The notes beneath the pieces were generated by a model. It did not search any database, was not told the origin of the DNA, and saw only the letters and a list, made by a program, of their open reading frames with translations. A stretch of 60,047 bases of DNA, the filler included, from Sluysia triapertura (lineage: Eukaryota), in the NCBI GenBank assembly GCA_046118255.1. It is 3 parts of 3 records of this genome, joined end to end, with 100 filler letters (N's around TTAATTAATTAA, not from the genome) between each part and the next. Parts side by side here need not be neighbours in the genome. Positions count along the whole stretch, not along the records: positions 46,635 to 60,047 come from JBJNIA010041467.1; 2 more parts are not named here. One strand, written 5' to 3'. Shown here piece after piece: positions 1 to 60,047 of this stretch (the first letter of the stretch is position 1; each line of letters begins with the position of its first letter). The position numbers and the translations under genes are program-made.

Positions 1-170
1 AGAGAATGTCAAATTATTGGAAGATTATGAAATATTTAAGAAAAAGGCAAAGTTGTTTCTGTTTCAGAAATATTATAGTGAATGGTTTACCTTAAGCGCT
101 TTTGAGTACTTACTTTGTAGTAGATATGAACGCAATATAAATTAATATATTATATTATTATATTATAAAT
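1..170 (+). mobile_element. L2-clade LINE 3' end (ORF2 C-terminus + 3'UTR), cut by contig start
   Basis: Translates ENVKLLEDYEIFKKKAKLFLFQKYYSE (L2 ORF2 tail-like). Followed by AAGCGCTTTTGAG...CGCAATATAAAT and an AT-rich tail. The family recurs several times in the window. Confidence 0.75.
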
Positions 171-1478
171 CATAGGACAATTATACCAGAGATTTAAGTT
201 TAGATTAGAAACAACAAAAGGGCTCTGAAGAAATAAATAAAAAGTTAATTTTAAAAAGAAAATTCTGAAGTATTTTCGCGGTATAACTTTAGCAAAAAAA
301 TTTTTGTAAGGTGCTTTTACTTGGGTTCTCTGCCATCTACTAGAGGCGAGTGCACCCTAAACTAATTTGCTAGAAAAAAATATTAATAAAATTAAGTTAT
401 TAAAGAAATACTTCAAATTATTTAAAAAATGTAACAAGTATTGATACTTATATAATTCGGAAACAAATAATTATAAAGTTTCGAAAAGTTTGATGATATG
501 CGTGGTTTTGTAAAGAATAAATGCGTTTCCTTGCACTGAGAGACTCGATGTTAAATTTCAGCTTCAATTATCAACAGTACATCAACTCGATGTAACTGAA
601 AATGTAAGTATTAGCTTTAACGCATGGGAAAGATTTAGCAATATTTCTAATGCACGAGATGTACGGGAATTTGGAAAGCAGAATGCCTGGTCCAATTAAT
701 GGTAAGATTAGAAGATAAAATTAGCTACTAATAATATAAAAAAAACCTTGATTAAATAAAACATTTACAATTAATAATAAATCATAATTCTGGTCCTGAG
801 CATTTGAGTTACAGCTGTGTGACCTACTTTCATCAAATCGTAACATTAATCAAGATTTCCGTAAGAAAATTATACTAGTTTTGGTTAATAAATTTTACCA
901 CTCGTATTATTACTAACATTAAATGATTTTTAGTGAAAATGCATATTCACATAAAAACGTCATATTTATTTAATTAATTTTTTTATTGACTATTGGGTTT
1001 AAAAACAACTATAAAATGGCTCTGCTTCGAAATTTTAGATATCTAACCATTATTTTTATGCAATTAAAAATGTCACTACTAAAAATCCATAATATATGAA
1101 AATTAATTGAAATTGATTTTATTTTAAATAATGGGGATTAATTGGAATTCTAAAACAAAATGGCTTCATATTTAATAGCATAAAAAATTAATTTCTTATA
1201 AATATTATTTATGAAATATTTAAAATATTTAAGAATTATAATCGCAAAGTTATTTTATATTTAAAATAAAAAAAAATTTAAATAATTAAAATGTTTAAAT
1301 AATCAAGTTTGACCTTCAATTTATTATTAAATGCAATATAAAATTAAACGATGTTAAAATTAAAATTGAATTATTATTTTTTAGAAAGTGCAATTTAACT
1401 TATTTATTTTCTTAATATAATTTAATTTTTTTAGTTTTTATTAATTATTAAAAAATAAATTATGAATAAAACATAATT

Positions 1479-4400
1479 ATGAATAATAAATTCATATCTC
1501 CGTCAAAGTTTGAATATCATAATTCTTTTGAAATATTAAATTGCTCACCAACGGTGCAGGATTTTCTTGATTATATGCGCTTATTTCATAAAAGTAAGAC
1601 CGCTTGGAGTTCCCACATCATTTCAGTTAGTCTTAATATTAATATTAAACTAATAATCTGATTTCATTTTAGAAGATCATGGAAGAAGAAGAAAAGAAAA
1701 TCGAAGATGGTGAATTGACCTTATGCTCCTTCGAGACATCAAAAAATCGTTATACAAATATTAAACCATGTTCGAATAAAAATCCTTTTTCATAATTGTT
1801 AAATGGAGTTTTTAATTTCAGATGAATTTAATCGAGTTTCGTTGTTATATTGTGATGCAGATAGTGCCTACGTTAATGCTAGTCGTATATGTCCTAAGCA
1901 TCTCGACAAAGATGAATTTATTGAAGCTTCGAAAAAGACAATTCGAAGGTTGGTATGTAATTTCAATGTATTTTCAGAAATGTTTGGCCAATTAATTCAT
2001 AAGATAGTATTTTAAGTTTATGTTGAACCGTATTTAGATAAAACGAATTTATAAGGATTACAAATAAAAGACATTTCCTAATTGCTCTTCAATGGAAAAT
2101 AATACCAAGTATTCGGACTGGATATAGATATCAAAATCTTGATAATTAATAATGTTTTATGCGCATTTCTCGAATGATGAGATAAAATATCACTGGAAAG
2201 GTTAGAAACGGTATCTCATATGATATAATTGATGTTCCATATGTATCTGTAATGTATCACGGTTCGAAGTAAATCAACAAAGACAATTTTTAAGAATTCA
2301 AGATGTAATTTTAAGTGGATTTCATTGTGCATCGGAACACCGCATCTTGTTCATGTAAATCTGGAATTCAGGGTGTTTTATGCATTATTGAAGCTATAGC
2401 GTTACAATTTTTAATTTATAATGTTTATAATATTGCCCTAAAATGAATTTGTAAAACAGATCATTATTGTGAAACATATGAAGATCAACGTTTGAAAATT
2501 TCTTTCTAAACGCAATTAGATCTTTGTAATCTTGTATATCACTACCAATTATTGACATTTTTGTGTCTGAAATTTTTTAAATATGAGTGGCTCGTGGGTC
2601 TAAAGTATCCACAGACACATCTACTCCTTATTGTTATGTAGTATTATGAAGTAAGAGTTCTCGCGTGAAACTATGGCATTGCTAAATGAGTCACGCGATC
2701 GTCAAGAATCAAAGGTTAACGTCAGTCTGACTCAATTCAGAATGTCTATGAATCATCGTCGATGCTTGGTATTAGCAAACAAAAAATATTAACTCTTTTA
2801 GCGCAAATAAGTAAACTGAATAAAAAAGAGAAACAAAATGGATCAAATGTGACAATAGCAACGTTTAGCACTGTAGTTGGACAAGGATAAATAACCGAAA
2901 CACACTCCAAGGCACAATATTCATCGAAAGAAGCTGATGGTGAATGTTTGGTGGTCTAGTGCGGGTGTGATCCATTATGACTTAATGAAACCTGGCTCGC
3001 CGATCACAGCAGAAATATAGAGTAAACGACTAGAGGATGCAAGACCTTACAGATCGACTTCTATCTTGTTGCATGAAAACACTAGACCACACACTGAATA
3101 AACAATCATGACAAAACTTTAAGAATTTGAGTAGAGTTAGGACATGATCATCCGTACTGACAACCACTTTGGGCAACTTTTTACTAGGAAGACAATTTAA
3201 TGCTCACAATTTAACTGGTCTTACAGAAATCCATTGAATACCACCGGCCTGAACAACGTGCCACTTAAATATTTTGATGAATAAAACAATTTTTTTATAT
3301 TTCTTGATCTGATAAAAGTGTACCATAGGTAAAATATTCAAAAATAAATTCATATTTAGTGGGTGCTGCGGTTGTTCCAGTTATTTTATCGCCAGCCAAG
3401 CTCCTTTATCATATGTGAAAGGTGTATATAACTCAACGGTAGCAGAGTTTTGGCGTATGATACTTCAGGAAAATGTGCACCTGATTGTTATGACTACCAG
3501 AACCACAGAGTCGACCTGTAATAAATCTCGTGAACCTTACAAACATTGTTGTCATGGCAGAGAATTATCAGCCCAGTATTGGCCTGAACACGTGAACTGC
3601 TATGTGGATTATAGTGGGGGACTCCGAGTGGTGCTCATGAAGGAGTCGAATTACCATTACTTCTGTGTCCGCAAAATTCAATTGTTATTGGTTGGTTCTA
3701 TATTTCATGTCTTATTTCTGCTTCTTTTATGAACTATTAATAATAAAATTTATTTCAATAGTTAGATTTAATACAGAAATTATTTATTTTTGCACATGAA
3801 AATATGACGCTTTCCACGTGTCGAAAGTGTTGAGAAAGTGGTGATTTTGTTTACTTCGTTATTAAATTTTTTAAAAATTTTGTCACTAAAAAAATTACAG
3901 AAAAGCTAAATTTGGATCTACAGATGGAAAATGTTGTGTGATTCCTTACTTCAATATTCATTAAGTCATATTCTAGAAGCAAAATCAATAATTATAATAG
4001 GTTTAGACCTTGATAAACTGACCTCTTGGGTCCCAAAAAAGGCAAACAAAAATAAGTGAAACAAAAAATTTGTGAAATTGAAATATACAATGACTTAATG
4101 AAGAAATTATTTAATTTTATTTGGGAAAGATTTTTCTTTGGCCCCGAACAAGACAGGTTTGTCGTGATTGTCAATGATTTTTATAGCATTTAAATGGTGA
4201 CATTTTTTATTACCCGTGCGATCGCGACTAATTTTAGCACGACTATCGAAAGTAAGCGCATCATCAAAGCTTAAATAATTGGATGTGTCATTTTTTAGTG
4301 TTTCTGTTTTTTGATTGGTACACAAATTCGAAATATAAAAATTGTCACAGAAATATGATCGAAAATGTCATTGCTATTTTCACATTTACAGAACTGCAAA

Positions 4401-7400
4401 TTGGATTTATCTTCTTTTGTGTTGTCAAATGCAGGAGAAATAATAATATACATTCTCTATCTAATTAAAGGACGAACTTTTATGATTGTGTGAACATTGA
4501 TAATATTTTATCATAACAGTTTACGAAATTATTTATAGTTGATAATAATAATAATATAATAATAATAATAATTTTTGAATATTTTGTATTTTTTATGTTC
4601 GATGCATTTTATTGGATCTCAAAATGATTTATATATGCTACTCGTGATACTTTCAATAGATATCATAAAGTACAACTTGTGGAGAGCTTGCAAACCTTTT
4701 ATGGTCACAAACAAATATACAGATGTAAAAGCTTGATAAAAAGGGCTACTAATAAATTGTTTAAAAAATTCTACTTTATTTATTAATTTGTTATGTTTAT
4801 TTCCCCCAAATAATAATTTATAGGTACTACTTTGACTCTACAAAGCTACACTGCTTAGTGATGAGAAAGAAGGTTGAAGTACATGGGGATCACATTTCAT
4901 AAAAAGTGCCGAGGAAAATATCGATAATTTTATGAAAGTTTTTGCTTATGCATGGTTGTAAATCATACGAGGATTGGAATTAATTGTTGTTTAAGTTTCA
5001 TAACATGGGAATATCAGCTTTTAATTCTAAGAGATCTCTTTTATCAATTAGCTCGATACGTAAATCCTTTAATACTTTATCAATACAACTCAATGTGAAC
5101 AGGTGTTGATGACCAATACTTGAAGTTTTGCTGATGTTTATTGATTCATTTGGATAGGTCATACTCTCAATTAATTGTAGGTCCTTAACACAAGCATGGA
5201 ATTCATCCAGCAACACTTGCAAAACATTACTTACTAGATATTTTCGACAAAAGTATCTTTAATTTACACCTACTTGTGATTCTTGTCCAGATTTACGGTC
5301 ATGATTATCGAATGAAATTGAGAACATACTATCATTTCTGAATATTGCATTTAACCCGCGTAATGCAGCATGTTTCATAATTTCATCTGTGAAACGTTTA
5401 TTTCGATCACAATTCAGCATATCTATTGTTGACATATTATACGATCACATACACTGGAACTCAAACTGCTCATCCTGGAAGGGGAACAACTTCCTAAAAC
5501 AGAAACATACTTGTAGCTTATATTTTTACTATAATTTTAGAACGGATAATTATTGACCACCAATTTTTATTCATTTCTCGTACTTGTTACAGATTTTGTT
5601 TGACAGTATTTTAATATTTTAGTATTTTATTATTTTTAGTATTTTATAGGCCAGTCTAACAGGTGTAATACCAACCACACCTACAAAATTAAATATTAAT
5701 AAAGTTTGGTTAAGCAGTCAATACTCAAAAGCGCATAAAATCACTAGTTATTCAGTTTAGAGAATGTTTCTTTATTTACGTGTATATGAAATGCATATAT
5801 TATCTAATTTACAGTAAGCATCTGTAATTATGTATATGCAGTTAACATAATACACTTGTTTGATATTGCAAATCTTTTATTTTAACGAAAACTTACTTTT
5901 TCCTGAAACTGGAAGAAGTGTATATTGTATTAGATCTTGTAATCAAAATTGATTTTTAAATTGGCTTTTTAATAATACTGATTATAGAATGGTTCTGAAC
6001 AGTGTAAAGTAAAATGTTATTTGAAATATGATTTGTTTGTAATAGAAATGGACCTTCGTTTTTCAATATTATAATTGGATAGTTTGAAAGGAGTAACAAC
6101 AAGGTGTGTTAAAAGGTTTGATAATGTAAAATGAAATATGTGATGATGAATGTGATTGAAGAAGGTAAATATTTTGAGTTGTAAGGTCGATGATTAAGCG
6201 TTATGAATTATGTTTTAAATAAGGCTAGAGGTAAATCTCTGAGAGATTATCCACAGTTATCGACTAGAGATGTTTGAGTACATCAAATGGACAAATAGAT
6301 ATCACGAATTGAATTGAAGAAAATGAATGTTCATTTGTGGATGTAAAGAAGAATCATACAAAGAAAGTATTCGTAAGTGACTGTGTGTGATAATCCATTT
6401 GAATTATTTATCGATTCAATTCAAGAATGGACATCAAATATTCAGCCAACAGAATTTTCTGGAACCGAGAATATCCAATCAAATTTGTATATGTAAAACT
6501 TTAAATTTCATAAATTACTGCAATAATTGACATTGTCGTATTGGGTTGGTGCATAAGTTCGTGTGGTTTTTTACAATTTTGAAAAATGGATATACTGATC
6601 GAGAATAAAAAACATGAAAAAAAATTCCAGATAACCAAAATGAATTTATTAGAAAAGCAAATATCTCAGTCCCAATCGGTGAGATATTCTCCGCCACAAT
6701 CGATCACTTTCTTCCATCGTTCTGACAGTTTGTCAATCCCACTTTTGAAGATGCTTGGCAATTTTTGGTAGAAAAATTCTTCAATCCACGTTGATATAGT
6801 TTCTTCATTTTCATTTGTGAGACCAGAAAGATGGTTCGACATGGAGCGGAAATATAAAAGGAGTAGATTTGTGAAAAATATCACACGAAGCGATAGTTTT
6901 CTTTTCATAAGAGGCTTTGTGGGTGTGGGGAATATGAGAAATCGATTGGTATTCCATATGCTTAATGTTGAACACGCATCATTCAGATGTTCAATTGTAG
7001 ATGAATTCAGTAAAATGGGATAATACATTATCAGACTGAAATCAAGGGTCTCTGAAATGTTTTAATATTGGGATAGTTTTATCGACAAAATTGAGGGTTT
7101 CATTTATATCTTTAACGACTTTAAAGTCGATAATTAAGAGATGTTTGATATTGTTTGAGATTTGTGAAAGTTTATAAATTCATAAAGTGAATATGAAGCA
7201 ATAGATTCGCCAAGTTTTACGAAGTGGCTTATTCACAGAGTTTTTAAAAGAATGAATTATGGGAAACTTGTAGAGGTCCATAAATTGTCTTATTAATTGT
7301 TGTGAGTGTTTCCAAGATGAGTTTAGAACCATTTCAGAGTCTTCTTTACAATTCTGGTTTAATTTTAATGAAAAATTTTAATGTTTAAAATAATCCACGA

Positions 7401-9600
7401 AAAAATATGGTAACAGATTGTGTATGGTTTTGAAAACGGACGATGAGGTGAGTCGCAATATCCGCATTGAAAAAGCAAGTAATCGATATTTCTAACAAAG
7501 GTTTTAAAAATAAATGGAGTCAATGAATGTTATAGAAAATAAACACATTTTTCTAATGTTAAATGTATAAAGTTGTTAAATTATGTATTGATGAATTAAT
7601 ATGGATAAGAGCTGATAAGAATTGGAGAAGGACATCCAAGTGATTGTAAATATGATTGTCGTTAAGATGAGTTGATCTGTAATCAAATATATCTAATATA
7701 GTAGCAGTAGTAGTAGTAATGATGTGTTCGTTTTTTGATAATTCAAATTTTATATTTTTACATTCAAATACCGCGCAATATAGATTAATCGGGAGAAGAA
7801 TATTCTATCTTGATATTGTACGATAAATAAATAGATTCTGATTTTGTTTTGATTCGAATTCAGGCTACCGGATCTCAATTCAATCTCGTCCAACTGCATT
7901 ACACAGCGTGGCCTGATTATGGCGTCCCGGAACCGGAGAGTTTCATGGACTTCTATCGGACGTACGACTTTTATCGACACACATTGTGCAAGGAGTCCCC
8001 GCTGGTCATTCACTGCAGGTAATCTGTGCTAATTGTGTATTCTAGTTAGCTTATTGATATTTGTACTTGCAGTGCCGGTGCAGGACGAACTGGATCTTTG
8101 ATACTGATCAGTCTTGTACTAGATCGAATACAGAACTGCGAAGATCGAGTTCAAATTCTGGAAGTATTTCGAAAATTGAGATTCAATCGATACTGGCTCG
8201 TACAGACTCCAGTAAGTTTATATTGCGCTAACAAGTTGTAGTGTGTGTTTGTGTATGTGTGTTGTGCGAAGAATTATGTAAGTGGAAGGCGTAAAACTAA
8301 AAAATCAGACTTAAACTTAAATCAATTTCTTAATTATTTCATAGTCCTTCTTTATACATTCTATATCTTACAACGTTTATATCATGGAATTCGCAGCCTT
8401 ATTCTTAATTTTAAATCATTCAACTGTTGTAAAATTAACAAAAAATAATTATTTGAAGTGGGCGCGTGTACAATTTCAATATATTACAATTACTACCTCA
8501 TATAAATGCTTAATCACTAAACATGTGTGTAAATATAATAATGTTGGATTTAAAAAATCTTTTTCGACAATAAAACTTAATATGTTTAATTATTTTCTAC
8601 GAAATTTCGAATGTCTTTGGTTACTTTCTTAGTTGTATATATACTCACGTACTTTATATAAACTTATAATAATTATAAAGAATTAGGCTTTTAATGCGAT
8701 ATCTCTAAATTACTTTGTAATAAGTTTCCAACGTTAATTAATACAGACTTTAGTCCTCAATAATACATTAAATATCTTTACTTGTATAAACAATAACTTA
8801 AACTCTATCGTTTTACTATTCACTTAGTACTTGTTTGTGCTACCTAGAAGTCTAAGTTCGGATACTCGTTCTGATGCAGGGAATAGAAACGCAAATAAGT
8901 GTATTGAAGTTTATTTAAATTTAGAATAATCCCAACTGGATTCGATTTCTAAGTCATACTTAACAATGTTTCCTCCCTGTATAAATTAAATAAAAAGTAA
9001 AGCTTTAACAATTTATTATAATGTATCAGTAAAATAAAAAGGTATATTTAAAGTAATTTTTCTATAGAATTAACAAATTTAATTTTAATATTCAATTCCG
9101 AAAGAAGAACAATAAAAACCACTTACTATATCAATACTCAAATGTTCTTGTAGGATCAATAGAAGTCAATAGTTAATTAGCATTGTAGAATCGGTAATAA
9201 TCAGCGATGAAAAATCAATGTTTTAAATAGTCTTGTAAGATTAACAATAGTCTGCTTTTCTTTCACAACGACTTCAGAATTTTCTTCTTTTCTTATATGA
9301 GTATCAACAACTCGAATATTCTTGTAGGATTAATAGTAGTTACTTGTCTTGTATGATCGATAATAATCAGTGTTGAACAACAGACTTATAATTTTTGTCT
9401 GGGAGTTGGTCCTTTTACAGTGCGGATCGTAAATTATTTCAGATATAATTTTTATGTAATAATATTTAATTTTATAGAGTAATAATTTAATAAATGATGT
9501 TTGTATGTGATTCCAATATAATTTTTATACAGTAATATTTAATTTTGTACAGTAATAATTTTGTATAGATACATAGTCATAATATTTTTTAATAATTTTG

Positions 9601-9650
<50 letters not shown>

Positions 9651-10092
9651 AAATGATAGTTATTGCCTCTTAGTTCGGACTTGTATGTTTTACTAAATTT
9701 TAATTATATGCTGTTTATATTAAATTTGACTTTAATATGATTTTTGTCGATTAGAATGCTTTTAAAATCGAGAATGTTATTAATTTTTAATTTTATGATA
9801 GTTTTACTCAATCTCAGTTTAATATAATTTTAAATCTTATAAAATAATTTTTGTTAAAATTTAATACTAAATTGTCTTATGGAATTTTATTTAAAAATGA
9901 TTATTTTATTTCAATCTAAAACTAGAGTGTTATTTGCTATTGAATTTTGAATTTATATTAACTCTATTAAATCACATTTTAAATTGATGAAAAGCATTAT
10001 AATCTTAATGAAACAAATGATTTTATTTTTACTTTAAAAATAATTTTTATTTTAATTAAATTTAAATCAAAAATTAATGAATATTATGTTAC

Positions 10093-10123
<31 letters not shown>

Positions 10124-10745
10124 CTACTACAAAGTAAGTACTCAAAAGCGCTTAAATTCAATCATTCACTATAATATTTTTGTAACAGAAAGAACTTCGC
10201 ATGATAATATTAATATTAATACTGTAAAGCTTTTATTTCTCCTGGGTAAATAGGCCTTTTCCTTCAATAAAGATATGATTCACAAGTATCAATTATTTTT
10301 TATTCATCGAGAATGTCAAATTTCGTTGCTCCTGATTTCGTTATAGCTGCAGGAACAACTTCATTCTGAGCCAGAATTAAAAAAGGTGGGTCCAAAAGTT
10401 CAATGTTTTACAAGTAGTGTTAGGGTAATAAGAAATTGAGAATGTTTATTTTTAAAGAAAGGGATGGGAAAATAAAAGAAGTTTGATAGTATATTAAGTT
10501 AACTTAGATTGAAATTTAAAAATTACTTAATGTAGAGATAAGATTTATTCGGATGGTCAAACTTTCAATCGAGCATTAGAAGCTTATAATAATAATGATA
10601 ATAATAGTAATAATAATGATAATAATAGTAATACTTTATTATTATTTCTATTATTGTTAAGGAACAATTCATTTTCGTACATGAATTTATATTAAAGTAT
10701 CTTCAACAGCACCTGATTGGTCAAAGCTCAGTCAGTTTTGTTTGA
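1479..10745 (+). CDS. Classical protein tyrosine phosphatase, 7 exons, 359 aa if started at ATG 1479
   Basis: Exons 1479-1625, 1673-1769, 1822-1948, 3360-3690, 7864-8018, 8073-8211, 10662-10745. All introns GT-AG, phases consistent, total 1080 nt. PTP motifs occur in order: KNRYTNIKPY, YVNAS, FIASQAP, EFWRMI, QYWP, WPDYGVP, HCSAGAGRTG, LVQTPEQF. The start codon is uncertain. Confidence 0.92.
2700..3290 (+). mobile_element. Decayed mariner transposase remnant in PTP intron 3
   Basis: KKLMVNVWWSSAGVIHYDLMKPGSPITAEI and ILLHENTRPHT match mariner KVMLxVWW...LLHDNARPH motifs. Stops and frameshifts are present. Confidence 0.85.
4998..5493 (-). pseudogene. Antisense coding-like segment nested in PTP intron 4, unknown product
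   Basis: One minus-strand frame runs KLFPFQDEQFEFQ...MLNCDRNKRFTDEIMKHAALRGLNAIFRN...VLLDEFHAC...KADIPML*. Two in-frame stops could be removed by 30-36 nt GT-AG micro-introns or could be mutations. A TTTTAG acceptor precedes it. Confidence 0.35.
6660..6870 (-). mobile_element. Mariner transposase C-terminal remnant
   Basis: YFRSMSNHLSGL...WIEEFF...GIDKLSERWKKVIDCGGEY is the typical mariner C-terminus. Confidence 0.85.
10093..10200 (-). mobile_element. L2 LINE 3' fragment with microsatellite tail
   Basis: Reverse complement of the 3'UTR at 55-125, abutting (AAT)n. Confidence 0.7.
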
Positions 10746-13700
10746 TGTATTATTATGTGTTAAGATGTGTTATTCTATGTTTCAGCAAATATATGCATTT
10801 AGAATTTTTGTATTTACAGTTACAGAAGATTAATTGATGTGCATCGAAAATACACTGCACATTACAAATTGATTACTAGTTTTCATTATACAACAAGCTC
10901 TTGTGGATGAATGTGCTGCTTTGCTTAACTGTAATATGTTTCGATTAATTCTAACGACTGTTTTACTTTATTTTGCATCTTTACGATTGGTTGTATCCGG
11001 ACAGCAGTTTGAGAGATCTGATTGGTTGATTATATTTTATTAGTTGTTGCTAGATTTTGTATAAATGAGTCACTGTCGTCCATTGCCAGGTGGTAACCTC
11101 ATTTTCCGAATAATACGAATCTAGTGCTGTTGACTGTTATTTAATATCGCTAAAAAGTAATTTCCGTAACAGCATTCTTTATCTTTGCCGTTCTTACTAA
11201 ATCTGACTGCAGCCCCTCTGTGTTTTAATACACCGTAATTGATTTTTAATTTCTCGAGACTTATCTATCATTTCACTGTGGAAAACTACAGACTATTTAA
11301 TCACTATCATTTGAGCAATTATTTTAAAAATTAGTCTCAATTTTATGATGTGTTTCATTACTATTTTTAAAAATTTTATTCATTTATTGGAGCAATTGAC
11401 TGAAATGATTTTTTAATAATACTATCTCTTCTTGTTTCGAGACATGATGCACTGAAACACGATCAAATGTGTGTTTTTCAAATGAAGTCATAAAACGTGT
11501 TGTACAACCGCAGAATTTTAAATGTCCATAAGAATTCAAATAATTTAAATGTTATGTAATATTCACATTGATAATGTAAACAGAAATCAAGTAGCTCAGC
11601 ATTGTTCAATAACTAGTTTGAATGAAGATTCAAAAATTTTTGATTGTCTTCCAACAAATCACATTAATATTTTAACGCTCTATTTCATTAATATCGATAA
11701 ATATACCAGAATGTATTCCAATTTGGAATTGTTTCCAAATACCGAAGATAGAGCAAATGTTTCACAATTAACCTAGATGTATTTACTGAAATTTCAATTG
11801 TGTTCAATATCCAGTATTCAATAAATTCAGTACATCAACTCATGGCAACTGAGTTTATTAAAGAATCATAACATATTTAACAGAATTCCCAAGTTAAGTA
11901 ACATATTCTTTAATCATTTAATAGCCCTTCATACATTATATACCTCACAACAGTTACAATCAAGCTATGTATATTGTGGTGGTTCAGCCAATCACAGCGA
12001 TCATATTACATCAATAACAACCATAGACACGAAAAAATAACATGTTTCACTTACACCGTCCCATAACATTACATCGAATCCCATACTTGCACCATCACAT
12101 TTCAGCTATAGTTACAAGATCATACCAAATTAAGTCTTTTTTTTCTAATAAAATTAAATTTTAAGTCAAGCTTTACAATGGAAATAATCCCCATCGTCAT
12201 CTTATCATTGTTGTAGCTCCACACCTTTTCTCATATTTTATGTTTTATTATGCAGTATCATAATATGTCAAATTATATATTGAATTTATGCAATAATTTT
12301 ACGTTTTATTAATAAATTAAAGTAAAGAAACAATTTATTTAAATTAAGTAAAACTGGTCAAAAAGTCGACCTTGATGCTATAAGTAAAATTTTACTAAAC
12401 TTTAGAATGTTTTAAAATGTTACGGGAAAAGAATTTTAAAACGATGCAAGGGCAAGATTTCAAAATGAAGATTAACTTGGACATAATGGACTCAATAAAA
12501 ACAGCACTACCATCATTTAGTGACTGGATCGTCTACCACGTGATTCTAAATGCTTTAGATTGTTGGCATGACGAGTCACATGCAAGACGTTTTAAATGCA
12601 ATGTGCTATAGATGAAAGAGAGAGGTCAATTCATACTGGTGCATGGCAATTTGAAGTGCAGTAGATGCGTAGCAGCCAATGATATAAAGTTTTCACTAAT
12701 TATCGCTTACTTGGTTGAATCCAGATATAATGTCGAACCTAGGGTTCACAATTCAGATTATTTACTACTCTCACTACTCCAAAATTTATAATTAATTTAG
12801 AACTATGTATCAGGAAATTTTGTTTATTTTTTTGTTTTTATATATGATAGTCTGAAATGCGAAAAATGGACCATTGTTACAGATAAATTAAGTCGTGATA
12901 TTATTATTATTATTATTAAAGTGGCACGGTCAATCATGTTACGCGTAGATATTGTGTTTTGCTGTGGCGTTGAGTGTTTAGAATTTGTTATTTATTACAA
13001 CTCGATATTATTATCTCGATCGGCTTAAACCTTTACGATTTCAATAGTCAGTATATCAAGTCTAAAATTGCCGTAATCTTCTTTTATAATGTCTAATTAT
13101 TATAGCAAATTTAAGTTTCTTGAAAATAAAATCAAAACTAATACAATAATGTACTGTTAAATAAAAATCGAAATAGAATTTATTATTATTAATATGAGTC
13201 TTCACTAAATAAAACTAAATGACAAAAATATAAAGTAATGAATGGAGTCTTTCCCTAAATGATATTAAAATACCTTAAAAATGAGAATAAATTTAATATT
13301 TTAAAATAAAATAACGAAGGGGGTTTCCCACTAAACAATAATAAAATACCTTTAAAAAATTTAACAACTTTAAAATTACAAATTTAATATTTTTAAAAAG
13401 AAACGATTATTTTAATAATAAATTAATAAAATTAAAGACCTTACTCTAAGCATGGATTTTCATATCTATCATCATCATTGTCATGGTTGTTATCTCTCAT
13501 CATCCAATCAATTCAGAATTGAAATAATAAATTCATTTACTTTTATAAATGTGGATGAATATCAAAGTTTCAATAATAAATTATACAGAATTCGTAAAGT
13601 TAAGAATAAAATATCATCATCCACGACATATCCACACATATATAATAGTAATTAGCTACAACAGTGCCAGTTCACATTTCGTTGGACCAAACTGTGATGA

Positions 13701-14829
13701 TTAATTAGCCAAATAAAATAAAGAATGATCAGTTGCGAAACATTTTATTATAATTTAAAGAACAATAGTGAATTCGATGTACAATGATAGCATCAAAAAT
13801 TGGTGTCCAAATTAGGAAATTTTGTATGCAAGAAATTGGTTAATTAATGAGACACGTAATGAGTGTTGCTACAGATCACACTAGATTATATCCTGACAAC
13901 GAAATGAATAGATCTGTTCAGCTAATATTGATGATTATTTCCAGGGATTGTTCGTTTATCAAGTAGAGTTAGTTTCATCGGGAACAAATAAAACTTCAGC
14001 GGAAAGAACAAGGTTACAATTAAATTTGGTAAAATTGAATTCTTTATGAAACATCTAAATAAAATTAATGAAATTTAAGTATGTATCGAAAGTATCTCAA
14101 AGTGTAAAACCGTACTATCTAAATCAGTTTGATCAACTGAATTCCAGAAAGCTGCACTTCTACTCAGTATTTTTTATTATATTCTTACTGGACCAACAAC
14201 AAAATATGATGCAAAATTATTTTACTTTTCTACTTATCAGTCAGCAGTACTAATTAATTTTGATGATTTTTGCGTTAAAGTTGTGCTAGATATTAATATT
14301 CTTTATTGAAAAATAGAAGAATAAAATAAAATCTCACTATCAACAGATGTTCTTATTTCTGAACCTATGTGCTGTGTCACTTAATGAACAAATACTTGAA
14401 ACATGTGCACATGCTAATATTTATTTAATTGGAATATCGTCATGATCTTAAATTTCTTTAAATAATTATTTATTATTTTTATTTGTTGAGGCGTGTCAGA
14501 TCCTCGACATCAACAAATTTATACAGGTAGTTTGGGCGACAAATATTAATTATGAGAGATGCATACACAAAATATTATAGTAATTATTATAGTAAATAAT
14601 ATAGTAATTATGTTTGTTATCTAAATTATCAACAATAATCGTGATTAAATGGAAAGATTATGAATGAAGAAGTATAATTGAAAATATAGTTTACATAATA
14701 ATATACTATTTATATTATTATTTTAAGTCAGGGATCCGCTTAAATAACCACAAGTTAAATAACGATAATAAATTTAATAAACAAAAATAGTTTTAATATT
14801 CGTTAAAATTCAATATTTAAATTAACCCT

Positions 14830-15210
14830 TGAATTCAAAGATCAAGAAAGTAAATGGCAAGTATCGAATTTTTCAAGATGCTTGAAGGTTTGATTATTTG
14901 TTTATCGAGCAAAATGAAAAGCCAACATGTCTTATTTGCCTTGAAAATGTTGCTGTTAATAAAATGGCAAATATCAGACGCCATTACATGACCCATCATT
15001 TTGAAAATTTTAAAACAATTACTGGAGAATCAAGGAGATATGAAGTTAAGTAGCTTAAATCAAAGTTTGAAAAGCATACATCATTTTTTACGAAGAAGAG
15101 AAGTCAATTTTAAGCTAGGAAGTGTCAAGACTTATCGCTGATAAGATATAACCGTTGACGGATGGTGAATTTGTTAAACAATGTTTAATGACGGTGGTGG
15201 CTGAACTTGA
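14830..15210 (+). mobile_element. hAT (Buster/SPIN/GTF2IRD2-like) transposase remnant
   Basis: FIEQNEKPTCLICLENVAVNKMANIRRHYMTHH (BED-type zinc finger) and PLTDGEFVKQCLMTVV. Internal stops. Confidence 0.8.
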
Positions 15211-16659
15211 TTGAATGAAAGGTAGTAAATGATAATTTATATTGAAACTTAAGCGTAACATTACTTTATAAATTACTATATCTAATTTATGTAATTTTTA
15301 TATCAAAATAAGAAAATAGTTATTATTATAGTTATAATTATTTATTTCTTAGTAAAGTTTTACTATTAACATTATTATTTATATAATAATTATTATTATT
15401 AAAGTAATTATCATATTATTATTTTAAACAAAGGTATTATAATAGTTATGTAAAAGTTATCAAAGTTTTGTGTCTAATAGTTAAGTGATTCGCATGTTTA
15501 AAGGTCAATTGAATTGATAAAAATATTTACAGTTCTGTAATTTAATTTGTGATTTATTTTAAAAAGTTATTATAAAATGTCCAAGTGACAATTATTTAGA
15601 GTGAAATATTTTAATAAATAAAAATTCTATTCAAATTCAAACGAATTCTAAACGAGTGATTTATAATTAAGAAACAATATTTTATTTTTCGAGTTTCTAA
15701 ATTAAACGTTAGTTTTTTGGTTAACTAAGAAATAATTTTAAAAGACCATATTTAAAATTTTACTTAATGTTTATTGTTAGAATTTTTGTTCAGTAATATT
15801 TAATTACAAATTTAACTTATTTATAATCAAAATTGAGTTAGATATTATTATGACAATAATATTGTTAATATTCTTATAATTTCGAATAGTATACCTGACG
15901 ATTTATACATAATTTTTGAAAAAGACATTATTATAGTAGCATTGTTGATTTTTTATAGTTTTGTTGTAAACCTTTAATTATTGTATTATTAATTTATTTC
16001 GTTAATTTTAATTTTTTGACTTTACATTTTGATTATAGTTAAACTGTTATAACTATAAAAATTAAAATTGAGCCCAAATTTGTAAATAAATATAAATAGG
16101 TGGATAAATTTCAGCTATTAAAACAATTATCTAAACAATTTACTATTATTTTCATTTTTATCTTTAATGTGATTCGAGAGGATAAACTTAAATCGTAAGT
16201 TTCTTAAAAGATTAATTTATCCCTGTATTCTTATACACGCGTAAATAGACAAATTTTATAGTATAACCTTATACTAATAATAACGATTGAATAATTTGAT
16301 AATAAACTAAAATCTATCTCGTAGATCCTTATACATTGGATCAGACACAAACTATATTATTTATTTAAATCTTACTAAAGTTGTGAAAATTCATTATTGA
16401 ATCTTTATTTTACTGACCTCCAAAAGTGCTACCATAATCTTACGCTGTCATCTATGAATTGGCCCTTAAGTGTATATGCCCAATATCATAAAGGACTCAC
16501 ATAAACACATTAATATATGTAAAGTTAAATGTAATGCCTAACTTCTCACAATGCCCTAAAATTATTAATTAATTAATTAATTGCCTTATTATTTATTTAT
16601 AAAACTGTTAAACTTTAGCTGTATTTTGTAAAATTCATTTGTCTATGCAAGCTTAAAAT

Positions 16660-16895
16660 CCAGGATGAAGTCCCAAACTTATATAAAAATTAAATATCAA
16701 AAACGGCAAATGTAATTTTTTCTTTTGTGTCATTTTATGTGTTATCTTTGCTACTATTCATTTCCTTCTATGTCGTGCTTGTATTGAAGTTCAAGATGGA
16801 CATTTGAACGTATGTAAATACTAAATATACCTTTTAAATTTGTCGTTTTTGATATCTAATTTTTATTTGAGTTCGGTTACTTTTGGCATGCCAGA
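16660..16895. mobile_element. MITE derived from the Tc1/mariner family at 36407-37141
   Basis: Inverted subterminal blocks (AAAAATTAAATATCAAAAACGGCAAA / TTTGTCGTTTTTGATATCTAATTTTT) and TTCGGTTACTTTTGG are shared with the ends of the 36407-37141 element. Confidence 0.6.
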
Positions 16896-17811
16896 TATTT
16901 GATTAATTTTTAAATTAATATAAAATATATCTATTAAACTTTCTTTATTCGTACTTTTGGTTTTATTGAATAATGGATCGCTCGTTTTCTTATTTTTTGA
17001 TAGTACAAACTGTCATTAATTGAATTTGAATAGTAACGAATATACGCATAAACATATTTTGACCATGTAATGAAATATAATATAAAATACATAAAGACCA
17101 CAATTTGCAATCCTTATTCTGGTTAATCATTAAAAATACAAATCACGGTGCACTCCATTTATATATTTGAGTATAAATGAACCAATCACAATGTTCATTA
17201 TGGCAATAACGAGAGCGTTGATTATTCATCATCGACATATTGAATTAGATAAATATTGATGCAATCGATGAGAAAAAATAAATAAATTTCATTTAAAAGT
17301 AAATATTTAAACAAATTTTAATGATATGCAATAAAAAAATGGGAAAAAATTAATTCCATCATTATATTTTTCTTTCACATATGCATCTTGTTTTTCTTTT
17401 TCTTGCATTGCCAGTAGCGATGAACACGTGATGTTTGTACAACTAGCATCATTAGTAATACAGTGCTGAGTAGACAAATATATGAAGGTTGACTCCACGA
17501 CACTGTTCTGTGGAAAATATTTATATTTATAAATGTGGAAATAGCAAAAGGGATGTTAAAATCGCTGTGCTATGAGTAAAACAATAATTTTATTGCGACA
17601 GTTTGCACGAATTCAAATAATATCTGAAAGTAATTATGGAGAACATCATTAAATAAATAGAAAATGTATTTGATATCTACTCAGATTTCATTACCAATAA
17701 TCAAAAAAGCAGATCAAATTCAGTAAATGCGAAATAATTAAGAAATTAGAGAATACATCCTTGACTACGCGAAGAAAGGATGAGTGATGATTTTATTAAA
17801 CAGCGTTTTTA

Positions 17812-18090
17812 ATAATAATAAGACTCAAAAGTGCTTAAAATAAATTATTCACTATAATATTTCTGAAACAGAAACAACTTTGCCTTTTTTTAAATATTTC
17901 ATAATCTTCCAGTAATTTGACATTCTCTGGTTGTATATTTTTGAAACATAAACGGTAGACAACCTATCATCTAGCTCTTATTATCACTGTGAATTCTGTA
18001 TAGATTATTATTATTATTTTGTCTCAATGAAATATTCATCTTGGTTTCCAATTTTTTATTATTTCTAAAAGATATTCAGGACTTCTGTAA
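17812..18090 (-). mobile_element. L2 LINE 3' fragment
   Basis: Matches the reverse complement of 1-110 and the copy at about 38220-38470. Confidence 0.75.
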
Positions 18091-18652
18091 TGTAAATACA
18101 AGAAATGTAACATTTTTCTATTTTTGGTCTTAAATACACAGAAAGTGTGTATAACAGAAAGAAATTTATACAAAAGTCGAGTGGTACTGGGAAATCGGTA
18201 AGAAATAATACGGGATCGAATTTTTCTGACGGTAATTTATCGGGTATAAAATTTTCGGTACCTTGCAAATCCTAGTTGAAATAGAAATAAAAAATAAAAT
18301 GAGAATTATATTATAATTATATTACGTTTATAATTAATATAGAATCAATTAATATTGTATAAAATTAGAGAAAAAGCCGACGAAAAAGAAAATTACCAAA
18401 TGATTAAGTTTGTGGACAATTTCGATTATTGCTGAAAATAATTCTCGGAATTAATTTTGAATAAGATTCTGACATCGTTTGCATCGTTTGTGCTTTGTGG
18501 AATTAAATTAAATCAAAAATTATAATTAAAATAAGTAATAAAATATATATTAAATTATTTTGTTATTCATTTTTATTTAACATTATTAACAATAACAATA
18601 TTGAATTAGTCTCAAATCTCGATACATTTTTAATAACTACTAAAGGTTATAA

Positions 18653-18690
<38 letters not shown>

Positions 18691-21192
18691 CATTATTATT
18701 ATTATTATTATTATTACTAATATTATTATTTAGTTATTTATTTAATCTTTAATCACAATATATTCGTAATAACCACAGAATATGAAGAAATTCCCAGTTG
18801 TAGATCAATGGATCTATACTATGAGTAACAAAATACAATACTCAAAATCACAACCATAATAAAAATATCACTACAAAATTGTTGAAGACAATGCCTCAAT
18901 CACAATGTTGAAGAAGCTGTCCTATAGGAAGCATGGATAATTCTGCTACTTATGACTGAATACTTAACAAAAATGCGATCACTTATGTAATAGTCAGATA
19001 ATTGCTCGGGAATCTAAACCTTGTGTAATTACTTATTCTATTGAGTCGTTTATAAGCCAATCAATTTCAATGATAATTTCCGCGAAATTTCCATCGACTT
19101 CCAATTTATCATCTCAGCATTTACCCAAAGGCGAACAATCCCCTTATCTTATTGCATAACAAAATCAAAATTTAACATTATTATCAACTTAAATTAAACA
19201 TAAAATCAATTAAATACATATTTCTTTTCCATAATAATTTTTCATACAATACGTCATATGATAACCGTCGATTTCAATAGTCTGTCTTATTTGGCATCTT
19301 ATATACTATTATTATAGATAAATATTGCAGCTTATATAAATTGATTAAAATAAGTATTTTTTACGTTATCCGCGTTGACGTATTTGGTAGCTGACGAATT
19401 TCAACCTTATAATTTAGTAAATATATTATTTTATCATGCACAAACATCTTACATAAAGTTATTAAATAAAAACCATTTTTAATTAAATTAATTAATAAAT
19501 GTACTTTTATATTTTCACAAATAAGACCTTTATTATTTCATTTAAATTAATGAATTTGTCTGTGTGACATTATTGAATGTTTATTGAATGTTTATTTTGC
19601 ATAACGATGTGAATTTATTTATTATGCTGTGGTTTTTCTATGAAAGTCTTACTTGTAAAATAAAATGAACTTACGGCTCCGCTTGTACTCTACGGCTTAT
19701 GGAGGTGTATATGCAAGAAGATTTAAGAACTTAAATAAGATTAAATTAAATTCACTTTCTCTGTATGCTTCATCTATGTTTAAAATTCTCTTATTGTTCT
19801 CTTATTGATTGGATGATGAGAGAGTATAAAATAAAGATTTCTAAATTTTTAACACACAATAACAAAATAACAGCAATGACAATGATGATGATAGACATGA
19901 AAATCCATGCATAGGGTAAAGTTTTAATTTTTATTTATTTATTTATTATTTTATTAAAATAACGTAAGTAATTAATCTTATTTCAATTTGAATAATTTTA
20001 ATATTGTGTAATTTTTAGTTAATTTTTTAAGCTATTTTTAAGGTAAGTTGATAAGAAACTCCCTATGCAATTTTTGTTTAAAACTATTTTTAAGATAATT
20101 AAGTGAGAAACATTTCACGTAATTTTTGTTGAGTATTATATTTAAATATTATATTTGATTTTCAACTATTTTTAAGGTGAACTGAATAGAAACACTTTAT
20201 GCAATTTATTATATCAAAGTATTGAGTATTTTACCTTCATACATAATTGTTAAGTTTTTAATAGAAAGGTATTATTATCAAGGAATTTCATTATAATCGT
20301 CATCATTCTTTGTTACGTTAACCAAAAGTATTTAAATAACAAATTTACTATTAATTTTATAGACCTCGATATTGTTAGTGTCTGTTACGTCACTCCTGGT
20401 TGTTTTGTAATATCTTACTATAAACAATATTGTTGTTTTTGTCATATTGATTCTTTTTAGTTTTATTTAGTGAAATAATAACAAATTTTATTTGATTTTT
20501 ATTTAATAGTACACTATTGTCTTAGTTTTGATTTTGATTGTCAAGAACGTAAATTTGTAATAATAGTTATTGATATTATAAAAAAGGATTACTGCAATAA
20601 TATATTTGATATACTGACTATTTAAATTATTAAGGTTGCTTTAAGCTAACCAAGTTAATATTGATTCGTAATAACTAATAATTTTAAAGACGCAACAATT
20701 ATGGGATCAAGCAGATACGTTGCATTAGCAGTAATTTTAGATAAATTCAACATTATACAGTGCACGGTCCCTTCCCGTTCCCGTAAGATGCGCTGTATCA
20801 GTCCAATTTCATTGAGACTGCAGTTTGTCTCTCTCACTTACAATAATCCGTCGTAACAAGTAAATAAACAAGTGAACATATAAACAAATAAACAATGACC
20901 TTGATAAAGTTATGAAAAAGTACCCAGTTCTAAAAAGCAGAACGAGCAAAGCATTGTGTTTGATCTTATTATATAAAAAATTAAAATTATTATAAATATA
21001 AAAATAACTGTTTTATGCAGGTAGAAAAATGTTCCAGTAAAGAAGAGATAGAAATAAAATTGAAACTCGGTTTATCTGATCTAGAACGAATTGTACGGAG
21101 ATTCGGCACGCTCGACCATCAATCAAACTGGCCGTTATTATTATTATTGTTATCACAATCATAATAACTGTTATTATTATTATCTGCTCTAC

Positions 21193-21237
<45 letters not shown>

Positions 21238-21557
21238 TTTTGTTACTATAAATAGCTCCATAATAATAGATTTATAAAAATAAAACACAGAAAAATTACT
21301 CCATCTAGTAGAAAAAGTAATCCCGGGTTTTTTCGTTTATTTTGGATTTAGCTTCCAAATGTACTCTCTGGGCTTCTAATTGAAGAAAAAGAGTGTTCCG
21401 TGTATTCAAAAAGGTCTTACAAACGGAAAAACCCGGTGTGATTTGTTGATTGGGTTGTGTAGTCACAAAACTGCTTTGATAAATATTCGAAAGACGTTTT
21501 ACTTGTAATTTGTGTAAATTGGAATAATAATAATAATTAAATCTCCTATGTACACAC

Positions 21558-23914
21558 ATTACATATTGGTCAGCATGCTAGGTATGTTTCGGAGTGCGAT
21601 CACGTGTTGCCTTCTATTTTCGTCTTGCTTTGCGGATGATACATTTCCACGTAAAAACGATAAAATGAATATTCCACCAATAGAATTCATTCTGAAAAAT
21701 GTCAAAGCAGTGTTGCTAATGTCACTAGAGCCTTACTTAGCACGACTCGGTGGGATTATCGAGTGGAAACTTTGGTCGTAAGCTGGATTGTTGACATGAA
21801 AAAATGTAATTGGTGGTGAATCTTGATCGGCTCTAGAATGACTAGCAGGGATTGGTTGCGGACGACGATGAGTCAGTGTTGCATCCACATTCACATAAAC
21901 TCTGGTAGGTAATGGAGGAATTGGAGGTTTGTGATCTTGACTCAGATCGTTCCAACTGATACTGCGTTTATTGTGAAGAGAGGAATTTGTGCGTGCTGCA
22001 GTAAAACTAGAGGATCCTTGAGAAACAGTATCATCATCATTGTTGTCACGATTGCGACTGTTTCCAGTGGTCACAGTAACCACATCGAGGCCGCTACAAT
22101 TTGCAGCACATACTGGAGTATTGTGAGGTGGTCGAGTAGATTCCAGTAACATCGGGCAAGCTACATGTTCTGTATCCGGAGAATTGATGGGACTGAGAAC
22201 TTGTTGGTGAGTCATGACTTGATGACGATGATAGCACATCATGTGTTGATGAGGACACATCAAGTGTTGTTGTTGCTGTTGCTGCTGCTGCTGAGAAATA
22301 GAGACCTTGTCTTGACACGACTCAGCAGCAGTCGCACCACAGCACGGTAAAGACGCTGTCGAGCGAGAGTGAGAGGGAAATCTACCTGTACGAACATAAT
22401 AGTATATATCTTCTATTTCGTCAAATAATTTATCTAGCCGAGCCTTCTGTTCTGGATCCATGGGTACGGAATTATCGAGTTGCTTGTTGCCTGGAAGCGG
22501 AAGAAAATTTAAGTCCATCAGTCATGTATCTTATTATCACTGTAGATTCTGTATATATCTTAAAACCATAGTCTAAAATATATTCAGATCTTATTATTTC
22601 TTACATGCATTTATAAATTATTGTCATAAATTTGAATTCTATTCTTGATTTTATTGGTAGCCAATACAGACTTCTTACTTGAAGAATTAGTCATGCTGTT
22701 TCATTCATTCTACGAAACCATTGTTAAAATCAATTACTACCAATTATCAATGAATGAACAATTAATTTAGCTGTTTCTTTATTAATAATATTTTCTCTAA
22801 TTCATTTTCATAATAAAATTAATATTTTCCTCTACGCATTAATATTGCATGTTTTATTCCACACTCTTAGTTTTTAATTAATTAATTTAATTTAATTTAG
22901 TATTATTGGCTACTTTTTATTATTGAAGATTATAAATTCTGACTTTTCTTCATTGATTTTCAAATATGAACTTTCAAACAATTTTATAAATTCAGTTATT
23001 AATGCTTAAAACTTCATCATTTTTCAAGGACACTATGAAACTATTAATCAAAAGTGTATAAATACATGCCACTTACCGACAGTTGTCACGGAAAACAATG
23101 TAAAATGATGGAAAATAACTACTTTCTCCAAAAAAAATTTTGATGAAGGTAAAATAATAGATAAAAATACTGACATCCAAAACAAACAGAAATTTTATTC
23201 ATGTAGAATGTGATAATACTATTTACTACAAATCAAATATGAACAAACTGTTGTATCAGTACTTTGTTTGCCCTCCTCTGTTATCCAATAATTTTCTGAT
23301 CCTTAAAGGCGCATACCGCTGATGAGTTTGGGGCACAAGTCTTTGATCACGTCATCGTGACGCCACACTTTTATCAAGGTTCAATAAGTTCCGTCCTGGT
23401 GGTTGGTTTATGGGTAGAAACTCTCCTTTTGACAATCTCTCACAGATTTTCTATGCGATTCATGTCTGGAGATTTTCCAGGCCAGAGTATCAAATATTAA
23501 GAAAAACATATTTTCCTGTTTTAGTCTAATAATTTAATCTAAGAATAAATTGTTTAGTGCCAGAAGAATAAGATATCCAATCAGATTCCTAAAATTGTTA
23601 ATCATTTTGTCATTGTTAGTCAAAAAAGTGAATTATTATACTAACCATTGCTACCGTTAATTGTCGACTTTTGACCCAAAGAATTTTCGATGGTGGACGA
23701 CGCTCCAACACTATTTGCAGACAAAGCAGCTCGATTTGTAGTGTCGGTGAGATGTCGTAGCAAGTATCGCAGACCCTCGAACGGATGACACGATAATAGA
23801 AACTGCTCCACACGAATAGAGTGTTGTTCCAGCAGTTTTAATTGATGGGCTGAAGTTATACTGCCGATGCTGATCTCGTGTGACTCCATCATTTCAGGGG
23901 TAATGACAAAGAAT
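21558..23914 (-). CDS. 3' part of an uncharacterised adaptor-like gene (poly-Q, Pro-rich, NPxY)
   Basis: Phase-consistent exons 23914-23646, 22490-21737 and 21691-21558, with GT-AG introns (one is 45 nt). Contains LDKLFDEIEDIYYYVRTG, a Q run, KPPIPPLPTR and NPAY. The 5' exons were not found and the 3' end is uncertain. Confidence 0.7.
22530..22770 (-). mobile_element. L2 LINE ORF2 3' fragment next to a splice acceptor
   Basis: Matches 38370-38690 (HWLPIKxRIxF region on the minus strand). Confidence 0.65.
23020..23560 (-). mobile_element. Tc1-like transposon 3' remnant
   Basis: Minus strand gives WPGKSPDMNRIENL (Tc1 WPxxSPDLNPIENxW motif). Similar to the reverse complement of 42860-43330. 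Confidence 0.75.
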
Positions 23915-24186
23915 CTGAGATAGAAGATGATTAGTAGGAGTTAAATGCATTATTATTACGAATAATTACAATAATTCAGATCGCTGAAAACAAGGTTGGC
24001 GCAACGCCAGTCAATTATCACGACGAATAGATACATTCAAGCGCGAATAATTACTCATCAACACATCTTCACATTCTCATACACTTTCATACTAACCTTC
24101 TTAATGTATACACATTTGATAATCCATACATATTTCATGTCAGCATTCTTTACAAATTAATCTTTTTAACAACTGCACTTCCTATA

Positions 24187-24249
<63 letters not shown>

Positions 24250-24726
24250 CATTATAATTGTTATTGCTGTCGCTGCTTTTGAATCACTGTGTCTCAATCA
24301 AGATGTAAATGTGAAATACAAATAATTATCGATTCCGAAAATATCTACATTCTAACAACTAGCTAGAATCGAATTACATTCACAACGCATCATCATTATT
24401 ATTTTCTAATCCAACATATGAGAAACTGTCTTCCGTAAACGGTATCATTTAATCTTTTTGTCGGAAGTATTTATTTACACATTCGAAATAGCAATTTATA
24501 TATAATTGTAAAACATTGTTACTATTTTTATATCGTGTGTTTTAATAGAGAGATGCCTCTTCTGTTCAGGAATAAGTACAATTGTAGAAGATACAACATT
24601 ATCAATAGTAATATGTAAATTTATGTAACTCATTGTTATTTAGAATAACTTTTCATTTAATATTTTAATATTAATTGATGTTTTATCTTCATATTTATTA
24701 TACTTTTAATAACAATAATAATAATA

Positions 24727-24791
<65 letters not shown>

Positions 24792-25279
24792 GATATATTA
24801 GTGAAATAATATATATTACTGTAAAATAATACTTGGCCACCTAAAAAAATTAATATAATTCTAAAATAAAGCATAATATTACCAAACTTAATATATAGCA
24901 AAGCTGGTTGTAATAAATAAATAAATTTATGTTAAATTGGTGAAAGTAGATTGTGAACCAGGTAAACAGGAATTTTTGCAACTAAGAAACACAATTGTAA
25001 ATATACTATTTCATTAAAATTATTACCCAAATAAAGATAGAAATTGGTGAATAGTATTAACAGTTTAAAGATTAATATTGATCTTTGTTTTAGAAAAATG
25101 AAGTTCTATGTTAATATGATTTACTTTAAATTATTAATCTATTATTTAAATATTCAATCTATTATCAAAAATAGTATATCACTTTTATGACAGTTGTTGT
25201 TGTTGTTGTTTTTGTTTTAGTTAAATTAATTGAATAAAATTTTAAAATTTTAATAAAATGGAATTTGAAAAACATTGTT

Positions 25280-28210
25280 TTACGTCGTTTCTTTTGGTAT
25301 TATTAAATAAACGGAGTCGCAGCAGCAAATATAAAGTGGAAGAAGTGGCGTTACTAACGTGAAAATAACAATATGATGATATAAAAGGTTTAATGATGGA
25401 TATTTAAAGATTAAGGCATATATTGTCTGCAGATAATGACACTTGTGAAAGTTTATTTTGACCTTAAGTCATGTAAAATTAATAATTATTTCAATAAGGA
25501 ACTTAAATCCAGAAGTGTTTTTCTTAAATTAATTTTGCTTATTAATTTAAGAATTTTCAGTTTATATTATAATTATTTTCTTTGCTTTTGTTTATCTGAA
25601 CTTATACAGTTTTATATTAAAAGCAAAGTTCTCTTTTTAATTAAATGAAGTTTTTAATAAAAGTTACAGTAAAAAATTAATTTTATTATTTGATTTGTAA
25701 TATTATAATAAAATTAATAAAAAATTAATAAAAAAATTAATTTTATTATTTTATTTTTAATATTGGTTGCTATATAATAAATCTTTAAAATGTTGTAATG
25801 AAATTATTCATTTTCCTCTAGATAAATTGTCGTATTTAAAGGATACTGTAACAATATTGTAATTAAGTGTTTGTTATTTAGAAACAAATAACTTTAGCGA
25901 AGCAGAACTATTATTATACAAATGATATTATAAAAATGATGAATTTAAAGCAGAAGCTTCTAAAGGATTTTAAAAATTATATGATAAATTAAATAATCAT
26001 TCGGAAAATATGTTACATCCATTTCATGTAAATGCTATAAGGTTTTTGAAACTGAATTCGATACTGATATTTTATTACAATCATACCACAAAATATGGAT
26101 GACTTAAAGAGTATTTTACATCACTTCCCAATGATTTACTTTTGATGAAATTTCTTAGTTCTTAGATGATCACCAATTAAAGCTTTTAATGTTTTTTCTT
26201 TTGTGATTCAGCGACCCAAAATTTGAAGATGTTAATTACATAATTTCAGTTGGCCTTAATTCGCATGAACATACATAAAAAATTTATTAAATTAAATTTT
26301 AAGTTTATAAGTGTATTATTCAAATACTTTGAATTTATAAACTAATGAAAATAAGAATTTCTTAAGTTTTTTGATTAAAATTATTAACCTAGTTTCTTAA
26401 GCACCCCAAATGTCATTATTCTTTAATCATTATATAATTTTAATAATTGTACTAGAAAAATGCATTTTATTTCAATACTCTGAAATACTCTGCTCTATGT
26501 CTTCTAATTTCACATTTAAAATAGTTTCGTATTTAAATATTTGACGTTAATTTTAGCATTATAGTGTAAACAATGCAAGTGTTATTTTTGTATGCAAACA
26601 AATAGATATAAATGTCAGCGCTAAAACATCTGCTAATGGGAGGGGATTTTAATAATTTAGGTAGAAGGTGTGGTGTTTAACTGATGAATTGATATTTATT
26701 TTTAAAACATAATTCATTGATGATTTGATTAAATAAAGTTTTATTAAAATGTATTCATTTTAATATCAATATAAATTAGAAAAATAAAATAAACACAAAC
26801 TATAATTATATTAAAAACTTTGTGTTCTTCTCGTTTGTGAACTTCAAATATGAAGACATCACTAAAAGAATATAAAATTGAGATACAAATTACTAAAATA
26901 AGTTCTTACTTTAATTATACATACATGACTTAAGTTCCAACAGCAGGTAATTAAACACTAAATGATCAGTCTTCTATGTCAAATCTCAATCGAAAGTTGT
27001 AACAATTGAGACAACAATTTGCATATTGGTGACTAAGTAAATATAATAAACTTTAGAATTTCTAAATTATAGAATATGTGCTGCATATATAAGATTGTCG
27101 ATGAAATGAAAAATTGTCGATGCACCAATTACTAATTGTAGATTTTGATTAAATTGATCTATAAATACTATAATGAATTCCCTAGTAGAGTGATTCCAAC
27201 TATGGTTATGAACACTTGAAATACATTTACAAATGAAGTCGTTATTGATGTCATTTATTTTTTCATTACTAAAACTTTTATTTATTATTTCATTTATAAT
27301 TTTGATAGAAAACCACTCGTTAGACCAAAAGACTATGAATTCAGCATACAATGGTAATTAACAGAGCTCAATAATCGTTCGTAAAATAAATGACTTATTT
27401 AAACAGGTTTTGTTGATTTATATTGAACATTTTTATAATTCTGATTTTTATTATTTTTTAATTGATGTTTACTTCTATTTTTGTGATAGTGTGAATCATA
27501 CCCCCAGAAAATAAAATTATTAAATATGCGTTTATTAATGAAAAGTAGATTAATGTATGACTTAGATCTAATAAATATAATGATAATTTCCCATGAGTTT
27601 AGATATGGGATAGGAATTAAAATAAACCTGAAACAAAGTTAAAAAGCCAAGTACAACATAATTAATATATTAGGCGACAACTCCGTTGACAATGAAAAAT
27701 TTAATAACAAAATTTAATAATAAAAGTCAATACCAAGAACTCTTGCTTAAATGTCTTATAGAAATGAATAAGTCAAAATCATATCAGTCTTAATACTAAA
27801 GTCTTAAATTGTGCAATTAATGCGCATACCCACACAAACATTACAAAAGAATAAACTCAAAATTGTGATAACACAAAAGAAATTTTTTCTGAACTTAGTG
27901 GTGTACAAGTTATTCCAAATTTATTAATACACACAATGCATATTTTTATATGATATGCACATATTTAAAAACTTTTCGATGAAGACATGGTTTGACGGAA
28001 GCCTTAATATTGACAAAATCAAAATTTAATTAATTTTTAATTTTAGAATGTTGCCTTTTTAATATTTAGAATGATGAAAAGATCATGAATTGAATAAGAG
28101 ATTATTGCTATGAAAGTGAAGAATCTAGAAGTAAATTTGAAATGTTTATGGAACTGTCTGTTTGAAAATGAAAACCTTAGACATATTCCATTAGAAAATT
28201 GGATGTGAAA
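25280..28210 (+). pseudogene. Possible heavily decayed multi-exon gene or transposase, unidentified
   Basis: Several protein-like blocks follow TTTAG acceptors (e.g. NNFSEAELLLYK*YYKNDEFKAEASKGF*, NDEKIMN*IRDYCYESEESRSKFEMFMEL) with frequent stops. Confidence 0.2.
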
Positions 28211-29082
28211 AATTAAAAATTAATTGAATTCTAAAAACAAAAATTAAATACTTTTTTTATGATGTTGACAATGCCGATGATTGTTATTTTAATGGGAGAA
28301 ATAATTTAAGTAAAGGTAGATCGAGCAGAGTAAAATAAAATAATGGTTGATAATTATCAAAGTTATTATTGTTGGTTTAATTCTCAAAGAATGTTAGATA
28401 ATGTTTGATTGTAAAACTCAATAGTGATAGGATGATGAGAAAGTTTAAAAAGGAATATTTAAAAATTTTACAAAACAATAACAATAACAATAATAACAAA
28501 AAATGATGCAGCATCAAATAATTTCATGCTATACATAACATTTTTATTTATTTTGATAATTTGCATTGTAACTAAATTATTATATACTTTTATGGATATC
28601 TCTTTGTTAATTTATTAATCGTATTAAAATTATTTCACCTGACAAATCCCACAAGGCTGTCCTGCAACTACGTAAAACGTATTTTGTAGGCGAGCCCATT
28701 TATTCAAATCATATTTTGCATTAAGATAAGAGTAAAAAATTTAATTCAAATAAATATTTAAATGCGATTAATTCGGAGCGGCTGGGAAGATTGGGTAAAC
28801 CAGGCTTCCTTGTAAAATGACAGTTGGTGAAGGATGTTGGCTTTGCTATTGGGATCGACACTCCGTGTAATATTTAAAGGAAAAGTGACAAATTTGATAT
28901 GTTTATATTAGCATATCGTATCAGTCTAACCTGTTTAATGTGAGTGGAATCGGTCTTGTTTATAGTAATATCCATCCTGCAAATTTGGGCACATTACAAG
29001 GAATGTTTAATTATGTTGAGATTGGGGATCCAGGTAATCTTTTTTGATAGGCCGCGTTTGATTATTATAGAAATTGGGGTAG

Positions 29083-29231
29083 TGTTAGACTTCATAAAAT
29101 GGACTGACCGGGGATCAAACCCGGTACCTCTCTCCCTGCGCACTTCGATGCTCTACTCACTGAGCTATCAGCCTGTCTAACAATTTTTAGATTACTATAA
29201 TCCATTATACTACATGGTCTGTATCCCAACA
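29083..29231 (-). mobile_element. Short LTR-like repeat containing a tRNA(Cys)-like sequence, copy 1
   Basis: Minus strand TGTTGGG...TCTAACA (TG..CA ends). Inside (29173-29100): GGCTGA TAGCTCAGTGAGTAGAGC...CCGGGTTTGATCCCCGG TCAGTCCA, with A box, B box, T stem and acceptor stem. The anticodon arm is degenerate. No TSD. Confidence 0.6.
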
Positions 29232-29695
29232 ATTCGTGGAAAACAGTTAAACTGAAGCTCATTCTTCAGCAATCGGCTAAAATAAGTATTATGGGGACCT
29301 AAAAAGGGTTAGTAATTTGTTGATTTTATTTGTTATTTTTTAGTGTTGTTAATGAGGGCGTCAATGTTTATTGATTTTATTTAAGTTGTAATTTCTTAAT
29401 ATTTAGAGATTTATAACTTTGAAGTAATAATAAAATTATATATTGAAGATATTTTGGTAAAAGAATAATTGGTTTTATTTATACATTAGAGGTGTATTAT
29501 TATAAAAGAATTTTCATTGTATAATTGTGATATTTTAAAGAATGTATCGAGATTAGGAACTTGTTTAGTTATTGGATTATAGTTTGGTAATTTAAAGTAA
29601 AAGGCACAACATAACTATGATTTAGGTAATCAAATAAAAAATATTTAAAATTTTGATACTTAACATGAAAATTTAGAAAAATAACTAAAGCCTCT

Positions 29696-29838
29696 TGTTA
29701 GACTTCATAAAATGGACTGACCGGGGATCATCACTGTGCAGTTCGACTGCTCTACTACTGAGCTATCAGCCCCGTCTAACAATTTTATTTTTATACTCAA
29801 TTATACCAAGTGGCACATTAGGCTTTTTTACCCCAACA
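29696..29838 (-). mobile_element. Solo LTR-like repeat containing a tRNA-like sequence, copy 2, 4-bp TSD
   Basis: Same TG..CA ends and tRNA-like core as copy 1, with part of the T arm deleted. Flanked by CTCT at 29692-29695 and 29839-29842. Confidence 0.65.
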
Positions 29839-30669
29839 CTCTGACTGTTCAGATATGCACATTACTTTACTTATTTAATTATAAAAGGCAACTATGACTT
29901 AATTAATGAAATTCAATACTATTTCGACTGTAGTTCGTACAATCTGAAGTGAAAATCACGTAGAAACCGAGGAGTATAAGTGTGGCACTTGAGTCTGACG
30001 AGCTAGATCATACAGCCATAATGATAACTCTGACTTTAACCGTGCCAACTTGATTCATTTTTGAATTTTTGTTTTAAACGTTGTAGCTTTAGCAACTGCT
30101 TCACAGTTTCCAATGAATTTGACACATTACAGTATTTGTATTAAGAGTTGTTGACATTTTAAAAATTTTCTAACGCTATTGAAGAACTTTCTTGAATTCC
30201 GCGTAGCTTCTTTTTTTATTTTTTAATTTTTACCAGAATGACCTTGTAGGTATATAACACTACATAACAAATTTTCTTTTTAAAATTATGTTAGCAACAT
30301 AATTCTCAATAACATTAATATCAAATAAAATGTTTGATGATTGATGCTTTAATACTTGAAAATATAATATGTGAAAAAATTCATTTTAAATTGAGATTAT
30401 ATAGAAATAATTTGAAACCTAAATTTATAAACAATAAACTTCAATATTATGACTGATTGTGTAAATAAAATCTTTTTAAATTGAGATTATATAAAAATAA
30501 TATGAATCCCGATTTATGTAAATCACTTTGTCGGCTATAATTGAAAATATTTATATTTAAAATATATTGAAAATAAATATATTTATTATGAATATTTATT
30601 AACTATATTTTATTATTTAATTCGTCCTAATACGTTTAACAATATTTATTCTATTATGTATACTTATTA

Positions 30670-30685
30670 TTAATATTAATATTAA

Positions 30686-30737
<52 letters not shown>

Positions 30738-30762
30738 ATTATTATTATTATTATTATTATTA
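30670..30762. repeat. (TAT)n microsatellite at contig end
   Basis: Trinucleotide run ending at the N spacer. Similar runs at about 9590, 18655, 21195, 24190, 24710, 39110, 46635, 48985, 56610 and 59130. Confidence 0.95.
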
Positions 30763-30862
30763 NNNNNNNNNNNNNNNNNNNNNNNNNNNNNNNNNNNNNN
30801 NNNNNNTTAATTAATTAANNNNNNNNNNNNNNNNNNNNNNNNNNNNNNNNNNNNNNNNNNNN
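30763..30862. other. Artificial contig spacer N44-TTAATTAATTAA-N44
   Basis: Exactly 100 nt. The core puts stops in all six frames. An identical copy is at 46535-46634. Confidence 0.97.
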
Positions 30863-30935
30863 AAAATTCTGGGGGGTAAAATTACCCCCCAGGTTGACTA
30901 AAACGTCACAATTACATTCGGTTGACGGACAAAGG
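30863..30935. mobile_element. piggyBac-like transposon end, truncated by contig start
   Basis: Ends ...GACAAAGG followed by TTAA (30936-30939). Has the subterminal palindrome CTGGGGGGTAAAATTACCCCCCAG. Confidence 0.5.
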
Positions 30936-32357
30936 TTAAATATAATCTCAACAGCTAAAATAAAGAAAAACATATTTTGAATGGTGAAGATTGTATAATA
31001 AAAGAAACTAGAGGATACACTAAACAATATGAATTTATTAAAAATGAATACCAATAAATTAAATTAATTAATAAATTACTTGGTATTGATAATAATAGAC
31101 ATATTAAAAACTGCAAATTGCGACGGAAACCGATATTTTAAAACACAACGCTGTCTACTTATTAAGCCATTTGAATTAAATTTTATAAATGTTATATATA
31201 TCTAACATTCGTACACTGTAGAAATTTTTCTACACATTTTTTAATTGTAGTTGTGGTGGTCAACTTTTTCACTTAAAATTCAAATTACCACTTTAAATGA
31301 ATTATTATATTTTCTTACATTTTTACATACTACTTTTTCGGATCCATTAAAACATTTCACAACCTTACAACATTAAAATCATACTTACATTCAAAACCAT
31401 TAATGTACATTTCAAATTTCATTTAAAATATTTTTAATTCACAATTTCACAATATTAGAATCACAATTTATATCTCAAATTACCAAATATGCATTTCAAA
31501 ATTAATTCAAAACATTTCCAGTTCACAATCCTTCAACACTTAATCATTAACATCAATGAAAAACAGTAAATTCACATTTCAAAATCACTTTAAAACACTA
31601 TAATCAAAATGTAATATCTTTAACATCTTTAGTTAAGTATTATTTTTTTATGTACATCTTGTATTCATTTCTTTTAATACCCTTACCACCACCATGTTAC
31701 CTTTTATTGCTGAGTCAACATTATCTTAATACAATAAGAAAAATAACCATTCTTTATTCAAATAGCACAATAAGAAAATTACATTTAATAAAACAGATTA
31801 AAGAAATTAAATTCAAAGAATTTTAATTATTTTTTATTTTTTCCAAAGAAAATGAAGGAAAGAAAAGAATTTTATGTACAAAGAATTAGAAGAATCAGTT
31901 TATGTGTTTTATCTTTATGCATATTATTATTATTATTTTGATGACTTTTATTATCATTATATGATTATCATTTTTGTTGACGACATTATGATCATTTTGG
32001 CACTTAATTATCATTTTCAATTCATAGTCTGTCACCAGTTGACTGTTTAATTAAATACATTTCAACATATTTTGTTAACAGTCGACTTATGATAGCTGCT
32101 TTGTGCATCAATTTAATATTTACTATTACTTTGGCTTTAGTTCGATTGGACGTCCAATTATTGCTATTTCTGTATATTATAATTTCTTATTTTTTGGACG
32201 CCCAATCACGAATAAGGTGACAGTTTTACTACTTGTGACTAAAAATAGTGGAAATACAAATTTGAAAGTCGCAACTAAAAAATAAAATACTCCAGTTAAA
32301 AAGCACGCTCTAAAAATTTGTACTATAATACAAGACGCAATTAAAAATGTAAAATAA

Positions 32358-32786
<429 letters not shown>

Positions 32787-32974
32787 TGTTTAAAGAAATT
32801 TTAATTTCACAATCGCAACAATGTATGATTAATACAAGTGAACAACAAAACAAATACAATACAATGGTCGGTTTAAGCAACCGCAAAAAAGATATTCTTA
32901 GATCAACATTTACTAGTTCAAGTACAACTTTTATACATACACGTTCGGCACAATGTACTTTCCAAACAAATGAA

Positions 32975-34920
32975 TTAGGAATGTAAAGATGGCCGGGGTT
33001 TGTTATTAAAATTAAAATAAGATTTATGTTTATTAATTATTCTTTTAAAATAATTAACATTTAATAATCCTTCGTTATTAAAAATTATTAAAGGAACATA
33101 AAGAACAACGTTGTTATATTTATATACAGAATCAATATCAGAGTTTAAAATACGCAAAAGTTTATAAAATTGTAAAAATTTAGGCCTCAAAAGACCATTC
33201 ATTCCATGAACATCAAAGAGGATATTGAAGAGTGGATGATTTGAATTGCAAGTATAATCAGTTGTCGAATGAGGGATTGATGACTGACGTTCTGTTCTAC
33301 CAACAGGCCCCAGTGAAACTTCAAGAATTTCCAGTGAAACTTCAAGAATCCGGTCATGATCAGGGAGAATACTCTGAGTCTGTATCAAAAATTCGTGTAA
33401 TACTAAGTCTAGATTTACATCATGAAGAATTTTTAAAATTTGAACACAGTATCATAATATTTTGAAACAATTCTAACTGGTAAATATTATTATAATAAAT
33501 AAGATTACAGAATGAATCTTGGGAAATAGTTTCGTCAGGTAAGTGATTTATATCATGCCACTGTTTATTTAATTGACTTAAAATATTAATCATTCCATCT
33601 ACAATTACTTTAACTTCACTAACATTCTTGTCATTAAGATCAATTACAAATTCAAGCATATATTCGTCGTCATAAATTGGATGGAATGATTTAATTGAAT
33701 CATTAAAAAAATCAAAACTATAAAATTCATTATTATAAGTTAAAAGAAACAAATTAATTAAATGACTAAAAAAATCAAAATTGTAACTTAATGTTCTTTC
33801 AATAAAAATCGCACTCAACAAAAACATATGACGGTGAGGTGGAACCTCAACCGCGTAACAAAAAGAAGATAAATCTAATGAATGTCTAGCAGTTGGTATC
33901 TCATCTTCAAACCAACTTCTTTGAACGTGGATTAATTTAAAATTCACATGATTTTTATCTGATACATGAGTTAATGTGACAACAGTGGATTCACTTATAA
34001 ATCTCATCATATGTAAGTCGAGAATCCGGCAGACGTTCTTAGTTGCATGTTGCTGAGAATCATTAATGTAAGTAGGTATCATTACAACTACATACTTAAG
34101 ATCTGCACTAAAGTATTTTAAAATATAGTATTTACGATACATTACAACTACTTCATCTTCACAGACATAAAAATAAAAATTAAGTGTTTTTACCGAAAAA
34201 TAAGCTTTATAAAAATTAGCAGTATCATAAAAATCAATATAATAAGTCAAGACATCACTAGTAAATTTACAATCTAACGAATTAGTTCCATCAGCCAAGG
34301 TGAGCGTAAAATCGCAATGACTATCAGGCTCTGTTTCTCGAACTCGGTAAGTACGTCTCAATTCATTTCCCACACAACAGTGCTCAACATTTACAATATA
34401 CGAGAATGGTTCTTCTAATAAGCCATAATTATGCAAACAAGGTCTTTCTGCATAATCTGACATGAACAAAACTTCATCATTATAATCAACAAAACATTCT
34501 GTTACATCATCTTTTATTCGAAACAAGGTATCGATAGCAATCAATGATTCGCCGTCTGACTTTTCATTACTATCTTGTCGTAGTATTTCTCGGGTAACTA
34601 AGTGAATAAATTTAACCTTCTCGAAAGGAGTTTTAGCTTCGTATTTCAAATCAGAATCGCACTTTCTATCTAAAACGGTTTTTCTCTCTATGTCGGGACA
34701 TTCGAATTTCAAAATGCTAATAGCTGGACATTTTAAAAGATCAACACTTAACATTCTGTACATGTTGTGCACTAAGTCTGTCAAATCTCCTTCGTCGTTT
34801 AGTTGTTCTGATAAAGTTTTAAATAACATTTCTATCGACTCATTAAATGACTGTGCTTTTAGCAATTAATCAGCTTCATCTAAAACAATGTATCTGGTTC
34901 TGCTCATTGAAATAATGCGC
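32975..34920 (-). pseudogene. Long intronless orphan ORF preceded in frame by a DEAD-box motif II fragment, disrupted
   Basis: RIISMSRTRYIVLDEAD*LLKAQSFNESIEMLF leads into the 481-aa ORF (34865-33420). One frameshift near 33450 would continue it into ORF 33388-32975. An in-frame 21-nt tandem duplication lies at 33310-33349. Confidence 0.6.
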
Positions 34921-35179
34921 TAAAATATCTGAATTTTTGAAAAGTATTTTTAGAACCCTAAGGTTACTAAAAAAAGTACAATATCACTAAAACATAAATT
35001 AGCAAAAATTAAAACAAAAAATACCTGCAATAAAATAAATAATAAAAAATAATGATAATAATAATCATAATAAATAATCATAAAATAAATAATAATAAAA
35101 AATAATGATAATAATAATCATAATAAATATAATTAATAATAATAATAAAAATTGATAATAAAAATAATAATAAAATATA

Positions 35180-35890
35180 ATGCAACGATTTAGTAATGTC
35201 TTCGTTAAAGTTATACTTTTTAAACATCAAATCGAACATTTCCATTAATTTTAAAACAGAAACATCCGTTTTTACTTTCAGATCTGAAGCACTTTTAATG
35301 ATGCTCCGGCAATTGTCAGTGTTAAAAAAATGTCTATATCTTCAATCAATTTATCAATTAAAACAATTTCCGTAATTGGTATTGAGGTATCAGTAATTGT
35401 GGTTATTTCATAAACTTTCAATATTTAGAAATCGGACATACCACCAAATTATGAATAGAATGTATACCGAAACTAAAAAGGTTTCGAAGTACCACATTAA
35501 CGTATAAAACTAAAGTGCATGTGTTTCTTAAGACCATAAATGATACAATATAAAATTTTATTATATTGTAATACTCGGAAGTACATTTTAATATAACTAG
35601 AGTTAACTTGTACAATTTATCAATTTAACTTATACAATAAAACAAAATATTCTAGCTACACATTTTCAGCGAACACTTGAAAATCAATTTTTCGTAAGCA
35701 TTTAAATATTTGAATATGTCCAATAGGTGGTTGAATAACAATACAATAAATTACTCCTAAAAAAATAAATAACTGAAATGAAGCATATATATTCAACTAA
35801 ATTTATAATTCGAATGTTACAATCAATCCATAACCAAAAACCACGATGCATTGCGTCTCTAAATTTTCTTAAATTATTTATTAAATTCAT
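35180..35890 (-). pseudogene. Decayed intronless coding-like segment
   Basis: Protein-like blocks across frames (MNLINNLRKFRDAMHRGFWLW..., ILKVYEITTITDTSIPITEIVLIDKLIEDID, VKTDVSVLKLMEMFDLMFKKYNF) with stops and frameshifts. Confidence 0.3.
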
Positions 35891-36236
35891 TTTATTTGTT
35901 TAGGATTCATTTAAAATAAAACATTGTTCCAAAGAAAAAAGAGTTTGAAAATAGAGCTATAGAATCATATTAAAGTATAAATTTTTATAATAAAATAGAA
36001 GGGGTGTAATTTGAATGAAGTTCCATAAAGTTGAATAAGAATAAGGCTTAATTACACAAAATTAATTAAATGTCTTACATGATCGTCATTCTTATCTCGT
36101 TATAATTAGATAATAACTTATTTATTATAATGATATAAGAAATTATAATGATAATAATAATTATCCGAATGAATCGATTGAACATATGTTACTACTTTTG
36201 TTTTGTTTTAAATAATACGTCTTTTTCATAATTCAG

Positions 36237-36367
36237 AATCCATTCACGGGACCTGGACGATACAACGAATGCAACATCGAAAATCTGTACGATAAACCTT
36301 CTGCGCAATGTTCCTTCAAGAATTCGTACGTCACATTCCATGTTGGAGAGAAATATCGAGCGATCAT
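36237..36367 (+). CDS. Isolated internal exon, possibly an ODF3/STPG (PGP-repeat) ciliary protein
   Basis: TTCAG acceptor and GTTAGT donor, locally GC-richer. Frame 0 reads NPFTGPGRYNECNIENLYDKPSAQCSFKNSYVTF. A second frame is also open. Confidence 0.35.
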
Positions 36368-36406
36368 GTTAGTACTACGCTGTATATACATAATTCATAT
36401 TTTATA

Positions 36407-37141
36407 CGGGGTGTCCCAAAAGTAACCGAATCGCAATCTTAAATAAAAATTAGATATCAAAAACAACAAATTATTAAGTATATTTAGTATTTACAAATGT
36501 TCTTGAACTTCAATATAGCACGATATTTTTGACAACACTTTCTACCAAGTTCCATTTGTGCTGAATACTTTGTTTTAGTTGATCAATTGACCCAGGCTTT
36601 TTAGTATAAACTGCGTTCTTTAGAACTCCCCATAGAAAAAAATCAGGCGGTGTCAGATCCTGGGATCTGGAAGGCCATTCGATTGGTCCTCGATGTCTAA
36701 TCCAACATCCAGGAAATGTTTCATCAAGCCATTTTTGAATATCTTTGGTGAAAATGAAGATCACCGAAATAGGAGAACTCATTAACAATAGGAAACACTT
36801 TAGTCTTCGAAGAAGAATGGGCCAACTAGGCCAGTGCAGTGGATTCTAGCCCTGACTTCAGGAACATTGACTTCCGTTTCAGTAATACGATGGGTTTCTC
36901 AAAGTCCCAATAAAATGTGTCTGTTAAAATGCCCATTCAGTTTGAAGCGTGCTTCATCACTTCATAAGATGGAAAATTGCACAAAATTCTAATTGTTTAT
37001 CGGGGTCATTCTCATTTAGGACATGAAGAAGAATAGTAGCGAAGGTAACATAAAATGACATAAAAGAAGAAATTACATTTGCCGTTTTTGATATCTAATT
37101 TTTATTTAAGTTTGCAGTTCGGTTGCTTTTGGGACACCGTG
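36407..37141 (-). mobile_element. Internally deleted Tc1/mariner-superfamily transposon with both TIRs
   Basis: TA|CGGGGTGTCCCAAAAGTAACCGAA ... TTCGGTTGCTTTTGGGACACCGTG|TA. Minus strand has SDEARFKLNGHFNRH and WLDETFPGCWI..RGPIEWPSRSQDLTPPDFFLWGVLK. Confidence 0.9.
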
Positions 37142-38169
37142 TATAAATTGATAGTTGCTGAAAATATCTTTCTTATAAAATATCAAATGTTATAGAAATA
37201 TTGTTGCAGTACTTAGCGAGGGGGTTCAAATAATAGACAGTTTTTATCACTACTCTACTTTGACTGTTTATCCCACTTTAGCGGTTAATAATTATAACAA
37301 ATTATTACTTATATGAAATTACTCACAACAATTTAAAAAATTTTATATTACTCTATGGTTAGTAGAACCATTTAATAAATATTTAATTCACTTATCTATC
37401 CAAATCTTTTTCTCAATAATCAATAATAAATTCAATTAATTACAAAATTAAAGCTAGACACAACATTTAATCGTTTAGCTCTCATTTAATCGAGCGAAAT
37501 AAATTTATAAACTGCTTTTATCGTGTATTTTGCGTTTCACTAGGTGAACCATCTTATAAAATATTAAACTTACAGTAAAATTAAAGAATAACATTTTTAA
37601 ATTCAAGACTGTGATAGTACAGCTGATGAATTTGCAAAACAAGTATCATGCAATTCTTAATTGTGAAATACTCAGTCGCATCCGATCTGGGAATTCCGTA
37701 TATGCGTAACAGTAAAACAAAACTTTCTCATTTAAATGAATTAATAATTTATTATTTACTTACATTTGATTTTTATAAATATTTATTTATTATCTACTAT
37801 TTTTAATGAGTAGATAATTTTTGACTAAAATTAGTTTATTATTATTATTATTTCTCAAATAAGGTTGTAATATCATCGTCCTAATACAACATAATGTTTC
37901 TTTTGAATTTCTTCTGATGAATAAAATACAATACATTACTCTTCCGACTACCATGTGATCTAGCAGGTCAGTTTGTAGGAGGCACTAATATAAGACTATC
38001 GACGAAATTATTTGAGTCAGATTCATCAGGTACTAGAGAAGTAATAGTTCTTGAAGATCGTTTATGCGACTAATACTATTTCTATATATTGTCAATTTTC
38101 TTCATTTCTGACGAATCATTAAATTAATGAATTATATTTGAATTTTGATTCGTTAATGCTTTTAATTGT

Positions 38170-39109
38170 TTTAATAATAAAATACTATTTTATATTGCCC
38201 TCATATCTACTACAAAGTAAGTACTCAAAAGCGCTTAAAATAAATCATTCATTATAATATTTCTGAAACAGAAACAACTTTGCCTTTTTCTTAAAATATT
38301 TGACATTCTCTAGTAGTACTGGTTGTATTTTTTGAAACATAAACGGTATACAACTTATCATCTAGCTCTTATTATCACCATGGATTCTGTATAGATTATT
38401 ATATCTCAATGAAATATTCATCTTGGTTTCCAAATTTTTTATTATTTCTAAAAGATATTCTGGACTTCCATAATCTAAGCATTTGTAAATTTTTGTCATG
38501 ATTTTGAATTCTATTCTTGCTGTTATTGGCAATCAATGTAATTCTTTAAGATAAGGTGTTACAATAGATCTTCTTCACACTTAAAGAATATTAGTCTTGC
38601 TGCTTGATTAATTATTAATTGTAATTTTTTCACTTTTCTATATGAATTTGAGTTCAATATACCATTATTAGTTATCAATGAATGAACAATTAATAAATTT
38701 TCGAATATATTTTCTTTAAATTTTGAATCCATATAATCGCATCGACAGTGATAATAAGAGCTAGGTGATAGGTTGTATAGCGTTTATGTTTCAAAAAATA
38801 CAACCAGTACTACCAGAGAATGTCAAATTACTGGAAAAGGGCAAAGTTATTTCTGTTTTAGAAATATTATAGTGAATGATTTATTTTAAGCGCTTTTGAG
38901 TACTTACTTTTTAGTAGATATGAGCGCAATATAAATTAATATATTATTATAATTAATAATTAATCAAACAGCAAGACTAATTCTCCAAGTGGGAAGATCA
39001 CATTGGTTGCCAATAAAAGCAAGAATAGAATTCAAAACCATGACAATAATTAACAAATGCTTACATTACGGAAGTGCTGAATATCTTTTAGAAATAATAA
39101 AAAATTTGG

Positions 39110-39159
<50 letters not shown>

Positions 39160-39190
39160 AATAACAATAATAATAATAATAATAATAATA
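38170..39190. mobile_element. Cluster of three L2 LINE 3' fragments (one minus, two plus)
   Basis: About 38170-38700 (-), 38745-38960 (+) and 38965-39110 (+, HWLPIKARIEFKTMTIINKCLH), followed by (AAT)n. Confidence 0.8.
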
Positions 39191-41144
39191 GCAATAGCAT
39201 TACATATTAAAACTAGTAATAAAATTTTTGAAATTGAAAAACATTTAATAGAAATTCTAATAAAAATATAATCAATTATTAATAAACAAATAATACAGTT
39301 TTATGTTTGCGTTTGCGTGATTAGCTTGCTGACACAATAACAAAACTTACGAAATAATTTTGTTATTAATAAACAGTACTCTACTATTTCTCGATCTGTA
39401 ATAACAATAATTTACTAGAACGACTAGAAATTAAATTCTGATGATCTCATCTAAAGAAAAAAGATAGGATCAATAATTCGAGAAATCTAATTTTTCATTG
39501 TGGTCTTTTCGTAAGTTTTATTAATGAAGGTTGTTCTAATGTAATATTAGAGATAAAATCATAAATTATAAATTATAAACATAATAAACCATGTTAATAA
39601 TATAAATTAATTATTATATTTATTATTATTAACTGGTCGACGTTAATCATTAATTACACGTTTATTACAGTTGTTTATTGATAACATTTCAATTAATTTA
39701 TCACAGTAGTTTATTTATAATATTTCCATTTAGTAATTTTAATTATTTCTTGAATCATTACAATTATTTATCTGTAAACTGTGTTATTATCATTGTACAT
39801 TCGTAACGTCTCATTTGTATATTATAATAGTTGCGAATATGTATTGGTTTTGCTGATTGTTTTTTAACATATAAATAGAGATTAAGTGTATATATTAATT
39901 AATTGAATAATTAAATAATAAAGCTAATGCAGTTTAGCTTGCGCAAAGTTTTTTAAAGTGAAATTGACACATTACTCCACCAAGTAATATATCTGACCAA
40001 ATTTAAACGTTTGCAAAATATTAAATACAAACATTTCTGTATTAAAAGAAACCCTATCGGTATCCCAAGGAGATTTATTTATTCAAGTAGTAGCAAAAGT
40101 ATAAATTAAATTGCATAAATAAACCCTCAGATTAAATTTTTCTTACCACCTCAAAGGTACGCATAGGCGAACTTGATCTTAAGATTATTTTGAGTCGTTT
40201 ATAAAACGTTACTTTCAGTACGTAGACAATTAATACATTCTCTTTTAGAAAACATGAAATACAAAGAAAAATGATGAATGCAAATAACACCGATAGATAC
40301 CTAGGGTCTTTAGTGGAAAGATACGATGAACGATCCAACTCTCTAATTGTAAATAAAAAGAATCTGAGATTCATTAAACTTTTTCCAACTTTTCGAATGA
40401 TTACTTAAATAAAACAAAAATACGATCTTCTCCTTTTTTCTTATTTTAAAATTAATTCACTTTATGATCTGAATTCTTATCAATTTTTTCATCTTTTTGC
40501 AAAATTCACTACTACAAACATAAAATATAACTACTATCAAATTTGGGTGACATGCTCACTAATTCTTGCCAAACAAATTTAATACTTCGAGATAAATTTG
40601 TTAGGACGTTAAAATTCCACATTGAATTAATGATAATAAATTATAAATAATTCCATGATAATTATCAAAGTGTAATAATAAAAGATTTTAAACATTAATA
40701 ATGCGAAGTAATGATAATAGAATTTTAGTGTCACATCTTTCGATATCATATCCATCGTTAATTGACATTTGCCAGCAACATTAATATATAATAAGCTTAC
40801 TTAGTCAGCATAATCACAATTGGTGAAACAATAAATTTTAACAGTGCTGTAACAATTCACAATTTCAATGTCCATATTTATACAAATTAATTAATAATGT
40901 TACAAAATTATTGTTTGCTCTTTAATTGCAAATACAAGCCATTCTAAGCATCTTCTAAAGGCGATAAAAATAGAGTTTGCGATTGTATATTTTTGATCCG
41001 TTAGTTTATTTTATAATAAGTTAGATTTGTTAAGGAGTCTCAAAATCACTCAAATACACATAATTTCTAAGCAACTTTAAAGGTTACTTCTACTAAAATA
41101 GTTAATATTGTTATTAAGATTTGAGATCTTAATAAATGACTGCA

Positions 41145-42500
41145 TATACACCCTGTTTCAAAGGTATAGGATACCCTGTATTTTTTCTGTATACACAGAC
41201 ACAATTTATATCGTAAAAAATTAACAATAATATTTAATAAATAAAACACAAAAAACTATTACTTATTTATATTTTCAAATTTTAGTACACTTTTAATTAC
41301 TATATTGCATTTAGTTAAATAAATTTCGTTTCAAAAATATAAGACACATTATACAAACTTTTATCTAAGATAGTGTGCAACTTATTGTACAAAATTAATA
41401 TTTTATTAATGTTCCTGAGTTTTTCAATACATACACACCTTTGTCATCGAATTAATCAATGTATTTACACTTTTTATTTCAAAATTTCCCAAGCATCCAA
41501 TATTGCATTTTTTAACTGAAAATAGGGGAAAGTAATGCAAGTATTGTCAAAAATTTAAATAGATCAAGACATGCGATATCCAATTATTTGGATAATAGTT
41601 TTAAAAGCAATGGAAACAAAAAGGCACTTTCTAATCGACAGAAAATGAGTTTAATAAGGTATGCGAAAAATATAATATTGTGTACAACTCACATAATGTC
41701 AGATTTAGAGCTAAAATGTAGTAAAATAACAATATAGAGAATATTAAATTCATTAAAATGCCATCTACATCTCCAATTACTGCTGCTCATAAAGAATTAA
41801 CTTTGCCGAAAATCATATTAATAACTGGACCAAGATAATATTCTCAGATGAGGAGGATGGTCCAGATGGTTATAAATATTATTGACATCATCTAAAGGAT
41901 TCAAAATAAATATTTTTTAAGAGAATTTGTGATGGAGGATCAGTTATGGTGTGGGTTGCCAAAATTTATGATAACATGCTAGCTTTACAACTCTTAATGG
42001 TGATAAGTATCAATGTCATCTTTCACTAGGATAACGCTCTTTGTCATCGATCTAAAACTACACTTAATAAGTTCAGTGAAGATGTTAGAGTGGCCAGCAA
42101 GATCTCCTGACCTCAAGCCAATAGAAGATTTATGTTTCAATTATCCTTTTAGGTGCACAGTCAAGGAAAAGAGCATAAAAATAAGAGTATATCTGAATTA
42201 AAAAAATGCAATATTGAATGCTTTGAAAAAGATTGAAATAAAAAGTGTAAATACACAAAAAGGTGTGTAGATGTATTGAAAAACCAGGGAACATCAATAA
42301 AATATTAATTTTGTACAATACGTTGTATAGTCTCTTAAATAAAAAGTTTGTATAATGTGTCCTATTATACTTTTGAATCGAAATTTATTTAACTAAATGC
42401 AATATAGTGTAATTAAAAGTGTACTAAAATTGGAAACTATAAATGAGTAATAGTTTATTCGTGTTTTATTTATATGCAGCAAAAATAGGGGGTGCCCTAG
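41145..42500 (+). mobile_element. Tc3-like transposon relic with long inverted ends
   Basis: WTKIIFSDEE/DGPDGYKYY...GGSVMVW and MLEWPARSPDLKPIEDL match Tc3-type transposases. About 41150-41525 is an inverted copy of 42190-42500. Confidence 0.85.
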
Positions 42501-42689
42501 ATTAATTAATCTTCTGTTCATTTAGATGTATCAAATGCGTTTCTCATATTTCTGTATGTTTCATTTTTCCCGCAATTCATCCTTGTCGAAGAAGTCGTAC
42601 GGTTTGTGCAGTGTAGATAATATTAATTTAAATATTAATTATTAAATATTAATTTCGTATAAATATGATTTACAAAGAATTATTCAAAT

Positions 42690-43330
42690 AACAAATTATT
42701 TTCCACACGACCTTACCCAAGATAAATTTTAAAGAGATCATTTTCGACAAAAACATTCAAAACATCCAAAGACAGATCGACTTTAAATATTCGTATCAAG
42801 TGTTTCCAATCTTCGACGAGATTTCTGTCATCTAAGAAGCCAAATTATTAGACTGAAACAGGAAAAATATGGTTTTCTTTGGTTTTCTTAATATTTGCTA
42901 CCCTGGACTTGGAAGCTCTCTAGACATGAATCACGTAGAAAATTTGTGGGAGATTATCAAAAGGAGAGATTCTATCCATAAACCAACTTATTGAAACCCT
43001 GATAAAAGTACGGCATCACGATGACGAGATCAAAGACTTGTGTCCAAGCTCATCCGTGGCATGCTTTTAAAGATCAGCAAATTATTGGATAACAAAGGAT
43101 GGCAAACAACAGTTGTATAGTGATACAACAGTTTGTACATATTTGATTGTAGTAAATTGTGTTATCACATTTTACATGAATGAAATTTCTCTATGTTTTG
43201 GATCTCAGTATTATTATTATTATTTTAGTTTCACCAGAATTTTTTGGAGAAAGTAGTTGTTTTCCAACATTTTACATTTTCCGCGACAATGTTTTTATAC
43301 ACATTTGAATAAAAGTTTCATAGTATCCTT
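42690..43330 (+). mobile_element. Tc1-like transposon 3' remnant
   Basis: SLDMNHVENLWEIIKRR. Same family as 23020-23560. Confidence 0.7.
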
Positions 43331-43429
43331 GAAAAATGTTGAATTTTATCACAAAAAGGTCGTCTTTAGTATGATAATTTGACCACCACACTGTATAATA
43401 ATAAGTAGGCAAGTAAGAAATATGACTTA

Positions 43430-43590
43430 ATATCATATTTGCTATTGTTAGGTTCTCATCACAGCCCTTGAACTTATTACTTTTCGAAAAAAAGGAAATA
43501 ACATTTCCTAAAAAAATAAAATGAAATTTCATTCATATTGATTGGCTGATGACTAGTAAACATGCTGATATCAGTTTAGCTTAAGTTACA
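43430..43590 (+). repeat. Third copy of the promoter-like repeat, without the HSE block
   Basis: CATCACAGCCCT...TTTTCGAAAAAAA...ATTGGCTGATGAC...ATCAGTTT matches the reverse complement of 49955-50132 and 53665-53875. Confidence 0.5.
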
Positions 43591-44121
43591 ATTTAATAAT
43601 AATTTAATTGGAGTAAGCGGTTTTCAAAAAGAGCGCGGAAATTTTTTGTTCAATTCAACAATTCAATATTTAGTTGTTCATCCGAATTTAGTATGTTATT
43701 TTTAGCTCTACGAATTAAAACTATAAACTACACTTAAAATCAATTTTAATTAAACGCTTTTGATCAAGGCGTTTCTCAAATATTTTGTATTTATAAAACG
43801 AACGCATCTTCGTTATTAAGAATTACTAAACATGTTGAAGAAAGATGTAAAAGCAAACTTCTGAAGACCTGTACCGAGTAAGTCGACAACGTTCAATCGT
43901 GTATCCAAATTTGAAGGAACTTGATAATTGTGTAAGTTTGCTCGTATTTCCGTAAGAGATAATATAAACTCACATTTATATTTATCATCAAATTAATTAG
44001 TAAGAAGAAGAAATATCAATGTAAACTAATTATTATATGTGATGGTTGGTTTATTAATACATGAAGGAGTAGTTTAAAAAATGAAATTTTATTATTTAAA
44101 TTCAAAATTGATTTAAGGTCC

Positions 44122-45310
44122 TTACAAAACGCTTTGTAATATAATTAATAAGTAAAAATTATAATAAATTATACGTTTTTCTTTAAAAACAAAAAGATAA
44201 AAAACAATTCTTTTATTTGGAACATATACTGCACAGATTGACCTTTGAAAAACAATAATATGTTGTATAAATGAACCACTTACAAGATTGTAACTTGGAA
44301 GAGCACACTGTATGAGGAAGCGATGGCTTCTACGAGAATAAAGGCTTCTACGAACATTCGATTCAGCCTGTATATACTTTGTTGTAAGAGTAGTATTTGA
44401 AGGCACGAATCGTAGACTTCGTCGGTCACTCCATGCTCATATCCAAACATATTTTGAATTTTGAAAGTATAAGTATTAGATGAAAAAGGTTCACTATTGT
44501 TTTCAAACCTAAACTCGAATCTCATTATTCTTAACTTATTCTTAATTTTTATATCATTAACAGAATCACACTTGTAAAAACTATCATGATTACTACTATG
44601 ATTATCAACATGGACGCCACCATTACTTTCATCATCATCAAGAAAATCATCTTCATCATAGTCACTAGTCTCATTATGATCATAACGATAAATAAACATT
44701 ATAAAAGATTTAAAACAATTTGCGTAAATTTTGAAATTTAATATTATAAAAACAGAAACGAAGGAAAAGAAAGCATCATTTGATTTGCTTTTGTAACGAT
44801 TAGAATGTTCTTTTTGAAATTTCCAATTAACAGCACGTGGTATATCATCTTTTCATATGAATCTTTATCAAAACCACGTCCAAATCCGGAACATAAAGTG
44901 TTATTGTGCCTTCCATCTAAAAATATCTGAAAAGACAACTTCAAATTTAAACATTCACCATAACTTACTGCAAGCACATTATTATTTTCATCTTCACTTT
45001 CTATTTGATACATTTCAATAGCCAGCTTGGATCTCAATCTGACATCAAGTTTTTTCATTGAATCTTCCTTCATAATCTGCATAAAAATCACGAAATTGGC
45101 TCGAAAGCCTTTCCATAAACTTAGTTTCATTGGGTTTTTCTGTTTGAAAATAGCCTGTTCGATAAAAAATTTTGGAAACTAGACTCAAGTATATGATTCA
45201 TTTCTTCACAAAAGCCATCTCGCCGATTTTTCATAATACAACTTTTTAAAAAGTGCTTCTAATCTTTATAAAGTAATATTCAAAGGTGATTCAAATCATA
45301 TAGTTCGTGA
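44122..45310 (-). pseudogene. Disrupted intronless orphan gene (ORFs 45130-44744 and 44699-44280 joined by one frameshift)
   Basis: The frame of the second ORF stays open upstream to overlap the end of the first. Coding-like sequence extends to about 45310 with stops. Acidic DYDEDDFLDDDE tract. No recognisable domain. Confidence 0.5.
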
Positions 45311-46424
45311 AGAATACAAAATTATACTTCAATACGTACAAAAAATTATAAAAAAGAAAATAGTTACAACTGAAATTAATAACGATAAGAAAAATCAAAA
45401 AATAAATCGAAATAGACATTGACATAATCTAATACAAAGTTATAAAATAAGTTTTAACAAAATAATTTATTTAAAGATTTCAAATTGAGAAAGACCAAAA
45501 TAATAAACATGAACCAAGTTGAAAGTTAAACATATTTACATATAAAACACTAAAAGACATAATAATGTACAGATAAGAGAAATAAATAAATAAATAAATA
45601 AACATTTAAATAAAATTGACTAGCCATGTAATAACATGCAATTAGATATGAATTAAAAACAAATAGAAATTCGACGATAAATGCTACAAACCGAGCAATG
45701 TATAGTAGCAAATTTAAATTATATTAAATCTATTCTCTTTTCCTTGTCAATCACAATGCTTTGATCTAAAACGTGATTTTTGCTATTTCATATTTGCTTT
45801 TGATTGTTGTTTTATAAACTGCGTCTACCATAGCTCATTTTAATATGTAAGTGATTTCGTACTACTTCGAGACAACAATTCGGTTAGCATATGTATATAA
45901 TAATTCTATTTTCTTACACGAATGATAAAGAATTATTTAGAACATGGAATAAAAAACTTCTCAGAGGTGATGTTGAGGCAAATTAGAAAAGTGATATCAG
46001 CGCAGCTAAACATGATAATTTATAATAATAGTTTATGTGTTGAAGATTTTTTTTATGTTTGGGTCTTGTAATTTGTGTGATATGAGTTGAAGTTGTGCAA
46101 TGTCAAAAGTATTAGCAAATGACTTTTATGTAAATATGTGACTGTATGTGGGAATCAAAGTACAGTATATGACTGAGAAACCACATTATAAAAAGTAAAT
46201 CTACTTTGAGGCTTTTGATGTTCTCATTTCGTATATTTTGCTGTATCAACCACGTTTTGTAATATTCGTTGAAATATAATACTTGTTATTTAATTAGTAA
46301 TTCTTATAATGGAAGTAAATCTTTTTATCTTTTAATTCCTTTTTGGAAAATTATTTTCTTTTATGGAAGTTGACGTGTTTTAAATGATTTCTGCTAAGAA
46401 ATTTGATGATTTGAGATAGCTATT

Positions 46425-46534
46425 TATAATAATAATATATTAATTTATATTGCACTCATATCTACTGCAAAGTAAGTACTCAAAAGCGCTTAAAATAAAT
46501 CATTCATTATAATATTTCTGAAACAGAAACAACT
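46425..46534 (-). mobile_element. L2 LINE 3' end cut by contig end
   Basis: Reverse complement of about 50-160. Confidence 0.75.
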
Positions 46535-46634
46535 NNNNNNNNNNNNNNNNNNNNNNNNNNNNNNNNNNNNNNNNNNNNTTAATTAATTAANNNNNNNNNN
46601 NNNNNNNNNNNNNNNNNNNNNNNNNNNNNNNNNN
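46535..46634. other. Artificial contig spacer N44-TTAATTAATTAA-N44
   Basis: Identical to 30763-30862. Confidence 0.97.
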
Positions 46635-46712
<78 letters not shown>

Positions 46713-48270
46713 GACGGAACGACTTGGACTCGATTACGCGATCTCAATTGAAAAAGTATTTTAACAAAATATGTATTTATAAAGTTAAGCACAGTGTGAT
46801 GATAGAATCACTACTTAGGTCAAATCATCGGGGGATTCCAGTAATATACTATAGGCGAGCACATAATACGGTATCAAAGTTTTTATATACAACTTTTCTA
46901 AATGTGAAATATTATTGGTCAAAAACTATCTTACTCAATTGTTGTTATTGTGTCAACATTCACATTTTTATTAATTTTGTAATTTATCAGATTCTTCGGA
47001 AACAACCGTGAATTCATAATAACACTTTAATGATTTTTGAAGTAGAGTTATTGATTATAAGTAAATAATAAACGTGTCAACAAACAATTCACAAATGTAT
47101 CTCGTTTTGTTTTATTCAAAAGACGTTTTCAAAGTTTAGCAGAATACGTTGTATTTCTTGTTTAAATTTTACAAATTGTATATGACTTAATACCTTGTTA
47201 GATATTATTAAATGAAAAAATGAAGTATTTCTGACTTATTTCACATAAACTTAAAATGAATAGCACTTATACAAACCAATAACTATGAGATATTTTTTTA
47301 CGAAGTGAATTAATCCTTTCAACCATAATTATCATAAAACTTTTTCAGTTATTATATTATTAATTATTAATTAAATAAGTTTAAAATTTAACCTACAAAA
47401 ATAATACATCAAAAATCAAATTTTCATATACTCGATTTTTATTGGTTAAAAATAATATTTCAAAAAACCAACTAATATGCACAAGTTTTATATTAAATTA
47501 TTAAATATATACAGAAAATCAATAAAAATTAAAACAAAAATAACATAATGAAGCCATCCAATAGAATCTATGAATTACATGAAATAACCAATAACAAATG
47601 AACAAACATACGCAAAAAAATAAGAATTTTTCAAAAATTAATATAAATAAAACTAAAAATTCTGAATTTTTAAATTACGTATCAAAGATTAATATTTGAA
47701 ATATTTTTTCTTATTATTTTTTATAAAAGCTGAAATTTATTTTTAATTAATTAATTTTCATCATTGAAAAAAATTAGCATCTGTTTTTTTTGTAATTTAT
47801 CAATTAAAACTTGAAATAAATTTCACATAAAAATCTCTGAATTTTATGAACAATATAAATATTGATTAAATAATGACTAATCAAAAATGAGCAATTACTC
47901 GACGATTTTTCCTTGTAATTTTTTCTTTAGTTTATTTAAGGAAAAATCAGGAAAAAAATGAAAATAAAAATCTATTTTATCACGTTTGAAATAACAATAA
48001 GTATACAAAGTATAATAGCATACAAACGAAACAAAACAAGGAAGCATATACAAATCAAAAAGCAGAACAATTAAAATAAGTAATTATTCTAATTATTTTA
48101 GCTACTTATGTTTGTAAACAATATATTTCTTATTAAAAATATATTTTACAATTAATGAGCATAGATTATATCATCTATTACTAATAAAAACTACAAACCT
48201 GACTGGATGGTTAAACAAAAAAAAATTAGAATTCAAAATTTAATTACATAATAAATTTTTAATGTGTTAA

Positions 48271-48984
48271 TTAATTTTTATGATCATTTTTGAGTAACTG
48301 GATTGATTGAAGTAATTTTTGACAAAGAGGTTCATCTTGAATACCAGCTTTTAAAATATCTTCACGTGTGGCTATTAAAAGGGTGTCTGTGTTACGACAC
48401 AGTGCGGAACGAATAAGTAATTGGGAGATATTTTCATCCAATCGCAACGAATTGACCCACTCGATTGGATGAATTGGCTTTTGAAGAACAACATATCCCT
48501 AAATTTAATTTTATTATTATTATGTCGTTAAAATGAAATTAAGTTTTCATATAACTGTTTAATTAAACGATTTTCAGATTAATCTTTATTATCTTAATAA
48601 TAAATAAACGTAATTTTTACTTTATACTTCAATTAAGTTCGACAAAACATATTATTATCAAAAAAAAGAAATACAAAAATGCAAAATATCTGAACAAATA
48701 TATTTCTGATTTAAAAATACACAAATTAGCATAACTAACTATATCTTGTTTGTCCAGCATTTCCACAGTTTCTTGTGTGATTTCGTTCTGACTTTCTCTA
48801 TAATTATAAAAATATAACATTTACAAATAATACTTTTCCAAACAATATTAATTTAAATGAGTATAGCTAACTTAAGCAACTTAATGTTGTCATTGTAAGA
48901 CTTATTCTTTCTCAACGGAAGACATTCTCGCTAAGCAGCAAGTGAAATTGAAATTGAAATAAAACATAAAACAACAACAACAAC

Positions 48985-49029
<45 letters not shown>

Positions 49030-52000
49030 TCTTTTTGTACATTTTTCTGCAAGAATCCCACTGATTTACGAATATTTCGTTTATTTCTTCCATGATCCAA
49101 GAGTACAATCCACAAATGCATGTAACACATAACATTCAAGAATATCTTATATTGTGTCTATTCTTCTTGAGTCAGATCAGCACAGTTTTGCATATTTTCC
49201 ATCATATCAATAAAAAATTTGATAATAATGCACAAAGGTTTGAATAAATGGACTTCTACTGTCCAATTTGGGATTCAACTTTGGCATCAACGTTTAACTC
49301 ACCTGGACCAGATTCATTGTGCTGTGGTTTTCCTAACACTTAATCTAAGGTAAAATATTTTTGAGCATGTTGTGGTTTCAGCAAACGTCTGATGACTTGA
49401 AGAAGGCGTTTCTGTAATTGTGTAAGATAATATTTTATCTAAATAGCAATGCTTCTTAATTAGGGTTTTGTCAAATGTAATTAAATGTTACAAAAACACT
49501 TCTTAATTTAACAAAAAATTCTAATTCTAATGAAACTGTAAACTCAGGTAAGTTTATTCAAAAACCACAAAAAGATTTAAAATTTACAAATCACGTATAA
49601 TATAAAGAATAGACAGAAAATTAATTAAATTTTACAATTAAAACTCGATGGTCTTTAATTGTTTTTGTTATAAAATAAATTTAAGTGGATTTTGCCCCTA
49701 AATATATCAGGGAAACTTAATGTAACTTTAAAAATAAAGTTAAGCAGATTTTCGCAATTAGTATCACCTTAGTAAAAATAACCTACCATAAACATAGAAC
49801 GGAAAGCTGGTTCTGATCGAATAATATTGCCACCAGAATTGACTGTTAATTGTTTGATTGTCAATCGATAAACCAAAAATTTTCAACCCAAAAATAAATG
49901 ATAAAAGAACAATATGGCTACTAAATTGTATAATTCAAAATGGTGATTCTCATTAAACTGATGTTAGTTTATATAACAGTCATCAACCAATAAGAATAGA
50001 TGGAATGTTCCAGAACATTCTAAAATCTTCTATTCTATTATTAGAAGTGAATTTTATTTTTTCGAAAAATAAATATTTTTAAAGTGATTTTAAAGAATTT
50101 AAAATGATTTTAGAGGGCTGTGATGGCAACCTATAAATGTTAAGGATGTGAACACACACGAAAAGTGTTTCTTTTTCAAATCCCACAATGATTGCTTGAA
50201 TGTCGAATACTCTCTGTTTTATATGACTGATCTTGTTTGCATTAAACCAATCTGAGTGGACTTTTAGTTCATTTTGTCATTATTGATACTGTATTTTTCA
50301 TCATTGTCAACATAAAGTTGCGAAATTTAGATGATCATATTTGTAAACCAACACAACGGTCTACGTGATTACTTTTAATCATCTGAGTAAGTATTAGAGG
50401 TTATAAAACCCTTCTTTCTATGAGAAATATTAAATTGAATGCAATAATTTATTTTAATTTTGAATACAATCCATAATTTGTATAATTCTCAAAAAGTGTG
50501 TGTAGCAAGTGCACCGTATCAGTATAATTCAGTCTATATCATCAATAATTGCTTAAATGACAACAAAAAATATGAAAAATAAAATCAATGAAACAGAATA
50601 TCTCTTTAATTTACCAATAAATAAACAAAATAATTCGATTATTAACCCCTTAACGTTCAATTTATTTTTCAAAAAAACGTCCAAAAAAACTCATTTTTTA
50701 TTGCTGCATTAATATTTTAGTGTAAGCGTCTTATAACTAGTAGTTGGCACCTCTGTAACTAACGCAAGTTAATTCTAATACCAAACAACTTAATATATTA
50801 ATCAAATTAACTCGAGTTAATTCGAGTGTGCGAGTTAAGGGGTTAAAATTATTAACACGGTAACTAACACTTTCATTGATGTGCATGGCTTTACACATCT
50901 TTCTGTAGACAAATGTTGTTCTTGCTCTTCATGATGTTTCTTCTGGTCGTTCATTGCTTGGACATAATTTCCTCCAACAATTATATTGTTTAGCTTTTGT
51001 GTTGACTGCGACGGCTGTAAAGTACATTGTGTAGCACCACTTAGAACTGAATCGATTGGTCGAAAATCTTCTTGACATGCAACCTCATTGCTTGAATTAG
51101 AACAAACAATAGTATCTCGATTATAGGGAGTCTCAGATTCATCATGATTAAGAGCAAAACTTGCTGGTGAAAAGGCTTGATTACTAGCTGAATTGAATTT
51201 AAAAATTAAACAGATAAAATTATAAATTAGAACTTACTGTCACAAGAGGATGCGGAAGAATGCATTTGGGTCAGATGTTCCTGGGAAATATTTGACAAAG
51301 CAACGCTTGAGAAGCAAGGATTGCAATTAGGTGGAGCTATAGACGAAGAAGGATGCGTAGAAAAATGTGTGGGATCACTAGACTGCACTATACCTGATGC
51401 TGAAGCTGCATTATATGATGATGAAGAAGACGAGGCAAATGACAGTGGGTTACTGTGATCTTGACGAGTCCGCACAGGACGAAGAGGAGCAGTCGATGGT
51501 GGAGGTGTTGAAGGGTGAACTGATTGTGGAGGTCGACGAGTTGTGGACACATGGATGTTTCGAGGTGGTAGCAAAGGAGGCACAGGTTCGGTTAAGTAAT
51601 TATTATCTGGCTCATATGATTGGTGTAATGAAGGAAGGTGATCTGAAAAATTGCTGAGATCAACACGAGCATCTAAATGTCTTCTTTGATTGGACACTCC
51701 GTGCCGAATGGCTTCATGAGTTATGTAACTTTCATTGTTGACCATCATCATTTCTTTCGTATCATTATCATCACTGAAATGTTCACCCTTCGTTGAATTG
51801 CTATCTGGATCTGTATTCTCGTTATTTTTATCCAAAAAAAGATTGCTTTGAAAATGATTACAAGTATGTTCCGATTTAATGGTAGCACTATTGTCACATG
51901 ACAATTTGGTGCTTTTTAACAAACGATTTGTAGCTAACGTTTTCGAATTGTTTAAGTCTTCGGAAATAGTTTGGTTCTGTTGTAAATAAAAGTATTATTA

Positions 52001-55000
52001 CATCATAATTATAATTTGTTTTTTAAATATACAATAAATATAATAAATATAATAAATATAATCAAATTTACCGACTGTTTTTGTAAACATATTGAGAAAA
52101 AAACCTCTCAAAAAATTGGAAGAAGCTGAAATTCAAACTTATACGTTGCATTTGTTCATCAGCTGTTTATTTTTAACAAAATACATGCTTTATGATTACT
52201 ATATTTTATTTAGAGGAAAATTTGAAAGAGTATGCACCCACTGATTGTAATACAACGAAAAAGAAGGCAAAAGAAAATTAAGCAAAATCTACAAAAATAA
52301 ATGCACAATTAAGAAATGGATTTAATAGTTTAACAGTCGGAGAGTTTCCGTTTCTAATGAAAACAATGTTAAAATTAGGAATCGTCAAGAATCGAATATA
52401 TTTATAGATTTATTGAAAGAGATAAATAGCCTTGATTGGTCAAAAGATCGAGCCCTATTTAATGGCATGATGACATTAGACTACATAATACACAAAGAAT
52501 TTCTTCATCTTTCTCCACACTCACCACTTTTTCCGCAATTTGGATAAATTTTTTAATAGAAAAATTCTTTTCCGCTAGAGTTCTATTTTAGAGTTATGTA
52601 AGAATTGTGTGGAACGACATGTTTTTTGAATTTTAGAATGGTATTTATTTTGTTTATTTTATTTAAACTGTAAACATTAAAGTTTAAAACATTTGAAATG
52701 TAACCATAATATTTTAGGTTATCCTTGAGTATAATAAAATATTATATTTAAAACAAAAAAATAATATAATAAAATAATATAATATAAAAGAAATTACTTC
52801 TTCTTTTTCGTGACGTAAAACTCTCATACTATTGGATACAAAACTGTTGAAATTGTTTTCATTTGTTAAAGTTGACGAATCATCAATTGGTAAACGACGA
52901 AACATCCATTCATTTTCTATGTGATTTTTGACTCGTGTCGAATTTTGACTGATGCTATGATTCAAACAGGCACACTTACGAAGGCTTACTAGAGATTCTA
53001 AAGCTGCGTCGATTGGTCTAAATGCAGAGATCTGAAATAAAACGTAAAAGTAATTCAAATTATATCAGAAAACTATTTTCCAATTACGTTTGTTATTATC
53101 AATCATGTTTACTTTTATTTCTTAGATTTATTTTGCTGTGGTTTATTCTTAACTCTTAACCTACGACAAAATAAAATTGAGCAGGGTCCGGTTACAGTAA
53201 GAATGTTACAACTAGTAGTTGGCACTTCTGTAACTAACACAAGTTAATTCTAATGTCAAAAAAATTAATATATTAATTAAATTAGAACAAACCTCAATTT
53301 ATGATCAAAACCCTGAGGGCCTTTGATCTTACAACTTTATGTATGAATTTAAAAAGTTCCCCTCATTAGATCGAGGCTGCAAAATATCCTTATTTAGATT
53401 TATGTTTCAAATTAAACGTCCTTACAATTAATAAAACTTACCAAACGATTAAGAAATAATTAAAGTAAATCCGAAGTATTCTGCGCCAAAATCGTAGAAC
53501 AATAATGTAGATACTTGCTGAATGACTGAAAATCTACTAATAATTGCTAATTGTGTGATAATTGCGAATTATAATAACTAGTTGTTATTGATTTGTAATT
53601 GAAATTGTAAAAATTGCCTGACTAATTAAAATTGAAATCGAAATTGTTATTGTAATAAATATTGAGCTGATGCTAGTATATATACTGGTCATCAGCCAAT
53701 AGAAATCGATGGAATATTCCATAACATTCTAGAAGCTTCTATTCTATTTTTAGAAGCTTATTTTCTTTTTTGGAAAATAAATGCTTTTTACTTGTTTGGA
53801 ATCTTTTAAATATTTTTAAATGACTTAAAATTTTTAATGTTTTTGATAATTTTAAAGGGTTGTGTGATGGCAAATACCACCGGCTTGACAACCTGCTGCT
53901 GAAGTTGATGAATAAAATAATTTTAGATATTTGTAGTTCTCTTTTTTCTACAAATTTCAACCTAGATGATCTAATAAAAGCAAAAATTTAAAAGTATTTT
54001 TAAAGTCAGTAAAGCTATTGTTACAATATATTAAAAGATCCCTCATCATACAAAATAAATATAAAATTTTGTTACGAATTTTGTACATAAAATCCTTTTT
54101 ATTGCAAAAATTTGACAATTTATAAGTATACTATTTTGTGTATACTATTTTATATTTATTCGTATTTAAGTCAGCTTACATAGTATCGATATTAATTGAT
54201 TTACGTCAATGTAATATCCAATAACTCTCCAATAATATTGAATTCAAAAAATAATTCAAATAAACGCCATTAGAAATAACCAATTAAAGTTCAGTTTTTT
54301 TATATAACATTTGAACATATTTTCTTTTCAAATATAACAAATAATTAATCAGCACACAAGTGAGATTTGACATTAAGATAATTTCAAATATGAAATTATT
54401 TGGAAATTATTATCTGAATTGGAATTTTTTAAAATCAAATGGTAGTAATTTATTGTTTAATTTTGTTAGGTTGTCATTATAAATGTTTTAAAATTATTTA
54501 TAAATAATTGTCTAAAAACACTTAAAAAATAGAGGAAAAATCAATTTTTAGCTTTAATATTGTAAGAACCCCGAGATATTGATGGGACATTTTCTACTTA
54601 TTTTGAAAACAATTAGATCGAATATTGCAACAGGATTTAGATCATACAATAATATTTACGTTTTATTTTATTTTCTATTTTGTATCATAATCTAGTATAC
54701 ACGTACATTTTAAAAAAATATGAGCCTTTTCTTTATTGTGCTATTTAAAATTAAGACAAAATTATCAGGAACGTACTAAACGTATTTTTAAGTGAATATA
54801 GTTAACCCATTCGCTGCCAAGGACGAGTATACTCGTCCTACTTTAAATGTATTATAACATGCAAGCTTTTGAATAAGCAAATTTTTTTTGCCACAAACAT
54901 AATATAAATATGTAAAAAACTTGAAAAATAATACAAATAAATTTTTTTACAAAAATAATACTTTATTTCTTATAGAGAATAATCTTTCACGCAAAAATCA

Positions 55001-58000
55001 ACAATAACGCTCAAAATATAAATGGCAATGGGGATGATTTCATATAATTTGGGCTTGGCAGCGAATGGGTTAACTTATCAAGTTACAGAAACACCAACTA
55101 ATGGTTTAAGACGTTTACTGTAACCGGACTCTACTCATATTTTTATTTTGCCGTAGGTTTAGTTTTAAGAAAACCACAGCAATTTTATTGGTAATTTAAT
55201 AGTATTTCAAGAACAGTTTGTTTATAAAATTTCAATAACAAAGTACAGCAATATAATAATTAATAATTAATACAAATTTAACGTAGAACATAGTATCTCA
55301 GAAGATACAAAGATATTAATATATCTTTTGGTAAATCTGCATTAATTGTGGATTTTAAAAGTGGAAATTATGAAATTGAAGCTATATTTAGAATAAAGAA
55401 CTGAGAATATTTTAAAACGTTGTGAATAAGAAAGTGTACCGATTGCAATTAAATTGGTTTCTATGGTTACAAAATAAAGAAGAATTTTTAACACAAAAAT
55501 AAAAGATAAGGATAATAAGTGATTGTACAATGATTATTAAATGATTCATCAAAATGTACTTTTCCAAAACTATTAATTTCAAATTTAAAGTGTACCTTAT
55601 ATTAAATAAATCTTATTTAATTAGCATTATAAAAATGATACTTAGTATTTGTTTCTAACAGATTATATGAGTTACTAAATTAAAAAATGTCATACTTTTT
55701 AATTACTGACAATTTTTATTAGATAATAAACTTACTTCGTCAGATGTATGATTCATGAAAGAACTTGGAGTGAATTGAGATAACTTTAATGAATCCAAGT
55801 TAGAAAATATGTCGAGATTATTTCTGGCAAACGACAGTTCTTCATTTAAGGTATACGTAGAGGTAAAAAAATCTGAAGATTGAATTATTATTAATATTAT
55901 TATTATTATCAATTATTACTATTAATTATTTTTATTAATAAAATCGATAATTATTAATTAAAACATTATACCCAATAATTTGTAAATTAATCATGAATTA
56001 ATCATAAAATTATAATAAACCTGTAATTTGTTGACATTGTTTCACGTCGTAATTGATTAAGTCCAAGCAAGCAATACTTAAGTAACCTCGAATGATAGCA
56101 GTACCAATGCAGCATCCCTGATGATCTATGTCAATGGTAAAACAGTTGGACTTGTTGTAACTGAACTGACTAAGAGGAAGTGGAAAATAAGCTAAATACA
56201 ATGTTGATCATTATTAAAAATATTTTTAAAACATTGATTTTTATATTGTCACACCAATAAAATCCCAGTCACATTTAAAAACACTTTTTCCATTAAATAA
56301 TCGAACTGTTTACTGGATTTTGATGGATTGTCAGTGATACAGATGCAATAGAAAACAGAGGTCCGAAAAATAACAAAATAACTTCTTTTCTCTATTATGT
56401 TATTTAAATAATAATGTTAGTAGGTCAAATGTTAAAGAATTCTGAGAATCTATTATCATTTCTATATGACGATGATGAAAAAAGTTAGACAAATATTTTA
56501 TTTAGACTTATTAAAAATTATTTTTTGGTAACTAAATTGAACTGGAAAATAGCGAATACAAAAAAAACACAAATTTTATCAATTTGTCTCTATTATTTAT
56601 TATTTTCTTTATTATTATTATTATTATTATTAATATTATTATTATTATTATTAATATTATTATTATTATTAATATTATTATTATTATAATAAAAACTAAC
56701 CTTATTCCTTAATGACTCAACATATTTAGAGCCCTTGATAGTTACTATAGTAACCTGGCATTCTTCTAATTCCACATTAATTTCATCAATACCTGTAATT
56801 ATCCATGTTTCTCTTGCAGAATGAGGAATCAAACGAAATCTTAAGTCCTTGAAAGCATCAACAACTTTTTGCAACATCTGTTCCAGTGTCCATTCGTTAT
56901 TTGCAATCTCCGATATTTCTGTTATTGCTTGTTTGTGATACAGTACCTGTCAATAGTTAGTATTATTTTAATATTTATATGAATAAAAACAATTGACATT
57001 TATTTGTTTAATTTTAATTTAGTTTTATATTTCAGTACAAAGTAATTGAAATATCCAATACCTTATTAAATAACTCTCCAATTGCACATTATTAGTTGTA
57101 ACACAGCACACAAAGAGAAACTTTTTCAAACAATAAACATCAAATCACACAAAACAGTATAAAAGAAATAAAGATTAGAATACACAGATTCAATCAACAA
57201 AATCAGTAAGTAAAACATCTCTTAACACCTACAGATCCAACAGTGTATTAATGTTGTCGCTAATTGCTGACCATCCATTTTCGCATCCTGTGACATGATG
57301 TTCTTGTTATACCTACATCTTTACTTAGCGAATGGGTCGTGAATTTACACTGACTTATTTTTAACTAGTTAAATTTTTAAAATTCGTAAAATATTGCCGG
57401 ATGTTTACGCGCCGCGGCAAAATAAACATGTGGACGTTTACGTGTTAAGTTACTATATTAATTTATTCAAATTAATTTACTTATTCAAAATCAACAAATG
57501 CTTAAATATAAAATACAACTTTTATAAAAATTGCACTTAAATGATCTATCTTAAAAGAAATCTCAAATTATTTTATTCGGAAATTTCAAATGTTCCAATT
57601 CAATCATGTCTTTCTATCATAAGAATTATGTAGCGATAACTAAGTTAAATTTCAAATGACAAGTAAGACCTGAGCATAACTTAAAACCTTCTGCGACTGA
57701 CTCAAATTATAAGAAGTTACAAGACCGTACGAAGTTCTATAAGCATCCTCAATTACTCTTGTCGTAAATTGCTCTCAACTAAAATGGTGACGGGAGTGGA
57801 ATTTAAACCCACACCCTCAAATCACTATATATCGTATATTGGTATATCTTGGTATTTATCACTTATATCAATTTCATTTTCTCATATTTTATCAAACAGC
57901 TGAACTCATTATTCATTCATTGATAACTAATAATAAATAAGCAGCAAGACTAATTCTCAAAGTGGGAAGTAGATCTCATGTAATACTTTATCTTAAGGAA

Positions 58001-58282
58001 TTACATTAGTTACCTATAAAAGCAAGGATAGAATTCAAGAGAGTAGAAATAACAATAATAATAGTAATAAAATATGAATAAAAATAAAAGGATATATACA
58101 GAAAGCCACATAATAAAAAGGAAAATAAACAACAATCCAAATCTTACAACGAGAATAATATTCATTAGGACTGTGTTCATGTTCTATATGAATTATTAGT
58201 GGTTTGATATATTGTAGATTGTTTAAAATTTGTTTATGTAAAATGTTGTTTTGGTGTTTATTTGTGATTGTCATGAGTTGAT
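48271..58282 (-). CDS. 3' part of a gene with a Pro-rich region and C-terminal SAM domain, probably a SHIP/INPPL1-like inositol 5-phosphatase
   Basis: Phase-consistent GT-AG chain: 58282-58148, 56191-56021, 55872-55736, 53031-52798, 51976-51238, 51187-50869, 48797-48740, 48498-48271. The last exon (EWVNSLRL...TREDILKAGIQDEPLCQKLLQSIQLLK) is a SAM domain. The first two exons (KQILNNLQYIKPLIIHIE; FTIDIDHQGCCIGTAIIRGYLSI) resemble the end of the SHIP C2 domain as remembered. The 58 kb exon and the SHIP identity are the least certain parts. Confidence 0.7.
50002..50031. promoter_or_regulatory. Heat-shock element array inside a dispersed repeat (49955-50132)
   Basis: gGAAt gTTCc aGAAc aTTCt aAAAt cTTCt: five of six alternating nGAAn units are perfect. 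CCAAT and a TATA-like TATATAAA (minus strand) lie within about 35 nt. Confidence 0.6.
50646..50842. mobile_element. piggyBac-type MITE
   Basis: TTAA|CCCCTTAAC ... GTTAAGGGG|TTAA. Confidence 0.75.
53711..53740. promoter_or_regulatory. Heat-shock element array inside the second repeat copy (53665-53875)
   Basis: gGAAt aTTCc aTAAc aTTCt aGAAg cTTCt, with the same CCAAT/TATATA context as the 50002 copy. Confidence 0.6.
54806..55069. mobile_element. piggyBac-type MITE, 264 bp
   Basis: TTAA TSD, perfect 16-bp TIR CCCATTCGCTGCCAAG, and subterminal palindrome AGGACGAGTATACTCGTCCT. Confidence 0.9.
56701..56946 (-). CDS. Axonemal dynein heavy chain exon (DHC_N2 region, DNAH14/DNAH6-like)
   Basis: CAG acceptor, GTTAGT donor, phase 0-0, 82 open codons: VLYHKQAITEISEIANNEWTLEQMLQKVVDAF...GIDEINVELEECQVTIVTIKGSKYV. 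Confidence 0.85.
57785..57818 (-). other. tRNA-Leu-like 3' fragment ending in CCA
   Basis: Minus strand GAGGGTGTGGGTTTAAATTCCACTCCCGTCACCA resembles a tRNA-Leu T arm, acceptor strand and CCA. No 5' half. Confidence 0.4.
57900..58040 (+). mobile_element. L2 LINE ORF2 fragment
   Basis: AARLILKVGSRSHVILYLKELH*LPIKARIEFK. Confidence 0.7.
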
Positions 58283-58628
58283 CTGGAGTTCCAATTTATT
58301 ACTATCAAATACAAATTAATATTCACTCTAATTCAATAAAACAAATTTAGTTTAAACACTCAATCAATCAGAACGATCTTATCTATAATTATCTAATTAC
58401 ATTAGCTAATTAGATAAATTCAAATTCAAATTTAATAAAATACTCATTTTAACCAATAAATCACTCAACCAATCAGAACGACATATACCAATTCAAATTA
58501 AGTACGCGCGAGTAAACAATAAACCCGGTACTCCGAACCTCTCCCTCGAGGAAGTGGGAACTGGTTTAATGCGGATATTTTTATCTATTATTATTTTTCT
58601 ATATAACTAACCGCACTGACCAGGTGAA

Positions 58629-58757
58629 CCGTATTTTCCGGAATAAAGCACCTTAAAAAAAGTTTTTTAGTTAAATTTTAGGAGGTGCGCATTATAATCC
58701 GGAAAATAATAGTCGTATATTCTTTTAGGATGTGCCTTATGGTCCGAAAAATACCTT
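58629..58757. mobile_element. pogo/Tc2-type MITE remnant
   Basis: CCGTATTTTCCGGA with inverted TCCGGAAAATA and TCCGAAAAATAC copies. Confidence 0.5.
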
Positions 58758-59130
58758 AATTTCATTAAACTTTTTGGAAATTAATATTCTAAGCTCATTT
58801 CCATTAGTATCCCGCTTCGAATAACCAAATTTTTTGCACTTAAAAAATACTTTCTAGAAGATTAAGAAAAACAAATAATTCAGTAGATATTTAATTGTAT
58901 ACCGCACGCTTATCTCCTTATCTGCCAGTGCGCGATAAATGTAAATTCTAGCATTATCCTATTTCAAAACAGATGGCTTTAATATTTCTCAGAAAAACCG
59001 TAAAATTTTCCCAATTTCAGTTTATATTATATAACGTATTTTAATTAATATTATTCTAACTTTTATTTAATTGATTGCAATAATTATTTAACAGATAGAA
59101 AAACACTATAATAAATTATTTATTAATCAC

Positions 59131-59191
<61 letters not shown>

Positions 59192-59203
59192 CTTTATAAT
59201 TAC

Positions 59204-59394
59204 TTTACTCAGTAGTAAATCTCCTATTGTAAAATTAGTATTGGATATTATAGAAATTCCAATCATTCGTTCAATTTTTAACCAATGTCGTTGACATAAA
59301 TTTGGATTTCTTAAAGCAACTATAACTGGCAAACATCCTTGACATTGAAGTACAGCCATTTTGACAGCAGGTAATATACCATTAGTTGGCAGTC
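59204..59394 (-). CDS. Axonemal dynein heavy chain exon (DHC_N2), directly upstream in the protein of the 56946 exon
   Basis: GLPTNGILPAVK...LPVIVALRNPNLCQRHWLKIE...FTIGDLL has the dynein LPxxxxLRNPxLxxRHW motif. It ends in phase 0 and joins the next dynein exon. Confidence 0.85.
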
Positions 59395-59974
59395 CTAAAT
59401 AACAGATAGATAAATGAATATATTCAATATATCTTCTCCAAATCAAATAGAATAAACGACCATTTCATTTTCATTGCTCAAGTAATTCCAATGTTAAATA
59501 AAAAATAATTAAGTTAGAAATTTCTGTATATAAAATATTAAATAAAAGAAAAATTTAATGCTAGAATAAAGTCTAATTATTGACTGAGATATTAACATTA
59601 CGAAGTTTTTCATTGGACCGATTGTTTCAAAATAAAACTGTTAATTATTGCTTAGTAAAACCTGAGACTCTTACGAAACATAAATTTTAAATAAATAATC
59701 ATATTAACAACCAATAAAAAATATTTTCGATACGTAATGCTTGTGAAAGTAAAATTGACCTTTGCATTATTAATCATTGATGTATCAAAAGTGTTGAGAA
59801 ACCATAACATAAAACTAGTCCAGAAGTGTCAAATGAAGGATAAGGTGACTTCAATGCAAGGATTCATATTTTTCTCAGGAAATTTTCAGTCAATAATTTT
59901 TGAACATTTTGGCTCCATTCTGCTAATATATTAAAAGTGACTATTATTCAGTTTATAATAAAATATATAATCTT

Positions 59975-59975
<1 letters not shown>

Positions 59976-60047
<72 letters not shown>
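59976..60047. repeat. (AAT)n microsatellite at contig end
   Basis: Pure trinucleotide run to the end of the window. Confidence 0.95.

Follow-up and report, generated by a model that had tools for sequence, protein, structure and literature searches.

A candidate SAM-domain gene on the strand of two dynein heavy chain exons in Sluysia triapertura, possibly nested within a dynein intron

Introduction

Same-strand genes account for 29% of the nested genes of Drosophila, and 73% of these consist of a single exon (PMC3814207). In Drosophila, multi-exon nested genes on the host strand are the disfavoured class, an inner gene with several introns on that strand being thought to be selected against owing to mis-splicing (PMC3814207). 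In human, 75 nested parallel pairs have been described, together with 30 embedded parallel and 33 partial parallel pairs (PMC2330155). Such nested pairs combine a large host with a small, unrelated, fast-evolving gene that lies on the host's strand within one long intron and has to be spliced over (PMC3814207, PMC2330155). In the embedded and partial classes, same-strand genes share more than one intron, and an interleaved locus would belong there (PMC2330155).

The locus studied here occupies positions 46635-60047 (JBJNIA010041467.1, Sluysia triapertura, GCA_046118255.1) of a 60,047-nucleotide stretch of DNA, the window; these positions are referred to below as the piece. According to the original prediction, it contains two unrelated genes on one strand, a dynein heavy chain gene and a gene of the SHIP type with a SAM domain, interleaved exon by exon. 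The two unrelated minus-strand genes are borne out by our analysis. Interleaving is unproven rather than refuted by the sequence, and the exon that it requires shows no homology and has background composition.

Results

Locus and sequence continuity

The piece ends on both sides in (TAA)n arrays and holds five further arrays of this kind. A public run search for the locus returned one matching run only (X1), which is DNA and is kept as Logan contigs. These contigs break at each microsatellite (55879-55941, 56591-56700 and 59119-59198). The array at 56591-56700, covered by repeat families D4, D5 and I1-I25, alone connects the stretch with the dynein exons to that with the SAM gene; no contig of run X1 bridges it, and contigs end on either side. 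An Rfam scan and a tRNA scan of the piece were both empty.

Table 1. Features of the locus, listed in order of transcription. A slash marks the exon border.
Feature	Position	Strand	Phases, splice sites and remarks
Dynein heavy chain exon, DNAH6-like	59394-59204	-	phase 1 in, 0 out; acceptor ttatttag/G, donor AAA/gtaatt
(TAA)n microsatellite	59119-59198	none	directly past first dynein donor
Disputed open frame ("58 kb SHIP-like exon")	58282-58148	-	open frame, AG...GT borders; phase 1 in, 1 out
Next dynein heavy chain exon	56946-56701	-	phase 0 in, 0 out; acceptor ttgacag/G, donor AAG/gttagt
Imperfect AAT/ATT microsatellite	56591-56700	none	directly past dynein donor; 110 bp
Possible SAM-gene exon, coding or 5' untranslated	56191-56021	-	phase 1 in, 1 out
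Probable SAM-gene exon	55872-55736	-	donor GAA/GTAAGT, strong
SAM-gene exon A	53031-52798	-	phase 0 in, 0 out; T-rich acceptor, GTAATT donor
SAM-gene exon B	51976-51238	-	phase 0 in, 1 out; donor A/GTAAGT
SAM-gene exon C	51187-50871	-	phase 1 in, 0 out; phase fits exon B
SAM-gene last exon	48498-48274	-	phase 0 in; SAM domain, TAA stop

Two consecutive dynein exons

The first dynein exon matched Pfam family DHC_N2 (PF08393) at positions 64-121 (E 1e-7). Taken alone, it reached 31.7 bits, just short of the 31.9 cut-off. It also gave single-stretch matches to PDB sequences (DNAH6 933-981, E 3e-6), and its G+C content is 31%, with flanks at 19% and 9%. The second exon, with 34% G+C, matched DHC_N2 at positions 128-204 (E 4e-15, 56 bits) and, in the PDB, the Chlamydomonas chain 8glv_Fm at 1066-1143 (E 1e-9) and DNAH6 at 1001-1078. 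Because the matches adjoin, both on DHC_N2 (64-121 and 128-204) and on DNAH6 (933-981 and 1002-1078), the exons are consecutive in the protein. Open frames persist in both, their four splice sites are all canonical, and the LRNP..RHW motif is conserved. On this sequence evidence they are real exons joined in phase 0, and the original prediction was correct in their borders, AG/GT sites, joining and order.

The best match was to the single-headed inner-arm axonemal dynein heavy chains of the DNAH6 type, DNAH7, DNAH1 and the outer-arm chains being weaker. Of the ~4150 residues of DNAH6, the counterparts of ~145 lie in the piece, and the motor domain lies outside it. As had been reported for the next 10 kb, no further dynein exon was seen in 46635-56700, and the six AAA+ modules, the stalk and the C-terminal domain, which would be expected beyond 46635, were likewise absent there. 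Depth in the contigs of run X1 was 8.8 and 9.3 for the two exons, against 13-16 nearby, which makes them single-copy by depth. The second exon found no match within its length band in a word-indexed protein collection.

Two other assignments were rejected. The TAL-effector matches of the first exon contained 0 significant stretches and were sums of weak repeat matches. A ciliate genetic code was considered as an account of the "introns", and the sequence past both dynein donors proved to be microsatellite, not DHC_N2.

Four 3' exons of a second gene

The four 3' exons of the SAM gene follow one another in compatible phases (0/0, 0/1, 1/0, 0/stop). Their G+C content is 35-41%, against 24% for the background, and their codon scores range from +0.20 to +0.29 per codon (null mean -0.36), the true frame always scoring best. 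In leave-one-out scoring, exon A reached +0.23 per codon, again with the true frame ahead. Exon B is rich in serine and proline (PVPPLLPP...), with 41% G+C and a score of +0.29 per codon; exon C scored +0.27 per codon. Judged by phase and composition, this second gene on the same strand is real.

In the word-indexed collection, the proteins 0.55-1.75 times as long as exon B included no homologue of it. Since the searches with the SAM exon, exon B and the second dynein exon found no homologue, the protein sets seem to lack Sluysia triapertura and its close relatives.

A divergent SAM domain and the SHIP assignment

The last exon encodes a divergent SAM domain, a compact five-helix bundle of ~65 residues, as indicated by three independent lines that are each weak. 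Among PDB sequences, the SHIP2 SAM (5zrx) was the best match at E 0.11, followed by the SAMs of ANKS1B and EphB2; SAM domains made up three of the five matches. With a low-confidence model of the exon (pLDDT 56), Foldseek returned SAM domains in eight of the ten best matches (TM 0.47-0.57), and the SHIP2 SAM showed 27-29% identity in structure alignments. Atlas recognition was 2597, and nine of the ten best family matches belonged to one clan, those listed being SAM families. Pfam gave no SAM match for this exon. Its sole match among 1.84 billion representative proteins (P0001, a 4331-residue repeat protein) was rejected because the score is the sum of many 22-residue chance matches.

SHIP2 (INPPL1) may resemble the predicted protein in that a proline-rich stretch precedes a C-terminal SAM domain, an arrangement which, among SHIP1 and SHIP2, we take to be that of SHIP2 only. 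Proline-rich regions and C-terminal SAM domains are also combined in other protein families. In contrast to SHIP2, no SH2, 5-phosphatase, C2 or NPxY match was detected in the piece, and the likeness is that of a generic SAM fold only. None of the exons at 58282-58148, 56191-56021, 55872-55736 and 53031-52798 showed similarity to SHIP, Pfam at E<=10 returning nothing relevant for them and the PDB sequences giving no match at E<=10. For the SHIP C2 domain, phmmer against all PDB chain sequences, a set that includes a SHIP2 chain (the SHIP2 SAM), gave no SHIP match at E<=10, and Pfam gave none at E<=10. The 5-phosphatase motifs GDxNYR, SDHxP and WxGDxN were absent from the six frames of the piece, and the candidate exons had no Pfam match. 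The 5-phosphatase catalytic domain could be located beyond the piece. Neither an SH2 motif of the FLVR type nor an NPxY motif occurred in any exon frame. Since SH2, 5-phosphatase and NPxY motifs were not found, a long upstream part of the SAM gene is not forced.

Sequence comparison thus does not support a SHIP identity of the SAM gene. The earlier label, including a C2 domain for 58282-58148 and 56191-56021, has no Pfam or PDB match behind it, the SHIP2 SAM at E 0.11 being the only trace. What does hold for these two exons is the formal description, namely open frames, AG...GT borders and phases 1/1.

Candidate 5' exons of the SAM gene

The exon at 55872-55736 scored +0.10 per codon, above 60 of 60 null ORFs, and its G+C content is 32% between flanks of 11% and 17%; no homology was found for it. 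An in-frame ATG at 55756, seven codons ahead of the donor at 55736, joins exon A in phase 0. Together, this ATG and the GTAAGT donor give a complete ORF lying entirely downstream of 56701, which would let the SAM gene begin after both dynein exons. The claim that its upstream part must extend beyond or among the dynein exons therefore does not follow.

The candidate at 56191-56021 has a G+C content of 37%, which ranks it with the highest 1.7% of background windows, and AT-rich flanks. Just one of its six frames is open, and by codon score this frame, the one used in the original prediction, ranks worst of three. Atlas recognition was 1149, under the level of known families, so that the peptide is not recognised as protein-like; Pfam and PDB gave no match. 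The open frame lacks an ATG and enters in phase 1, so that 56191-56021, if coding, would need another coding exon upstream of it. An exon-like G+C island with a single open frame at this position speaks against nesting.

The disputed exon at 58282-58148

Exon-by-exon interleaving depends on 58282-58148 and on no other exon. This stretch contains an ATG at 58274 and had no Pfam and no PDB match. Its G+C content of 25% equals the background (41% of background windows are equal or higher), and its codon score is -0.07 per codon, with 7 of 60 null ORFs scoring higher. Moreover, the acceptor tract is purine-rich and weak, and a 1-bp insertion follows 58226, inside the exon, in one X1 contig (depth 15.4 of 30.5). 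Open frames of 79-124 codons also occur in parts of the piece that are not exons. Given such comparable frames elsewhere and the background G+C content, an open frame of this kind is within chance. From these sequence properties, 58282-58148 is probably a chance open frame within the preceding dynein intron.

Discussion

The best explanation of the locus, which we hold with moderate confidence, is that the SAM gene may be nested on the same strand within a dynein intron spanning 10 kb or more, and not interleaved with the dynein gene exon by exon. The host would be a DNAH6-type gene for an axonemal inner-arm dynein heavy chain, its two exons covering residues ~930-1080 of ~4150, and the intron past 56701 would extend over at least 10 kb and run off the piece. 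The inner gene would be independent and fast-evolving, with five or six exons. It would begin, probably, in 55872-55736 at the ATG at 55756, with 56191-56021 perhaps as a leader exon, and would continue through exons A, B and C to the last exon. Its predicted product has ~510 residues and is serine/proline-rich, with the SAM domain at its C-terminus. The dynein pre-mRNA would be spliced over the inner exons, reading through the 3' end of the inner gene, and the latter would have a transcription start of its own within the dynein intron. We infer both the position of this start and the further dynein exons beyond 46635. Compared with the Drosophila nested pairs, the inner gene here would have at least four introns, and its placement within an intron is our inference because the downstream host exon lies outside the piece.

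Of the three wrong joins closest at hand, those from the dynein donor at 56701 to the acceptors at 56191 and 55872 are out of frame, and because of this their products would likely be degraded. The proposal that each transcript skips the exons of the other gene can be kept for dynein, which would pass over at least four SAM-gene exons if the assembly is right, whereas skipping by the SAM transcript needs 58282-58148.

True interleaving, or partial overlap on the same strand, is unlikely. The SAM gene would then start upstream of the second dynein exon, at the ATG at 58274 or beyond 60047, and each transcript would skip at least one foreign exon. We would equally be surprised to find the first coding exon of the SAM gene between consecutive dynein exons, both pre-mRNAs passing over good splice sites that belong to the other. 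Such a layout could work by promoter-coupled exon choice, or by trans-splicing if spliced leaders are used. In its favour, 58282-58148, 56191-56021 and 55872-55736 join one another and exon A in frame, and the codon scores of the candidate exons lie in the upper tail of the null distribution. The island at 56191-56021 is exon-like, and its only open frame enters in phase 1. The cross-joins with dynein are out of frame, as would fit a locus where mis-splicing can be tolerated because its products decay. However, the exons were picked to fit, so their phase agreement is not independent evidence, and the composition, acceptor, missing homology and half-depth frameshifting insertion of 58282-58148, as well as the poor frame and unrecognised peptide of 56191-56021, weigh against it. 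Relative to the embedded parallel class, the sole exon that would qualify this locus, 58282-58148, is unsupported. If true, interleaving would offer a compact test case for the separation of exon sets by overlapping same-strand transcription units.

An assembly artefact is quite improbable; the contig would then be chimeric, its join lying within the 110-bp microsatellite, and the SAM gene would not neighbour the dynein exons in the genome. Arrays bound the piece and recur inside it, all X1 contigs stop at them, none spanning 56591-56700, and the dynein reading ends exactly at that array. Against a misjoin, the two dynein exons keep their order and orientation across the array at 59119-59198, which argues that this join is right and that the arrays are not generally misjoined; both sides of the suspected array are alike in depth and composition, and no positive sign of a breakpoint was seen.

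It is very improbable that the two dynein exons are a relic, that is, a fragment left by partial duplication upstream of the SAM gene or in its 5' region, with no working dynein gene. The DHC_N2 match stops after 204 of 403 positions and 10 kb follow downstream with no further dynein exon, but the reading frames, the splice sites and the LRNP..RHW motif are intact. Since depth is not raised, there is no recent twin, and an old relic should be decayed.

Hardly credible, finally, is a single transcription unit with alternative 3' ends, in which a join of 56701 to 53031 fuses a truncated dynein tail to the Ser/Pro-rich region and SAM: this join, with phase 0 on both sides, keeps the frame and was missed by the original prediction, whose exclusion of in-frame cross-joins holds for the three joins it named, but one in three random joins keeps the frame, the linker domain would be interrupted mid-way, the stronger acceptors 56191 and 55872 intervene out of frame, and no dynein is known to have a SAM tail.

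For annotation, the SAM gene should not be named SHIP on present evidence. Should the genes indeed be nested, this would be an ordinary case of a minority layout that is already known, and its one notable feature would be an inner gene with several introns on the strand of its host.

Coding features of the piece

The part of the window taken from JBJNIA010041467.1 (46635-60047, hereafter the piece) comprises 13.4 kb at ~25% G+C, with no N. Every coding feature detected in it lies on the minus strand. Both ends of the piece fall inside a (TAA)n array and five more such arrays are internal. A very AT-rich sequence dense in microsatellites, together with an axonemal dynein, suggests a ciliated eukaryote whose introns are long.

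Exons and repeats mapped in the piece
Feature	Position	Strand	Characteristics
Dynein exon 1	59394-59204	-	acceptor ttatttag, donor gtaatt; phase 1 in, 0 out
Dynein exon 2	56946-56701	-	acceptor ttgacag, donor gttagt; phase 0 in, 0 out
SAM-gene exon A	53031-52798	-	T-rich acceptor, GT donor; phase 0/0
SAM-gene exon B	51976-51238	-	T-rich acceptor, GT donor; phase 0/1
SAM-gene exon C	51187-50871	-	T-rich acceptor, GT donor; phase 1/0
SAM-gene last exon	48498-48274	-	T-rich acceptor; phase 0/stop; predicted divergent SAM domain
TAA/ATT microsatellites	46635-46711, 48975-49030, 55884-55916, 56591-56700, 59119-59198, 59966-60047		spacing ~2 kb
Dispersed direct repeat pair	50717-50809 + 53192-53284		93 nt, 86% identity; SAM-gene introns
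Dispersed direct repeat pair	49952-50081 + 53661-53790		130 nt, 80% identity; SAM-gene introns

The two dynein exons were found where the original prediction had placed them. Exon 1 ends and exon 2 begins in phase 0, and the join 59204>56946 therefore reads ...DLLLSK/VLYHKQ.... In Pfam DHC_N2, exon 1 aligns with positions 64-121 (E 1e-7) and exon 2 with 128-204 (E 4e-15), so they are consecutive in the protein. Among solved structures, the top single-stretch matches were DNAH6 (933-981 for exon 1, 1002-1078 for exon 2) and a Chlamydomonas axonemal chain (1000-1059 and 1066-1143), with weaker matches to DNAH7, DNAH1 and outer-arm chains. Since the phases join and both DHC_N2 and DNAH6 are matched, the dynein identity is correct; the gene encodes a DNAH6-type inner-arm axonemal dynein, of which the piece holds approximately residues 930-1080. 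As originally noted, no further dynein exon is visible in the next 10 kb: neither an open frame continuing DHC_N2 nor a W.YL or LEPIF-type motif was detected in 46635-56700. For both dynein exons, an array starts at most 10 nt past the donor.

The phase chain is unbroken across the four 3' exons of the SAM-domain gene, which have 35-41% G+C vs 23.8% in the remainder of the piece. Coding potential was assayed by leave-one-out codon log-odds, with 60 stop-free frames of at least 40 codons from non-exon sequence as the null (mean -0.36, SD 0.21, maximum +0.05). The four exons scored +0.20 to +0.29 per codon, the true frame exceeding both other frames in each case. The last exon gave no Pfam match and five matches among PDB sequences, headed by the SHIP2 SAM (E 0.11) and including ANKS1B and EphB2 SAMs. 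Its single-sequence AlphaFold model was poor (pLDDT 56), yet the SAM helix pattern was visible, and 8 of the 10 best Foldseek matches to this model were SAM domains (SHIP2 at 29% identity). ESM Atlas recognised the peptide (recognition 2597), nine of its ten best family matches falling in one clan and those listed being SAM families. Sequence and model together indicate that this exon encodes a divergent SAM domain.

Against 1.84 billion representative proteins, the last exon had a single match, P0001, a 4331-residue repeat protein with 0 significant stretches. It was rejected as spurious, which leaves no relative in that set. TAL effectors, which ranked above the dynein chains for dynein exon 1, likewise had 0 significant stretches and were discarded as sums of weak repeat matches. 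In both false positives, a good score for the whole sequence is the sum of numerous repeat matches, each below threshold. A protein search with exon B, covering proteins 0.55- to 1.75-fold its length, returned no relatives.

Proposed upstream exons and SHIP identity

Three further exons (58282-58148, 56191-56021 and 55872-55736) had been proposed upstream. Their AG...GT borders and phases are all present, but the phase agreement carries no independent weight because the exons had been picked to fit. The 55872-55736 segment looks real: its codon score (+0.10) is higher than all null frames, at 32% G+C it stands above both flanks (11% and 17%), and it ends at a GTAAGT donor. The status of 56191-56021 is ambiguous. 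It has 37% G+C (top 1.7% of background windows) and the sole open frame among six; this frame ranks worst of three by codon usage and its peptide is unrecognised by the Atlas (recognition 1149). The 58282-58148 segment looks like a chance open frame. Its 25% G+C is matched or exceeded by 41% of background windows, its codon score is -0.07 (7 of 60 null frames higher), a purine-rich tract precedes its acceptor AG, and its frame extends 37 codons beyond the proposed donor; non-exon sequence elsewhere in the piece has open frames of 79-124 codons. One contig of X1, the only public run found with the locus (a DNA run, kept as Logan contigs; no RNA run has it), carries an extra base behind 58226, within this segment (depth 15.4 of 30.5). 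Such a half-depth frameshift, from an allele or second copy, is unexpected for a start-codon exon.

The assignment to SHIP was not supported. The only traits in its favour are a PVPPLLPP stretch and the resemblance of the SAM domain. At E<=10, the peptides of these three segments and of exon A had no relevant match in Pfam and no SHIP chain among all PDB sequences; 5-phosphatase, SH2 and NPxY motifs were absent in all six frames. The proposed C2 alignment was not reproduced.

Repeats

Summed X1 contig depth is ~8,000-13,000 at 54648-55247, ~1,300 at 57248-57447, ~4,700 at 57848-58047 and ~870 at 58248-58447, where unique sequence has ~14. All four are dispersed repeats of high copy number and lack long ORFs. 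The stretches at 55.0-55.5 and 57.4-58.1 kb are probably related families, since many X1 contigs join them. Both direct-repeat pairs are probably short non-autonomous elements. A local duplication at 58332-58481 consists of ~105-130 nt GATCGTTCTGATTGRTTGAGTG... units; as one X1 contig lacks 129 nt there (joint 58332>58462), this is a length polymorphism or copy variant.

Arrangement of the two genes

The SAM gene had been thought to begin beyond or among the dynein exons. However, an ATG at 55756 lies seven codons upstream of the 55736 donor, from which splicing to exon 53031 is in phase 0; a complete ORF (~510 codons, counted exon by exon) therefore lies entirely downstream of 56701. The most likely reading, with moderate confidence, is a same-strand pair with the SAM-domain gene nested within a dynein intron, which would measure at least 10 kb.

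True interleaving, through 58282-58148 or an exon beyond 60047, is unlikely. A misjoin at 56591-56700 is rather more doubtful: X1 contigs (unique depth ~13-15) stop at 55879-55941, 56591-56700 and 59119-59198, none of them bridging the dynein and SAM-gene parts, but the join at the 59.1 kb array is favoured by the proper order of the dynein exons on its two sides. That the dynein is a relic is very improbable. Depth shows no rise over its exons (8.8 and 9.3), which counts against a recent duplicated fragment. All cross-joins had been described as out of frame; this fails for 56701>53031, where donor and acceptor are both in phase 0, so that the sequence formally permits a dynein-tail/SAM fusion ORF. 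A fusion isoform using this compatible pair is barely conceivable.

The same-strand host/nested layout is already known, though in the minority. Of the nested genes of Drosophila, 29% share their host's strand, and most of these are single-exon (PMC3814207). Human pairs number 75 in the nested parallel class and 30 in the embedded parallel class (PMC2330155).
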